From positions 141,794,001-141,858,000 of the forward strand of contig NC_043000.1 in the NCBI RefSeq assembly GCF_006345805.1: a DNA stretch of 64,000 bases. The letters are read 5' to 3'. This DNA is from Octopus sinensis. Lineage: Eukaryota. Positions 1 through 64,000 of the stretch are shown here, piece by piece; position 1 is the first letter of the stretch, and the number at the start of each line of letters is the position of its first letter. The notes under the pieces were generated by a model. It did not search any database. It was given only the letters and a program-made list of their open reading frames with translations, and was not told where the DNA came from. The position numbers and the translations under genes are program-made.

Positions 1-99
1 TATAATAAATGGTGGTATAATGTAAAAAGGGGTAACAAATTAGAATCAGTTTGATATAGCAAAGTTTTAGCTGTAGAAAGAAATATATTCGAGGGATAT

Positions 100-1000
100 T
101 TAGTGAGAAAGCGAGACGAGGCGCTTAGGAAAGGTAATGCAACTGACGTACTTGCAGCGAGGTTGATCCTCGATAAATACTTCAACGACAAGCATGAAGG
201 TTGCATTGTCAGACCTAAGGCACGTACTCTGAGACAAGAGGGAACCAATGCTGCAGAATGGACCCGGGTGGCCGAGGCGCAAAGTGGAAACAAAATCCCT
301 TCGTTTCTTGGTCGACCAAAATGGGCGGCTACAATTAACTTTTCTGTCTCGTTTCATGTCCCCTCCGTCAACCAAAACCTGCAATTTTACCTCCGGCAAT
401 TATGGTTTGTTACGTGAATCGTCTATGTAGTTGCATTCCTTTCCTACTGTTTGCCTTGTTGTTCTTCCGCTTCTCTTTGAATTTTCCTACTTTTGGAGTA
501 CCTCTGATCACTGATAATATTCTTTCATTACTCTGTACAACATAAGTCTTCAGAATCAGTATAGCAATATTAACAATGCTTCTGTATTTGGTTATTCTCT
601 ACCACCTTCCTTTCTTCTTAGTTAGAGTCGATCGGTATCATTTTTAGGGTGGAGTGCGTTGTGCATTGTGATCATCTTTCTAGCTATTCTATACAAGTTC
701 TGTAATTTGACGTTTGTCCATTTCAGAAACTGAGCAGAACACCTCAATACGGGCATAGCACATGTATATACGACGTTAGTGATGTTACCGCCTTCTTAAA
801 TCTCCCCTTGTATTCTTTTGTGATTTTCATTCCTATTATTCCTTCCATGTCCGTATCCTGTTGCAAATGTGTGTATTTAGGTGTGTTCCTTTTGGTAAGC
901 GCAGGATGTATAATATGTTTTGTCGCTTTTAGTTTTAATGGTTTTAATCCTTTGGTTTGTAATTTAACATTCAAAGCTACAAAGCCTAGTATTTAAAATC
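100..1000 (-). mobile_element. Decayed R4/Dong-clade non-LTR retrotransposon fragment (post-RT/thumb to zinc-knuckle region)
   Basis: Manual minus-strand translation near 590-690 gives RKMITMHNALHPKNDTDRL*LRRKEGGR, matching the H-P-K...RLY..RKEGGRG motif also seen in the fragments at 26.9 kb and 34.9 kb. Many stops and frameshifts. Confidence 0.7.
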
Positions 1001-1243
1001 CTAGCTCTTGGACGTGTCATTCGTTTTGTAACGGAATCTTTCAGGCGTTCATACGTAAACATAAATAGGTGGTATGTTTTAGCTGGTCAGTTTCTTAACT
1101 TCTTGCTGGTAGTACTGAGGGTTCTTCCTGCTGTCATTTGGAAGATGAGGGCTATTAGTCTGGCATGTGAGTACGTATGTTGGTATGTGTGTGTGTTTGT
1201 GTGTGTGTATGTGTGATTGTGTGTGTGTGTGAGAAATGGAGGA

Positions 1244-1304
<61 letters not shown>

Positions 1305-1309
1305 GATTG

Positions 1310-1870
1310 CACGAGTGAGTACAACTAAGTTTGCATATGCGTGTAGAATGTACCTGTGTACATAAGCATGCCATACGGTTATTAAATCGACATCAAGTCT
1401 AAAGATGTGAACCACACCCCCAGTAAATCCATAACCATGTCGTCAAGCTTGACAGACGTGTCCAAAGGACTCCGCACGCAATAGAGTAACTTTAATTTGA
1501 AAGACATTTAAACTTACCTCATTATTCTTTCCATTCTACATTTTTAATCAGCCACTTCCTGCCTCACGAGATCTGAATACGCAACGCAGTTATTCTGCTC
1601 CACGAATGCATTTTAGGAATCGACTACTACAGACACATCAATACTGACAACATCATCCAGCTGCACGTATGAGCGAAGTGCAAATTTTATTATTTAGAAG
1701 CCTCTTATGTCACCTGATGAGGTTTCTTTGGCATTGTTGGGTTGGGTTGGGGTGCATTCGATTTTATTTTATCGTTCCCCTCTCAATTGGGAGCAGGGAA
1801 AAAGTATGCCGAAACGATCGTTGTGAGAAATAAAGATTCCAGTACACTCTATATTCCGTATCAATTATTT
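1310..1870 (+). mobile_element. Penelope-like element 3' remnant / pseudo-LTR between TA-rich microsatellites
   Basis: Contains a hammerhead motif followed by AATAAA, then a (TA)n-rich tract. Weak upstream coding remnant (FPFYIF) like a GIY-YIG C-terminus. Confidence 0.5.
1710..1826 (+). ncRNA. Type I hammerhead ribozyme motif with long stem II insert
   Basis: tcac-CTGATGA-gg...cc-GAAAC-gatc-GTT-gtga. Stem I tcac/gtga, full core, palindromic stem III ACGATCGT, GUU cleavage triplet, AATAAA at 1829. Confidence 0.75.
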
Positions 1871-1874
1871 AGAA

Positions 1875-2240
1875 TATATATGTATATATAGTGTGTGTTT
1901 GTGTACGTGTATGTGTGTGCATTTGCATGTATATATATAAATGTATATAAATATATATATGTATATATGTGTGTGTATATATATGTAGATATATAGATAT
2001 ATGTGTATATATATATTTATATATATATATATTTATATATATATACATACATCTATCTATCTCTCTATCTATATATATATATATGTATATATATATGTGT
2101 ATATTTATATATATGTACATATATGTATATATATGTATATATTTATATATATGTACATATATGTATATATACATATATACATGTATATATATAAATACAC
2201 ACACACATATACATACATATACGTATATGTATGTATTATG
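1875..2240. repeat. TA/TG/CA-rich low-complexity tract
   Basis: Direct inspection. Confidence 0.95.
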
Positions 2241-2574
2241 TATACAATTAGTTTCCCTGAATAATACAATGGAACTGATTTGATTATTGGAGATTAACAA
2301 AATAAGTCAGTTTGTAAATTATAATAAACTTAAAGGCAAACTCTACTTCCATCATTATAATTTTAATCCAATTAATGTATTGTATATTCGTATACATGAC
2401 CTTTTTCTCGTACATTATATAAAAGAACTGAATTACATATTTTTCTGAGAACTATTCTAAATAAGAAATGAGCTGTCGGCAAATACCATTCATTAACGAT
2501 GGAAATACATAAAGGAGAATTTGTTTATTTGATTGCAAAGCAATATAAATACAACAGTAACAACAACGAAAACA

Positions 2575-2619
<45 letters not shown>

Positions 2620-2673
2620 GTGTTGATGATGTGGAGGAGAATATTATTATCATTATTATTATTATTATTATTG

Positions 2674-2708
<35 letters not shown>

Positions 2709-2880
2709 GTTATTATTATTATTATTATTAATAATAATAATAATAATAATAATGATAATAATATTAATAATAATAATAATTGTAATAATAATAATACTAC
2801 TACTACTACTAATAATAATAATGATGAGGATGAGGAGGATGAGGATGATGATGATAATAATAATGATGATGATGATGATG

Positions 2881-2928
<48 letters not shown>

Positions 2929-3003
2929 TAATAATAATACTAATGATAATAATAATAATAATGATAATAATAATAATAATAATGATAATAATAATAATAA
3001 TAA

Positions 3004-3047
<44 letters not shown>

Positions 3048-3140
3048 GAAGAAGAAGAAGAAGAAGAAGAGGAAGGAGGAGGAGGAGAAGAAGAAGAAGA
3101 AGCAGAAGAAGAAGAAGAAGAAGAAGAAGAAGAAAATAAT
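2575..3140. repeat. Compound trinucleotide microsatellite (GAT)n(ATT)n(AAT)n(GAA)n
   Basis: Direct inspection; explains the poly-D/I/N ORFs. Confidence 0.97.
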
Positions 3141-3764
3141 AATTAATGTATATCTGAAAATAAGGATAAACACAAACAGCTACGTTCGCTTTTATGCAGG
3201 AGTATGTGCAGTGATCGGCATGCACAAAATCTGCACACATATATATATAAGCATAAACACAAGCCCACATGCATAGAAATGCACAAACAAGAACGATGTA
3301 GCTGTGTGTGTGTGTGTGTGTGTGTGTGCATAAGCGTTAATGTTAGTGGGTGTGTATGAAATAGATGAAATAGATGCATGCCTCCAGGATGGCAGTTTAT
3401 TGATAGACACACATATAGATATTTATGGCAATAATATACACATGTTGCCATTAAGTGCATTCACCGCCATGAGTACAAATCTATCAAATTTTTATGCTCA
3501 AACGTATTACACATATACACGAACACAGACGTACTCACACACGCACACATGCACACATACTCATACGTACACACACATATATAAAGGTAACTTGTGACCA
3601 GTACGTGTGTATGTTATAGCACGTGAAGGATGTGTAAGTTTAGATCAAGAAATATATGCAAAATATATTTATGTTCTGATTTTTCTCTTTCGTTGAAAGA
3701 GTGACTATGATATACAAATTGTACATACATATACACGTACATATGAATATGCAAGCATATGTGT

Positions 3765-3767
3765 ATG

Positions 3768-3801
<34 letters not shown>

Positions 3802-3934
3802 CGTGTGTGTGTGTGTGTGCGTTTGTGCGCGTCAGTGTGTGTGCGTGTGTCTGTGGCTGTGACTCTGTGTGTCTCTCTCTCTTTCGGTATATATATATAG
3901 AGAGAGAGAGAGATAGATAGATAGATAGACAGAC

Positions 3935-3974
<40 letters not shown>

Positions 3975-3976
3975 GG

Positions 3977-4007
<31 letters not shown>

Positions 4008-4176
4008 GATGGATAGATAGATAGATAGATAGACAGATAGATAGATAGATAGACAGACAGCCATATAGATAGACAGACAGACATACATGCATACATACAT
4101 ACAGACACATAGTTAGATAGATAGTTAGATAGATAGATGGATAGATAGATAGATAGTTAGATAGATAGATGGATAG

Positions 4177-4233
<57 letters not shown>

Positions 4234-4335
4234 CAGATAGATAGATAGACAGACAGCCATATAGATAGACAGACAGACATACATGCATACATACATACAG
4301 ACACATAGTTAGATAGATAGTTAGATAGATAGATG

Positions 4336-4411
<76 letters not shown>

Positions 4412-4460
4412 GATATATAGATAGACAGACATACATATATACATACATACATACAGACAC

Positions 4461-4539
<79 letters not shown>

Positions 4540-4545
4540 TAGATA
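3765..4545. repeat. (TA)n(TG)n(GA)n then (GATA)n satellite with a ~196-bp higher-order unit
   Basis: Variant block agacagccatatagatagacagacagacatacatgc recurs at ~4055 and ~4251, partially at ~4415. Confidence 0.9.
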
Positions 4546-5155
4546 CAGAGGTATATATAGACATAAAGCGTGAACATATAAACTTAAGGATTTTGCATAT
4601 CAAATTATACAGACACTGCGAACGAATGTTCTCTGAATCAGCCTGGAGGCTATAAAATTAGTAATAACCTTCGCAGTCTCTAACTAACAACCTTGAAAAG
4701 AATTCATAATATCATTCTCCCGTTATCATAAATCAATTCACGCATCGATCAATATTTGCAGCGTTGTCTATGTGAAGTTTCTCATACCAAGAAAGGAGCG
4801 TCTTAATGAAATGTCTTTGAACTTCGTGTATCAGAACCTCACTGAATGTTTATATTTTTACCGAAGCATCGGTGGTAAATTGAAATGATGTGCAAATGGC
4901 TTGAAATGTAAGGCAACTCATCCCGAAATTGTAGACTACAGTTTGAAATAGGATGTAATGTATATGTATGTACACTTGTAAAACGAGCAGGATGTAACTA
5001 CTGGGACGCATTTAATAATAGGCGAACTTGAATAGAATTGAATGGGATAAAAAAAAACCAGCAATATCAACAAAGAGAACTTCAGCAACAACAAAATATC
5101 AATTTATATTTTCACAGAATAAACGTTGTTTTACATAATATTTATACAGTCCAAT

Positions 5156-5739
5156 GCGGCGAGCTGGCAGAAACGTTAAATCGCCGGGCAAAACGCTTAG
5201 CGGTATTTCGTCTGCCGCTATGTTCTGAGTTCAAATTCCGCCGAGGTTGACTTTGCTTTTCATCCTTTCGGGGTCGATTAAATAAGTAGCAGTTACGCAC
5301 TGGGGTTGATATAATCGGCTTAATCCGTTTGTCTGTCCTTGTTTGTCCTCTCTGTGTTTAGCCCCTTGTGGGTAGTAAAGAAATAGATATTTCGTCTAAG
5401 CTACTACGTTCTGAGTTCAAATTCTGCCGAGGTCGACTTTGCCTTTCATCCTTTCGGGGTCGATTATGTAAGTACCAGTTCGCACTGGGGGTCGATATAA
5501 TCGACTTAACCCGTTTGTCAGTCCTTGTTTGTCCTCTCTGTGTTTAACCCCTTGTGGTTAGTAAAGAAGTAGGTATTTCGTCTGCCGCTTCGTTCTGAGT
5601 TCAAATTCCGCCGAGGTCAACTTTGCCTTTCACAATTTCGGGGGTCGATAAATTAAGTACCAGCTGCATACTGGGGTCAATCTAATCGGCTGGATCCCTC
5701 CCCCAAAATTTTGGGCCTTGTAACTAGAGTAGAAAAGAA
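5156..5739 (+). mobile_element. tRNA-derived SINE family A with internal triplication of the B-box/central domain
   Basis: Head gcggcgagctggcagaaacgttA; gttctgagttcaaattccgccgagg..gactttgcctttcatcctttcggggtcga occurs three times; homologous copies elsewhere in window. Confidence 0.9.
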
Positions 5740-6292
5740 TATTTGTATTGTCCGTTCTATTGCATTAAGATTCCATTCAATTTATATTGGAATCACGTGT
5801 ATTTTATCATACTTTTGTTGATGATATCGAACCAATGGGCGCTGATGACGCGGATATATAGCCCAAAGCCTTTTTATGCATGGATGGTGTATCCATCTTG
5901 CAGCTCTTAGAGATTAATGTTTGCTTATTACTCGTGTACATTGCTCAAAATCATATGCATCAATAACACCTTCATATCGATTATCAACCCACGCAGTGTA
6001 ATGTTGTCACTAAAATACCACACACTACAGAATGACGACTAACTGACCAGAAATTTGTGTTCCCCTTGAACACGTGTAGCTATCAAGGCAAAAAAATTAT
6101 AATGTGGAAATAGGACCCTGGAAAAGTATCAGTTGATATTAACTTTCTCCCTTCCCTAAAATATGGAAATTTTGATGATAAATTTGATGTTGCTATGGTA
6201 GTAAACAAAAGCAATCTAACCTAAATTGATTAAGGGAGTAAATACTAAGCAATAATAAATCTCTGAATGAGGTATAAACAGTAGCTGCACGA

Positions 6293-6364
6293 CAATGTGA
6301 AGTATATTTGCCACTTAATGGTTAGTGGTTAGCCACATTTAAGTGGCAAATATACTTCACATTG
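6293..6364. repeat. Perfect 26-bp-arm inverted repeat (hairpin)
   Basis: caatgtgaagtatatttgccacttaa (6293-6318) / ttaagtggcaaatatacttcacattg (6339-6364). Confidence 0.95.
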
Positions 6365-6640
6365 GAGTAAATACCCTTGCCTAGAAAATATTAAATTGTT
6401 TCTCAAATCCCCTTCACTCCCTCTCCCATCATAAGATGTTGTGATCTTATTCTAGTCTCACGAAACATCAAATAATGTCTTGCTGAAGCAAACTTCTATT
6501 AAATACATATAACTCTAGCCAAATGTATTGAGCATTACTGTGTTACCTTTCTTCATTTTTAATACGCTTCACTTCATATACTTTAATCAGACTCTGCGCA
6601 ATTCCAAATCTAACTGAACGATATGCTGAACTCGTGTATG

Positions 6641-6676
<36 letters not shown>

Positions 6677-9379
6677 ATGTGTGTGTGTGTGTGGTGTGTG
6701 TGTGTGTATTTACGCGCACGTATATGCAAACGAATTTAAGGCTACTTTATATCTGTTTATTTAAAAGCATTTCGTGCTTCTTTTAATCCTATTCGAATAA
6801 GTTGTTTATCATAGCACATATCTAATGAAATTATATCACCAATTTCAACATTCGAAATTCCAACCTTCATATCATACACTTCAAGAAAATAAATATTTGT
6901 TGGTTTTTACCAGGCATAACATTTTATTCATTATATAAGAAATTTTAGCCGCAAAATATTCCATAGACATGCCTTAAGAGAGCTATAACGGAATTTGTGA
7001 CTTGAAAATATCTGTTTGTTTCTCGAAATATAAATAATATTTTCTTAATTTGTTGTAGTAATGTGAACAGATAAATGATGCCATAGAATGAATATCATGA
7101 ATTATTTTTCGTTCTATTTATAAGCAGAGAAAAATCATCGGCGTTACGTCATTTACGAAAAAATGCAATTTCAAATTCGACAGAAGTTACTTTTGAACTG
7201 GATTGAAATTAATCGAAATTTTGAATCGTTTATCTTTTATAATGTGTTTTTTTTTAATATGACCTCAAATTATGGGGATGTTAATATTTCTTGAATGGAG
7301 CTGTACTGCTGTAGATATCCCCACGGGCATTTGCTATTAAAATCTGTGAAATCGTTAAAAAAGCCTTTTATGTAACCCGAAAGTGTCAATGAGATGACCA
7401 CCAAGTTTGTAGACAACACAGTTAGTCTCAAAGATTAAGAAAGATGCTGGCTGGCCGATTCCTTGTATTTACGGTTTTTTACTATCTCTGCTCTATATGT
7501 GACGAAAGAATACTGAACTGACAATGTGTAATGCGAAGAGCATTATAAGTATCCACGTCTAATGGGAAACAACTATATGCATATTTTAACATTTTTTTTT
7601 CACTGAGAAAAGAAGGCAATGGCCCTCATTTACTTGGCCTCTTAAAGAGATAAAAGATAGGACGTATCCGCAAACTGGGGACATCGCTCGAGTGCGTGCA
7701 CCGTTGTGGACTCTAATATAGACATCTGAGATGACGATTCAACTGGGCGATGGATTAAATTTGCCTAACTAGTAAACTATGGTGAGAAGTGAACACAGAA
7801 TGTAATAAGAGAGAGAAATAGTACGGGGCATCCAGTCTGATGATTTTACGCTTTTTCCAATCCACTATTCTCAATTTGATACTTTCTTTTATAAAATCGG
7901 AAAGGAGAAAAGCAAAGTTGGTCTTGACGATATTTGAACACACATCGCAGATGATCAAAACAAAAGCAGTGAGGCATTTTTAACGAACATGCCAAAGACC
8001 CGTCAAGTAGCTAACAATCACCAACTCAAAATGTTGATGGAATTCTAATGTGGGTCACCACTTAATGATAGAGTTGTTTGAAGAAAATGATTTTTGATAA
8101 GTTTGTAGGATGCCCACCTCATCAATCAGATTACGACATTAAATATGAATTTTGTTAGAATACTACTCCAGCACTCTGAGCAAATCTGAAATAGGGGACA
8201 CCATTGCTTGGCAAATTTTCCAAAAGAGCAAATGGTAGACACATGCAACCTTGTACCGTAACAAGATATTGATGAAACTTGAAAGATAAGCTGTAGTTCA
8301 ATTTTGCTTCATAGTTAAAGGTATCTCCATCCCAATGATCTGTTATCATAATAGTTAATCTAGAAAATAATGATTAGTAGTATCCAATTCCACTGAATAC
8401 TCTCCCTTGACAGGTTGTAACATTATCGGAATGAAATTTCAATGGGGTCAATAAACATAGTTTAACATTAATAATAGTGTCTATTTAGAAATTTTCAAAT
8501 AATTAAATTCTTATGCAAATGGATCACAATCATTAACCTCGAATTTTAGTGAATGATATAAACTGAACTTTTGATATTCATTGTTATTTCAGAAAAGTGA
8601 AAACATAGAGGTGTAAAAAACTATTTCAGATGAAATAGCTTTAAACGAGAATGCTCAGCTATGATAAATATTACGTTGGAAAGAATGTCCTGTTGCATCT
8701 CAAGATTTAGAAATAAACAAATGCTTCTTTGGTCTTAATTGATATATTTAATCAAAATAACACCTCATCTCATTATTGAGACCAATAATGGGATTATATA
8801 AAAGTATTGGAGAAATAAGTATCGACACATACGCACAAAATCTTTCATATGATAAAATAATTAATTTTCATAAATTTATCATTCGAGTGTCTAATGGATT
8901 TATGATTATAGTACAGTGCATTATCAATTTGAGATTTACAGATGACTCATTTGCTACCCCTCATCTCAATGTATACAAGCTTCTATGTTGCATGCTGAAA
9001 GAGCGAATAACATAGAGAAGCGCTTTACAAAATTTGTTGCGACATGCGAGATCCAAGTATGGCTACAATTAAGCATATACATGTCAATAAAATGCTTTCT
9101 TTGGCTCGCTACCATATTTAGCTTAGCTTTGAAAACAAAGAACAAGTAAGAAGGACTGAATATGTGTTTGATGAACTCTGAGTATTTAGCAGCAATAATA
9201 ACACTTTTTTCTTTCCAGTAACTAGAGCTATATGTCCTCTTTTTTCTCTCATCATTTCTCTCTGACTAGCATTGCAAGTTGTAGGTGTTGTTATTACTCC
9301 CACAAATCGATCCGATTTATTAGCAATATCATTGAAGCTATTAGCAATTCAGCACTCTTTTAGGAACAGTGTATTTCAA

Positions 9380-10000
9380 ATTCTCATATCCAGTGTGGCG
9401 TTCCATCAGCTAAAGCGGTTCCATTTACGTGTAGTCTTTAAAGGGGGATTGGTTGCTGACTCTAGTTTTTCACTTTGGCTTGAGACACAGTAATGCATTT
9501 TCCCTAGATCTTCAGTTTAGTATCTTCCGCTTCTCTCATATATTCAGATGAACAATATCATCCAATACAGTCTCTAAACTTGTCTTGAGCCTACAGAGAG
9601 GCCATGACCCTTTCAGTCAGTCATCTTCTTCCACAGTCATCAACGAAGTATTAAGTGATATGGCGCATCTTCTCTCTGGCTTCTATTTGAAAAAGGCTTC
9701 ACCTGGTCTCTTCATAAACACGTGTTGCATAGCTGAACATCATTCGTTCTTGCATGGTGATGATGCTCCACTGGTTGATTAGTGCAGTCTTATCCATGTT
9801 CTCGTTTGTGGTATGGTTACACCATACTACCTTTTGCGACGACCGTGGAAAACATTTGCATTTCTAGAACTTATTCGTAAATTCTTATTCATCTTGGATC
9901 TAGGAATTTTGATGGGAAATCCAGCATACGGCACCTAATGTGGATGAGGAATACTCACAGTCCTTGGCTTTGCCGGCGAGCTAGTAATCCTCACTATTAC
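9380..10000 (+). mobile_element. Highly decayed RT fragment, possibly R2/NeSL-type non-LTR element
   Basis: Degenerate RT motifs in the expected order: VVFKGGLVADS (like IPKGG), SLQRG, FYLKKAS (like DLxKAFD), LGFAGELVIL (like LAFADDLVL) near 9965-9995. Confidence 0.45.
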
Positions 10001-11063
10001 ATCTGAGGCAATGCAAAATATGACGCTTTCTTTATAAACAATATTGTATATTTTCTTGTAGCTCATTGGATGATGAAGCTCAATAAATCGTACCGAGTGA
10101 TATACGAACTAATGTTGTAGGATTCAGACCGAATATCAAATGACAAGTAAAATATAATGAAATATTAAAATATAATGAAATGGTTTGAGAATATATCGAA
10201 AAACTAGTGGTGGTGTCACAGACAGTCATGATTTATTATTATTATTTTTCTATTATTGTTCAGAATTGGTGAATAATCTAAGGTAGAAGAATCATTAGAA
10301 AGGAAATATCGTGAAAAAGCTAGAGTTATATATAAACTGAACATAAAAATATAATGAAGAAGTATATCGGTTAGCTTAGGTTAGCTGACATTTCAACATG
10401 ACAAATGAATTATGAATTGAAGTTTCCAAGGGTCATGCGTTTTGATTTTCTCACAACACCCTTTTATTCGGGTGGCAATAATAAGTGTAGTTTAAGAGAA
10501 TTCCACACTATTTTTAGTTCGTTTCGGGCATAATTCATGTATTTGTTCATTTTTTTTGTTTTTCCGTTTTTCCGTGTATTATGATGTTATGAAATGATCG
10601 AGTAAGGTGAAAGACAGTGAAAGAGAAATAGCGAGAGAAAGAGAGAGAGAGAAAAAAAGGAAGATAACTAACATAAGACAGGCAGAAGCAGAGAGAAGTT
10701 TATACAATTATAGAAAGCGAAACGTCGGATATTAGTGAAGGGAGGGATAGAAAGAGGAGGAAAAATAGCCATAACATAAATAGTAATATGTTCAATAAAT
10801 GTTATTGCATTACTTGAAGGAGCGAACAATCAATGTAAAGTAGGTGGTGTGAGCTTTTGACCAGCTAAGTCACGAATTGGATGTTTTTACTTTATTTAAC
10901 ACCATGTAAAATTTAATCGAGCTGATGTGCGTTCGAATGCTTTCCGGCCGTGACCATACCTTCGTTTTAAGGCTACATAGGGCTTTATTATGTGATGGGT
11001 CCTTCCATTTAAAGACGAAAATTTGTGACTTGCAGATTTGGTCGCAAATTATTAGCAATATAT

Positions 11064-11122
11064 ACACACACACACACGGGCGCACACACACACGGGCGCA
11101 CACACACACGGGCGCACACATA
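11064..11122. repeat. Minisatellite (cacacacacgggcg) x3
   Basis: Direct inspection. Confidence 0.85.
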
Positions 11123-11569
11123 CACTTGGGAATAGGATATTATAGAAAGAGAAAGATTCATAAAAATATTCATTTTAAAACTAATGGAATTAGTATATAG
11201 ATTAGTTAGTCAAAATTTTCTGATAAAACATATACAATATTTACATATAATCCACTAAATGTCAAAATCAGCACAGAAGACTAAACAGTTTTTTCGCTGA
11301 AATTATAAACACGGTTATCGATTCTTGTTACATTCATTATTCGAAAGAGTTCTGATTGACGAGAGAATATATAGCGAAACACAGCTATCCAGAAACCCTC
11401 GCAGTAATGAATCGTGTGTGTTAGAAACACACAGTCCTCGTAAAGGATGAGCTATTCTCTTGTGGGAAGCACAGCATCAATTAGCAGATTTGTATGTGAT
11501 TTTGTCGGAACGTATTAAGAATAAATATGGAAATTCTCGTTTCGATCCTTGCTGTTCATCGTGCAAGTA

Positions 11570-11877
11570 ACGAATTGTTTGTTCCTTCTCGGGCCATGCC
11601 TGGCTCATAAGCGCCCGTTTCTCGGTTTCCTTGGCGTATAGGTTCCTCACTTGGACGGAACGCCGGTCCGTCGCAAGTGAGTTGCAAGATGCAGGAGGAA
11701 AGAGTGAGAGAAAGTTGTGGCGGAGGAGTCAGCAGAAGTTCGCCATTACCTTCTGCCGGAGCCACGAGGAGCTTAGGTGCTTCGCTCATAAACACACACA
11801 TCGCCCGGTCTGTGATTCGAACCCGCGATCCCTCGACCGCGAGTCCGCTTCTCTAACCACTAGGACATGCACCTCCA
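11570..11877 (-). mobile_element. tRNA-derived SINE family C
   Basis: Reverse complement begins tggaggtgcatgtcctagtggttagagaagcggactcgcggtcgagggatcgcgggttcgaatc (A and B boxes); homologous to 40189-40575 and 59982-60288. Confidence 0.85.
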
Positions 11878-12230
11878 TAAATAACGACTTATTATCGAGA
11901 ATAAAACAATTCAAGCAATATGCAATGGCTAAATATAGATATTAAAGGTAAGTGCAATTTAACAAGAGGAAAATAAGTTTGACTTAACAACAGAAATAGT
12001 TACTTAGATTGACTATCGATGGTCAATTCATTTTACCAATTTTGGGTTTTAGTACTATATATGCGCGCGCTTGTATACATTGGTTGAAGGGGGTTTGTGT
12101 GCAAACGCTTCAACATTATTCATAAATATATATATATATTCATACATATCTTGCATGTTTTTATTCTCCACCTCACTCCCCATTTTGTATCACATCTAAA
12201 CTAACTATGACTTAACTATCCTTTCACACC

Positions 12231-12282
12231 GTTTCCGATGAAGGGATATAATTAATAAATAACCTAGAAGCAGCTGTAAGAC
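12231..12282 (+). ncRNA. Degenerate hammerhead motif in a short Penelope-like repeat between (TA)n tracts
   Basis: gttt-cCGATGA-agg...cct-a-GAAg-CAGCTG-TA-agac; palindromic stem III; two core substitutions. Confidence 0.55.
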
Positions 12283-12600
12283 CTTCTATCTATAAATGGT
12301 CTAATATCTACACAGTCTTGTTTTTTTTTATCTTATTACGGAAAAAATTCTTTTATATATATATATATATATATATAGCTAATGCAGAAGTCACAATTTT
12401 CTTTCGATTTTAATTTTGTATTTTTTTCACCTTTTAACACGTTCTCTCTTACCAACAAAATATTTACATCTCAACCATTAGAGGACTTTATATTTTCCTG
12501 AACAGGAAACTAATACAATAAGCTTAACCTTGCATCCGTGCCTAGTTTTTTCATTGTGTTCTTTTATGCTTATCTTTCTGTCTATCCATCCGGCTATGCA

Positions 12601-12633
<33 letters not shown>

Positions 12634-15600
12634 GAGAAATAGAGAGGGAGAGATAAAGAGGGAGAGGGAGGGAGAGAGAGGGGGAGAGCGTGTATCTGTG
12701 TATGAGAGTGCTTGCGCACACAAATAGATATGTACATCTTGAAAATATGCGAGTTTAAATTTGAACACTTTTATCAAATATTTTCTGCATTCTCTTGTAA
12801 TCCTTTGTTTAATTTAGAATGAATTGCTGGTGACGTTTGATATTACCACTAAGTAGCTGGAATGAGGGAAATAGTGTCATTACTATAACTTTGATTATCA
12901 CCAGATTTAAAATTTTGACCGCTAGATTTCAACTTACTTTGATTAATCAATAAATGTTCATAGATTATGTCTAGTGTGCAATATCTGTATCTTAACTTTT
13001 GCTTTGTATGATGCTATTAATAAAACGTCTGTTAATTTTCTAACATGCTGTGGAATTCTACACATGATAGTTGTATTATGAACTAATATTTTTCCAAGTA
13101 GTTTTGTTTGTGTTCTGTATTGTAATATGATACAATGACTCATTGTTAACAATAATTATTTTGTGGACAGAAAATGTCTGCTTACTTTGAAATTTTTATA
13201 GCGCATTTGTATAGCATATGCTCTATACAAATTCGTAGCACATGTTCTCCTGGCTTACAGACCTGTGGTTTTGTATTGAAGAAGACGTTTTCTATTCTTG
13301 TGTTTTTGAAATGTATTCTTCCTCTGAATTTTTGGCTGATTGTAGTATATAATGTTTTTCTAGCTTTTTAATTGACATTTCAGTGACCGCTATGTGATTT
13401 AATACAACATTGATTTGTATTGAATACTTTGTTTTACTATATTATTAAGGTGCCCTTAAAAAAATCGTCACTGCATCAGTGAAACTAATATTATTATAAT
13501 AAGATAGTGCTTTATTTTAGCACAGCAAAGTTTGTGGTATCGTTTCTACCCCACTTTAAGTAACTTACATGAAATGATGCCAGAGACATTCTTCCCATTC
13601 TTCTTTTTTAGACCCTTTCTTGCAGTACATTATAGTTACTACACGATATTATGGAATCTATGATACACAACCTGCCATGCCTCCTGCACTTATGTGTCAC
13701 ACCTGCACAGAACCTAGTTACATGGCGTCATTTACAGCTTTTTACTGTATATATATATGTATTTATATATAAGCAATGACTCATAACATCACACGTTCTT
13801 TTAGCATGAACAACACCTTACTATCAAAGTTGCTCCAATTGGTAGAATCAATATAACTTTTCTCGTTTGGAGGATAAATAGTGACGTTTACCCTTTCTAA
13901 GTTCTCTGAATGGTTTTCCTGGAAAATCTTCAACAGTAACGACATATTGGCATCCAAAATGGAAAATTAATAGTTAATACTTTATTGCATTTATATCACT
14001 ATACAAGAAATTGTGAACAAATTTTCAGGATCTCATTTTAGTTTCACTTCTAAAGAACAGAAAATAAGCTAAAAGTTTTAGATTAAGCCTGCATAAGGCT
14101 TCTCACTTATGTAATTATGTTAACAAAGAGATATCCTAAGCCGATTCCATGGAAGATTATCTGGTTTATTAGTAAAGACTCATCAACATAACACAAATAT
14201 TTATCGCAAATAATGACAGACTTGTTTTCTCTATTCATTGAAATATAACGGCTCACGCGCCGCTGAAATTGCAGTCAGTGTACTATCTAAACTCAAGTGC
14301 AGCTAAAGTATATGTCTCTCTTTCTGCCTTTCACAGAACTATCTATATATCTCTGACCCGAAACACAAATCAGGTTATCGTCTTCCTTCTCTGGCGTATA
14401 AAGCTCTGGGAATCAGTCAGTGCTGACAAGCTAAAAAATTATTCACTGATGCGATACCAGCTCCATCACAGTCAGACGAAGATTTTAAAGTACTTCTCAC
14501 TCACTTCCCGCTTTGAGATATTAGATGTTAGATAAACCATCTTATTTATTCACAACATTAGATATATTATCAGAAGTATTTTTAAACCGCTTTCAAAGTA
14601 TTATTTCTTTTTGTTGTAAGTTAGCCAAACGAGCAAAGTGAATACTTGACAATCTGTCGGGGTCTCCGTCACTGATGAAAAAAAGAAAAAAAAACCCCAA
14701 AACATGGTTTATTTACTATGTAGACCATGTACCAAAGAACAAAGTTATCCTCAGTGCAGAAAACTGATCCAAATTCTAGAGATCGGATGCCATAAAATGT
14801 TTCCACCTGAAGGTATGACAAAATCACTTACCCAATTGCCGCTAAGTGGGATCGAATAGAAGGCCTTCTTCATAATCAAACGGCACTTCATAACAGTCTA
14901 GAAGGTTTTCGTGTGTTCTTTCGCCAATTTACTATTCGTCATAACATTTTACATATTTTCCTTTCTTTGTCCATTGCGAAGCTGGAAATATTTATAGTAT
15001 TTAAGGATTTTACATTATTACCCAGGCTCTTACAAGATACGATACTCAGGCAATTCTTCGCTAATTCTATATTCTATTTTGATAGTAAATGCATACATTC
15101 CCAGAAGTTTTGTACTTCAGCTATCTCCATACTTTGATATGTGTGCTCTATTTAGTACCTTCTAGAGATCAAGAGCATATTGATATTTTCTGTAGACTCT
15201 GATTATATTAGTCCAATAAAGATTTCTTAAACAAGATATGAAATTTATTTTATTGCAGATTAATGTCTTGCCCAATCAGACAAATCAGCATCTACTGAGG
15301 GGAATTAAAATCATTATCGACATTTAAGTAGCAATTAGACTTAATTCAATGAATTTAATTATCGCATTTGAAAGACAAGTATAAGATACGTCTACGTAGA
15401 AATTGCAACATACTTTCTCTGTGTTGTGTCTGCTCGGCTATAATGTGAATATCGAAGTTACAAATATATCTGTCATCATCTATAATTCAGTACTTAAGCA
15501 ATATATACGTTGAATATTGAAACTTTGAAAGCAGTTGAGATGACATTAGCAATAAACCGCTGGCCTAAATACATGATTTAATAAACTATTTAATATTTTC

Positions 15601-17514
15601 AGCAACGAAATATTTGTCCAATAATCTGTATAGCATTTAGGACATAGTATTTTTCATTGATGTTAGATTTATGCAATGCTCTTTGAAAGTACATTGTTAA
15701 CCGCAATAAACTTGTTTAGGATTTTGCTCACGTGTAAAAGTGTTAAGCGAACGAGAAATAAGTTTCTGACGGACAATATAACAACCAATTTCATGCAAAA
15801 ATATAGATGGAAAGAAGCCGGGGAATAGGATTAAATGAACTAAACTAAGAAATATAAGAAATCACTGCTATAGTTTGAAGAATCGAAAGCTTGTAAGATT
15901 ATTCTAGAGCTGGGGCTCTAGAATCTGTAAATAGTAAGGCTTTACCATTTCTTTCGTATATATAACTCTTCTACGTACTATACAAATTCGATGAATGTTG
16001 AATGCACATAGGCATGACAATGTTGCTAAAATATTCGTTTTGGGCTTCGTAAGGCATCGTGGGGAAATAGTCTTCTCCCGTAATCCTCTTACTGCTCAAA
16101 GCCTAATAGGATAAATTTGAAAAATGCAAAGTATTTGTAGAGAAAATCGTGTACCCGTTTCATTAAAACGAAACAATTAGATTAAAATTTCTTTTCGTTT
16201 TATAATTCTTAGAATTAATATTAGTCATGAAATCTGTTAATATTATCAATGATATAAAAATGTAAAGACTCTCTACATTGTGGAGGTGTAACTATACGTA
16301 TTTAGCTTCAAGCTAAGTAAAAAAAAATAGTATATGGAGTATATACCGAGAATAAATAATTGTAAAACATATACACGTTAAGAGAAAAAATCCTACACTA
16401 ATAGAAAACGGACGACACTGTCATTATTTTATAGATTCTACTTGGAAGAAAATATCGCATTTAGATTATTTACGCATGTGTTAAAGACTTTGTTACTTCA
16501 CTGCTGTTAGTTTAGTTTAGTGGATTTTAAGTAATCAGTAAAATAAGTTCATTATCGCAGTTTTAGATTAAAAAATACTGATTCGCGTTAATATTTGTTA
16601 TGAAAAGAATTGAATTAAAGCCTTGACTCATTATATTCCGAAAGAATTGTGTCTGTGTCGAACTAACCAAACCACACAGAGAATGGCACGAACTGAGAAT
16701 AATGAGAAAAACAAAATTTCTTTCAAATATTCAAAACACCCTAAAGATTAAATACATTCAAAAATGTAAATATCATGCAAACAGGAAACGCGATCTTATT
16801 TGCCATTTTTTTTATTAGCATTTCTGCCTTACATTTTTTGATAGGACGCCATTTTGACGGAAGTTGCATTCTGATATGTTTCAAATTTCTTGGTTTGTCT
16901 CCCTATGTGTCAGCTTTATGGAGCCTCACGTTTTCAGTCGTAGTCTAAAGCAGCGTATTAATTTTATTCAAATACAAATAATATGAAAGCAAATGAAAAT
17001 ACAATGATAAAATTTTTACAATCATTGTAGAAAATTTTGCTTTACCTGGTATCGCTGACAGCGAAATTTTGACTATGCAATCCATTCTATAATTTCAAAC
17101 TATACTCTCTCTATATATATATCAGTATTAAGAGAACTACCCATTGTCTAATGAAAGCAGATGTTTATTATATTGGGAAAAAAAAGGGTTATGGAACGTT
17201 ACACTGGTTGAATTTTTCTTACTGAAAATAAATTATTTTATTTTCAATTTTTATCTATTTCATGCAAAACTGATATAATAATTTTAGCTAATGTGGAGTC
17301 ATACATTTCAGTTTTTTTCGTATGTTTTATCTCTACAGTTCAGTATATAATATTCTACATCGGTGGGTCATTTAATTTTGCTCGCATTTTAGTGATATGC
17401 AGGTTGCCCTTCCAAGTGTTTGTTAATTTTCAATTTTCAATTGAACTAGTGAAGTGTAAATGAATAAAGATTCGATTAAACATTGGTAACAGTGTGTCTG
17501 CTTGAACACATGAC

Positions 17515-20851
<3,337 letters not shown>

Positions 20852-20939
20852 ACAGAGACAGACAGAGACAGAGATAGAGAAAGAGAATATTTGAAGTGAT
20901 ATACAGATATTATATATTAAGAAAAATGAGGTAGTCAAA

Positions 20940-21075
20940 GCTTCTTTCTGTTTTCAAATCCACACACGAGAATTAAGTTGGCCCCGGCCTATAGTAGAAA
21001 ACACTTGCCCAGCGTGCCACACAGTGGGACTTAACCTGGAACCATACAACAGAGAAGTAACCCTCTTAGCACACC
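20940..21075 (-). mobile_element. Degenerate head of SINE family B
   Basis: acacttgcccagcgtgccacacagtgggac matches family B at 60650-60690. Confidence 0.7.
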
Positions 21076-22734
21076 CAAGTATTGCAGATTTTATTATTAG
21101 GCTTCTGTGTATCGAATGATCATCTCTTTAAATTATTTAGTTTTGGATAATTCTCAGCCAGTAAAATTATTGCTTGTGGTTTCTTGTTGGCAAATATAAC
21201 GCAAGGTCGTAACTATTTTCTTCCACTGATAACTTTGCATTTCTTTTGAACTATGAACGAAAACTCGGTTATTTGGGGCCAAAATAAATTGAGAGTGTTT
21301 CTTGTCAAATTAAGTGTTTTCCTGTCATAATTCTCCTTATCCGTTGTCTATAGATCAGTAAAAAAGTTTTCAACATCTATAGCAGAAATGTTTTCTGTAC
21401 AATTTTTTTTGTACTTTATTGAATAGTTATACTTCACCACTGATATATAATAATTTCTGGTGCTCTCTACTTGTTCAACGGCTGTGTAGGAAATATATGG
21501 CATTATCGATAGCAAGAAATTATATTTTGTGTGTGTGAATCCTTACGGTGTTATAGGATTGTACTTTAACTATCCAATTACGAACTGAAATAAATAAATC
21601 TCTAGGTGAGTGTTTACACCGATGATTAATTTTCTGAGTTATATTTTTAGTTACGCAAGGTTGTTTACTTTTCGTTTTCCTGAAATTGAATTTATCATAA
21701 TATATATTGCTGATTTTTGTAATGTATTAAACTTGGTTTAAAATAGAAAATATGATAAACTTACCACTTTTGTAAATGACAATTTAGCGTTATTTAAGTT
21801 TCCTGCGAGGTACGTTTTTTGAGTTGTTTTGTTTATTTCGCTGTTCATGGCCTTTACACCTGAATAAGTCATGCAATTAATCATAGGTGTTTTTACAAAA
21901 AAAATAGTTTCATTACTATCAGTCTCAAGAGACTTAGAAAGCAATTCGAGTTCGACATTTTGCGCTGTTCATATATTCCTTACGGGAAGAAGTTTGAACC
22001 GAAAGTGAGGAGAGTAATTTGATCAGCTCTGAGAAGTTAGGGAATGGAATTTCATCGGTAAGCAACATTTATAGTTTGTTATTATGAATATTTATCTTCC
22101 ACATATTGCTATTATTTATTCTGCTTAAAAGTGAAGAGCGACGTAATTTTAAAATGAAAAGCACTTTATAGCAACCAAATAAACCAAAAAAAAAAAAAAT
22201 GTAATCCTTAACTATTTCTGAATGCCCTATAAAATAAACCACCGACAAATACTTATACACGTTAGGAGAAGCTGAATATTCCCATTAATACTATCCTTCT
22301 GTAGGCAATTCTCTTCTGAGACTATCATCGCAATTTTCATTAGGCAAAGCTTTCAATAAGGAAATAGTAAGAATATAATAAATATTAGTTAAAAAAGGAT
22401 ATTGAAATAGATTAGTAGATGAATCTATAAAATAGTGTCCACGATCATTATCATCATGCTTACACATCTACATTCCAGAACAAATATCCGCGCATAAAAT
22501 CCCGCATGAAATCACACTCGATCCAACACGTAATCACACACACACACACACACTCGCTCACACACACACACACACAGCTATGTATGCACCTATCTATGAC
22601 ATTTTTATGATATATTTCGGTGTGGATATACATAATCACATAGGAAGAGCAGAGGTGAAATATATCACTGAAAATAGCTAAAAAGAGATACAAAAATGAG
22701 GGTTGAGTGAAGAGTTTATAGACTGAATATGAAG

Positions 22735-23470
22735 GAGTGATCTCCGATATGGTATATTATGGATTAACATCACTGATACAGTCCAGATCGGTCATATCAG
22801 GAGTACTGAAAACAGAACAGTACTGTTTCTGCAGGATCTCCCTCACGGTTTTGCCATTATCTTGGAGAGAGCAATTTTCGCCAATTTGGGGACCAACAGT
22901 AGAGATAGCGACCCTGTATTTTTTCGCAAAAGCGAACACTTGGAGTTGAGTTTGATTTTCTCAACGGCCCATTTCTCCTCAGCTGTGCTCTGTTTATTGA
23001 TGATGGTCTTCATGTATTGCTGGAGGTTACATTTTTTAAATTCGAGTTCAAATAGGGTGATAGTCGTCGAATATATGTGTGATTGTTGGGAGTATTTTAG
23101 TTTGTTAATTGTTTTTGGTTGTTCTTTTTTATTTTTCTGACAATAGTTTTTCTATTTTGGCGAATTCTGTACTTAGTTTTGTTCACAGGTCATGGTGGGA
23201 TGTGTTTTGCACATATGTTTGTGACAGTGTCTACAAAGATTTGCCAACATATTTTGCTGGTGGAGGAGGTGCGTACATGTGTGAAAGAACAGTCAACATG
23301 TGATAACTCATTCAATGATCGCATCCAAGTCGGTGTTATATAGATCCATGTTATCAAACGGGTGGGCAGGAAAGAGGTTACTAGGGTTAGCTTTCGGCTG
23401 GAATCGTAGGTTACAGAGGACCATGTCATGGTCTGAAAGAAGGTTTTTTTTCATTTCTAACATTATGTAT
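22735..23470 (-). mobile_element. CR1/L2-group LINE ORF2 fragment (endonuclease-RT linker)
   Basis: ORF pieces WQIFVDTVTNICAKHIPP and FAFAKK...TVGPQ...EILQKQYCSVFSTP are typical of this linker. Confidence 0.65.
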
Positions 23471-23759
23471 AGATTTACTGTGGTTACTAATCACAAGACC
23501 TTGGTGCAAAGACAAGTTGGGACGAGAAAAACACAATCATAAATTCAAGCAGTGACTCTACTACTTCTTTGTCAAATGAGATTTCCGAAAAAGCAGCGCA
23601 TATACTCAACACACTAACAGTTAAGCAAATACGCAGCAAACTAAGACACCTTAAGGTTTCCTTTGAACCAGTTCAGGGTCATTTTGAAATACTTCGATAT
23701 ATTTACTCTTCAAATATAATATCTGCTAATGAATGTATGACTAACACCTTATATTATGA

Positions 23760-25380
23760 ATTTAGCTCAGATTTCAGGACCGTTCGAACTCTTGTTTAGC
23801 ATCCCTGCCCGATGCTGTCTTTTATGCTTGCATGCGGAATGCCAGGGCCTCCATTTATTCCTAGGTATTTGTAAGTTTGTTCCTGCACAAGTGCTTTTAT
23901 ATCTGTGTCAACATCTAACACCACTGAATGTGATGTCTTCAAATTCCCTTCCTGGAAAGTGGCCTTGGCATGTTTATCAAAGCCAAACCCCACTCCAATG
24001 CCACCATTAAATGCTCTCACCCTCCGTAATAGGCCGTCATGCTCATTATTTTTTGCCATAGTTTTAGGTTATCCATTTAAAGAAGATAGCTTATTTTGTT
24101 ATTGTCAATTTTACACAAATGCCTTCTTTTGAACTCAGTTATAAGAGATATTAGAGCTAAGCAAAGATTAGGGGTTAAAATGAGACACCTTGGAAACTTC
24201 TACAGCTGAAGTTTGTATTGTTTGAATCCAGAGCGATATAATTGGAGATTCATCTTTCACAGGAGACATTTTGAAGATATACGGCGATTTCAAGATCCAT
24301 GAATGTGGTAAGCTGTCAAAAGCCTTTTCGTAATCTATTTATCCAGTACTGAAATTTCTGTGCTTCTTTTGATAATTCTCAAGAAATATGTGACTCAATA
24401 GGAAAACATCGTTGCATCCATATGTGCCTCGACTGCACCTCTTTGGTTCATTGGGGATAATATTGTTCTGTTCCAATAATGCATATATTTTCCCCCAAGA
24501 ATAGATGTTATAAATTTATAAGGTGTTGATAAACAAGTATTTGTTTGGAACATTGGTTTCATTATTCTTTCAGAGTAAATAAGTAACACTAGCTGATAAC
24601 ATGGAAGGTGTTTCCTTAGGGTCCCTTATAATTCCATTGAACTCTTGAACTAAATATTCGTGTGCACACGGTAGCAATGAAAGCATTGCATATTTACAAG
24701 GGGATTTCCATTTATGAACATTTGTGTGTATCAACCTTCCCATGCTTGTTTTTGTAAATTTTGTAGAGAACTTTCTTTGCGTCCAAACCAATGTGCATTT
24801 TCATTGTACGTCTTCTCATCGCTCCAAATCTCATTTCAAATTTTCAAATTGTATTAGGGGAGGGGTAGCTTCAATGGTCATTTTCCTCTTCCCCGTCTCT
24901 CAGTAAAAAGTTTTTGCATTGGGTGTGAACTGCTTATTTTGCTTGTAAAACTTGTTTCTCATTTCAAATCTTCATATTCCTTCAGCTTTTACTTGGGCAT
25001 TTTGTTCTAGTGTTTCTTTTATTGAGTTAACTTTCTTCGTGAGAATCCTTATTTTCTCATCGTCATTCTTCATTTTCTGGATCTTACATAATTTCTACAG
25101 ATTGGATTATTAAATATTCATATTTCCCCTTTATTAGTTCAATATATTTTTCAATTTTACTTCTCCAGTTTGGAATTCTTCCCCGATTTGTATTTCTTTC
25201 TTTTTTCGGAGGCGTATAACTGGTTTCAATTGCCTTAGCAGATCTTAACTCATTAAGATCAGGTTTTAATTCTTGTATGAATTCTTTTGTTACATAGTTG
25301 ACAATTTTGATTTGCTTTTCTTTTAGTTTGTATTTGGGAGTTTATGAATAGGTTCTGTATCATTCATTCTTGTATATTTA
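23760..25380 (-). mobile_element. R4/Dong-clade non-LTR retrotransposon RT fragment (decayed)
   Basis: IDYEKAFDS at ~24320-24345; HLL*MDNLKL (YMDD box) at ~24060-24090; FGFDKHAK...TYKYLG in ORF 23796-24059; TCLSTPYK. Confidence 0.85.
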
Positions 25381-25395
25381 TATTATTATTAATAT

Positions 25396-26020
25396 TGAGT
25401 GAGAGAACAGTGCATGCAATCAAAGTGACACAGGGGTAAAATATACGAAACCCCAAATACGCATCATGACCACCCGTCCGATATGGTGATCTTATATCAA
25501 GATAAACAGCGCATGAACTTGCAGGTGGGGCCCAGTTAGAATTTCCTTCAGGTTGAGTAGCCCATCCAGCTCAGAAGACCCCGTAAATAAAGGTTGTTTA
25601 CGGACGTTGAACGAAACACCCATGTTTCTAGATGTGAATTATCCAAGCCCCAAAAAATCTCTCAACATATGTCTATGATGCTCCCTTACAACTTCTGCTC
25701 GTGATTAGAGATGCACACAACGTCAGCCACTTAGGAACATGCTCAACTGGTTAAGGTCAAACAACTGACAAGCAAATATGTGGTATTGAGTAGAATATAT
25801 ACTGTAGCCCACCTTTTATATCAGGACAAAACAATGTACACGATAACACTTCCAATCAGTTAAGATTAAAACTCATAGGAGACACTGCCTGGTACTACAT
25901 CAGGGCAAAGCAGAATATTTGCTGTAGATCATCTTTTAGACCAAGACAAACAAAGTACATCATAAAACTTCCAATCAGATAAGATCAGAATCCATGAGAA
26001 CCACTGTCTGGTACTACATC
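25396..26020. mobile_element. Diverged copy of the unclassified ~555-bp TAA-associated element plus duplicated terminal ~115 bp
   Basis: Homologous to 31762-32318 and 32414-32968. Confidence 0.85.
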
Positions 26021-26925
26021 ATTATTACCTCTGCCCTGGCGAAAGCGGAGGTATTGTTTCAGTCGTGTTTCTTTCTTTGTTTGTCTGAGGGCATGGTATC
26101 TCAAGAACCGCTCGATGGATTTGGATAACTTTCTGAGATATTTGGCCTTGTGACTGGCACGAGATGATTAAATTTGGGGATCGATCCGGTACCGGACAAA
26201 GATTCTGCGTTATTTACATTACTTTACATGAAGTATTATGACCTTACTTTCACTTTCAAATCTTTCTCTGATTATCTTATTATCTTCCTTGAAAGCAGTG
26301 TTGCTGTTTACAAAGATTTATTCTCCTTTATCTATTATTAATTTTACTCGCGTGTCTATCTTAGTAGAAACTGATGGATAAAGAAAACAAACTACATAGA
26401 CAAACGGCAGCAAAACTTCGGAAATTCAATAACGCTAACATATTCAGTAACAATAATAGATTTGATTTATTTTAACAATTTTTAGTTTTACCAATTTTGA
26501 ACATATCGCTCTTATTTAAAACCTCTTACCTACTTGACAATTACATTTCTAGTTCTGCCTTGAAGGAAACTTTACTTCTTGGACTGACGTTTCTGTGTGC
26601 AACGATGTTGTTAGACTTCCGTTGACGGCACTGTATGCAGGTCCTTTCCGTTTTCTTTCACGCACGGATAAATTTGTCACAATAGACATTAATGGTCCTA
26701 AAGATATTTTAACAGTGGGTAGATAGGCCTTCATACAGAAAACTGTCTCTGTTGCCACTGCAGACGACACACACACAAACGCACACACAGCATTACACAC
26801 ACCTTCGTATTCCATAATTAATATTAGGATCGATCAGGTACCGGACAAGGTTTCTGGATTATTTTCCCGCTATCTTGACTTAATTATTGAGAGCGGTCTG
26901 GTTTATTTTTAGTATTCTCGTTTGT
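26021..26925 (+). mobile_element. Helentron-associated / DINE-1-like non-autonomous element (truncated)
   Basis: Starts ttattacctctgccctggcgaaagcggaggtattgttt (short inverted repeat), then (gttt/gtct)n and atctcaagaacc...gattt; ggatcgat..ggtaccggacaa repeated at ~26178 and ~26828. Confidence 0.6.
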
Positions 26926-26929
26926 GATA

Positions 26930-27527
26930 CAGTCCTGGCAACTGATCAAACCTCTACCGCCCTTTCTTCTGGACAAATGCAGCATGTCACTCTTAGGCTG
27001 GAAGGTTCCGTGTACTGTCAAACTATTTCTGGTCTTGATATCCATTATCATCACTTTTCTCTCATGTCATGTTATAATTCCCGTTCTATACCGATGTGAT
27101 ACCATTGCCCACGTATTAACTGCTTGGATTTTATTCCAGCCAATCAATTTTGAGCGCAGCACCAATGTTAATCTTCATAAATACTACATCCTCAGTTACT
27201 CTTTCATTTCCTTTTCCATTATCTTGTTGAACTCTAGTACACCAAGGTATTTGTATCCTTCCGTTTCAATTTGTTTAATCAAGTCTCCATTCGGTAATTC
27301 TATCCCTGCTAAGGACTGTGCATTGTCTCCTTTTAGGTAGATTATTCTTGAGTCCAAGTTCCATTGCAATATCAGTACTAAAGCAGGGGACCGTGTTCAC
27401 GAAGGAACTCAATTGTATCTCATCCTTGCAATACAGTTTCAAATCATCCATGAAGAGCAGGTGCTTGATTGTTTAGGATGTTTTCCCTTAGTTGGTACCC
27501 AATGTTCATTTTCCTAAGTACCAAGGT
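26930..27527 (-). mobile_element. R4/Dong-clade RT fragment
   Basis: IKHLLFMDDLKLYCKDE...FSTDIAMELGLK...GYKYLGVLE...RRKGGRGLISCQD by manual translation. Confidence 0.9.
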
Positions 27528-27549
27528 CAGTAGTAGTAGTAGTAGTAGA

Positions 27550-27742
27550 TTAAATCACACTGCGTATTTTGCAGTTCCAAACAATGATAGTTTTTGTAGG
27601 TGTTCTGTCTTTACATTTGTATCAATCTTTTTGAGCCATGTTGGTATTTGAGTGATGATACTTTCAAATGCACAAATTACAACTGGTATCACGTCCACTC
27701 TCTTCTTTGCCCACAGCCTGCGTATTTCCTACTTCAAATTAT
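27550..27742 (-). mobile_element. R4/Dong-clade C-terminal fragment ending at a (TAC)n tract
   Basis: EIRRLWAKKRVDVIPVVI...HLQKLSLFGTAK. Confidence 0.75.
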
Positions 27743-27744
27743 TC

Positions 27745-28871
27745 ACCCACACCGTGGTGGTCTTGGGAGGCTGTTGCACCTACAGAAATATCTAAATCAA
27801 TGCGATAATGTGGACGACTTCGAGGAAACTAAGGGTGAACTGGTGTGGCATCTAGAATTTTACCAGGTCCTCACTTCATTATAACAACTGCATAAAACCG
27901 TTAGCGCAAAAAACAAACCAAGATTTCTATAGGGGACTAGTTGAAGGTATGAGTAACCATGGCCAAGAATTGAATCTAAGTTTCGACGCGGAGGACCTTG
28001 GGGTTGAAGAAAACGTAATATTTTTCGAAAGTCTTTGGCTTGGTAAAGCAGCAGAGAGGGGCTGCCTGTCTGAGAAAGCTCTTCACGCATGGAAATGCCA
28101 ACAACCGAACCTGTCCGAGGTGCTTTTAGCGGGAGGAAACCATTCTGTATGCAAAACTTCACTGTTCGTGCATTAGAGGGTTGTGGGATTGCGTGGAACA
28201 GCTGTTGTCGCGTGTAAGACGAATTCAGCTGTGTGCCGAGTGTATAGTGAAGAGTGTCGCAGCACCATCCCCTAGCAGAGAAAGAAGACAGGTCTTTCTC
28301 TGCTTAGTGGCTGTGGTAAAAGAGATTGTGTGGTGAACCCATCTAAAAGGTTTCAAAACAGGCATTTTTCTATCTGGCCAAACACTCATCAATTTTTTCA
28401 AACACCATTTGAAGAGGAAGGTGAGTCTAGAGAGGAATATGCTGCCTTCTAGTGTGTTTATCAAAAGGTAGTCGACTGTGGCAAGACTTATTAGAATGAA
28501 TGGATCTAATCTAAATATGCTTTTCTAAGGAGGAGGGAAGAAACTGGAAGAGGACACTTTTCCATGCCTTGGGGATGGCAGAGTAAACCGGGGCTTTTTT
28601 GTGAGGTTTACCCCGAATTACCCCAGGTGAACCGTCCCGCTATTGAGGATTCTATTCATTTATTTATTTATTCATTTATTTATTTATTATTTATATCTTT
28701 ACTTTCTATTATTTATCCTCTGTTATATCCTTTAATGTGGTAGTATCGCCCCTTGATTGATGTTAACCTCACATGTTTTGTAATTTTTGTTTTATGTTAT
28801 TTTTGTGAGCTGTAACTCGTCCTTCAACATCGTCCTCCGTGTCTTGGGCCCTTGTGACCAATAAAAAAAAA
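27745..28871 (+). mobile_element. 3' end of a Tx1/L1-like LINE with poly(A) tail
   Basis: NIFRKSLAW*SSREGLPV resembles zf-RVT (FQKSLAW..RGALPV); GC-richer block; AT-rich 3'UTR ending ccaataaaaaaaaa. Confidence 0.6.
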
Positions 28872-28904
28872 TCATTGTTATTGTTTCAATATTGTTGTTC
28901 TCAC

Positions 28905-29102
28905 TACACTACTGCTACTACTACTGCTGCTGCTGCTGCAACTGCTGCTGTTGCTATTTTTGCTGCTGCTGCTGTTGTTGCTGCTTCTGCTACTGCCGTT
29001 GTTGGTACTGCTGCTACTGCTACTGCTGCTGCGTCAAATCCTCCTCCTCCCTCATCCCTCCTCTTCCTCCTCCTCCACCTACTACTACTACTGCTGCTGC
29101 TG

Positions 29103-29147
<45 letters not shown>
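28905..29147. repeat. Compound (CTG)/(CTA)/(CCT) microsatellite
   Basis: Direct inspection. Confidence 0.95.
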
Positions 29148-29148
<1 letters not shown>

Positions 29149-29149
29149 G

Positions 29150-30440
29150 ATATCTAGCACCTTATATTTCTTGCTGTGTCAACCGAACACACTTTTTGTA
29201 GAACCATTATTTCAGGTCCTTGCATTCTTGGGCAAATATTTACAATTATGCATAATGATATTCTTTCAGTGAGGCTGCATGTAGCCGGGAATTTATATCT
29301 TTCTTTCCATTTGAATGGCCATACAACATTTGCATGTTCATTTTCAAGGATGCTCGGTTTTGCTATTATGCTATTTTTCCACGTTTAGTTCTAACTATTT
29401 TACTAATTCGGCTTTGTTCGTATGTAGTAACTTTGCAACATTTCCAGTCCTTGTAAAATCTAATACCAATGAAGCACTTACCAACAGAAACTGCATAAGT
29501 AACTCTCTCTTGCTCATAACGCATTTGTACTCGTAACGGAGATGTCTACTTTATCTATATTCTTTCAGATGTATTTTGTCCAAATTAAAAAATATATTGT
29601 CTGATATGTACCTGTGGCTGTCTCTTCCTTTAATATTCTTGTCTTTAGACATTGAAATGTCTTTTGTTCTCGATTTCCCTCAATATTTTCAAAAACTGCC
29701 CGCATAAAGTTTCTTTAGTAATGTATGCGGTTCGGAGAATTTCACATTCTCCTTTCTTTCAGTTAACACAATGATTCTTCCAACTACTATCAAAGGCACC
29801 TCATCACTGTCGGCAATGTACATCTTAGATTATCTCTCTCTCTCTCTCTCTCTGCTTTCACAAGTCTTCTACACTTATCTGTCTGTTTTCCTCATCCTTT
29901 CTGCTGCAATACAATTTATCAATGTTTGCTCATGGCCGCAAGAACTATGAATTGTCTGCAATTTCTTTTCTTTTTCTATCTACTTTCTTGAGTTCTTTCT
30001 TGTTCAGTCAATTATTACAGTTATGTGTCTAATGATGTATGCTAATCTGGAGTTTAAGGCAGTAGAGATCTTTATGCCATTGGCTTCGGGTTTTCATATC
30101 CTGCTAAATTTTCAGAAATATCCTCCCCTGAATTTGATTTCATTTGTTCTGTCTTTTACATCAAAAGCTTCCCACATACCAGATATTTATAACCATTTCC
30201 TCTATCAGTCTCTTTAATCTTCGTTTGGTAGATTTATTCCGCCAATTTTACGGTAATTCTCTTTGTTCATCACACGGATCTCACAGAAATACCAAATTCC
30301 ATTCTGATGTCATTTCCAAACACTCGCACATCACAGAGAAATTTATCCAATTCGCTCTACATCTTACCATGTGGCACTAGCTCATCCATGAATGGCAAAT
30401 TTCCAACTACCCCTTGATCATTTCCCAGAATATGTCCAAC
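29150..30440 (-). mobile_element. R4/Dong-clade RT-to-C-terminus fragment (decayed)
   Basis: NLPFMDELV...VRVFGNDIRMEFGI...GYKYL at 30180-30410; 3' end abuts the (GTA)n tract. Confidence 0.75.
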
Positions 30441-31035
30441 ATTTTCATTTCTTATCTCTAAGGAGAGTGAAATTAGAGTATTAGCAACTAGCAAGGGTAA
30501 TAGGCTATCGAAAAACAACAATAACAATAGCCTTGAGTAATATTATGATCTGTTTTGACTTTGCCGAGTGGCTTCATATTATTTCCTTTGATTCTCAATT
30601 CCACATCCTTACATTTATCTTCGCAGTAGTGTTATTTGCAAATCTGAACAAGTTGAAGGCCTTAAAAATTAAAGAGTAGAGGAAAGTGATGTTTTGGTAA
30701 TCAATCCAACATACTTCTTGACGATATGGCTTTCTTTGCAGTTTCTTATAAATGTTTAGCGATTAAATGTTGGATACATGTGCCTCTTGAATTCCTCTAG
30801 TATACTTTCTGTTCATTAATGATGTATTACTCTGAATATGCACAGATATTATCAAACGTACTTTTAAATAATTTCCATTTTAGCACCAAACAACATATGG
30901 ATTCTTACCATTAGTTATTCAGTTTACGATGAGTGAATGGGACAAGGTTTCTTTTAAAATATTAGTCAGCACTTGCCAAAGTATTTTGAAATTCTTCCTC
31001 AAAAATCTTGCACTCCTGGTGCCTTTATTATCAAT

Positions 31036-31245
31036 GAGCTGGCAGAATTGTTAGCACACCAGGTAAAAGTGTCAAGCAGCATTCCGTCCGCATTTCTGTT
31101 GTGAGTTCAACTGCCACCGGGGTTGACTTTACCTTTCATTATTTCCAGGTGGATAAAATAATTACCGGTTGAGCATTTGGGTCGAAGTAATTTACTTACC
31201 GCCATCCCTCAAAAACATTGGCCTTGTGCAAAAATTTGAAACCAT
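31036..31245 (+). mobile_element. Degenerate SINE family A
   Basis: gagctggcagaattgttagc...gagttcaa...gttgactttacctttcat. Confidence 0.75.
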
Positions 31246-31399
31246 TATTATTACTGTTGTTTTACTTCTTAGAGCGCTCGCTCTTGCATGCTCTGCTTGA
31301 TTCTGTGAGAGCGGACATCAGCCTACTGCTAGAGATATCACAGGGTTTGTTTTCGCAAATTATAAGCTTTGATAATTGGATGCTAATTATCGATTAAGT

Positions 31400-31640
31400 C
31401 ATTCAAAACCAAGTACCAATCTCAAAATCCTAGATGTCTCCGAGAGAGCAGCTTTTTGGGCATTGTCGGCTCTCATTTCAATTCCGATTTCTGTGTCATA
31501 TTTCTCGAACATGTCTGTTACTCTCCGAGTGCCCATACTGCTACTATACTCTCCGCATAGCCCACATTCTTGCAATTTCGTCTTTTACTAGCGTATTCTT
31601 TTCAGTTTTTAAAATTTTTGTCAATTATACATGCATCCAG
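31400..31640 (-). mobile_element. R4/Dong-clade C-terminal fragment
   Basis: EIGIEMRADNAQKAALSETSRILRLV resembles the QK.ALLGTARILR C-terminus. Confidence 0.7.
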
Positions 31641-31655
31641 ATATGAAGCAATATC

Positions 31656-33041
<1,386 letters not shown>

Positions 33042-33184
33042 ATTTTTATTATTATATCAACACTCGCATCTTATTTGCTGGGCATGATGGTAAGTGTCTG
33101 TTGTCCACAGCCAGCAGACTAAGGTGATACCTGTTTACTGGTCATGCATCAATAACTCTGATTTTTGTAAGTGTTGTAGGTAGT

Positions 33185-33360
33185 TGACTACATCCTTCAT
33201 ATTTCCCACTCTAAATATTCATAGTTGTTTAATTTTTCTTCTTTCACATTGATCTCGTTGTCCCCGGAGCATGCTATGTCGATAATCATGCATGCTCTTT
33301 CTTTTTTCTTCACCACAGCAATGTCCGGGTTCCTATGACTGGTCAAGTGATCGCACCAGC
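33185..33360 (-). mobile_element. Restriction-like endonuclease (PD-D/ExK) fragment of an R4-type element
   Basis: HRNPDIAVVKKKERACMIIDIACSGD...KEEKLNNY. Confidence 0.85.
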
Positions 33361-33469
33361 TCATTACATCATTGTTTCCTCCCAATCACTTTCAGCTTCT
33401 TCGCTTCTTGTTCTATCACAATTCACCCTTCCTCCATATTCTCACGATCATCATAATGTATATCGCCGC

Positions 33470-33815
33470 CATCATCGTCGTCTTTGTCGTCGTCGTCGTC
33501 ATCATCATCATCATCATCACCACCACCATCATCATCATTATCATCATCGTCGTCGTCGTCGTCGTCATCGTCATCGTCGTCGTCGTCATCATCATCATCA
33601 TCGTCGTCGTCGTCGTCGTCGTCATCATCGTCGTCGTCGTCGTCGTCGTCATCATCATTATCATCATCATCACCACCATCATCATCATCATTATCATCAT
33701 CGTCGTCGTCGTCGTCATCGTCATCGTCGTCGTTATCATCATCATCATCATCATCGTCGTCGTCGTCGTCGTCGTCGTCGTCATCATCGTCGTCGTCGTC
33801 ATCATCATCATCATT

Positions 33816-33866
<51 letters not shown>

Positions 33867-33921
33867 GTCGTCGTCGTCGTCGTCGTCGTCGTCATCATCG
33901 TCGTCGTCATCATCGTCGTCG

Positions 33922-33973
<52 letters not shown>

Positions 33974-34012
33974 TATCATCGTCGTCGTCGTCGTCGTCGT
34001 TGTTATTATTAT
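33470..34012. repeat. ~540-bp interleaved (CAT)n/(CGT)n microsatellite
   Basis: Direct inspection; source of the poly-H/R/S/I/V ORFs. Confidence 0.97.
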
Positions 34013-34995
34013 TCTCATTTTATGCTTAACTTACGTTTTGCATTTCAACAAGGGCTCCAAGTCTCACCCAGAGACAAAAAGGGACAACAAGTTAGACGTT
34101 CGTGTACCTAGTATGTTTAGGGTGCCATATATTTGGTTTTGTACATAGTGTTATTCTGGAGAATGTTTAAGAAACCATAAGAAAAGTGTGTTTGTTTAAG
34201 ATCTGAGATTACATAGGCAGTATTTTACGTAAGATATGGGTAGACCATTTTCAAGCACTGTAAGTGGTTTCTGTTGCCACCCATTTTTATCATGGGGCAA
34301 ATCCAGATTATTGCAAATTAACAAGCAAATATACTGTGCAGCTCTATCATGCCTGTTGAGATATTCTGTAGGCGCTAGAATACTGCACATGGAGACAACA
34401 TGATCAATGGTTTCATTTTGTTGATGACATACACGACATGTTGGGAAGCTGCCGTTCTTTAATATGTTGGCCTGGTAGTTCCTTGTAGGTAGGCATTGAT
34501 CTTGGGCTGCAATGATAAACCCTTCTGTTTCTGATTTTAAGCCAGATGCCATTAGCCATTGATGGGTCAGGGCTTTGTAAACATCGGCATTACCCGCTCT
34601 CTTTGGGTATTTGCCATTGAGAGATTTTTCTTACCATTTATCATTCAGAATATCTAAAGCAGCAGTTTTAGCACGGGTTTTCATGCTCTTTGCTTTTCGT
34701 ACCCTTGTTTCTAGAATGTCTAATTCTGGAAGTTATTATATTTAGAATTCACTTAGATATTCCTTGCTCTGTTTTGTTAATGAGTATGATGCTTTCTTGT
34801 TTTGAAACAAAAACTCCAGCCCCCGGAGTTTTTCAGGCAGGTGTTTATGCCGATTGTGGCAATCTTCATTGTTAATGCCAGTTGTAAAATTCCAAGGCCT
34901 CCTTCTTTTCTTGGCAGATAAAGTCGATCTATATCTGCCTTAGGATGGTGCATTCTATGCATAGTCAAGAGTTTTCGTGTTTTCTGTCAAGATTA
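34013..34995 (-). mobile_element. R4/Dong-clade 3' portion (thumb, CCHC knuckle, RHD, 3'UTR with TAA tail)
   Basis: HHPKADIDRLYLPRKEGGLG; SETEGFIIAAQDQ; CRVCHQQNETIDHVVSMC; YLNRHD. Confidence 0.92.
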
Positions 34996-35019
34996 CATCT
35001 ATATATATTCAGTAAAACC

Positions 35020-35590
35020 CTTAGAATCCCAAGCTGCAACCGAAAATGTAGATTATATCATGCCTCTGTGGAAGACATCACACATGTGATTAACAGCTGA
35101 CAAGAAATGTCATCAGTTTCTTACCTCCCAATGCGGCACGACGTTGTCGCCAAACAATATAGAATTCCAGCTGAAAAAGGAAGTCCTAGAATAAATATAG
35201 ACAATTCCCCTGATTTTGAAAACGTATACAAACATCAACAGAAAGAAGGATGGTGGATATTCCTATCAAAACAACTGTGAAGTGTATAGAATAGGACGGA
35301 TGTTGTTTGGAACTGACAAAAGAAGTATGCACCGTCATAGAGGTGATACTGATGTCTTTATCTCTTTGAATATAAGAGAAAGAGGATAACAATGGACAGC
35401 TGCTTCAAAATATCCAGCTTGTAAATCCAGATAACAAATTTACGTCAATAATAATTGAAGCACATGGTTTTGTGAGTAAATGCCTTTGGATAAGCTTAGA
35501 TTTTCAGAAAAAGATATCAAGCAATTAACTCGAACATTACAAATGTGGATTAGTAAAAATAAGCAAGACTTTTCTCAAGTGTAAAAAGTG
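35020..35590 (+). mobile_element. R4-type endonuclease-domain fragment, opposite orientation
   Basis: RHDVVAK (~35135), EGWW, NRTD (like RPD), IIEAHGFV remnants. Confidence 0.55.
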
Positions 35591-37012
35591 ACTTTGCTTT
35601 CGATATCTGCATTCCAAGGATAGAGGGTTTTTTTATCATCGTTAGAAACCAGTTCCTTGCCCAGGGGTAGAAGTTAAAAAGCTAAAACAGAAAAGAACAT
35701 ACATACATACACGCATACATACATCAATACATGAACACACATACATTGATACATACATACATGCACACACATCCATCCATCCACCGTCCGTCCGTCCCTC
35801 CCTCCATTCGCCCACCTACTCACCCATGCATACATACATATGTCACATATCTACGGATATCTACATGGAAAATTCGGGATGTTGCATAATGTAACTGGAA
35901 ATTTACTGTCGATTTCTAAAGAGTAAAGGTATATTTTAATATTTTCTTTTACAATAATACCTAAAGAAAATAGATTGAAATTTATAGCAAATAAAATTAC
36001 GATAAACATTTTTATGTGTACAGAGTAAAGTAAACTATGTCAGGATTCATGTTAAAGTGCATATACACTTTATAATTTGGTGTTCGATGTCATAAAAATT
36101 CCATTTATTGGTATGGAAAGGGATATATTATACTAGTAATATAAATGTGTTATTATTCGTCTCGAACATTACACAATTGTAGGAAAGGCACATCCGCTGA
36201 AGCAACCGCAATAACAGCAACGCCATTTCAAAACACATATTATTTTAGTCGATTCGTGTGAGTAAGGAATATCTTACATTCTTAAAAGTATCTTAGAAAT
36301 ATTCGATATTAGAGAATATTCTGAGGAAAATAGATTTCTCTCTGGCTAGATGTAATATGATGTTGTAAAACCTGCAATTTATCATATATACGCTAAATAA
36401 GATAGGGAAATCACAAAAGAGAAAAAGAAAAGAAAAAAGATAGTGATAAACCGAAAACTGAACAATACTACGTATAAAACAAAACCCACTCAAAATATCA
36501 CTGCTAGCTGTCCATTTCTATCTTCATCGCATTCTTTCTATTATGGTTTTGTTCGAAGCGAATACATATCAATCAAATGTCACATGGCTTTAAATAACAA
36601 CCAAAAGCAGGCTTTTTACTTATTTTTCTCAGATGTTAATGTTTTTTTCGTTTTGTTTTTTTTTTTTTCGAATTTGTTTCTCTTTTCCCGTTAAAGGTAT
36701 ATTATTTGAACTTCATACATAAATTGTTTCTTGAAGAAAACGTTGCCAAAATTTTCTTTCTTTTTATTTCCCTTATAATTTTTTTTTTCTCGCGTGAATG
36801 TGTGCCACGCTTGTTTCTCTTATTGTTGTTGCTGTTGTTTTTCAGTTTATACTGTTGTAGCATTGACTCGGTCGTGACCCGAAAAACATACTGCATTAAT
36901 GATAAGAAAAAAAAAAGAAGAGAAAGAAATACACTGGTTCCTCTTAACAAAACATGTAAAGTAATTAACCCAAAATACTGCTGTTTCTGTTACCGCATTA
37001 CCCACTCCTCCA

Positions 37013-37015
37013 TCA

Positions 37016-37049
<34 letters not shown>

Positions 37050-37105
37050 ATACTACTACTACTTCTACTACTACTTAATACTACTGCTGCTGCTCGTACT
37101 ACTAC
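37013..37105. repeat. (CTA)n microsatellite
   Basis: Direct inspection. Confidence 0.9.
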
Positions 37106-37937
37106 TCTAGCATTCATTCCGGTATCACTGTCACGCTTCAACAACTCGAAAATCTTCCGCGAAAAACGCAAGCTATGGTAATTTCGTTGACGCCTAAATC
37201 GCTCTCATTATATTTTCGCTTATTTCCGATACTAATACTAGCTTTCAATATTTTGCAATGTAAAAGATTACACTGACAACATATTCTGCTAGGAACGTCT
37301 GGCTCCATCTGAAATAACAGATGAACAATTTTTGTTCTTCACTTTTACTAGTTTTTGCTGCTAACTCAAACTGAGAAAAAACGTGACTGAGGAAAAGAAA
37401 AACGTGATTGACAATGACTCCTTGCCCTTAATTACTCGAGGAAATTGTATAGAAATTGCAGCTTCATTGGATTCATGAATGTTGTAAGATTTTCATTTCG
37501 ATCCCTCACATAGAGAACTGTTTGCATCAGATGGGCTGTGCGACCATCTACACCTGATGCCTTAAATAGATACTAAGTAACTGGTGCTAAAACTCGAAAA
37601 GTTGCGATGTTTGGTAACGGAAAATAGTTAAGGCGGTGCAAAACGGATATTCGTCATGGTTCACTTCACTTCAAAGTAGCCTCTTCTTAGCAGATTTCTG
37701 GTTAAGATTGAACTATCTCCGTGTGTTTTCGTTTCAGCTCATATCAACTTGAAAGACTTTATTCTATATATCTTCATAGGATAGTAGAACCTGCAACCGA
37801 GAATGCAATAGGCGTTGTCCACCACTGGTCTGCTTTTCTAAGTGTCTACCTGCATACATAGTATTCTGTTTCTTCTAAATTCTCCGTACATATACAACAG
37901 TGGTAACAAAATCATGTATTCACGGTGTGATCGATAT

Positions 37938-38235
37938 CTTATTTTATTATTGCCCACAAGGGGCTAAACATAGAGGGAACAAACAAGGACAGACAAGGGG
38001 ATTAAATCGATTAGATCGACCTTAGTGCGAAACTGGTACTTAATTTATCGATACCGAAAGGATGAAAGGCAAAGTCAACCTCGGTAGAATTTGAACTCAG
38101 AACGTAGCGGCAGACAAAATACCTATTTCTTTACTATCCACAAGGGGCTAAACACAGAGAGGGTAAACAAGGACAGATAAACGGATGAAGTCGATTATAT
38201 CGACCCCAGTGCGTAACTGGTACTTATTTAATCAA
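37938..38235 (-). mobile_element. SINE family A, 5'-truncated, internally repeated
   Basis: Reverse complement of the 5156 family. Confidence 0.85.
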
Positions 38236-39140
38236 GACTGGTTCTCTGCATGGCAACTACAATCTGATGAATTTTAGGTTTCCCAATGAGGTCTATCTAC
38301 TGGAGAGCCATAAAGCTTTATAGTATTCAGAAATGATTTGTACTTTGGGATCTCAAAGCTATATCTTCGCGTTTTTCTCCTATTTCTCTGGCTATGACTT
38401 TCACATCTCATTGCTCAGTATACAGAAACATGTTAGTCTCTAAACAATGGATAGGGTACGACTGCTTATTTACTTTCTCTCTGTACTTACCATCGGTTTA
38501 ACCTTCTTATAAAACTGCCCCCGTCTACTGGAGAAGACTAGTATTCTTGTAAAGTATTCGATGCACGTAAAATACTTCCTTATCCTCGGAGAAACAGAAA
38601 TATGCTACTGTTCTCTTTAGCCGAGGAGAAGATAAAGAAGCAGGACGCCTTGTGTTATGCGGCATCCATATTTTTTCTTCTGTTTTCAGACATTCTTCTA
38701 TGTAGTTATTCCTAGTTGTTCTGCAGATCTGCAATTCTACTTGTTGTTGTTTACTTTTGTTTTATTAAGAATATTGGAGATGATGCATTCATTGTTGTTA
38801 GTCTTAATTCATTTCTACTATTGTTAGTGATACTGTAGAGTTTAGCTTTTCACTGCATTATTTAAGGCATAAGTAATTTTCCTCAAAAGTTTTTCATTTG
38901 AGTAGAACGGACGGCATTTATATCATACTTTATAAAAATTATTATATATTTTTACTTAAAATGGAAATAAATACTCGGAAATAAAGAGCAAGGTTCCAAT
39001 ATAATGATTTCCTTCCTCAAGCGACAGAGCAAAATATAGACTTATACTTTTAGCTAATCATCAAAAGTACAGAAATGGAACAGGCTCTGAGAGTCGACCG
39101 ATATTAATAACATCTGAAAACCACACCAAATAATAATCAT

Positions 39141-39985
39141 TACGAAGTGCATTCAAAAGTTTTGAGACCTTTTTTGGAGTGGCACGTATAACTGCCCTAG
39201 ATTATTGCAATATTGGTATATCATTACTATGTATATATGCTGACCTGCCAACATTTGTTATTCCATATTCAAGGAGATGGCTTTTACAGCACTTTGAAGA
39301 CAAAATTTATTAAACACTGCTTGTCACATCTGATTAATATGCTGAATGTATTTAGGACTTTTGGAAGGTCGCTATGAAAAACGTTATACTGAGTAAAACG
39401 CAACAAAAGCTTGTAAGATGTTCAGGACTGCTTAAGGATTAACTCCTTCGCTGGCAAAGATGGTAGAAAGAAAGTATGAACCGATGAGATGTGTGGTAAT
39501 GTGGGACGTCAGAACATCAGAGATGGTTGAAAAAATTCGCTATTTTCTGGATGAAAGACGGTCGTATGTCATAAAGATAGTGATACAATTTGAAGTTGGT
39601 GCGGCAACTGTACACAGATACATTCAAAGAAATATGAACTTGCGCAAAATTTGTTCAAGTTTCTTCCCAGAGTTCTCGGTGCATCCTGCTAACCAACTAC
39701 TTGAGATAACTTGCTCTTTCTGATTTTTGGTTGTTTCCCATGCCGTTGGAAAATCTCAGGGACATTCATTTTGAAAATGAAGGAGGCTGGGACAAGGCTC
39801 CTAGACACCTTCTCTTGGAGGACTGCTATGGGGCCTTTATGAATTGGCTGGAGCACTACAACAAATGAATTGAAGTCAGAGACACCTACTTTGAAGGAGA
39901 TTAGTGTTTTTGCTTTTTTATTTCTTTGGAATTAATAACTGTCTTTCTTCAGTAGCACTAAGGAACCTTAGTAGTTGATCGCCCT
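39141..39985 (+). mobile_element. Decayed mariner (Tc1/mariner) transposon
   Basis: TA-CGA..caaaagt TIR-like start; VHRYIQRNMNLRKICSSFFP (like RKVCARWVP); ALSDFWLFP (YSPDLAPSDF region); IEVRDTYFEGD* C-terminus. Confidence 0.85.
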
Positions 39986-40188
39986 TTCCCTAAATGGCAC
40001 AAATTAATTGATTATTTGCTCCATATAGAGATTCTGAACATATCGCGGAACATCGCTAATCTTTTCTACTGGTGTAACATTTATACAATGTCTTCCACTG
40101 GTCGCTTTGCCAAACTAGCAGAAGTATTCAGTCCATGATAATATTTAGATGTCAGAAGTTCAATGTTCGCTTGTGCTTGCTTCAGAGT

Positions 40189-40575
40189 GGATAGAAGCAC
40201 TCCGTCGGTTACGACGACGAGGGTTCCGGTTGATCCGATCAGCGGAACAGCCTGCTCGTGAAATTAACGTGTAAGTGGCTGAGCACTCCACTGACACGTG
40301 TACCCTTAACGCAGTTCTCGGGGATATTCAGCGTGACACAGAGAGTGACAAGGCCGGCCCTTTGAAATACAAGTACAACAGAAACAGGAAGTAAGAGTGA
40401 GAGAAAGTTGTGGTGAAAGAGTACAGCAGGGATCACCACCATCCCCTGCCGGAGCCTCGTGGAGCTTTTAGGTGTTTTCGCTCAATAAACACTCACAACG
40501 CCCGGTCTGGGAATCGAAACCGCGATCATACGACCGCGAGTCCGCTGCCCTAACCACTGGGCCATTGCGCCTCCA
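40189..40575 (-). mobile_element. SINE family C, full length, 13-bp TSD
   Basis: TSD cttgcttcagagt at 40176-40188 and 40576-40588; tRNA-like head. Confidence 0.92.
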
Positions 40576-40802
40576 CTTGCTTCAGAGTAAATACATCATG
40601 ACAGTAAAAGTGAAAAAAAAAAAAAGAAAAGAAAAAAACACTGGGAAAGGAAAAATCTACCGAAGTCGCAGCCAATCTCAAAAGAAGAAAACCAGCCTGA
40701 ATTAAAATTTGACGTTCTAGCAAATAACGACTCTGACTCATTCAGAAGAAGCACAAGCATTTTCCTGATGTAAATTTTTTTAGAGATGTCCATAATTTAT
40801 AC

Positions 40803-40896
<94 letters not shown>

Positions 40897-40940
40897 ACAG
40901 ACACAACTAGGTATAGATAGGTATGCGTGTGTGTGTGTGT

Positions 40941-40972
<32 letters not shown>

Positions 40973-40995
40973 TTCTGTCTCTCTCTCTCTCTGTG
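40803..40995. repeat. (TATC)n, (TG)n, (TC)n microsatellites
   Basis: Direct inspection. Confidence 0.95.
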
Positions 40996-41592
40996 CGTCA
41001 GTGTGTGTCAGCGTGCGTATGGATGATGTTGTTTTTCTAGGAGACGCCTGAATAGATTTAGTACGATTCACTCTTGGCAATATAACTCGTGAGGATGGTT
41101 TAGCACTTTCCATAGGCGAAAACATACCTATGCTTTCATTTATGGTATTTAGAGCAACATCTTCCGACGGGACAAATATGCAAAGCTTTTAAAGTCATTT
41201 CATTCAAATAAACACGTGCTATTGTCGCAGTAAATGTTATTTTTATTAATGTTGCACAATAATACATTCCAGAATCCCAGAGCATTTTATGCCGAACTAA
41301 GGCTCTAGGTGTAGAACAATTGCTGTATGACCATCGAAAAAGATAGCATTTTTTTTTGTTGCTTGTTTTTGCACATTTTACGAAGAGCCTTGGCACTTTA
41401 AATAAGAAAGCTATTTGATTCACTCTTAGAAAGGCTGGGTGTCCAATTTCCTTTATGAGACTTGTAGGGTTATCATAATATTGATATACACGTTAATATT
41501 GTTTGAATTCTTACATAAGGTAGAAATGTTGGCAACGGTAAAAAGGTAGTATATTTATTGCATCCGTCTTTTTGCTATATATTGCTTCATTA

Positions 41593-41990
41593 AGGCGGCG
41601 AGCTGGCAGAAACGTTAGAACACCGGACGAAATGCGTAGCGGTATTTCGTCTGCCGCTACGTTCTGAGTTCAAATTCCGTCGAGGTCGACTTTGCCTTTC
41701 ATCCTTTCAGGTCGATTAAATAAGTACCAGTTACACACTGGGGTCGTATTAATCGACTTAATCCGGTTGTCTGTCCTTGTTTGTCCCCTCTGTGTTTAGC
41801 CCCTTGTGAGTAGTAAAGAAATAGATATTTCGTCTGTTTTTACGTTCTGAGTTCTAATTCCACTGAGGTTGACTTTGCATTTAATCCTTTCAGGGTCGAT
41901 AAATTATGTACCAGTTGTATACAGGGGTCGATCTAATCGACTGCCCCCCCCAAAAAAAAAATCTGGCATAATGCTTAGAGTGGAAAAGAA
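41593..41990 (+). mobile_element. SINE family A (duplicated central domain), 15-bp TSD
   Basis: TSD tatattgcttcatta at 41578-41592 and 41991-42005. Confidence 0.93.
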
Positions 41991-44900
41991 TATATTGCTT
42001 CATTATTATATTACGTGCACTTAAGATGAACCTTGTGAGTCTCGTGCATGTCTAGCTGCAGCTCCTCTGCTGTGTAAGAGCATAAGTGCAAGCATTTACG
42101 GGAGATATTGCATTTGTATATGAGCTTTCAACCGTCTACAGATATGCATTACAATTGAAATGGTATAGGTTAAAATATTCCGTTTATACTACTACTTTAC
42201 ATTAGGGTTAACATATTCGAATAACTTAAGAATGCAAGCAATTGGCTGATGGCCACCATAAGTTAAGCTGAAAATAAAATAGCGTTGGAATAATGGAAAG
42301 TAAATTTTGTTGACGAAAGAAAATACTTTAATTTAATTATCTGTTTAGATGTCGGTAGGTCATCGCTAATTAATTAATCTGACAAGTGAAGCTACATATA
42401 CTTTAGGAAATATTTCAAGATGTATTAAATAATGCCTATAGTGAAAGATTACTGGAGATTCAATTAACTTACTTTTAGAAATCACCACTCCAATCACTTA
42501 CATACAATGTATCCTTCGGCTAGAAACATATATATACATCAAATGATACTAAAATGAAAGTGAAGAGACTTGTATTGAATGAGGTGATAAAATGAATCGG
42601 TTTAATATATTGGATTTTGTATTTTAGAATAAGACGGGGATTCTAGTTGCTGAACAGGCGAAATTTTGTCACTAATAAATTTCTAAATGTGTATTTGATG
42701 CAACATAATGATCTAAAATTCTAAATATAGCTATAATTTCTTAAAATGTCTTCTAAGTACAATAAATGAATATGCATGTTATGAGCTCATCCTTTTCAAA
42801 AAAAGCCTTTGTAAAAGTTACATTTTTGTGATCCTTTGTTTTTGTATTTGTACTGGAACATAAATAAGTTTCAAGTTACATTTGATTTACTTTCAGTAAT
42901 ACAAAGAAAAATAAATACAATAAATAAACGAATAGAAAAACTGTAGCATAGAATACACATACTAATAACGGTGAACATCTCGATTATGTTTCATTTTAAA
43001 AAGATAAATAAAGCGGAGAATTTTTAAAGGATAAATTAGTCAGAATCGTTAACACGTCGGTCAAAACGCTTAGCAGCATTTCGTTCTTAGTTCGCATTTA
43101 TCGCGATTGACTTTGCCTTTCATCATTTCGAAGTTCGCTGAAATAAGTACCAGTTAAGCAATGTTATCGATTGGACCACTCCACTAATATCTCATGTTTT
43201 GTGACTCCATGCAATGGTTTGTAAGGGATAAAAAACGTGGATAAACTCTAAAACACATTATCGTCTATTAAAAGTACATATGAATCCGTACCTTGATTAC
43301 TACTGTAAGTGTTGAGTGATTTAATTTTAACATTTATTAATAGAAAACGTTTATTGAACCTTTAGATATAAAATGCTAAAGAGGCATATAAACAAGCCAT
43401 AGTGCAGTAGTTATCTGCTTCTGTTGCATTTAATTCTAACTCCAGAATTAACGTTATGAAATATAATTAATGACAGCACCAGAAAAATCTAGAAACACTA
43501 TCTAAATTACGATGACTAATTTGAGTGTTTTTACGTGTAAAAGCAATCTTAGTTCCTCAAATCACCATATATTAATATTTTAAATAAAGACTGATCTATC
43601 GGGAAATATAGCCCCATATCTACAATAATATACCATGGCCACACCTGAAATAATTTTGTTCAAAATATCACTCTCGGATCAAGTGTCGCTTGTGTCAAAA
43701 CAGCAATTCAATAAGAAGAACCACAACTATAGCTGGTGAATTAGGGACCAATAAATGCTTAATCTGAGACAATACTCTATTTCACCTTTACTTCACGTCA
43801 ATCTTACATTTCGTTCAGAAGATAAGAATGTCACACAACCTTTCTCGACTGGCCCATTCTGAATCGAAACCATGTCCCTAGGTTAACAAGAAATAATTAC
43901 ATACATGAAGAAGCATGCACCACATCTTACATATATATCCTCCATTCACTGCTAATATTAAAAGCTAAGAATTCTAATTTTCTATCGTACATACTCAAGT
44001 GTTGAGCTTAAAATAAGAAGCCGTTATTTAAATAATAGTATTCTCTAAGAATTATTTACTATAGTTTATCCCTGCAAGTGATAATACGAAGATGAAGAAA
44101 AGACAAAAGATTATCTAAAAACAATGATAACGGTTAGATTATCGTTCTTCAGGGAAGAACACTGTAAAGCAGCGTCTTCGAAAACTACATAATTCTTATA
44201 TTTATATATACTTCATAAATATGTATATTGAATTATATAAAAAATGTAATAAGTCTTTTCTACTCATAATGCAGTCTAAAATCACCCAGTCGACAAGAGA
44301 AAAAAAGAATATAAATGGAAACGCTACACAAAATTGTAAAACTAGACAACAGACCAAACTTCGTCAATATTTCCAAGAATAACAACAGCAAAATTTCTAT
44401 TATGGCTATTTATGCAACATATGGAAATGTTTCTTTCACAATATGTTCACTTCCTTCCCTCTGTCATCCCATTATTATATATATAAAATACTTATCTGTT
44501 GAAAGATTTGGAATTAAGGGATGATAGAACGACCACAGAAATAATTTTGTATAATTTAGATATCAGGTCCCCACACCACACACGTACACACACGCGCATG
44601 CACACACACACGCACATACACACACGCTCACACACACCTGCATACACATGAACGATTCATATGTATTTGGCTTGCTTTTGACAAAATTTGTTGAAAGCAA
44701 TAAAAAAATAAAATATTCTGACTTAAGTATCTCTGTCGACGTTTTATCATAAAAGCAGTATTGCCTATTTTTAAATAACAAGTGTGCGTTTGTGTCTGTG
44801 TGCGTGCGGGATTTTGCGTATATGCGCGTATATCACTAGGTAGTTTCTTTCTCAATTCGTGCTTATAAATGTAACTTATATCCTATTTGTGGATCATATT

Positions 44901-45100
44901 TTACCTACAACAGAGTGATAAAATTATTTTCTTAATTTATTGCTTGCAATTATTGTCGGATTATGAACTAACGTGTTGCGGGAGATATTTCCTTAATTTC
45001 CGTAGCCAATTACATAGATACATATACATATACATGTATATGTATATACGTATGTAAGTATCTATTTCTATGTATATGAACGCATATATCTGTGTATATG

Positions 45101-45156
<56 letters not shown>

Positions 45157-46307
45157 CACACACATACATATGTATACATGCATATAAATAAACACACAGA
45201 CATATATGTATGTAGGTATCTAAATGTGTGTATATAAAATTTTGTCTGACAACAACTATAGATCATTGTGGAAATGTTGATATTGGGATCTGGATCCGGT
45301 TGAAAGAGCGCTACTTACAATAAATATAGTTATATTATGTTCGCATACAGGCTTAGGATTTCTAAGTATTAACTTTGCAGCTGAAACCGTTTCTCAATGC
45401 GGCTGCAATTATGTCAGCCTTATGATATATGGATTTTGTGTTAGCCAACATATTTGTTTTTAGCTGTCTTTAATCGAGTTCATGAGAGAAGAAAATATAA
45501 ACGAGTTAATAGTCAAAGATAAAATTTATCACAAAATCTGTCACAGAATTAGGACGATCTGAAGTATATTAATGTTTGATATCTCTGTAATATATTTCTT
45601 TTATTTCCGAATTATCAGCAAACAGAATCTAAAATACTGTGTGAAGATAAAGGTTATATTAACATTTTTTTTTTTATACTGAGTCAAAATATTTATAGGC
45701 TAGAACATAAAATACTTTCTGTGCATTAAATGCAGCAGCGATAAAAGGCAAGCACTTTTGTTAAAATATACGACTTGAAAGGATAAAATAATAAATCCTT
45801 TCAAAGAAAAGAATTTATCGTTTTCCCTAAAAGATTTGAGCTTAGCGACATTTTGTGGATTAATAAATAAACCATACACTACGAAATTTCACGATGAAAT
45901 AATTACTGGGAACATGGGTAAAAGTAGTTGATGGTTGGATTTGATATACCGATGATGCCAATCATTGATATTTTCTCAACAAACAAGTCATTGATCCGAT
46001 GTAACTAGAAATACAGCGGATATATTTGTATACACTTCTAGAACATCCACGTAAAGATACAACAACCATTCTATTTACGTCACGATTCTAACCACAGAGA
46101 TTGTCCTCCGAAAGAAAGCAATATCTCAAAAGAAGGAACCAAAAGAATGATCATCATTGTATTTGCTGAAGTGTGGAATAAAATATATGTTTAAACCACA
46201 ATAGTGTTGTCTCATGTATTCGTTTGGCTTATAGATTAAGCCTCCGCATAATAGGGCAATATGTTAAATACATTATTGAGTTGTTTGTATCAGCATCTTC
46301 GAATTAT

Positions 46308-46406
46308 GTATTAATAAGCAAAAGCTTATTAATACTTTTAGATGACTGCCCTCACGGAGTCCATAGTGATTCACTATGGACTCCGTGTGGGCAGTCATCT
46401 AAAAGT
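46308..46406. repeat. Two abutting palindromes (12-bp arms and 36-bp arms)
   Basis: gtattaataagc-aaaa-gcttattaatac (46308-46335); 46334-46369/46371-46406 with one mismatch and a 1-nt loop. Confidence 0.95.
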
Positions 46407-46442
46407 TTTTGTTCGTCATGATGCTGACATAAGTTCCTTGTC

Positions 46443-46522
46443 TTTCCTGATGAGAAGGCGGCATAATGCACCCTTTATTCCTTCGGAATTGAGAATATGC
46501 AGTCTTCGAACATAAGTCGAGA
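46443..46522 (+). ncRNA. Type I hammerhead motif lacking one core A
   Basis: tttc-CTGATGA-gaaggc.gcata...tatgc.gtcttc-GAA-C-ataa-GTC-gaga then AATAAA. Confidence 0.65.
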
Positions 46523-46872
46523 ATAAAGGAATTTTTGTTAAATCGTCGTTCGACTCCATTCTTTCATTTATTTATATATATATATATATGTAATTGTGAA
46601 TGAATTATATGAAAGTGGAATGAATTATATTGACGACTTGTTAAGTTATTAAGCAGAGGCATTTAAGAAATCTTAGAAATATAAGGGACTACCGGTGCTT
46701 ATTTTGTATCAGGTCTTTTGTGTGTTGTACAAAGATATTAGGTAAGGTAAAAACGTATTCAAAGAATAGACTTCCTTGTTTTGATGCACTTGAGAAATTG
46801 TGAGTCTAGTAAATGAAAATATATCTCCGAAATAAACTTGGATCAGTAATACAGTAAGATAATCTTTATGAA

Positions 46873-47105
46873 GGCTATGAGCTGGCAGAAATGTTAGCAC
46901 GCCGGGCGAAATGCGTAGCCGTATTTCGTCTGTCGTTACGTTGTGAGTTCAAATTCCGCCGAGGTCGACTTTGCCTTTCATCCTTTCGGAGTCGATAAAT
47001 TAAGTACCAGTTACGCACTGGGGTCGCTGTAAACGACTTAATCCCTTTGTCTGTCTTTGTTTGTCCCCTCTATGTTTAGCCCCTTGTGGGCAATAAAGAA
47101 ATATA
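46873..47105 (+). mobile_element. SINE family A, single unit
   Basis: Homology to 5156 and 41593 copies. Confidence 0.9.
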
Positions 47106-47489
47106 TATTAATATTTATGAGCGTAACAACGCAATTAAATGCAATTAATCGTATAGTCATTGATATATCACTCAAAGTAGGAAATGCATGCTACACATAC
47201 AGTCACACACATATACATACACATTGAGGCATACATACATAAGTGTGTTTCATTTTATTGAAATTGCAATTGAGAGGTTGTTTCACGTAACGAGTTTCAC
47301 GGCACACCGATCTTCAGGTGAGAATTGTTGTGTTTCAATATCTCTTGGTATGTGTGAGTATATGGCTTAGCGTTCATTGGATAGATTTTCGTCTTTATTA
47401 ATTTGGTGGCATTTTGTGATCTCTTCATTCCTTCAGAGAAGTATATAAATTTCGAACAACAGTTATGTCCTTACGTTTACGGTTAACTT

Positions 47490-47694
47490 TACTCTTCTAC
47501 TTGTTTCAATCATTTGACTGGAGCACCGCCTTTAGTCGAGCAAATCGACCCCAGGATTTAGTCTTTGTAAGCCAAGTACTTATTCTATCGGTCTCTTATG
47601 CGGAACCGCTAGGTGACGGGGACATAAACACACCAGCATCGGTTGTCAAGCGATGTTGGGGAACAAACACAAACACACAAACGTACACACACAC

Positions 47695-47705
<11 letters not shown>
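47490..47705 (-). mobile_element. 3' half of SINE family B (its 5' half lies at 49283-49412)
   Basis: Matches 60338-60560. Confidence 0.85.
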
Positions 47706-47740
<35 letters not shown>

Positions 47741-47826
47741 TAATAAATAAAATATATGCATACATACAAACATATATGTACGTACCGACATCTACATGTA
47801 TATATACATGCATATGTAAATATATA

Positions 47827-47897
<71 letters not shown>

Positions 47898-48012
47898 ATA
47901 TAATATATAATATATATATATATATATATATAAAAGTTGAGTTGTGGGGTATCGCACGAGTGGGATTATATAAGAAAAAGGTTTGAAAATGCAATTTAAA
48001 CGATGTTTATTT

Positions 48013-48053
48013 ACTTAACCGGTTTTCACTCTTTGGTAAAAGATTGTCAAAGT
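48013..48053 (-). ncRNA. Minimal hammerhead, U3:A8 core variant
   Basis: act-TTGACAA-tcttt-tacc-aaaga-gt-GAAA-ACCGGT-TA-agt, then aaataaa. Confidence 0.55.
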
Positions 48054-48417
48054 TACATTTAAGGAAACATTGAATAATATGGGTTCAAAAAAGTGTGTTC
48101 ACATAATTGTATATTGTATATTGTATGTGTGTATATATATGCTAGGTGTATTTGTGTGATATTATATTATGTATGTATGTGTTCGTGTGTTGTGTGTGTG
48201 TGTGGTGTGTGTGTGTGTGTTGTGTGTGTATGTGTGTTATATATCTGTGTATGTTATATATAGATACATATTATATTGTGTGCTGTGTGTATATGTGATA
48301 TATGTGGGTGCGTTGTGTGTGTGGGTGTGTGTGTTCTTGTGTGTGTGTGTTGTTTGTATGTGGTTGTGTGTTGTGTTTGTTAACTATGTGTGTGTGTGTG
48401 TGTGTGTGTGGTGTTGT

Positions 48418-48450
<33 letters not shown>

Positions 48451-48877
48451 GTGTGACAAACAGACGCTATCTGACCAGGGCACGAACACATCTACTCACA
48501 CCCGCATACTAACCTCCTGATAACCCCAAAATCATTCATGCATAAAGGGGAAGTATACACCACATTGGCTACTTCCTCTGTTCTCTCAGTTCAGCCTTTC
48601 TGCTAATCCCAACAGGTCAGTAAAAAAACATATTCTCGCCTTGTGTTAAAATATTCTGAGATGTATAAAAAAGCCATTTAATTTTTGTTGCTGTCAAAGG
48701 CTGTAATATATAACCGAAGATTGTATATATATACATGTAATGTGACAATTTGCGACAACCAATAATTAACGCAACCAATTCCAATAAATATTTGTTTTTA
48801 TTTTTCTACCAAATTTTCCCAAAACATTCTCATCACACTATTGAACTTCTCTGTTACCAAACACTATATCTATACAT

Positions 48878-49100
48878 GTAATGTGACAATTATGTTAAAA
48901 AAACATTTTTGAATTCATAATATCCAATGTGACAATTATGTAAAAAACTTTTTTGAATGCATAATACTCAATGTGACAATTATGTAAAAACCTTTTTGAA
49001 TGCATAATACTCAATGTGACAATTATGTAAAAACCTTTTTGAATGCATAATACTCAATGTGACAATTATGTAAAAAACTTTTTTTGAACCCATATTATTC
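48878..49100. repeat. ~43-bp minisatellite x5 (aatgtgacaattatgtaaaaa.ctttttgaatgcataatactc)
   Basis: Direct inspection. Confidence 0.92.
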
Positions 49101-49117
49101 AATTTTCCTTAAATGTA

Positions 49118-49155
49118 ACTTTTGACAATTTACCAAAGAGTGAAACCGGTTAAGT
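49118..49155 (+). ncRNA. Minimal hammerhead, U3:A8 core variant (stem II partly deleted)
   Basis: actt-TTGACAA-tttaccaaagagt-GAAAC-CG-GTT-aagt; AATAAA 49157-49162. Confidence 0.5.
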
Positions 49156-49196
49156 AAATAAACATCGTTTAAATTGCATTTTCAAACCTTTTTTCT

Positions 49197-49276
<80 letters not shown>

Positions 49277-49282
49277 CATATA

Positions 49283-49412
49283 TACGACGGGCTTCTTTCA
49301 GTTTCCGTCTGCCAAATCCACTCACAAGGCTTTGGTCGGCCCGAGGTTATAGTAGAAGACCCTTGCCCAAGGTGCCACGCAGTGGGACTGAATCCGGAAC
49401 CATGTGGTTGGT
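49283..49412 (-). mobile_element. 5' half of SINE family B
   Basis: cgacgggcttctttcagtttccgtct...gtgccacgcagtgggactgaatccggaaccatgtggttgg matches 60577-60705. Confidence 0.88.
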
Positions 49413-50017
49413 ATATTCATAAGAGCACTCTGAACACACAACCGACATAATTTTCAGTTATGGCATATGACATCTGACAACGTAACTAATATCCATTTGC
49501 GAAATAGGCAATAATTAACAATATGATCAAAATCTGATCAAGTAGGTAAATATGCAGACAGAGCTTACTGTGAATAAACGTGAAATGAACAAAGTTCTAA
49601 ACAGATACAAACTGCTGCGCCCACAAACATACTCGCACACACAAATGTTTTTGAAACAAGAGAAACAAAATTCTGTAAAGGAAAAGCTGTTTATTATTAA
49701 CAAAAACTATCCCCCAAATTACCCAACCATGAAAAGTACTATTGATGAGGGAGTTAATATATATGCGCTTCATTACATTTTCAAATTATATATATATAAA
49801 GAATTTTACACAAAGACGACTTTTATTTAAATCCTTTTAGTAACGACCACGGAAATCATCAACGCCGAAATAAATTAATAATACAGCCGACCACCTACAT
49901 TTGCAAGGAAATACAAACACGACACTACGGAGAAACAAAAGCAACCAATGAAGAGGTCAGAATAAACCACCCATTTAAACACAAGGCAAGTTAACCGGTG
50001 AACAAACACAAGCACCT

Positions 50018-50249
50018 ATTTCTTTATTACCCACAAGGGGCTAAAGATAGAGGGAACAAACAAGGACAGACATAGGTATTAAGTCGATTACATCGACCCC
50101 GGTGCGGAACTGGTACTTAATTTATCGACCCCGAAAGGATTAAAGGCAAAGTCAACCTCGGCGGAATTTGAACTCAGAACGTAACGACAGACGAAATACC
50201 GCTAAGTATTTCGCTCGCCGTGCTAACGTTTCTGCCAGCTCGCCGCCTT
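50018..50249 (-). mobile_element. SINE family A, 15-bp TSD
   Basis: TSD caaacacaagcacct at 50003-50017 and 50250-50264. Confidence 0.93.
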
Positions 50250-52607
50250 CAAACACAAGCACCTTTAGACAGGACACACACCCATATATATACACATGCT
50301 TATACCTATATATACATAATACATACATACATATAAATGTACATGTGTGTGTGGGTGTGCATGCCTATGTGGAATACTAAGTTTACACTACGTTAGTAAA
50401 TGGTTAGAATGTACGAAATACTTAGGAAATCTTCGAATCATTTATTCCTGTGTAAATTACTATAGAGATTCCAGACACATACACTAATATTAATATATAT
50501 TATTAATTTTATAAGATATGGTTTAACTATTAGTGACTTACACCCAAACCTATTTATAGATGTACAATGAGTGTTATGTAGTAGACTGAAATACAGAGGT
50601 TATTCAAATAACGATTTATTGCGAATAATAAATATCCGGATGTATTCGGTCAGCCAGTAATTATCAAGGTATTAAATTATATTTATTCTTTGACAGTTTT
50701 AAAGAGCATCATAAAGTATTTAAAAAATTTTTCAGTTTAAATACAGACTTCAAGTGAGTGAGGGATTGAAAAGGAGAAATGAGAAAGCAAGTGTCACTCA
50801 AGCGTAATTTGAAGATATAACGTTGTAGGATGACTAATTAGAATAACCAGGTGTATTTTACGATTTGGTGGTTTGGTCTGACTAGGCATAAGTTGTATGA
50901 TCCGATAGGGGCAACGACAGAGAGAGAAAGAGAGAGAGAGAGAGAGAGGAGAGAGAGGTGGGGAGACTGGTTTGGGAGACATGCGAAAAGCAAAAGAGAT
51001 CCGACTGATTATAAGACGCGTTACACTATTTACATACCGCCTTTAAGTTAAAATATGAAATCTCGTTGAGATCAAATTTGACTTTCATCTCGCCTGAATC
51101 GATGAAGAATATATAAGAGAGGTAGTACAGACTATTTAATCGATTAACACCTCACCCAAAAATATAACAATTATCTAAATACGCTGGATTAACATACTCG
51201 ATAGAGGATTAGGGAAAATGTTTTGCACTATTTACTCCTGCGCTTCACGTTCTGAGTACAAATAACAATAATATTGTGGTCAACCGTCTCTCTATCATTC
51301 CGAGTTCAATAAAGCAAATTACGGTTCAGCATTAGGATCGTTTTAGTTGCCTATCACCTTCAACTTGAAATTGCTAGCCTTTTGCCTAGACTAAAAACAT
51401 AAAAAATATTGTTGTTGTTATGGTCCTCATTGCATAAAATACGTGAGGTTTGAAAACCTAAGAAATTATTATTTTAATAAGTACATACCAGTCAGTTCTA
51501 GAAACATCTGAGAGTAAAAGGAGGGTATTTTTGTGTGTATGGTGACGCCTGTATGCAACTGATTGCCACTGCTAACATGTAATCCTGCTAACTTGTTATA
51601 TATTCAAGTCTTCACAGCAACTATTACCTCAGAAAAACACAGAAGCAATGATTACCTAGAAACGGTTTTCTTTGTCTGATATACAGAAAAACGACTAAGA
51701 ATGGAGCATTTCAGTATGTTTTGAAATAAAATCCGTGGAGCAGGAATTGGGTTGACCAATTTGAAGATTGTCGTTTAGTACAAGAAATTAAGACTTTTCT
51801 ACACTTCCGGGCTGGAAAGTGATACTGAAACCAGACATGTATCTGACTTGTTTCTGAATCATTGCTGTACAGCAAAATCTGTCTATTAAGTGAAATGCAA
51901 GCCTTACTGAATGTCAAACTAGGGCGTCCACAGACACTAATGGACAACCAATATCTGATACGTCGTGTTGTTAGGTAAATTATGCATCATGATGGTGTTC
52001 AGTGTTCAGGTTATTATTATTTTTTTTTATTTTTTTATTAAAGAAGACTCCTGGCTTCATCATTGGGGTAGTGGAATCACGATAAGTTCATGGGTTCGAT
52101 GTCTGAACTCAGCACCATATTTGTATTTGAGGAAAGTATTTCATTTCACGTTGTTGCTATGTAGTTCCCGTAAAATGAGTAGAGCAAGCGAGTTCCGAGG
52201 CAGCCTTCTCTTCTATCAAATGTTACATCCTCAGTGCCTCTCTTTGTCAAGAGTGGGATTGCCTAGATAATGTCTATATGTGATCGCAAATATATAGGCA
52301 CACAAAACAATGAGCGAAAACACGATAAATGTTGTTAGGTTATAGTCAGTTGCGTGTTGTAGATACGGCACTTACTTTTATTTTTTAATTTTTTTACTGC
52401 TTCTTTCCTTTTGCGTGTGGAGTATTGACTTTCAAAAATGTCAGTTTATGGAAGTGGTTTGGCACTTCATTCTGCTACTTGTCATTATTGTGAAGCAGTG
52501 AAGCGAAATAAAAGCCCCGACCCTTTTCACAGCATTCACACTTCCTCTGTTTCTATTACTTTCTCTCGGTTTCTCTCTTTCTAGTTTTTTTCTGTCTTAC
52601 TCTCTCA

Positions 52608-52647
<40 letters not shown>

Positions 52648-53472
52648 TTCTCATTCTGCCTTACTCTTTCAATTCCAAAATCCCAATGAGCATAGAGACA
52701 CTCGTTAATAAAACGAAAATAATTCTCATGAGATTTTAAGTTCTCTCATTCTGTTTAATGCAAGCCAGTATGCCTCTTGTAAAGCCACATATACCGAAGG
52801 CTAATTAAACTATTTTACACACCGTGGAGAGCCTTCTTCGAGAGTTTTGTTGAAAGATGTGCTGATACTCAGAAAATACACAAAACTTCGAGATTTTGCG
52901 AAAATTTTATGTCAAAACTACTTAACTATTAAATTCGTATGATCCGTACATAGGTCAGTTATTTCCTCTGAAATCGCAGCAGTGTGCTCGTGACGCATTC
53001 AGTTATTCTCTCACAACTCCTGTTATATGACAGCAGAAAATTTGATCAGTTAACGTTTTTTTTGCAAACCATGAACAAAATAATTGTAATCACTAACAAC
53101 ACGACTTACTATACACACAAAACAAAACCATTTATGTACGCACACAAAACAAAGTCCTTTGCTTTCCTCTCGCTTTCTACACTTAAGTATTACAGATGTG
53201 TAACCGAGACAGCACACGCTGAATCTAAACTGATATTTTTAGCAAAGTCCTTGGAAAGACATTGCAATGAGGTTTCGCTAAACTTGTTTACTTCAACAGA
53301 AAATTTATGAAATCAACTACCATTAAGAATGAAAATGCAAGTTAAACATTGTAGAGTACTCTGTCATTGTGAATCTCTCTTTGTGAAAGTATAGCATCAA
53401 CACAACCAAGGTGCAAGACAAAATCTCAGCTGTTAGTGCCACTTGAAACCTCAAGAATTAATGATCTTCTAC

Positions 53473-53644
53473 AGGCGCAGGAGTGGCTGTGTGGTAAGTA
53501 GCTTGCTAACCAGCCACATGGTTCTGTGTTCAGTCCCACTGCGTGGCATCTTGGGCAAGTGTCTTCTGCTATAGCCCCGGGCCGACCAATGCAGTGTGAG
53601 TGGATTTGGTAGACAGAAACTGAAAGAAGCCAGTCGTATATATG

Positions 53645-53683
<39 letters not shown>

Positions 53684-53887
53684 TTGTGTTTGTCCCCCTA
53701 GCATTGCTTGACAACTGATGCTGGTGTGTTTACGTCCCCGTAACTTAGCGGTTCGGCAAAAGAGACCGATAGAATAAGTACTGGGCTTACAAAGAATAAG
53801 TCCCGGGGTCGATTTGTTCGACTAAAGGCGGTGCTCCAGCATGGCCGCAGTCAAATGACTGAAACAAGTAAAAGAGTAAAAGAGTAA
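53473..53887 (+). mobile_element. SINE family B, full length, internal (TA)n(TG)n, (aagagta)n tail
   Basis: tRNA-like head ggcgcaggagtggctgtgtggtaag...gttcagtccc; CORE-like ttgggcaagtgtctt. Confidence 0.92.
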
Positions 53888-54454
53888 ATGGCATCTCATG
53901 AGCAACCGGCGCTTAAATGATCCTAGCTCTTTCATTTCTTCTTGCTTCACCAAAAATAGTGCCGCCAATGTCCAATGCCCTGCCGTATATACAACACTGG
54001 AATTTCTCAAGCTAGAACTTGAACGTTCTTGAATTTACTTCATTTTAAAAAATTGTTCATATATTATACAGAAGACAACATGCATTATACGCCAAGAAGT
54101 ACGATAACGGTGACAATCTCACTCTTCTCTGACCATCACTGGATAAAATATACTAAACTTGTCCCACTACATCTTGTAATACACAGGTAGTAAAATATAT
54201 AATCCGAACATTGGGCCAGCTGCTCACGTGCAACCAATGAGAAATGACAGAAAATATAACTTGCCAAAGGAAAGTATTCATATATTCCTGCTACTAGTTT
54301 CTTATATTTATTTGTTCCTCGGCAACTTCTTCAATAGACTCGCAATAACGAAAGTGTGTATTCCCAGATTCAAATGCATGTATAACATAAAATCATATAT
54401 ACTCATTTCAGTAATACTCTATTTGCGTGTTCGCGTGCTTGTGAGTGTATGAAT

Positions 54455-54464
54455 GTATATATAT

Positions 54465-54545
<81 letters not shown>

Positions 54546-54679
54546 GTGTGTGGGTGTGTGTGTGTGTGTGTGTGTGTGTGTCTGAACCTCTGTACACATA
54601 TATGTATATATGAATGTGTATATGTGTATATCTGTTTCTACATATATACATATACTACAAAAACATATATATATATATA

Positions 54680-54739
<60 letters not shown>

Positions 54740-55722
54740 ATTATATATGTATGTGTGTACGTATATATGTAATATATATACGAAGATATGTGTGTGTATA
54801 TGCATATATATGTACATACACATATATCTTCTCTCTTTATGTGTCTATGTGAACGCGAATGTATGCATCATTTTCGTATTAATTTCCTTATAATAAACCA
54901 TATATGTGTATATATGTGCCGAGGAGGAGAGAGAGAGAGTGGTTGATATATTGATTGGTTGGTGGAAACAGACAAAGATTGATAACACGAAGCAATAAAT
55001 CTAATATTGCATTCAATCCAATTTCAGATTATGACTTCTCTGACAATAAACCTAAACCGAAAAACAGTTTATGGATGATTTCTAGAAAGATCTTCTTCAC
55101 ACATTTAGCTTTTATTCAATTTTCAATGCTTACAAATCAAAGCAAAACAAAAAAATCTTGAGATTTCTCATATTATCTCGATATCGTATCTTCTCTGATA
55201 TCATCATATATTTTTTTGCTAAGAGATGTTATCAAATTGCCAGAAATCAATCGTTATTGTAAAAGTGTAATGTCATTGTATATATGACAATAGCAGCAAG
55301 TAGCTATAGAGTTGTTAAAATCTTTTAGAAGGATCATTAGAAATGGCGGAAAAAAAGATAAATTAAGATAATGATGTTGTTACGGCAGATATTCGCTACA
55401 ATCACTGGCGTTCGTTGTGGTGCTGCAGCTGCTGGTGCTGCTGTAATGATTGCACCAACGATGATGATGATGATCATCATCATCATGTTGGTGGTGGTGG
55501 GTTGTGGTGGCGGTGGTGGTAGGGGTTGTGGTGGTGGTGGTTGTGCGGATGGTTGTACTTAATATAAAGATGATGATGATAGTTAAACCCGATTTCTACC
55601 TGTGATGATGACGTATCTGCCGATGCCTAAAAAAATATGCCATATATACTTACATGGTATATGTATATAAATATTATATATATATATTATATATATATAT
55701 ATATAATATATATATTATATAT

Positions 55723-55754
<32 letters not shown>

Positions 55755-56123
55755 CATACACACACACATACATATATTGCATACATACGTGCATGCATAC
55801 TATGTATATAGTATAAATATAATAATATATATATATATATGTTTGTATGTATATATAAATGCATGCATGTATATGTATATAGTTAAGCATATTCAGAAGT
55901 ACATGTGATCATGTGTTTGTGGTTATGAATGCATATATACATACATGCATACATGCACGTATATATATATATATATGTGTGTGTAATTTCAAGTTCATTC
56001 AAATTCATTCAGACAAATGGTTTATTAATAAAGTACTTTGATTTTCCCATTATTAATTTAATATACCAACAACCACAACAACAAAATACCAGCAGTAGCA
56101 GAGTTAGTTGTAGTAGTAGTAGT

Positions 56124-56158
<35 letters not shown>

Positions 56159-56648
56159 CAGTAGTAGTTGTACTAACGCGTTTTCGTCTACAATCGAGAA
56201 CGACAAAAATATAAAACTTTAAGACTAAAAATATAAATAAGCGAAACCTATGCAGAAGGAAGTGCTTTTATGTTAGTTCAAAAGTAATATGAATGGTAAA
56301 GTTGAAGGGAATATGATAGCTTAATACAACACTTCTATCTTTCTCACTTCCTTATGCCCATACACACAAGCACTCATACACACATACACACACATATATA
56401 CATTCATATCTAAATGTCAATATATATATGTATATATATATATATGCAATTATACTTACATATATATATATATATATATATGGGTGTGGGTGTGTGTGTG
56501 TGTATATACATATAGACATATATATACATACATATATATATTATATTATATATATATACATATATGGGTGTGTGTGTGTGTATCTATATATGTAAGTATC
56601 ATATACGTACATATTATGCACATACACATATTTCTGAATATATGTATG

Positions 56649-56682
<34 letters not shown>

Positions 56683-56695
56683 ATATATATATTAT

Positions 56696-56742
<47 letters not shown>

Positions 56743-57387
56743 TATATATTATATATTATATATATATATATATATGAATATATATATAAGATATATTATA
56801 TATGTATATATATTATATATATATAATATAATATAATAGTGCATATATAAGTGCATATATTATTACACACACACACATACACATATATGCGCACCTGCAT
56901 ACCTGCGACCAATATACATGCTTATACGATTTGCATCTTCATTAAATTTTAGAACACGACTGCTTTTATAAAAATATAGAGAAGATATTAATACAGATTT
57001 TATAATTCTGAAATTACCGGCTAGTGATATTAAAGTATTAATTGCACAAAAATATTGAATAATTTCACATGTTTCTCGTTAACGGTTTTTTTTTTTTATC
57101 GAAATATATCATTAATAATTAATTATCTCAAGATTAATTTTAAATTCTTATTAATAAGATCAAACGAAATAATTCGAATCGCTTATGCGAAAAATTAAAA
57201 TTATCTATTTTGCCCCACAAACACGCATACGCGTGAGGAAGCAAGCTACTCATATGTATACGTACTGATGGGCACGTTCATCCCAATGTACCCTAACGTG
57301 TGACAGCTTCACTATGTATACGCGTACACATTTATTTATAGAGGCTTACACACATACACATACACACGCACACACACACACAAACAC

Positions 57388-57447
<60 letters not shown>

Positions 57448-57646
57448 CATATGGGGTGGGTGCGTTTCTGTGTCCTTATAGTGTAATATGTGGACACGCG
57501 CGAACACACAGACCCATACATATATATGCATGTATATATGCATATGTGTGTGTGTATATATATACATATATATAAATATATATGTATATATATATGCACA
57601 TATATAAGTATATAGATATATAGTCATATATATACACACATATACA

Positions 57647-57699
<53 letters not shown>

Positions 57700-57770
57700 A
57701 TATATAACCACATACATATATATAATATATATATATAACCACATACATATATACATATATACATAGGCAT
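54455..57770. repeat. Region dominated by (TA)n/(TG)n/(CA)n tracts plus short (GAT),(GGT),(AGT/AGC) repeats
   Basis: Direct inspection. Confidence 0.85.
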
Positions 57771-58317
57771 ACATTCGCAAATATTCATTTTACTGTTTGT
57801 TTTTATGATAACATTAATGTCTATATTAAACTTTTTTTAAACCCTCATAAAACATATATGCACAGACAGTAACTATCATAACCGCATAAAGTCACACACC
57901 AGAGCGGTAGTTCTAGCACACATTAACCACACATGATCGTTATCTTAATGAAATTATGTACTTGCAACAAGTACCACTATAAAAAAAGACATCATTGCGT
58001 GTACGTGCATGCATTTATGTAATAATTAACTCAGGAGCATAATATTTTTTTTTCTATCCATTTGCACTTATAAGAAAGCTAACATGCACGCCTAAAATCG
58101 GGAAATTTGCAATTACAGCGTCGTCTTTCTATCTCAGTATTGAGATGATAGCGTGTTCGGATTTCGTTTTATTTGAATGAAAAGGAATCCCGACTTACGT
58201 AATACGCACTCTGGAGCACTTGAGACACCATAGTGATTTTCTCCCTGGTTTAGGCTAAGACATCCATAGGAGATAAAAAGAAAGGGTTTGCTAATATTAT
58301 AAGGATTTATACATGTA

Positions 58318-59764
58318 CTAGCAGTATCGCCCGGCGTTGATCGGATTTGTAAGGGAAATAACTATAAAGCATTTTTAGAGAGTTATAGCCAAAAAATAGC
58401 AAAAAAAAAATGCATTAAAAATGGAAAAAAAATTATGGTTAATTTTTTTTTAAATCGTTGACTCATCGTAGACATTTTTAGAGAGTTACTTCCCTCATAT
58501 AATAGCGAAAAAATGCATTAAAATGGAAAAAAATGATGGTAAATTATTTTTTAAATCGTAGACTCATCGTAGACGCGCGGTAATACCCAGAAGGGCTCGA
58601 TATGAATCACGACTACAAGATACACGGTTTTGGTTAAACTGCACTGCAAAATGTGGGAGTAGTTAGGAATCTAAATCGTAGGAGACAGACACACAACTTT
58701 ACTTTTATATATAAAGACTAGCAGTATCGCCCGGCGTTGCTCGGGTTTGTAAGGAAAATAACTATATAAGCATTTTTAGAGAGTTATAGCAAAAAAATGC
58801 ATTAAAAATGGAATAAAAAATGATGATATTTTTTTTTTAAATCGTTGACTCAGTGTCTTCAAGCCATGAAGTCGTTGTTCTAAAAGAACGCTGGTCTCCT
58901 CGACAACGCATTGCGACTTTGGTTTCCTTACACTCCCTTCCCCACAGCTTCACGAGGGAGGGAAGAAGGGGGAGAAGCAACACAGGTGCAGGTGTTTGAG
59001 CGTGGACGCCAACTCCGCCGCCATCGACACACGAAAAATTATGCATTAAAATGGAATAAAAAATGATGTTAAATTATTTTTAAAATCGTAGATTCATCGT
59101 AGACGCGCGCTAATAGCCAGACGGGCTCGATATTAATCACGACTATAAGATACCCGAATTTGGTTAAACTGCACCGCAAAATGTGGGAGGAGTTAGGAAT
59201 CTAAATCGAAGGGGACAGACACTCACACAACTACAGTTTTATATATATAGACTAGCAGTATCGCCCGGCGTTGCTCGGGTTTGTAAGGGAAATAACTATA
59301 TAAGCATTTTTAGAGAGTTACTTCCTTTATAGATGCCAATTCGGGCTTTCTTAGCCATTTCTGTTTTGGTGTCTTCAAGCCATGATGTCGTTGTTCTAAA
59401 AGAACGCTGGTCTCCTCGACAACGCATTACGACGTTGATTTCTTTACACTCCCTTCCCCACAGCTTCACGAGGGAGAGAAGAAGGGGGAGAAGCAAACAG
59501 GTGCAGGTGTGAGCGTGGACGCCAACTCCACAGCCATCGACACACGAAAAATTATGCATTAAAATGGAATAAAAAATGATGTTAAATTATTTTTAAAATC
59601 GTAGACTCATCGTTGACGCGCGCTAATAGCCAGACGGGCTCGATATGAATCACGACTATAAGATACCCGAATTTGGTTAAACTGCACCGCAAAATGTGGG
59701 AGGAGTTAGGAATCTAAATCGAAGGGGACAGACACTCACACAACTACAGTTTTATATATATAGA
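58318..59764 (-). mobile_element. Head-to-tail trimer of non-autonomous Helitrons (58318-58717, 58718-59251, 59252-59764)
   Basis: Each unit on the minus strand starts TC(TATATAT...) and ends with the hairpin CCCGAGCAACGCCGGG (degenerate in the 58318 unit) 8 nt before CTAG; the array sits between A and T with no TSD. Confidence 0.92.
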
Positions 59765-59981
59765 TATTCTCATCCCAAGCAAATATATTCTCACATATGG
59801 AAACAGAAATTCCACACAATGTCATATCCATTCACATGTGTTCTACCATATGCACGCACGCGCACACGCACACACAAAAGTACATATAGGACACACATTA
59901 CTGTACGTAAGCACGTACGCATACGAATATGCATGCACAAACACACATATATGAACATATATGTAATATACACATATACAT

Positions 59982-60288
59982 GTGGAGGTGCAATGGTCCA
60001 GTGGTTAGGGCAGCGGACTTGCGGTCGAAGGATCGCGTTTTCGATTCCCAGACCGCTCGTTTTGTGTGTTTATTGAGCGAAAACACCTAAAGAACCACGA
60101 GGCTCAAGCAGGAGGTGGTGGCGACTCCTGTTGTTGTACTCTTTCACCCCAACTTTTTCTCACTCTTTGTTCCTGTTTCTTGAGTAACGCTTCGATGGAC
60201 TGGCGTCCCGACCAGCTGGGGGGGGGTACATATACGCCAGGGCCCATGAACCTGGCTAGGCTTGCAAAGGGTGCATAAATAAATAAAA
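59982..60288 (+). mobile_element. SINE family C, TSD acacatatacat
   Basis: tRNA-like head gtggaggtgcaatggtccagtggttagggcagcggac; (taaa)n tail. Confidence 0.88.
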
Positions 60289-60337
60289 ACACATATACAT
60301 AAACAATTATATATGATATATATATATATATATATAT

Positions 60338-60738
60338 ACTCTTTTACTCTTTTACTTGTTTCAGTCATTTGACTGCGGCCATGCTGGAGCACCGCTTTTA
60401 ATCGAGCAATTCGACCCCGGGACTTATTCTTTGTAAGCCCAGTACTTATTCTATCGATCTTTTTTTTTGCCGAACCGCTAAGTAACGGGGATATAAACAC
60501 ACCAGCATCGGTTGTCAAGCAATACTAGTGGGACAAACACAGACACACAAACGCATATATATATATTTACATATATACGACGGGCTTCTTTCAGTTTCCG
60601 TCTACCAAATCCACTCACAAGGCTTTCGTCGGCCCGAGGCTATAGTAGGGGACACTTGCCCTAGGTGCCACGCAGTGGGACTGAACCCGGAACCATGTGG
60701 TTGGTAAACAAGCTACTTACCACACAGCCACTCCTGCG
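60338..60738 (-). mobile_element. SINE family B, full length, inserted in (TA)n
   Basis: Reverse complement of 53473-53887. Confidence 0.92.
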
Positions 60739-61610
60739 ATATATATATATATTCATTTGTGTGTGTGTGTATTACCTTTATTATCTTTATTAGTTTCATT
60801 CATTAGACCGCAGTCCTGCTGGGATAACGCCTTGAAGAATTTTAGTTGAACGAAATTAGCCCAGTAATTAGTTTTTTAAAGTTTGATACTTGTTACCTTT
60901 ATTACTTTTACCGAGCCAGTTAACTACGGGGACGTAAATACACAATCACCGGTTATCAAAAATACAAGCATACAAACACACGAACACCCGCATATACATT
61001 TAACCAATTTCACGTTCCTTATAAGGAACGTGCAGCTAAGTCGCAAACTAGCTTTTCTGGCCGTTGTTCTAAAAATTTTTTATAGAGACTAATGACTCAG
61101 ATCGCTATTAGCTAGTGTACAGATTGCTAGGTGATGTATTGTCATGTTACTAAAACGAGTTTATAGTCACGTCAGTGCTTTTAACTAGTACATATGAGAT
61201 ATTGCGGTCAGAAAAAAATTAATAAAAGGACTAAATCTTTGACGTGACACCAACGCCCGAACGGCTGTCCCATAACCAGAACTTCACATTGCTCTTAACG
61301 TACCTATGTATTGCAATAGAAGTATTCTTACACAAAATCAAGCTTATTATCGAACTTAAAGTAGGCTTTGTCTTAGAATGCAAAATACTGAGGTATTTAC
61401 CTTGAAAAGACCGCTTACATAGATACATGGTGCATAAAAGCAGTCGTATTTTTGTCAGTGACAGACAAGAACCGTCTTCTATGAACTCCGGAAATGCCAA
61501 ATCGCATCATTTCACCATGGTTGAGCTTCTCAATGGTAAACGTCTAGTAGCGATCTGAGAGCGAAATCTCGCAATTTAAGCATGCGAGTACCTTTAAGCA
61601 ACAAGTCCAT

Positions 61611-62599
61611 CGACCGCTCCATTTAATCGAAGAATGCAGGCTTTATATCATTTTAAATAGAGCGCCATCTTCTGTTGCAAAACGTATGGATTTTCAATAG
61701 ACAAATATATTAATATAATTTTTCTTAAATATCTTATCAGAGGTAAGGGATGAAAGAATCCCATTCTGCCTCTAATTAGCTGATATAAGCTAAGAGAAAA
61801 ACAACTACAATTTTGGAGTGGCAGGATTAGATCACAGAGTTGGGTCATGGGATTGTAAATAATTTCTAATTTTTTTTTCTATCTCAGACTGCATTTATTG
61901 AGAATTAAGAGCATTATGCGTTCACAGTTTAGAACTGGCTATTGTTCATATATAAATATTATTAGATGTTCTTTTGCATCTTAATTTCATGTGGTTATAA
62001 GAACCCTTTACCACATAAAGAAACAAACGTAAGTAGGAGTTTATTAGATAGTGGTAAATGTCCATATAAAGAGGTTGGACAGGGGTGACATAAACCCTTT
62101 TTATTATTTTCAGTTAAAGATGGCTACACTATGAAACGTAGAACGCTACAATGAGATCTAAATAAACATTAAGGCCATAGAGGGAAAACGTTTGTAATCA
62201 AGGTATACCAAAATCTGTGTATTATTATATGCTGTATAATAATAAAAGTAAATTTAAAAAAAAAAGAGGTGGGGATATGAGAAACAGGTAAGATAACAGG
62301 GATATATAGACCAACTTAAGTGCTAAAAATTAGTATTGAATCACATTTTCATTGCACCCACTATGATCCATTCCCACCACTCCACAATTCTAGTTGTCTT
62401 TCTCTTATTTTATTTCCGCTAAAGTAGTGCCAGCATGGAATCCTTTATCCCTCTAGCTCTGATGAAATATTTGAGAAAAATTATATTAATATATCCTGTC
62501 TGTTGAAAATACATATTTTACGCAACTGAGGATCGCACTATATTTAAATTGATGTAATGCTTGCATTATTCGATTGAATGGACCGACTGAAGCGGTCGT
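61611..62599. mobile_element. Old foldback/MITE-like element with ~235-bp diverged inverted repeats
   Basis: 61611-61844 (cgaccgctcc...ttgggt) aligns by eye to the reverse complement of 62357-62599 (ccca...agcggtcg). Confidence 0.75.
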
Positions 62600-62853
62600 A
62601 TTACGTTAACACTGTGCATCTTGTTACTTATTTCATTTATATACATACATACATATGTATTCACAAACACACCCACACGCACTCACACACATACACACAC
62701 ACAAATATATATATGTATATGTATGTATTCATATATGTTTTAATATTTAAATACATGTTCGTATATTCTCTCTGCATTTTCAACTTAATTTATATCCTCT
62801 ATACTACTACGTGTTTGGATTACTAACAATTTATAAATATATTATATATATAT

Positions 62854-62888
<35 letters not shown>

Positions 62889-63248
62889 TATATATATATA
62901 TACATACATAATTATATATATGTATATATACATAAATGCATATATACGTACACCACCATAATTTCCTACCTAAATCTGAGTGGAATTAACACGCCATAGA
63001 GCATGTGATTTAATTAATTCTAAATAAAAATATATTTCAATTAACATTTGAATTTATTTATATGTAAATATGTTGTGATATATGTCCAAATTATATTAAA
63101 ACAATTTTCCTGACATCAAAGAACAAAGAAAATCTGTTTCTTTTCAAATATATAATATCAGCCACGTGAGTGTGCTATATAGCAACCGCATCTTATACTC
63201 AGCCACACATGTGCATGCATATGTGGGAGATGAATATGTGTATATGTT

Positions 63249-63316
<68 letters not shown>

Positions 63317-63375
63317 TATATGTGTGTGTGTGTGTGTATCTATCTATTTATCTCTCTCTCTCTGTATATATATAT

Positions 63376-63418
<43 letters not shown>

Positions 63419-64000
63419 TTATAAACATGTATGAGTGTGTGTGTGTGTATGTGTGCGTGCATATACACATAATTCCTCAGATATCTTTTATATTAATAAT
63501 TGTTCAGAATATGAAATACATTTTCTATCAATTTTTATTAAAACCTATCGCAAATCCTTATTAGTTTTATTAATACCACCATATTGCTGTTATTCTTTAG
63601 CTCCTAATCAAATCTGATCAAACATAGAAATGAATTTCAACCATCACGACAATCTAATGGGTTTTTCCCCGTTGTATAGATTTGTACTCACTGTTTTCAT
63701 TCTTTTAATGTGATATGAAGTATATTTATGTACAATTTGTATCTAAATGTATGTGATTATGTAGTTGACTCCTTTTTCCGAAATGCAATACTTACACTTT
63801 AATAAAATAAAGAGACCATTATTCCCGAGCATATGGCATCATAATATGCTTAAACCCGGAATCCATTTTGTAGATATCCACGAATTTACTCTACATTAGA
63901 AATGCAAATATTCAAATTATAAATCCGTAGCCCAATTGTGCTTCTCGTGATTATCGAAAAACTCTTCTAATACAAGTGTATAACTGTATCATTGCAATTA

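What the first reader, a model, noticed from the sequence alone, without database searches (positions are those of the whole stretch)
47967..49202. Inverted terminal repeats carrying a U3:A8 compensatory-variant hammerhead
Seen: both ~150-bp inverted repeats have hammerhead topology (stem I, short stem II, GAAA, palindromic ACCGGT stem III, AATAAA), but the core reads UUGACAA instead of CUGANGA. Established: C3 and G8 form a Watson-Crick pair in the active hammerhead, and U3:A8 restores it. Inference: two changes that jointly keep this pair suggest a functional variant ribozyme family that standard CUGANGA searches would miss. The stem II junction is imperfect, so these copies may be decayed.
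Basis: partly seen in the sequence, partly recalled or inferred. Interest (0 to 1): 0.75.

Follow-up and report, generated by a model that had tools for sequence, protein, structure and literature searches.

The report
Truncated Penelope element with variant hammerhead
This is a cut-short, mirror-image copy of a common Penelope-like jumping gene whose end carries a hammerhead-shaped RNA motif with an already published U-A core swap plus an unusual U·U junction kept across sister families; the family motif is likely a weak self-cutting RNA (untested), and these two copies are predicted to be inactive.

Summary
The inverted repeats are real but are not DNA-transposon ends. They are two back-to-back 3' ends of a young Penelope-like retroelement (RT, zinc-finger linker, GIY-YIG in longer copies), inserted in (TA)n. 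One end carries the ~35-nt Penelope "tail" (47932-47966), just outside the given coordinates. U3-A8 is the family state (576 copies; G8 in 5), not decay, but it is published for Schistosoma Penelope elements, and this scan has noted it in octopus DNA before. The "imperfect" stem II junction is also inherited: U·U next to an invariant C-G, in 65 of 72 sister-family hits, while stem II above it changes compensatorily. None of 56 published Penelope hammerheads that I could read has this junction; one key catalogue (Lünse 2016) was not available. Position 17 varies among U, C and A and is rarely G, as the hammerhead rule requires. Against activity: helices are weak, G10.1-C11.1 is lost, and there are no cleavage or RNA-end data. 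Both window copies carry indels and would pair with each other. Verdict: known element type, known core swap, possibly new junction variant.

The parts
47820..47931 (.). (TA)n microsatellite, left flank (insertion target)
   Evidence: sequence; 61 of 62 distinct family ends are followed by (TA)4+
47932..47966 (-). Penelope-type 'tail', ~35-37 nt, present at this end only; in tandem copies it lies between the short end and the ORF start
   Evidence: 28 of 62 distinct ends have it; 14 of 17 outward-facing pairs have it on exactly one side
47967..48110 (-). Left arm: short 5'-truncated copy of the element's 3' end (pseudo-LTR end)
   Evidence: 177 matches, 2 mismatches to copy L040 over 47930-48110
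48013..48054 (-). Left hammerhead motif: core UUGACAA 48050-48044, stem II 48043-48028, GAAAA (one extra A), ACCGGU 48023-48018, U17 48017; one U missing from stem I
48108..48115 (.). Inversion junction between the two truncated copies (approximate)
   Evidence: family 3' UTR matches start at 48108-48115
48115..49199 (+). Longer copy (1.09 kb): 3' part of the family's ~2.1-kb 3' UTR, no tail, no coding sequence; (TG)-rich at 48115-48456
   Evidence: no tblastn hit of the family protein in the window
48898..49073 (+). Four 43-44-bp tandem repeats just upstream of the hammerhead, shared by the family in variable number
49118..49155 (+). Right hammerhead motif: stem I ACUU 49118-21, core UUGACAA 49122-28, stem II 49129-41 (3-nt deletion against the family), G12 49142, ACCGGU 49145-50, U17 49151 (predicted cut after it), AAGU 49152-55
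49157..49162 (+). AATAAA just 3' of the predicted cut; role not tested
   Evidence: sequence
49198..49270 (.). (TA)n microsatellite, right flank
   Evidence: sequence

Best explanation
The locus is a non-coding, 5'-truncated and inverted insertion of a young Penelope-like retroelement family in a (TA)n tract, and the motif in both arms is the family's type I hammerhead-shaped element (U3-A8 core, U·U/C-G base of stem II, palindromic stem III), which likely cuts slowly and only as a dimer in tandem transcripts, while these two copies are predicted to be inactive. Shown: family membership, the tail at one end, (TA)n flanks, RT-linker-GIY-YIG ORF upstream of the same 3' end in longer copies, motif conserved across sister families with compensatory stem changes. 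Inferred: an autonomous tandem copy is transcribed; its GIY-YIG nuclease nicks (TA)n; reverse transcription starts at either of two T-rich/TA sites about 47-50 and 85 nt past the predicted cut (short end and tailed end), runs a short way, and two such truncated copies join back to back. Because insertions extend past the cut site, the template must be uncut or re-ligated/circular RNA. In tandem copies the predicted cut lies about 120 nt upstream of the likely start codon, so cleavage would set the 5' end of unit-length RNA.
For: Element: GIY-YIG PF01541 E 1.1e-5 and RVT_1 E 1e-7 in copies with the same 3' UTR and end; C-x4-C-x2-C linker before the nuclease; end-plus-tail running into the ORF start in 3 ends; inverted pairs of 1.1-7.2 kb with variable breakpoints, 14 of 17 with one tail, 3 with two, 0 with none; this matches the PLE layout in PMC8557442 (passages) and the tail explanation in PMC11167929 (passages). 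Motif: U3-A8 576 copies against 5 with G8; 362 hits in sister families (control 3) and 1,143 with A, C or G at 17 (control 0; G in 3 of 100 listed). Positions not fixed by the pattern: 10.3-11.3 is U-A or A-U, 10.4-11.4 is U·G, U-A or G-C; on 12 chosen rows 93.3% of cells pair against 76.5% shuffled (0 of 500) and at most 60% in slid registers. Protein-first sample: 6 of 20 GIY-YIG loci had a descriptor match downstream, 3 C3-G8 and 3 U3-A8, none mismatched. In family B the predicted lowest-energy two-strand fold keeps stems I, II and III.
Against: No cleavage data. G10.1-C11.1, called highly conserved in PLE hammerheads (PMC4209133), is replaced by U·U plus C-G. In the window's family stem II is marginal (-0.2 to -0.5 kcal/mol) and the hammerhead pairing is 3-5 kcal/mol above a competing fold in which stem I 5' pairs with stem II 3' (hammerhead pairs only, not extended). 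The covariation rests on about four family groups, hand-picked rows and a structure I derived from these sequences; 39 of 500 shuffles reach the number of doubly changed pairs; the stem I change in family B may be a one-base register shift. Core letters are conserved by construction in pattern-found hits. No C3-G8 member in the clade. In Anolis Poseidon, hammerhead mutants do not affect insertion in vitro and no RNA-seq reads end at the site (PMC11167929). Clade placement (Neptune versus Nematis) was not tested with reference RTs.
Confidence: 0.72

Rival explanations
1. The element is as described, but in this clade the motif no longer cuts: it is a hammerhead-derived structure kept as a binding or priming signal for the element's own RT-nuclease protein (or a host factor), which would explain a conserved but non-canonical junction.
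For: Loss of G10.1-C11.1, weak AU-rich helices, competing fold in the window's family; insertions extend 47-85 nt past the predicted cut, so uncut RNA must serve as template; cleavage is dispensable in vitro for Anolis Poseidon (PMC11167929).
Against: Core boxes, the 3-8 pair type and the not-G rule at 17 (U, C, A in different subfamilies; G in 3 of 100 listed) are what catalysis would select; low but real activity is reported for other PLE minimal hammerheads (PMC4209133).
Confidence: 0.2
2. The motif is a decaying remnant under no selection; similarity among families reflects shared descent only.
For: Few independent families; AU-rich sequence pairs easily; the U·U junction and U3-A8 could each be one inherited event.
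Against: Families whose nuclease domains are only about 50-60% identical and whose 3' UTRs differ in length (about 0.6 versus 2.1 kb) keep the core while stem II changes on both sides.
Confidence: 0.06
3. The repeats are terminal inverted repeats of a non-autonomous DNA transposon (MITE or Helentron-like) with TA target duplication.
For: About 150-bp inverted ends in (TA)n and subterminal tandem repeats look like that at first sight.
Against: Ends are asymmetric by a tail; the inverted part varies from about 150 bp to more than 1 kb among copies; direct tandems and single ends exist; longer copies contain RT and GIY-YIG in sense to the same end.
Confidence: 0.02

Closest known systems
Minimal type I hammerheads of metazoan Penelope-like elements, U3-A8 variant of Schistosoma mansoni Cercyon (Cervera and De la Pena 2014, PMC4209133; main text parts 1-2 of 4 and supplement parts 1-2 of 3 read)
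   Same: Located in the pseudo-LTR end; U3-A8 core; short stem I; palindromic stem III implying a dimer; a U after A9; opposite-strand pairs in truncated copies.
   Different: Stem II opens with U·U then C-G (equivalently C10.1-G11.1 with an extra U on each side); none of the 56 motifs in Fig. S3, as read from the PDF text, has U·U or a C-G closing pair. Stem III palindrome is 6 nt. No octopus element in that paper's Table S1 or Fig. S3.
Neptune/Nematis EN+ Penelope-like elements (Craig et al. 2021, PMC8557442; passages read)
   Same: RT then CX2-5CxxC linker then C-terminal GIY-YIG; 5' truncation, partial tandems, inverted 5'-truncated copy, 30-40-bp tail at one end, microsatellite target.
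   Different: Long (about 2.1 kb) TG-rich 3' UTR with 43-bp repeats; clade not placed against reference RTs here.
Anolis Poseidon PAc (PMC11167929; passages read)
   Same: Two fixed ends separated by a tail; hammerhead upstream of the ends, so template is uncut RNA.
   Different: PAc has C3-G8 and its hammerhead overlaps the start codon; here the predicted cut is about 120 nt upstream of the likely start.
Small PLE hammerhead variants that cleave as dimers (Lunse, Weinberg and Breaker 2016; seen only as a citation in PMC6765202; paper not held)
   Same: Type I, very short palindromic stem III, dimer cleavage, per the review's passage.
   Different: Could not check whether a U·U/C-G junction is among its variants; this limits the novelty claim.

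Membership tests
EN+ Penelope-like element | RT with C-terminal GIY-YIG endonuclease in one ORF, in family copies | tested here: met
   RVT_1 and GIY-YIG in L046/L038/L031; the window copy itself has no coding part
EN+ Penelope-like element | Pseudo-LTRs from partial tandems; inverted 5'-truncated copies | tested here: met
   tandem end-ORF junctions in L045, L046, L052; 17 outward-facing pairs of 1.1-7.2 kb
EN+ Penelope-like element | 30-40-nt tail at one end | tested here: met
   14 of 17 pairs with one tail, 3 with two (2 of these are internal tandem junctions), including the window copy
Neptune/Nematis clade | CX2-5CxxC linker between RT and EN; microsatellite target | tested here: met
   C-x4-C-x2-C in L046 translation; 61 of 62 ends followed by (TA)4+
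Neptune/Nematis clade | RT phylogeny with reference elements | not tested
   only a rough nuclease-region tree of this genome's copies was built
Type I hammerhead ribozyme | Core boxes NUGANNA and GAAA with a Watson-Crick 3-8 pair | tested here: met
   U3-A8 in 576 versus 5 U3-G8; 66 of 72 sister hits U3-A8, 6 C3-A8
Type I hammerhead ribozyme | Three helices, supported by covariation | tested here: met
   stem III only as an intermolecular palindrome; few independent families
Type I hammerhead ribozyme | NUH cleavage triplet | tested here: met
   GUU, GUC, GUA in different subfamilies; G17 in 3 of 100 listed
Canonical / published minimal PLE hammerhead | Purine-pyrimidine (G10.1-C11.1) pair closing stem II | tested here: not met
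   U·U in 118 of 129 rows and 65 of 72 pattern hits where these positions were free; so filed as a variant, not a canonical member
Type I hammerhead ribozyme | Site-specific self-cleavage | not testable with these tools
   only contigs were available from sequencing runs
DNA transposon with TIRs | Symmetric fixed-length termini and transposase-coding partner | tested here: not met

The most novel reading that the evidence does not exclude
A clade of octopus Penelope-like elements (about 2,000 copies, at least four family groups) has kept an active hammerhead in which both the 3-8 pair (U-A) and the base of stem II (U·U over C-G instead of G10.1-C11.1) differ from the textbook core, a natural variant invisible to Rfam models and to published descriptors, in a genome where U3-A8 outnumbers C3-G8 among ACCGGU hammerheads.
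Probability: 0.4. Interest if true: 0.55.

Novelty: new variant of a known kind. Interest (0 to 1): 0.34.

Why it matters
The element type and the U3-A8 swap are known, so the locus itself is ordinary retroelement debris. What may matter is the clade-wide U·U/C-G junction: if it cuts, it widens the rules for the hammerhead core and the descriptors used to find it; if it does not, it is a clean natural case of a hammerhead kept for a non-catalytic role, bearing on the open question of what hammerheads do in Penelope elements. Sister families with U·U, G-C or C3-G8 versions in one genome give ready-made controls.

Tried and rejected
Rfam scans of the window and of the element gave only microsatellite-driven miRNA-type matches, no hammerhead among those listed (in one search, 150 of 180 were listed). 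Single-strand MFE folds of the arms do not give the hammerhead. DNA-transposon reading rejected. Sequencing runs: no RNA holder on record listed; 20 of 24 listed runs hold the stretch, under four organism codes; only contigs, so no RNA ends or strand could be seen. Laying contigs on the right arm shows the family form with the 3 extra bases in all four runs but cannot tell whether the window's deletion is real or an assembly error; homopolymer indels are frequent across copies, so the left arm's two 1-nt indels may be errors. One search used a stem II string shifted by one column and was replaced. One search crashed and was replaced. The nuclease-region tree is distorted by frameshifts and was not used for counting origins; 14 of the 20 protein-first loci gave no descriptor match (truncation, long UTR or descriptor too strict; one, L092, has a family-B motif found). 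Two C3-G8 copies in the separate 2,626-copy family (L182, L183) were considered as direct covariation but are about what two independent point changes could give, so not counted. Papers not held: Lunse 2016, Arkhipova 2017 (PMC5850863), Przybilski and Hammann 2007 (PMC1986816). Searches for prior print: 'hammerhead'+'U3-A8' 1 paper, 'U3A8/C3G8' 0, G10.1/C11.1 4, octopus+hammerhead ribozyme 5, octopus+Penelope+Neptune 2; none seen to describe this family or junction from listings and the passages read.

Full report
Observation. Rfam does not report a hammerhead among the 10 matches at E<=10. The element sits between two (TA)n tracts.

Family. The right arm finds 924 candidates in the own genome; the 40 scored are 97-100% identical. 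Aligning their ends shows two fixed termini: one stops at ...CCTTTTTTCT then (TA)n, the other runs on about 37 nt and then meets (TA)n. In the window this tail is at 47932-47966, left of the given coordinates. Among 62 distinct ends in loci L001-L056, 28 have the tail, 34 do not, and 61 are followed by (TA)4+; of 17 outward-facing pairs 14 have one tail, 3 two, none zero. The window's interior (48115-49199) is the family's 3' region, and other copies are inverted at many different points, from about 150 bp to over 1 kb.

Coding partner. L031 holds an RT C-terminal part, a C-x4-C-x2-C linker and a GIY-YIG domain (PF01541, E 1.1e-5) in sense to the same end. That stretch has 2,602 candidates, 41 listed matches at 97-100%. 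In 20 longer loci the ORF ends about 2 kb upstream of the motif; L046 and L038 give RVT_1; in L045, L046 and L052 an end with tail runs into the ORF start. The 685-aa RT-EN piece has 899 relatives at E<=1e-50, the best named one an Octopus bimaculoides protein at 83% over 60%. This is the layout given for Penelope-like elements in PMC8557442 (passages): 5' truncation, partial tandems, inverted truncated copy, 30-40-bp tail at one end, CX2-5CxxC linker in Neptune/Nematis, microsatellite targets. The window itself has no coding remnant. The copy is young: 11 mismatches in 658 aligned bases against L040, with 19 gaps, many probably assembly indels.

The motif. U3-A8 is fixed: 576 exact pattern hits (control 0) against 5 with G8, all U3-G8, and 0 with C3-G8 plus the clade's junction. 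Allowing another base at 7 gives 362 hits (control 3) from sister families; allowing A, C or G at 17 gives 1,143 (control 0), G in 3 of the 100 listed. I fetched the first 72 of the 362 places in list order. At positions that the pattern left free: 10.1/11.1 is U·U in 65 of 72, 10.2/11.2 C-G in 52, 10.3/11.3 A-U in 44 and U-A in 13, 10.4/11.4 G-C in 32 and U-A in 13; 3/8 is U-A in 66 and C-A in 6. In the window's family group 10.4/11.4 is U·G in 43 of 51. On 12 chosen rows (10 family copies, 2 window arms) the named structure has 93.3% paired cells against 76.5 +/- 2.8 shuffled (0 of 500), covariation 0.44 against 0.14, slid registers at most 60%; the count of doubly changed pairs is reached by 39 of 500 shuffles. 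These rows stand for about four family groups, so the events are few. Family B copies lie 400-590 nt downstream of GIY-YIG ORFs about 43-60% identical to the window family's and show their own tails and (TA)n ends; family C and D hits share the downstream end sequence and TA flanks but I did not link them to ORFs. In a sample chosen by protein only (20 of 147 GIY-YIG places), 6 had a descriptor match downstream: 3 C3-G8, 3 U3-A8, none mismatched. A separate family with U3-A8 and a normal G10.1-C11.1 has 2,626 hits (98 of 100 listed U3-A8), whereas canonical CUGANGA...GAAACCGGUH gives 130 (control 24).

Against activity. In two-strand folds the window family's stem II is worth only -0.2 to -0.5 kcal/mol and the hammerhead pairs alone lie 3-5 kcal/mol above a competing fold; family B's lowest-energy fold keeps the three helices; family C is weak. 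The right window copy keeps 2 stem II pairs, the left only 1 stem I pair in register, and a transcript through the whole element is predicted to pair the right motif with the left arm. So these copies are predicted dead or locked. Sequencing runs gave contigs only and say nothing on cutting.

Mechanism. Shown: a retroelement family with two fixed ends in (TA)n. Inferred from PMC11167929 (passages): the two ends are two internal reverse-transcription start sites; here both are T-run/TA motifs that could pair with a nicked (TA)n target (inference). Since both lie past the predicted cut, uncut or circularised RNA is the template. The hammerhead would act in tandem transcripts, two palindromic ACCGGU pairing to form stem III (PMC4209133, PMC6765202 passages), cutting about 120 nt before the ORF. 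I put about 0.95 on the element identity, 0.9 on hammerhead ancestry of the motif, and 0.55-0.6 on measurable cleavage by intact family copies.

Comparison and novelty. U3-A8 in Penelope hammerheads, and opposite-strand pairs in truncated copies, are described in PMC4209133. Its Fig. S3 lists 56 motifs; as read from the PDF text, two are U3-A8, and none has U·U or C-G at the base of helix II. The C3-G8 Watson-Crick pair and the NUH rule are stated in PMC3884650 (passages). Lunse et al. 2016, the main catalogue of PLE hammerhead variants, could not be read, so the junction may already be in print. Earlier notes of this scan report U3-A8 Penelope hammerheads in octopus DNA several times; none was found by this sequence, by place, or by words for the junction.

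Verdict. Observation confirmed; interpretation partly supported. Known element type and known core swap; a clade-wide stem II junction variant that is possibly new and directly testable. Interest 0.34.

Noticed in passing
G000 genome-wide; L057-L076: A canonical C3-G8 hammerhead family (CUGACGA, GAGG/CCUC stem II, same ACCGGU palindrome) in tandems of about 355-360 bp and inverted pairs: looks like a non-LTR retrozyme.
   Followed up: no
G000 genome-wide; L202-L211: A 2,626-hit family with U3-A8 and normal G10.1-C11.1, often as inverted pairs 0.3-5 kb apart; an older subfamily has A10.1-U11.1. ORF linkage not checked.
   Followed up: partly
L183 (G000:C5:37594500-37598500): An outward-facing pair of the same family in which one motif is U3-A8 and the other C3-G8; may be two point changes or two subfamilies.
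   Followed up: partly
L088, L089, L091: Other GIY-YIG families with U3-A8 and different stem III palindromes (ACAUGU, AGCGCU); L085/L096 and L098 have C3-G8.
   Followed up: partly
L046:2116-3558 and relatives: The family ORF has a long N-terminal extension (about 480 aa, coiled-coil-like then Q/N/R-rich) with no Pfam match, ahead of the RT.
   Followed up: no
window 46869-47103 / 50017-50251; 49260-49412 / 53509-53661; 47518-47661 / 53696-53839: Three further inverted pairs at about 90%, dispersed short repeats (SINE-like by appearance) around the element.
   Followed up: no
window 17515-19164 / 19135-20784: A 1.62-kb tandem duplication at 99.9% identity; recent duplication or assembly artefact.
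   Followed up: no
window 31667-33055 and 58506-59764: Tandem duplications of about 650 bp (96%) and 525 bp (89%).
   Followed up: no
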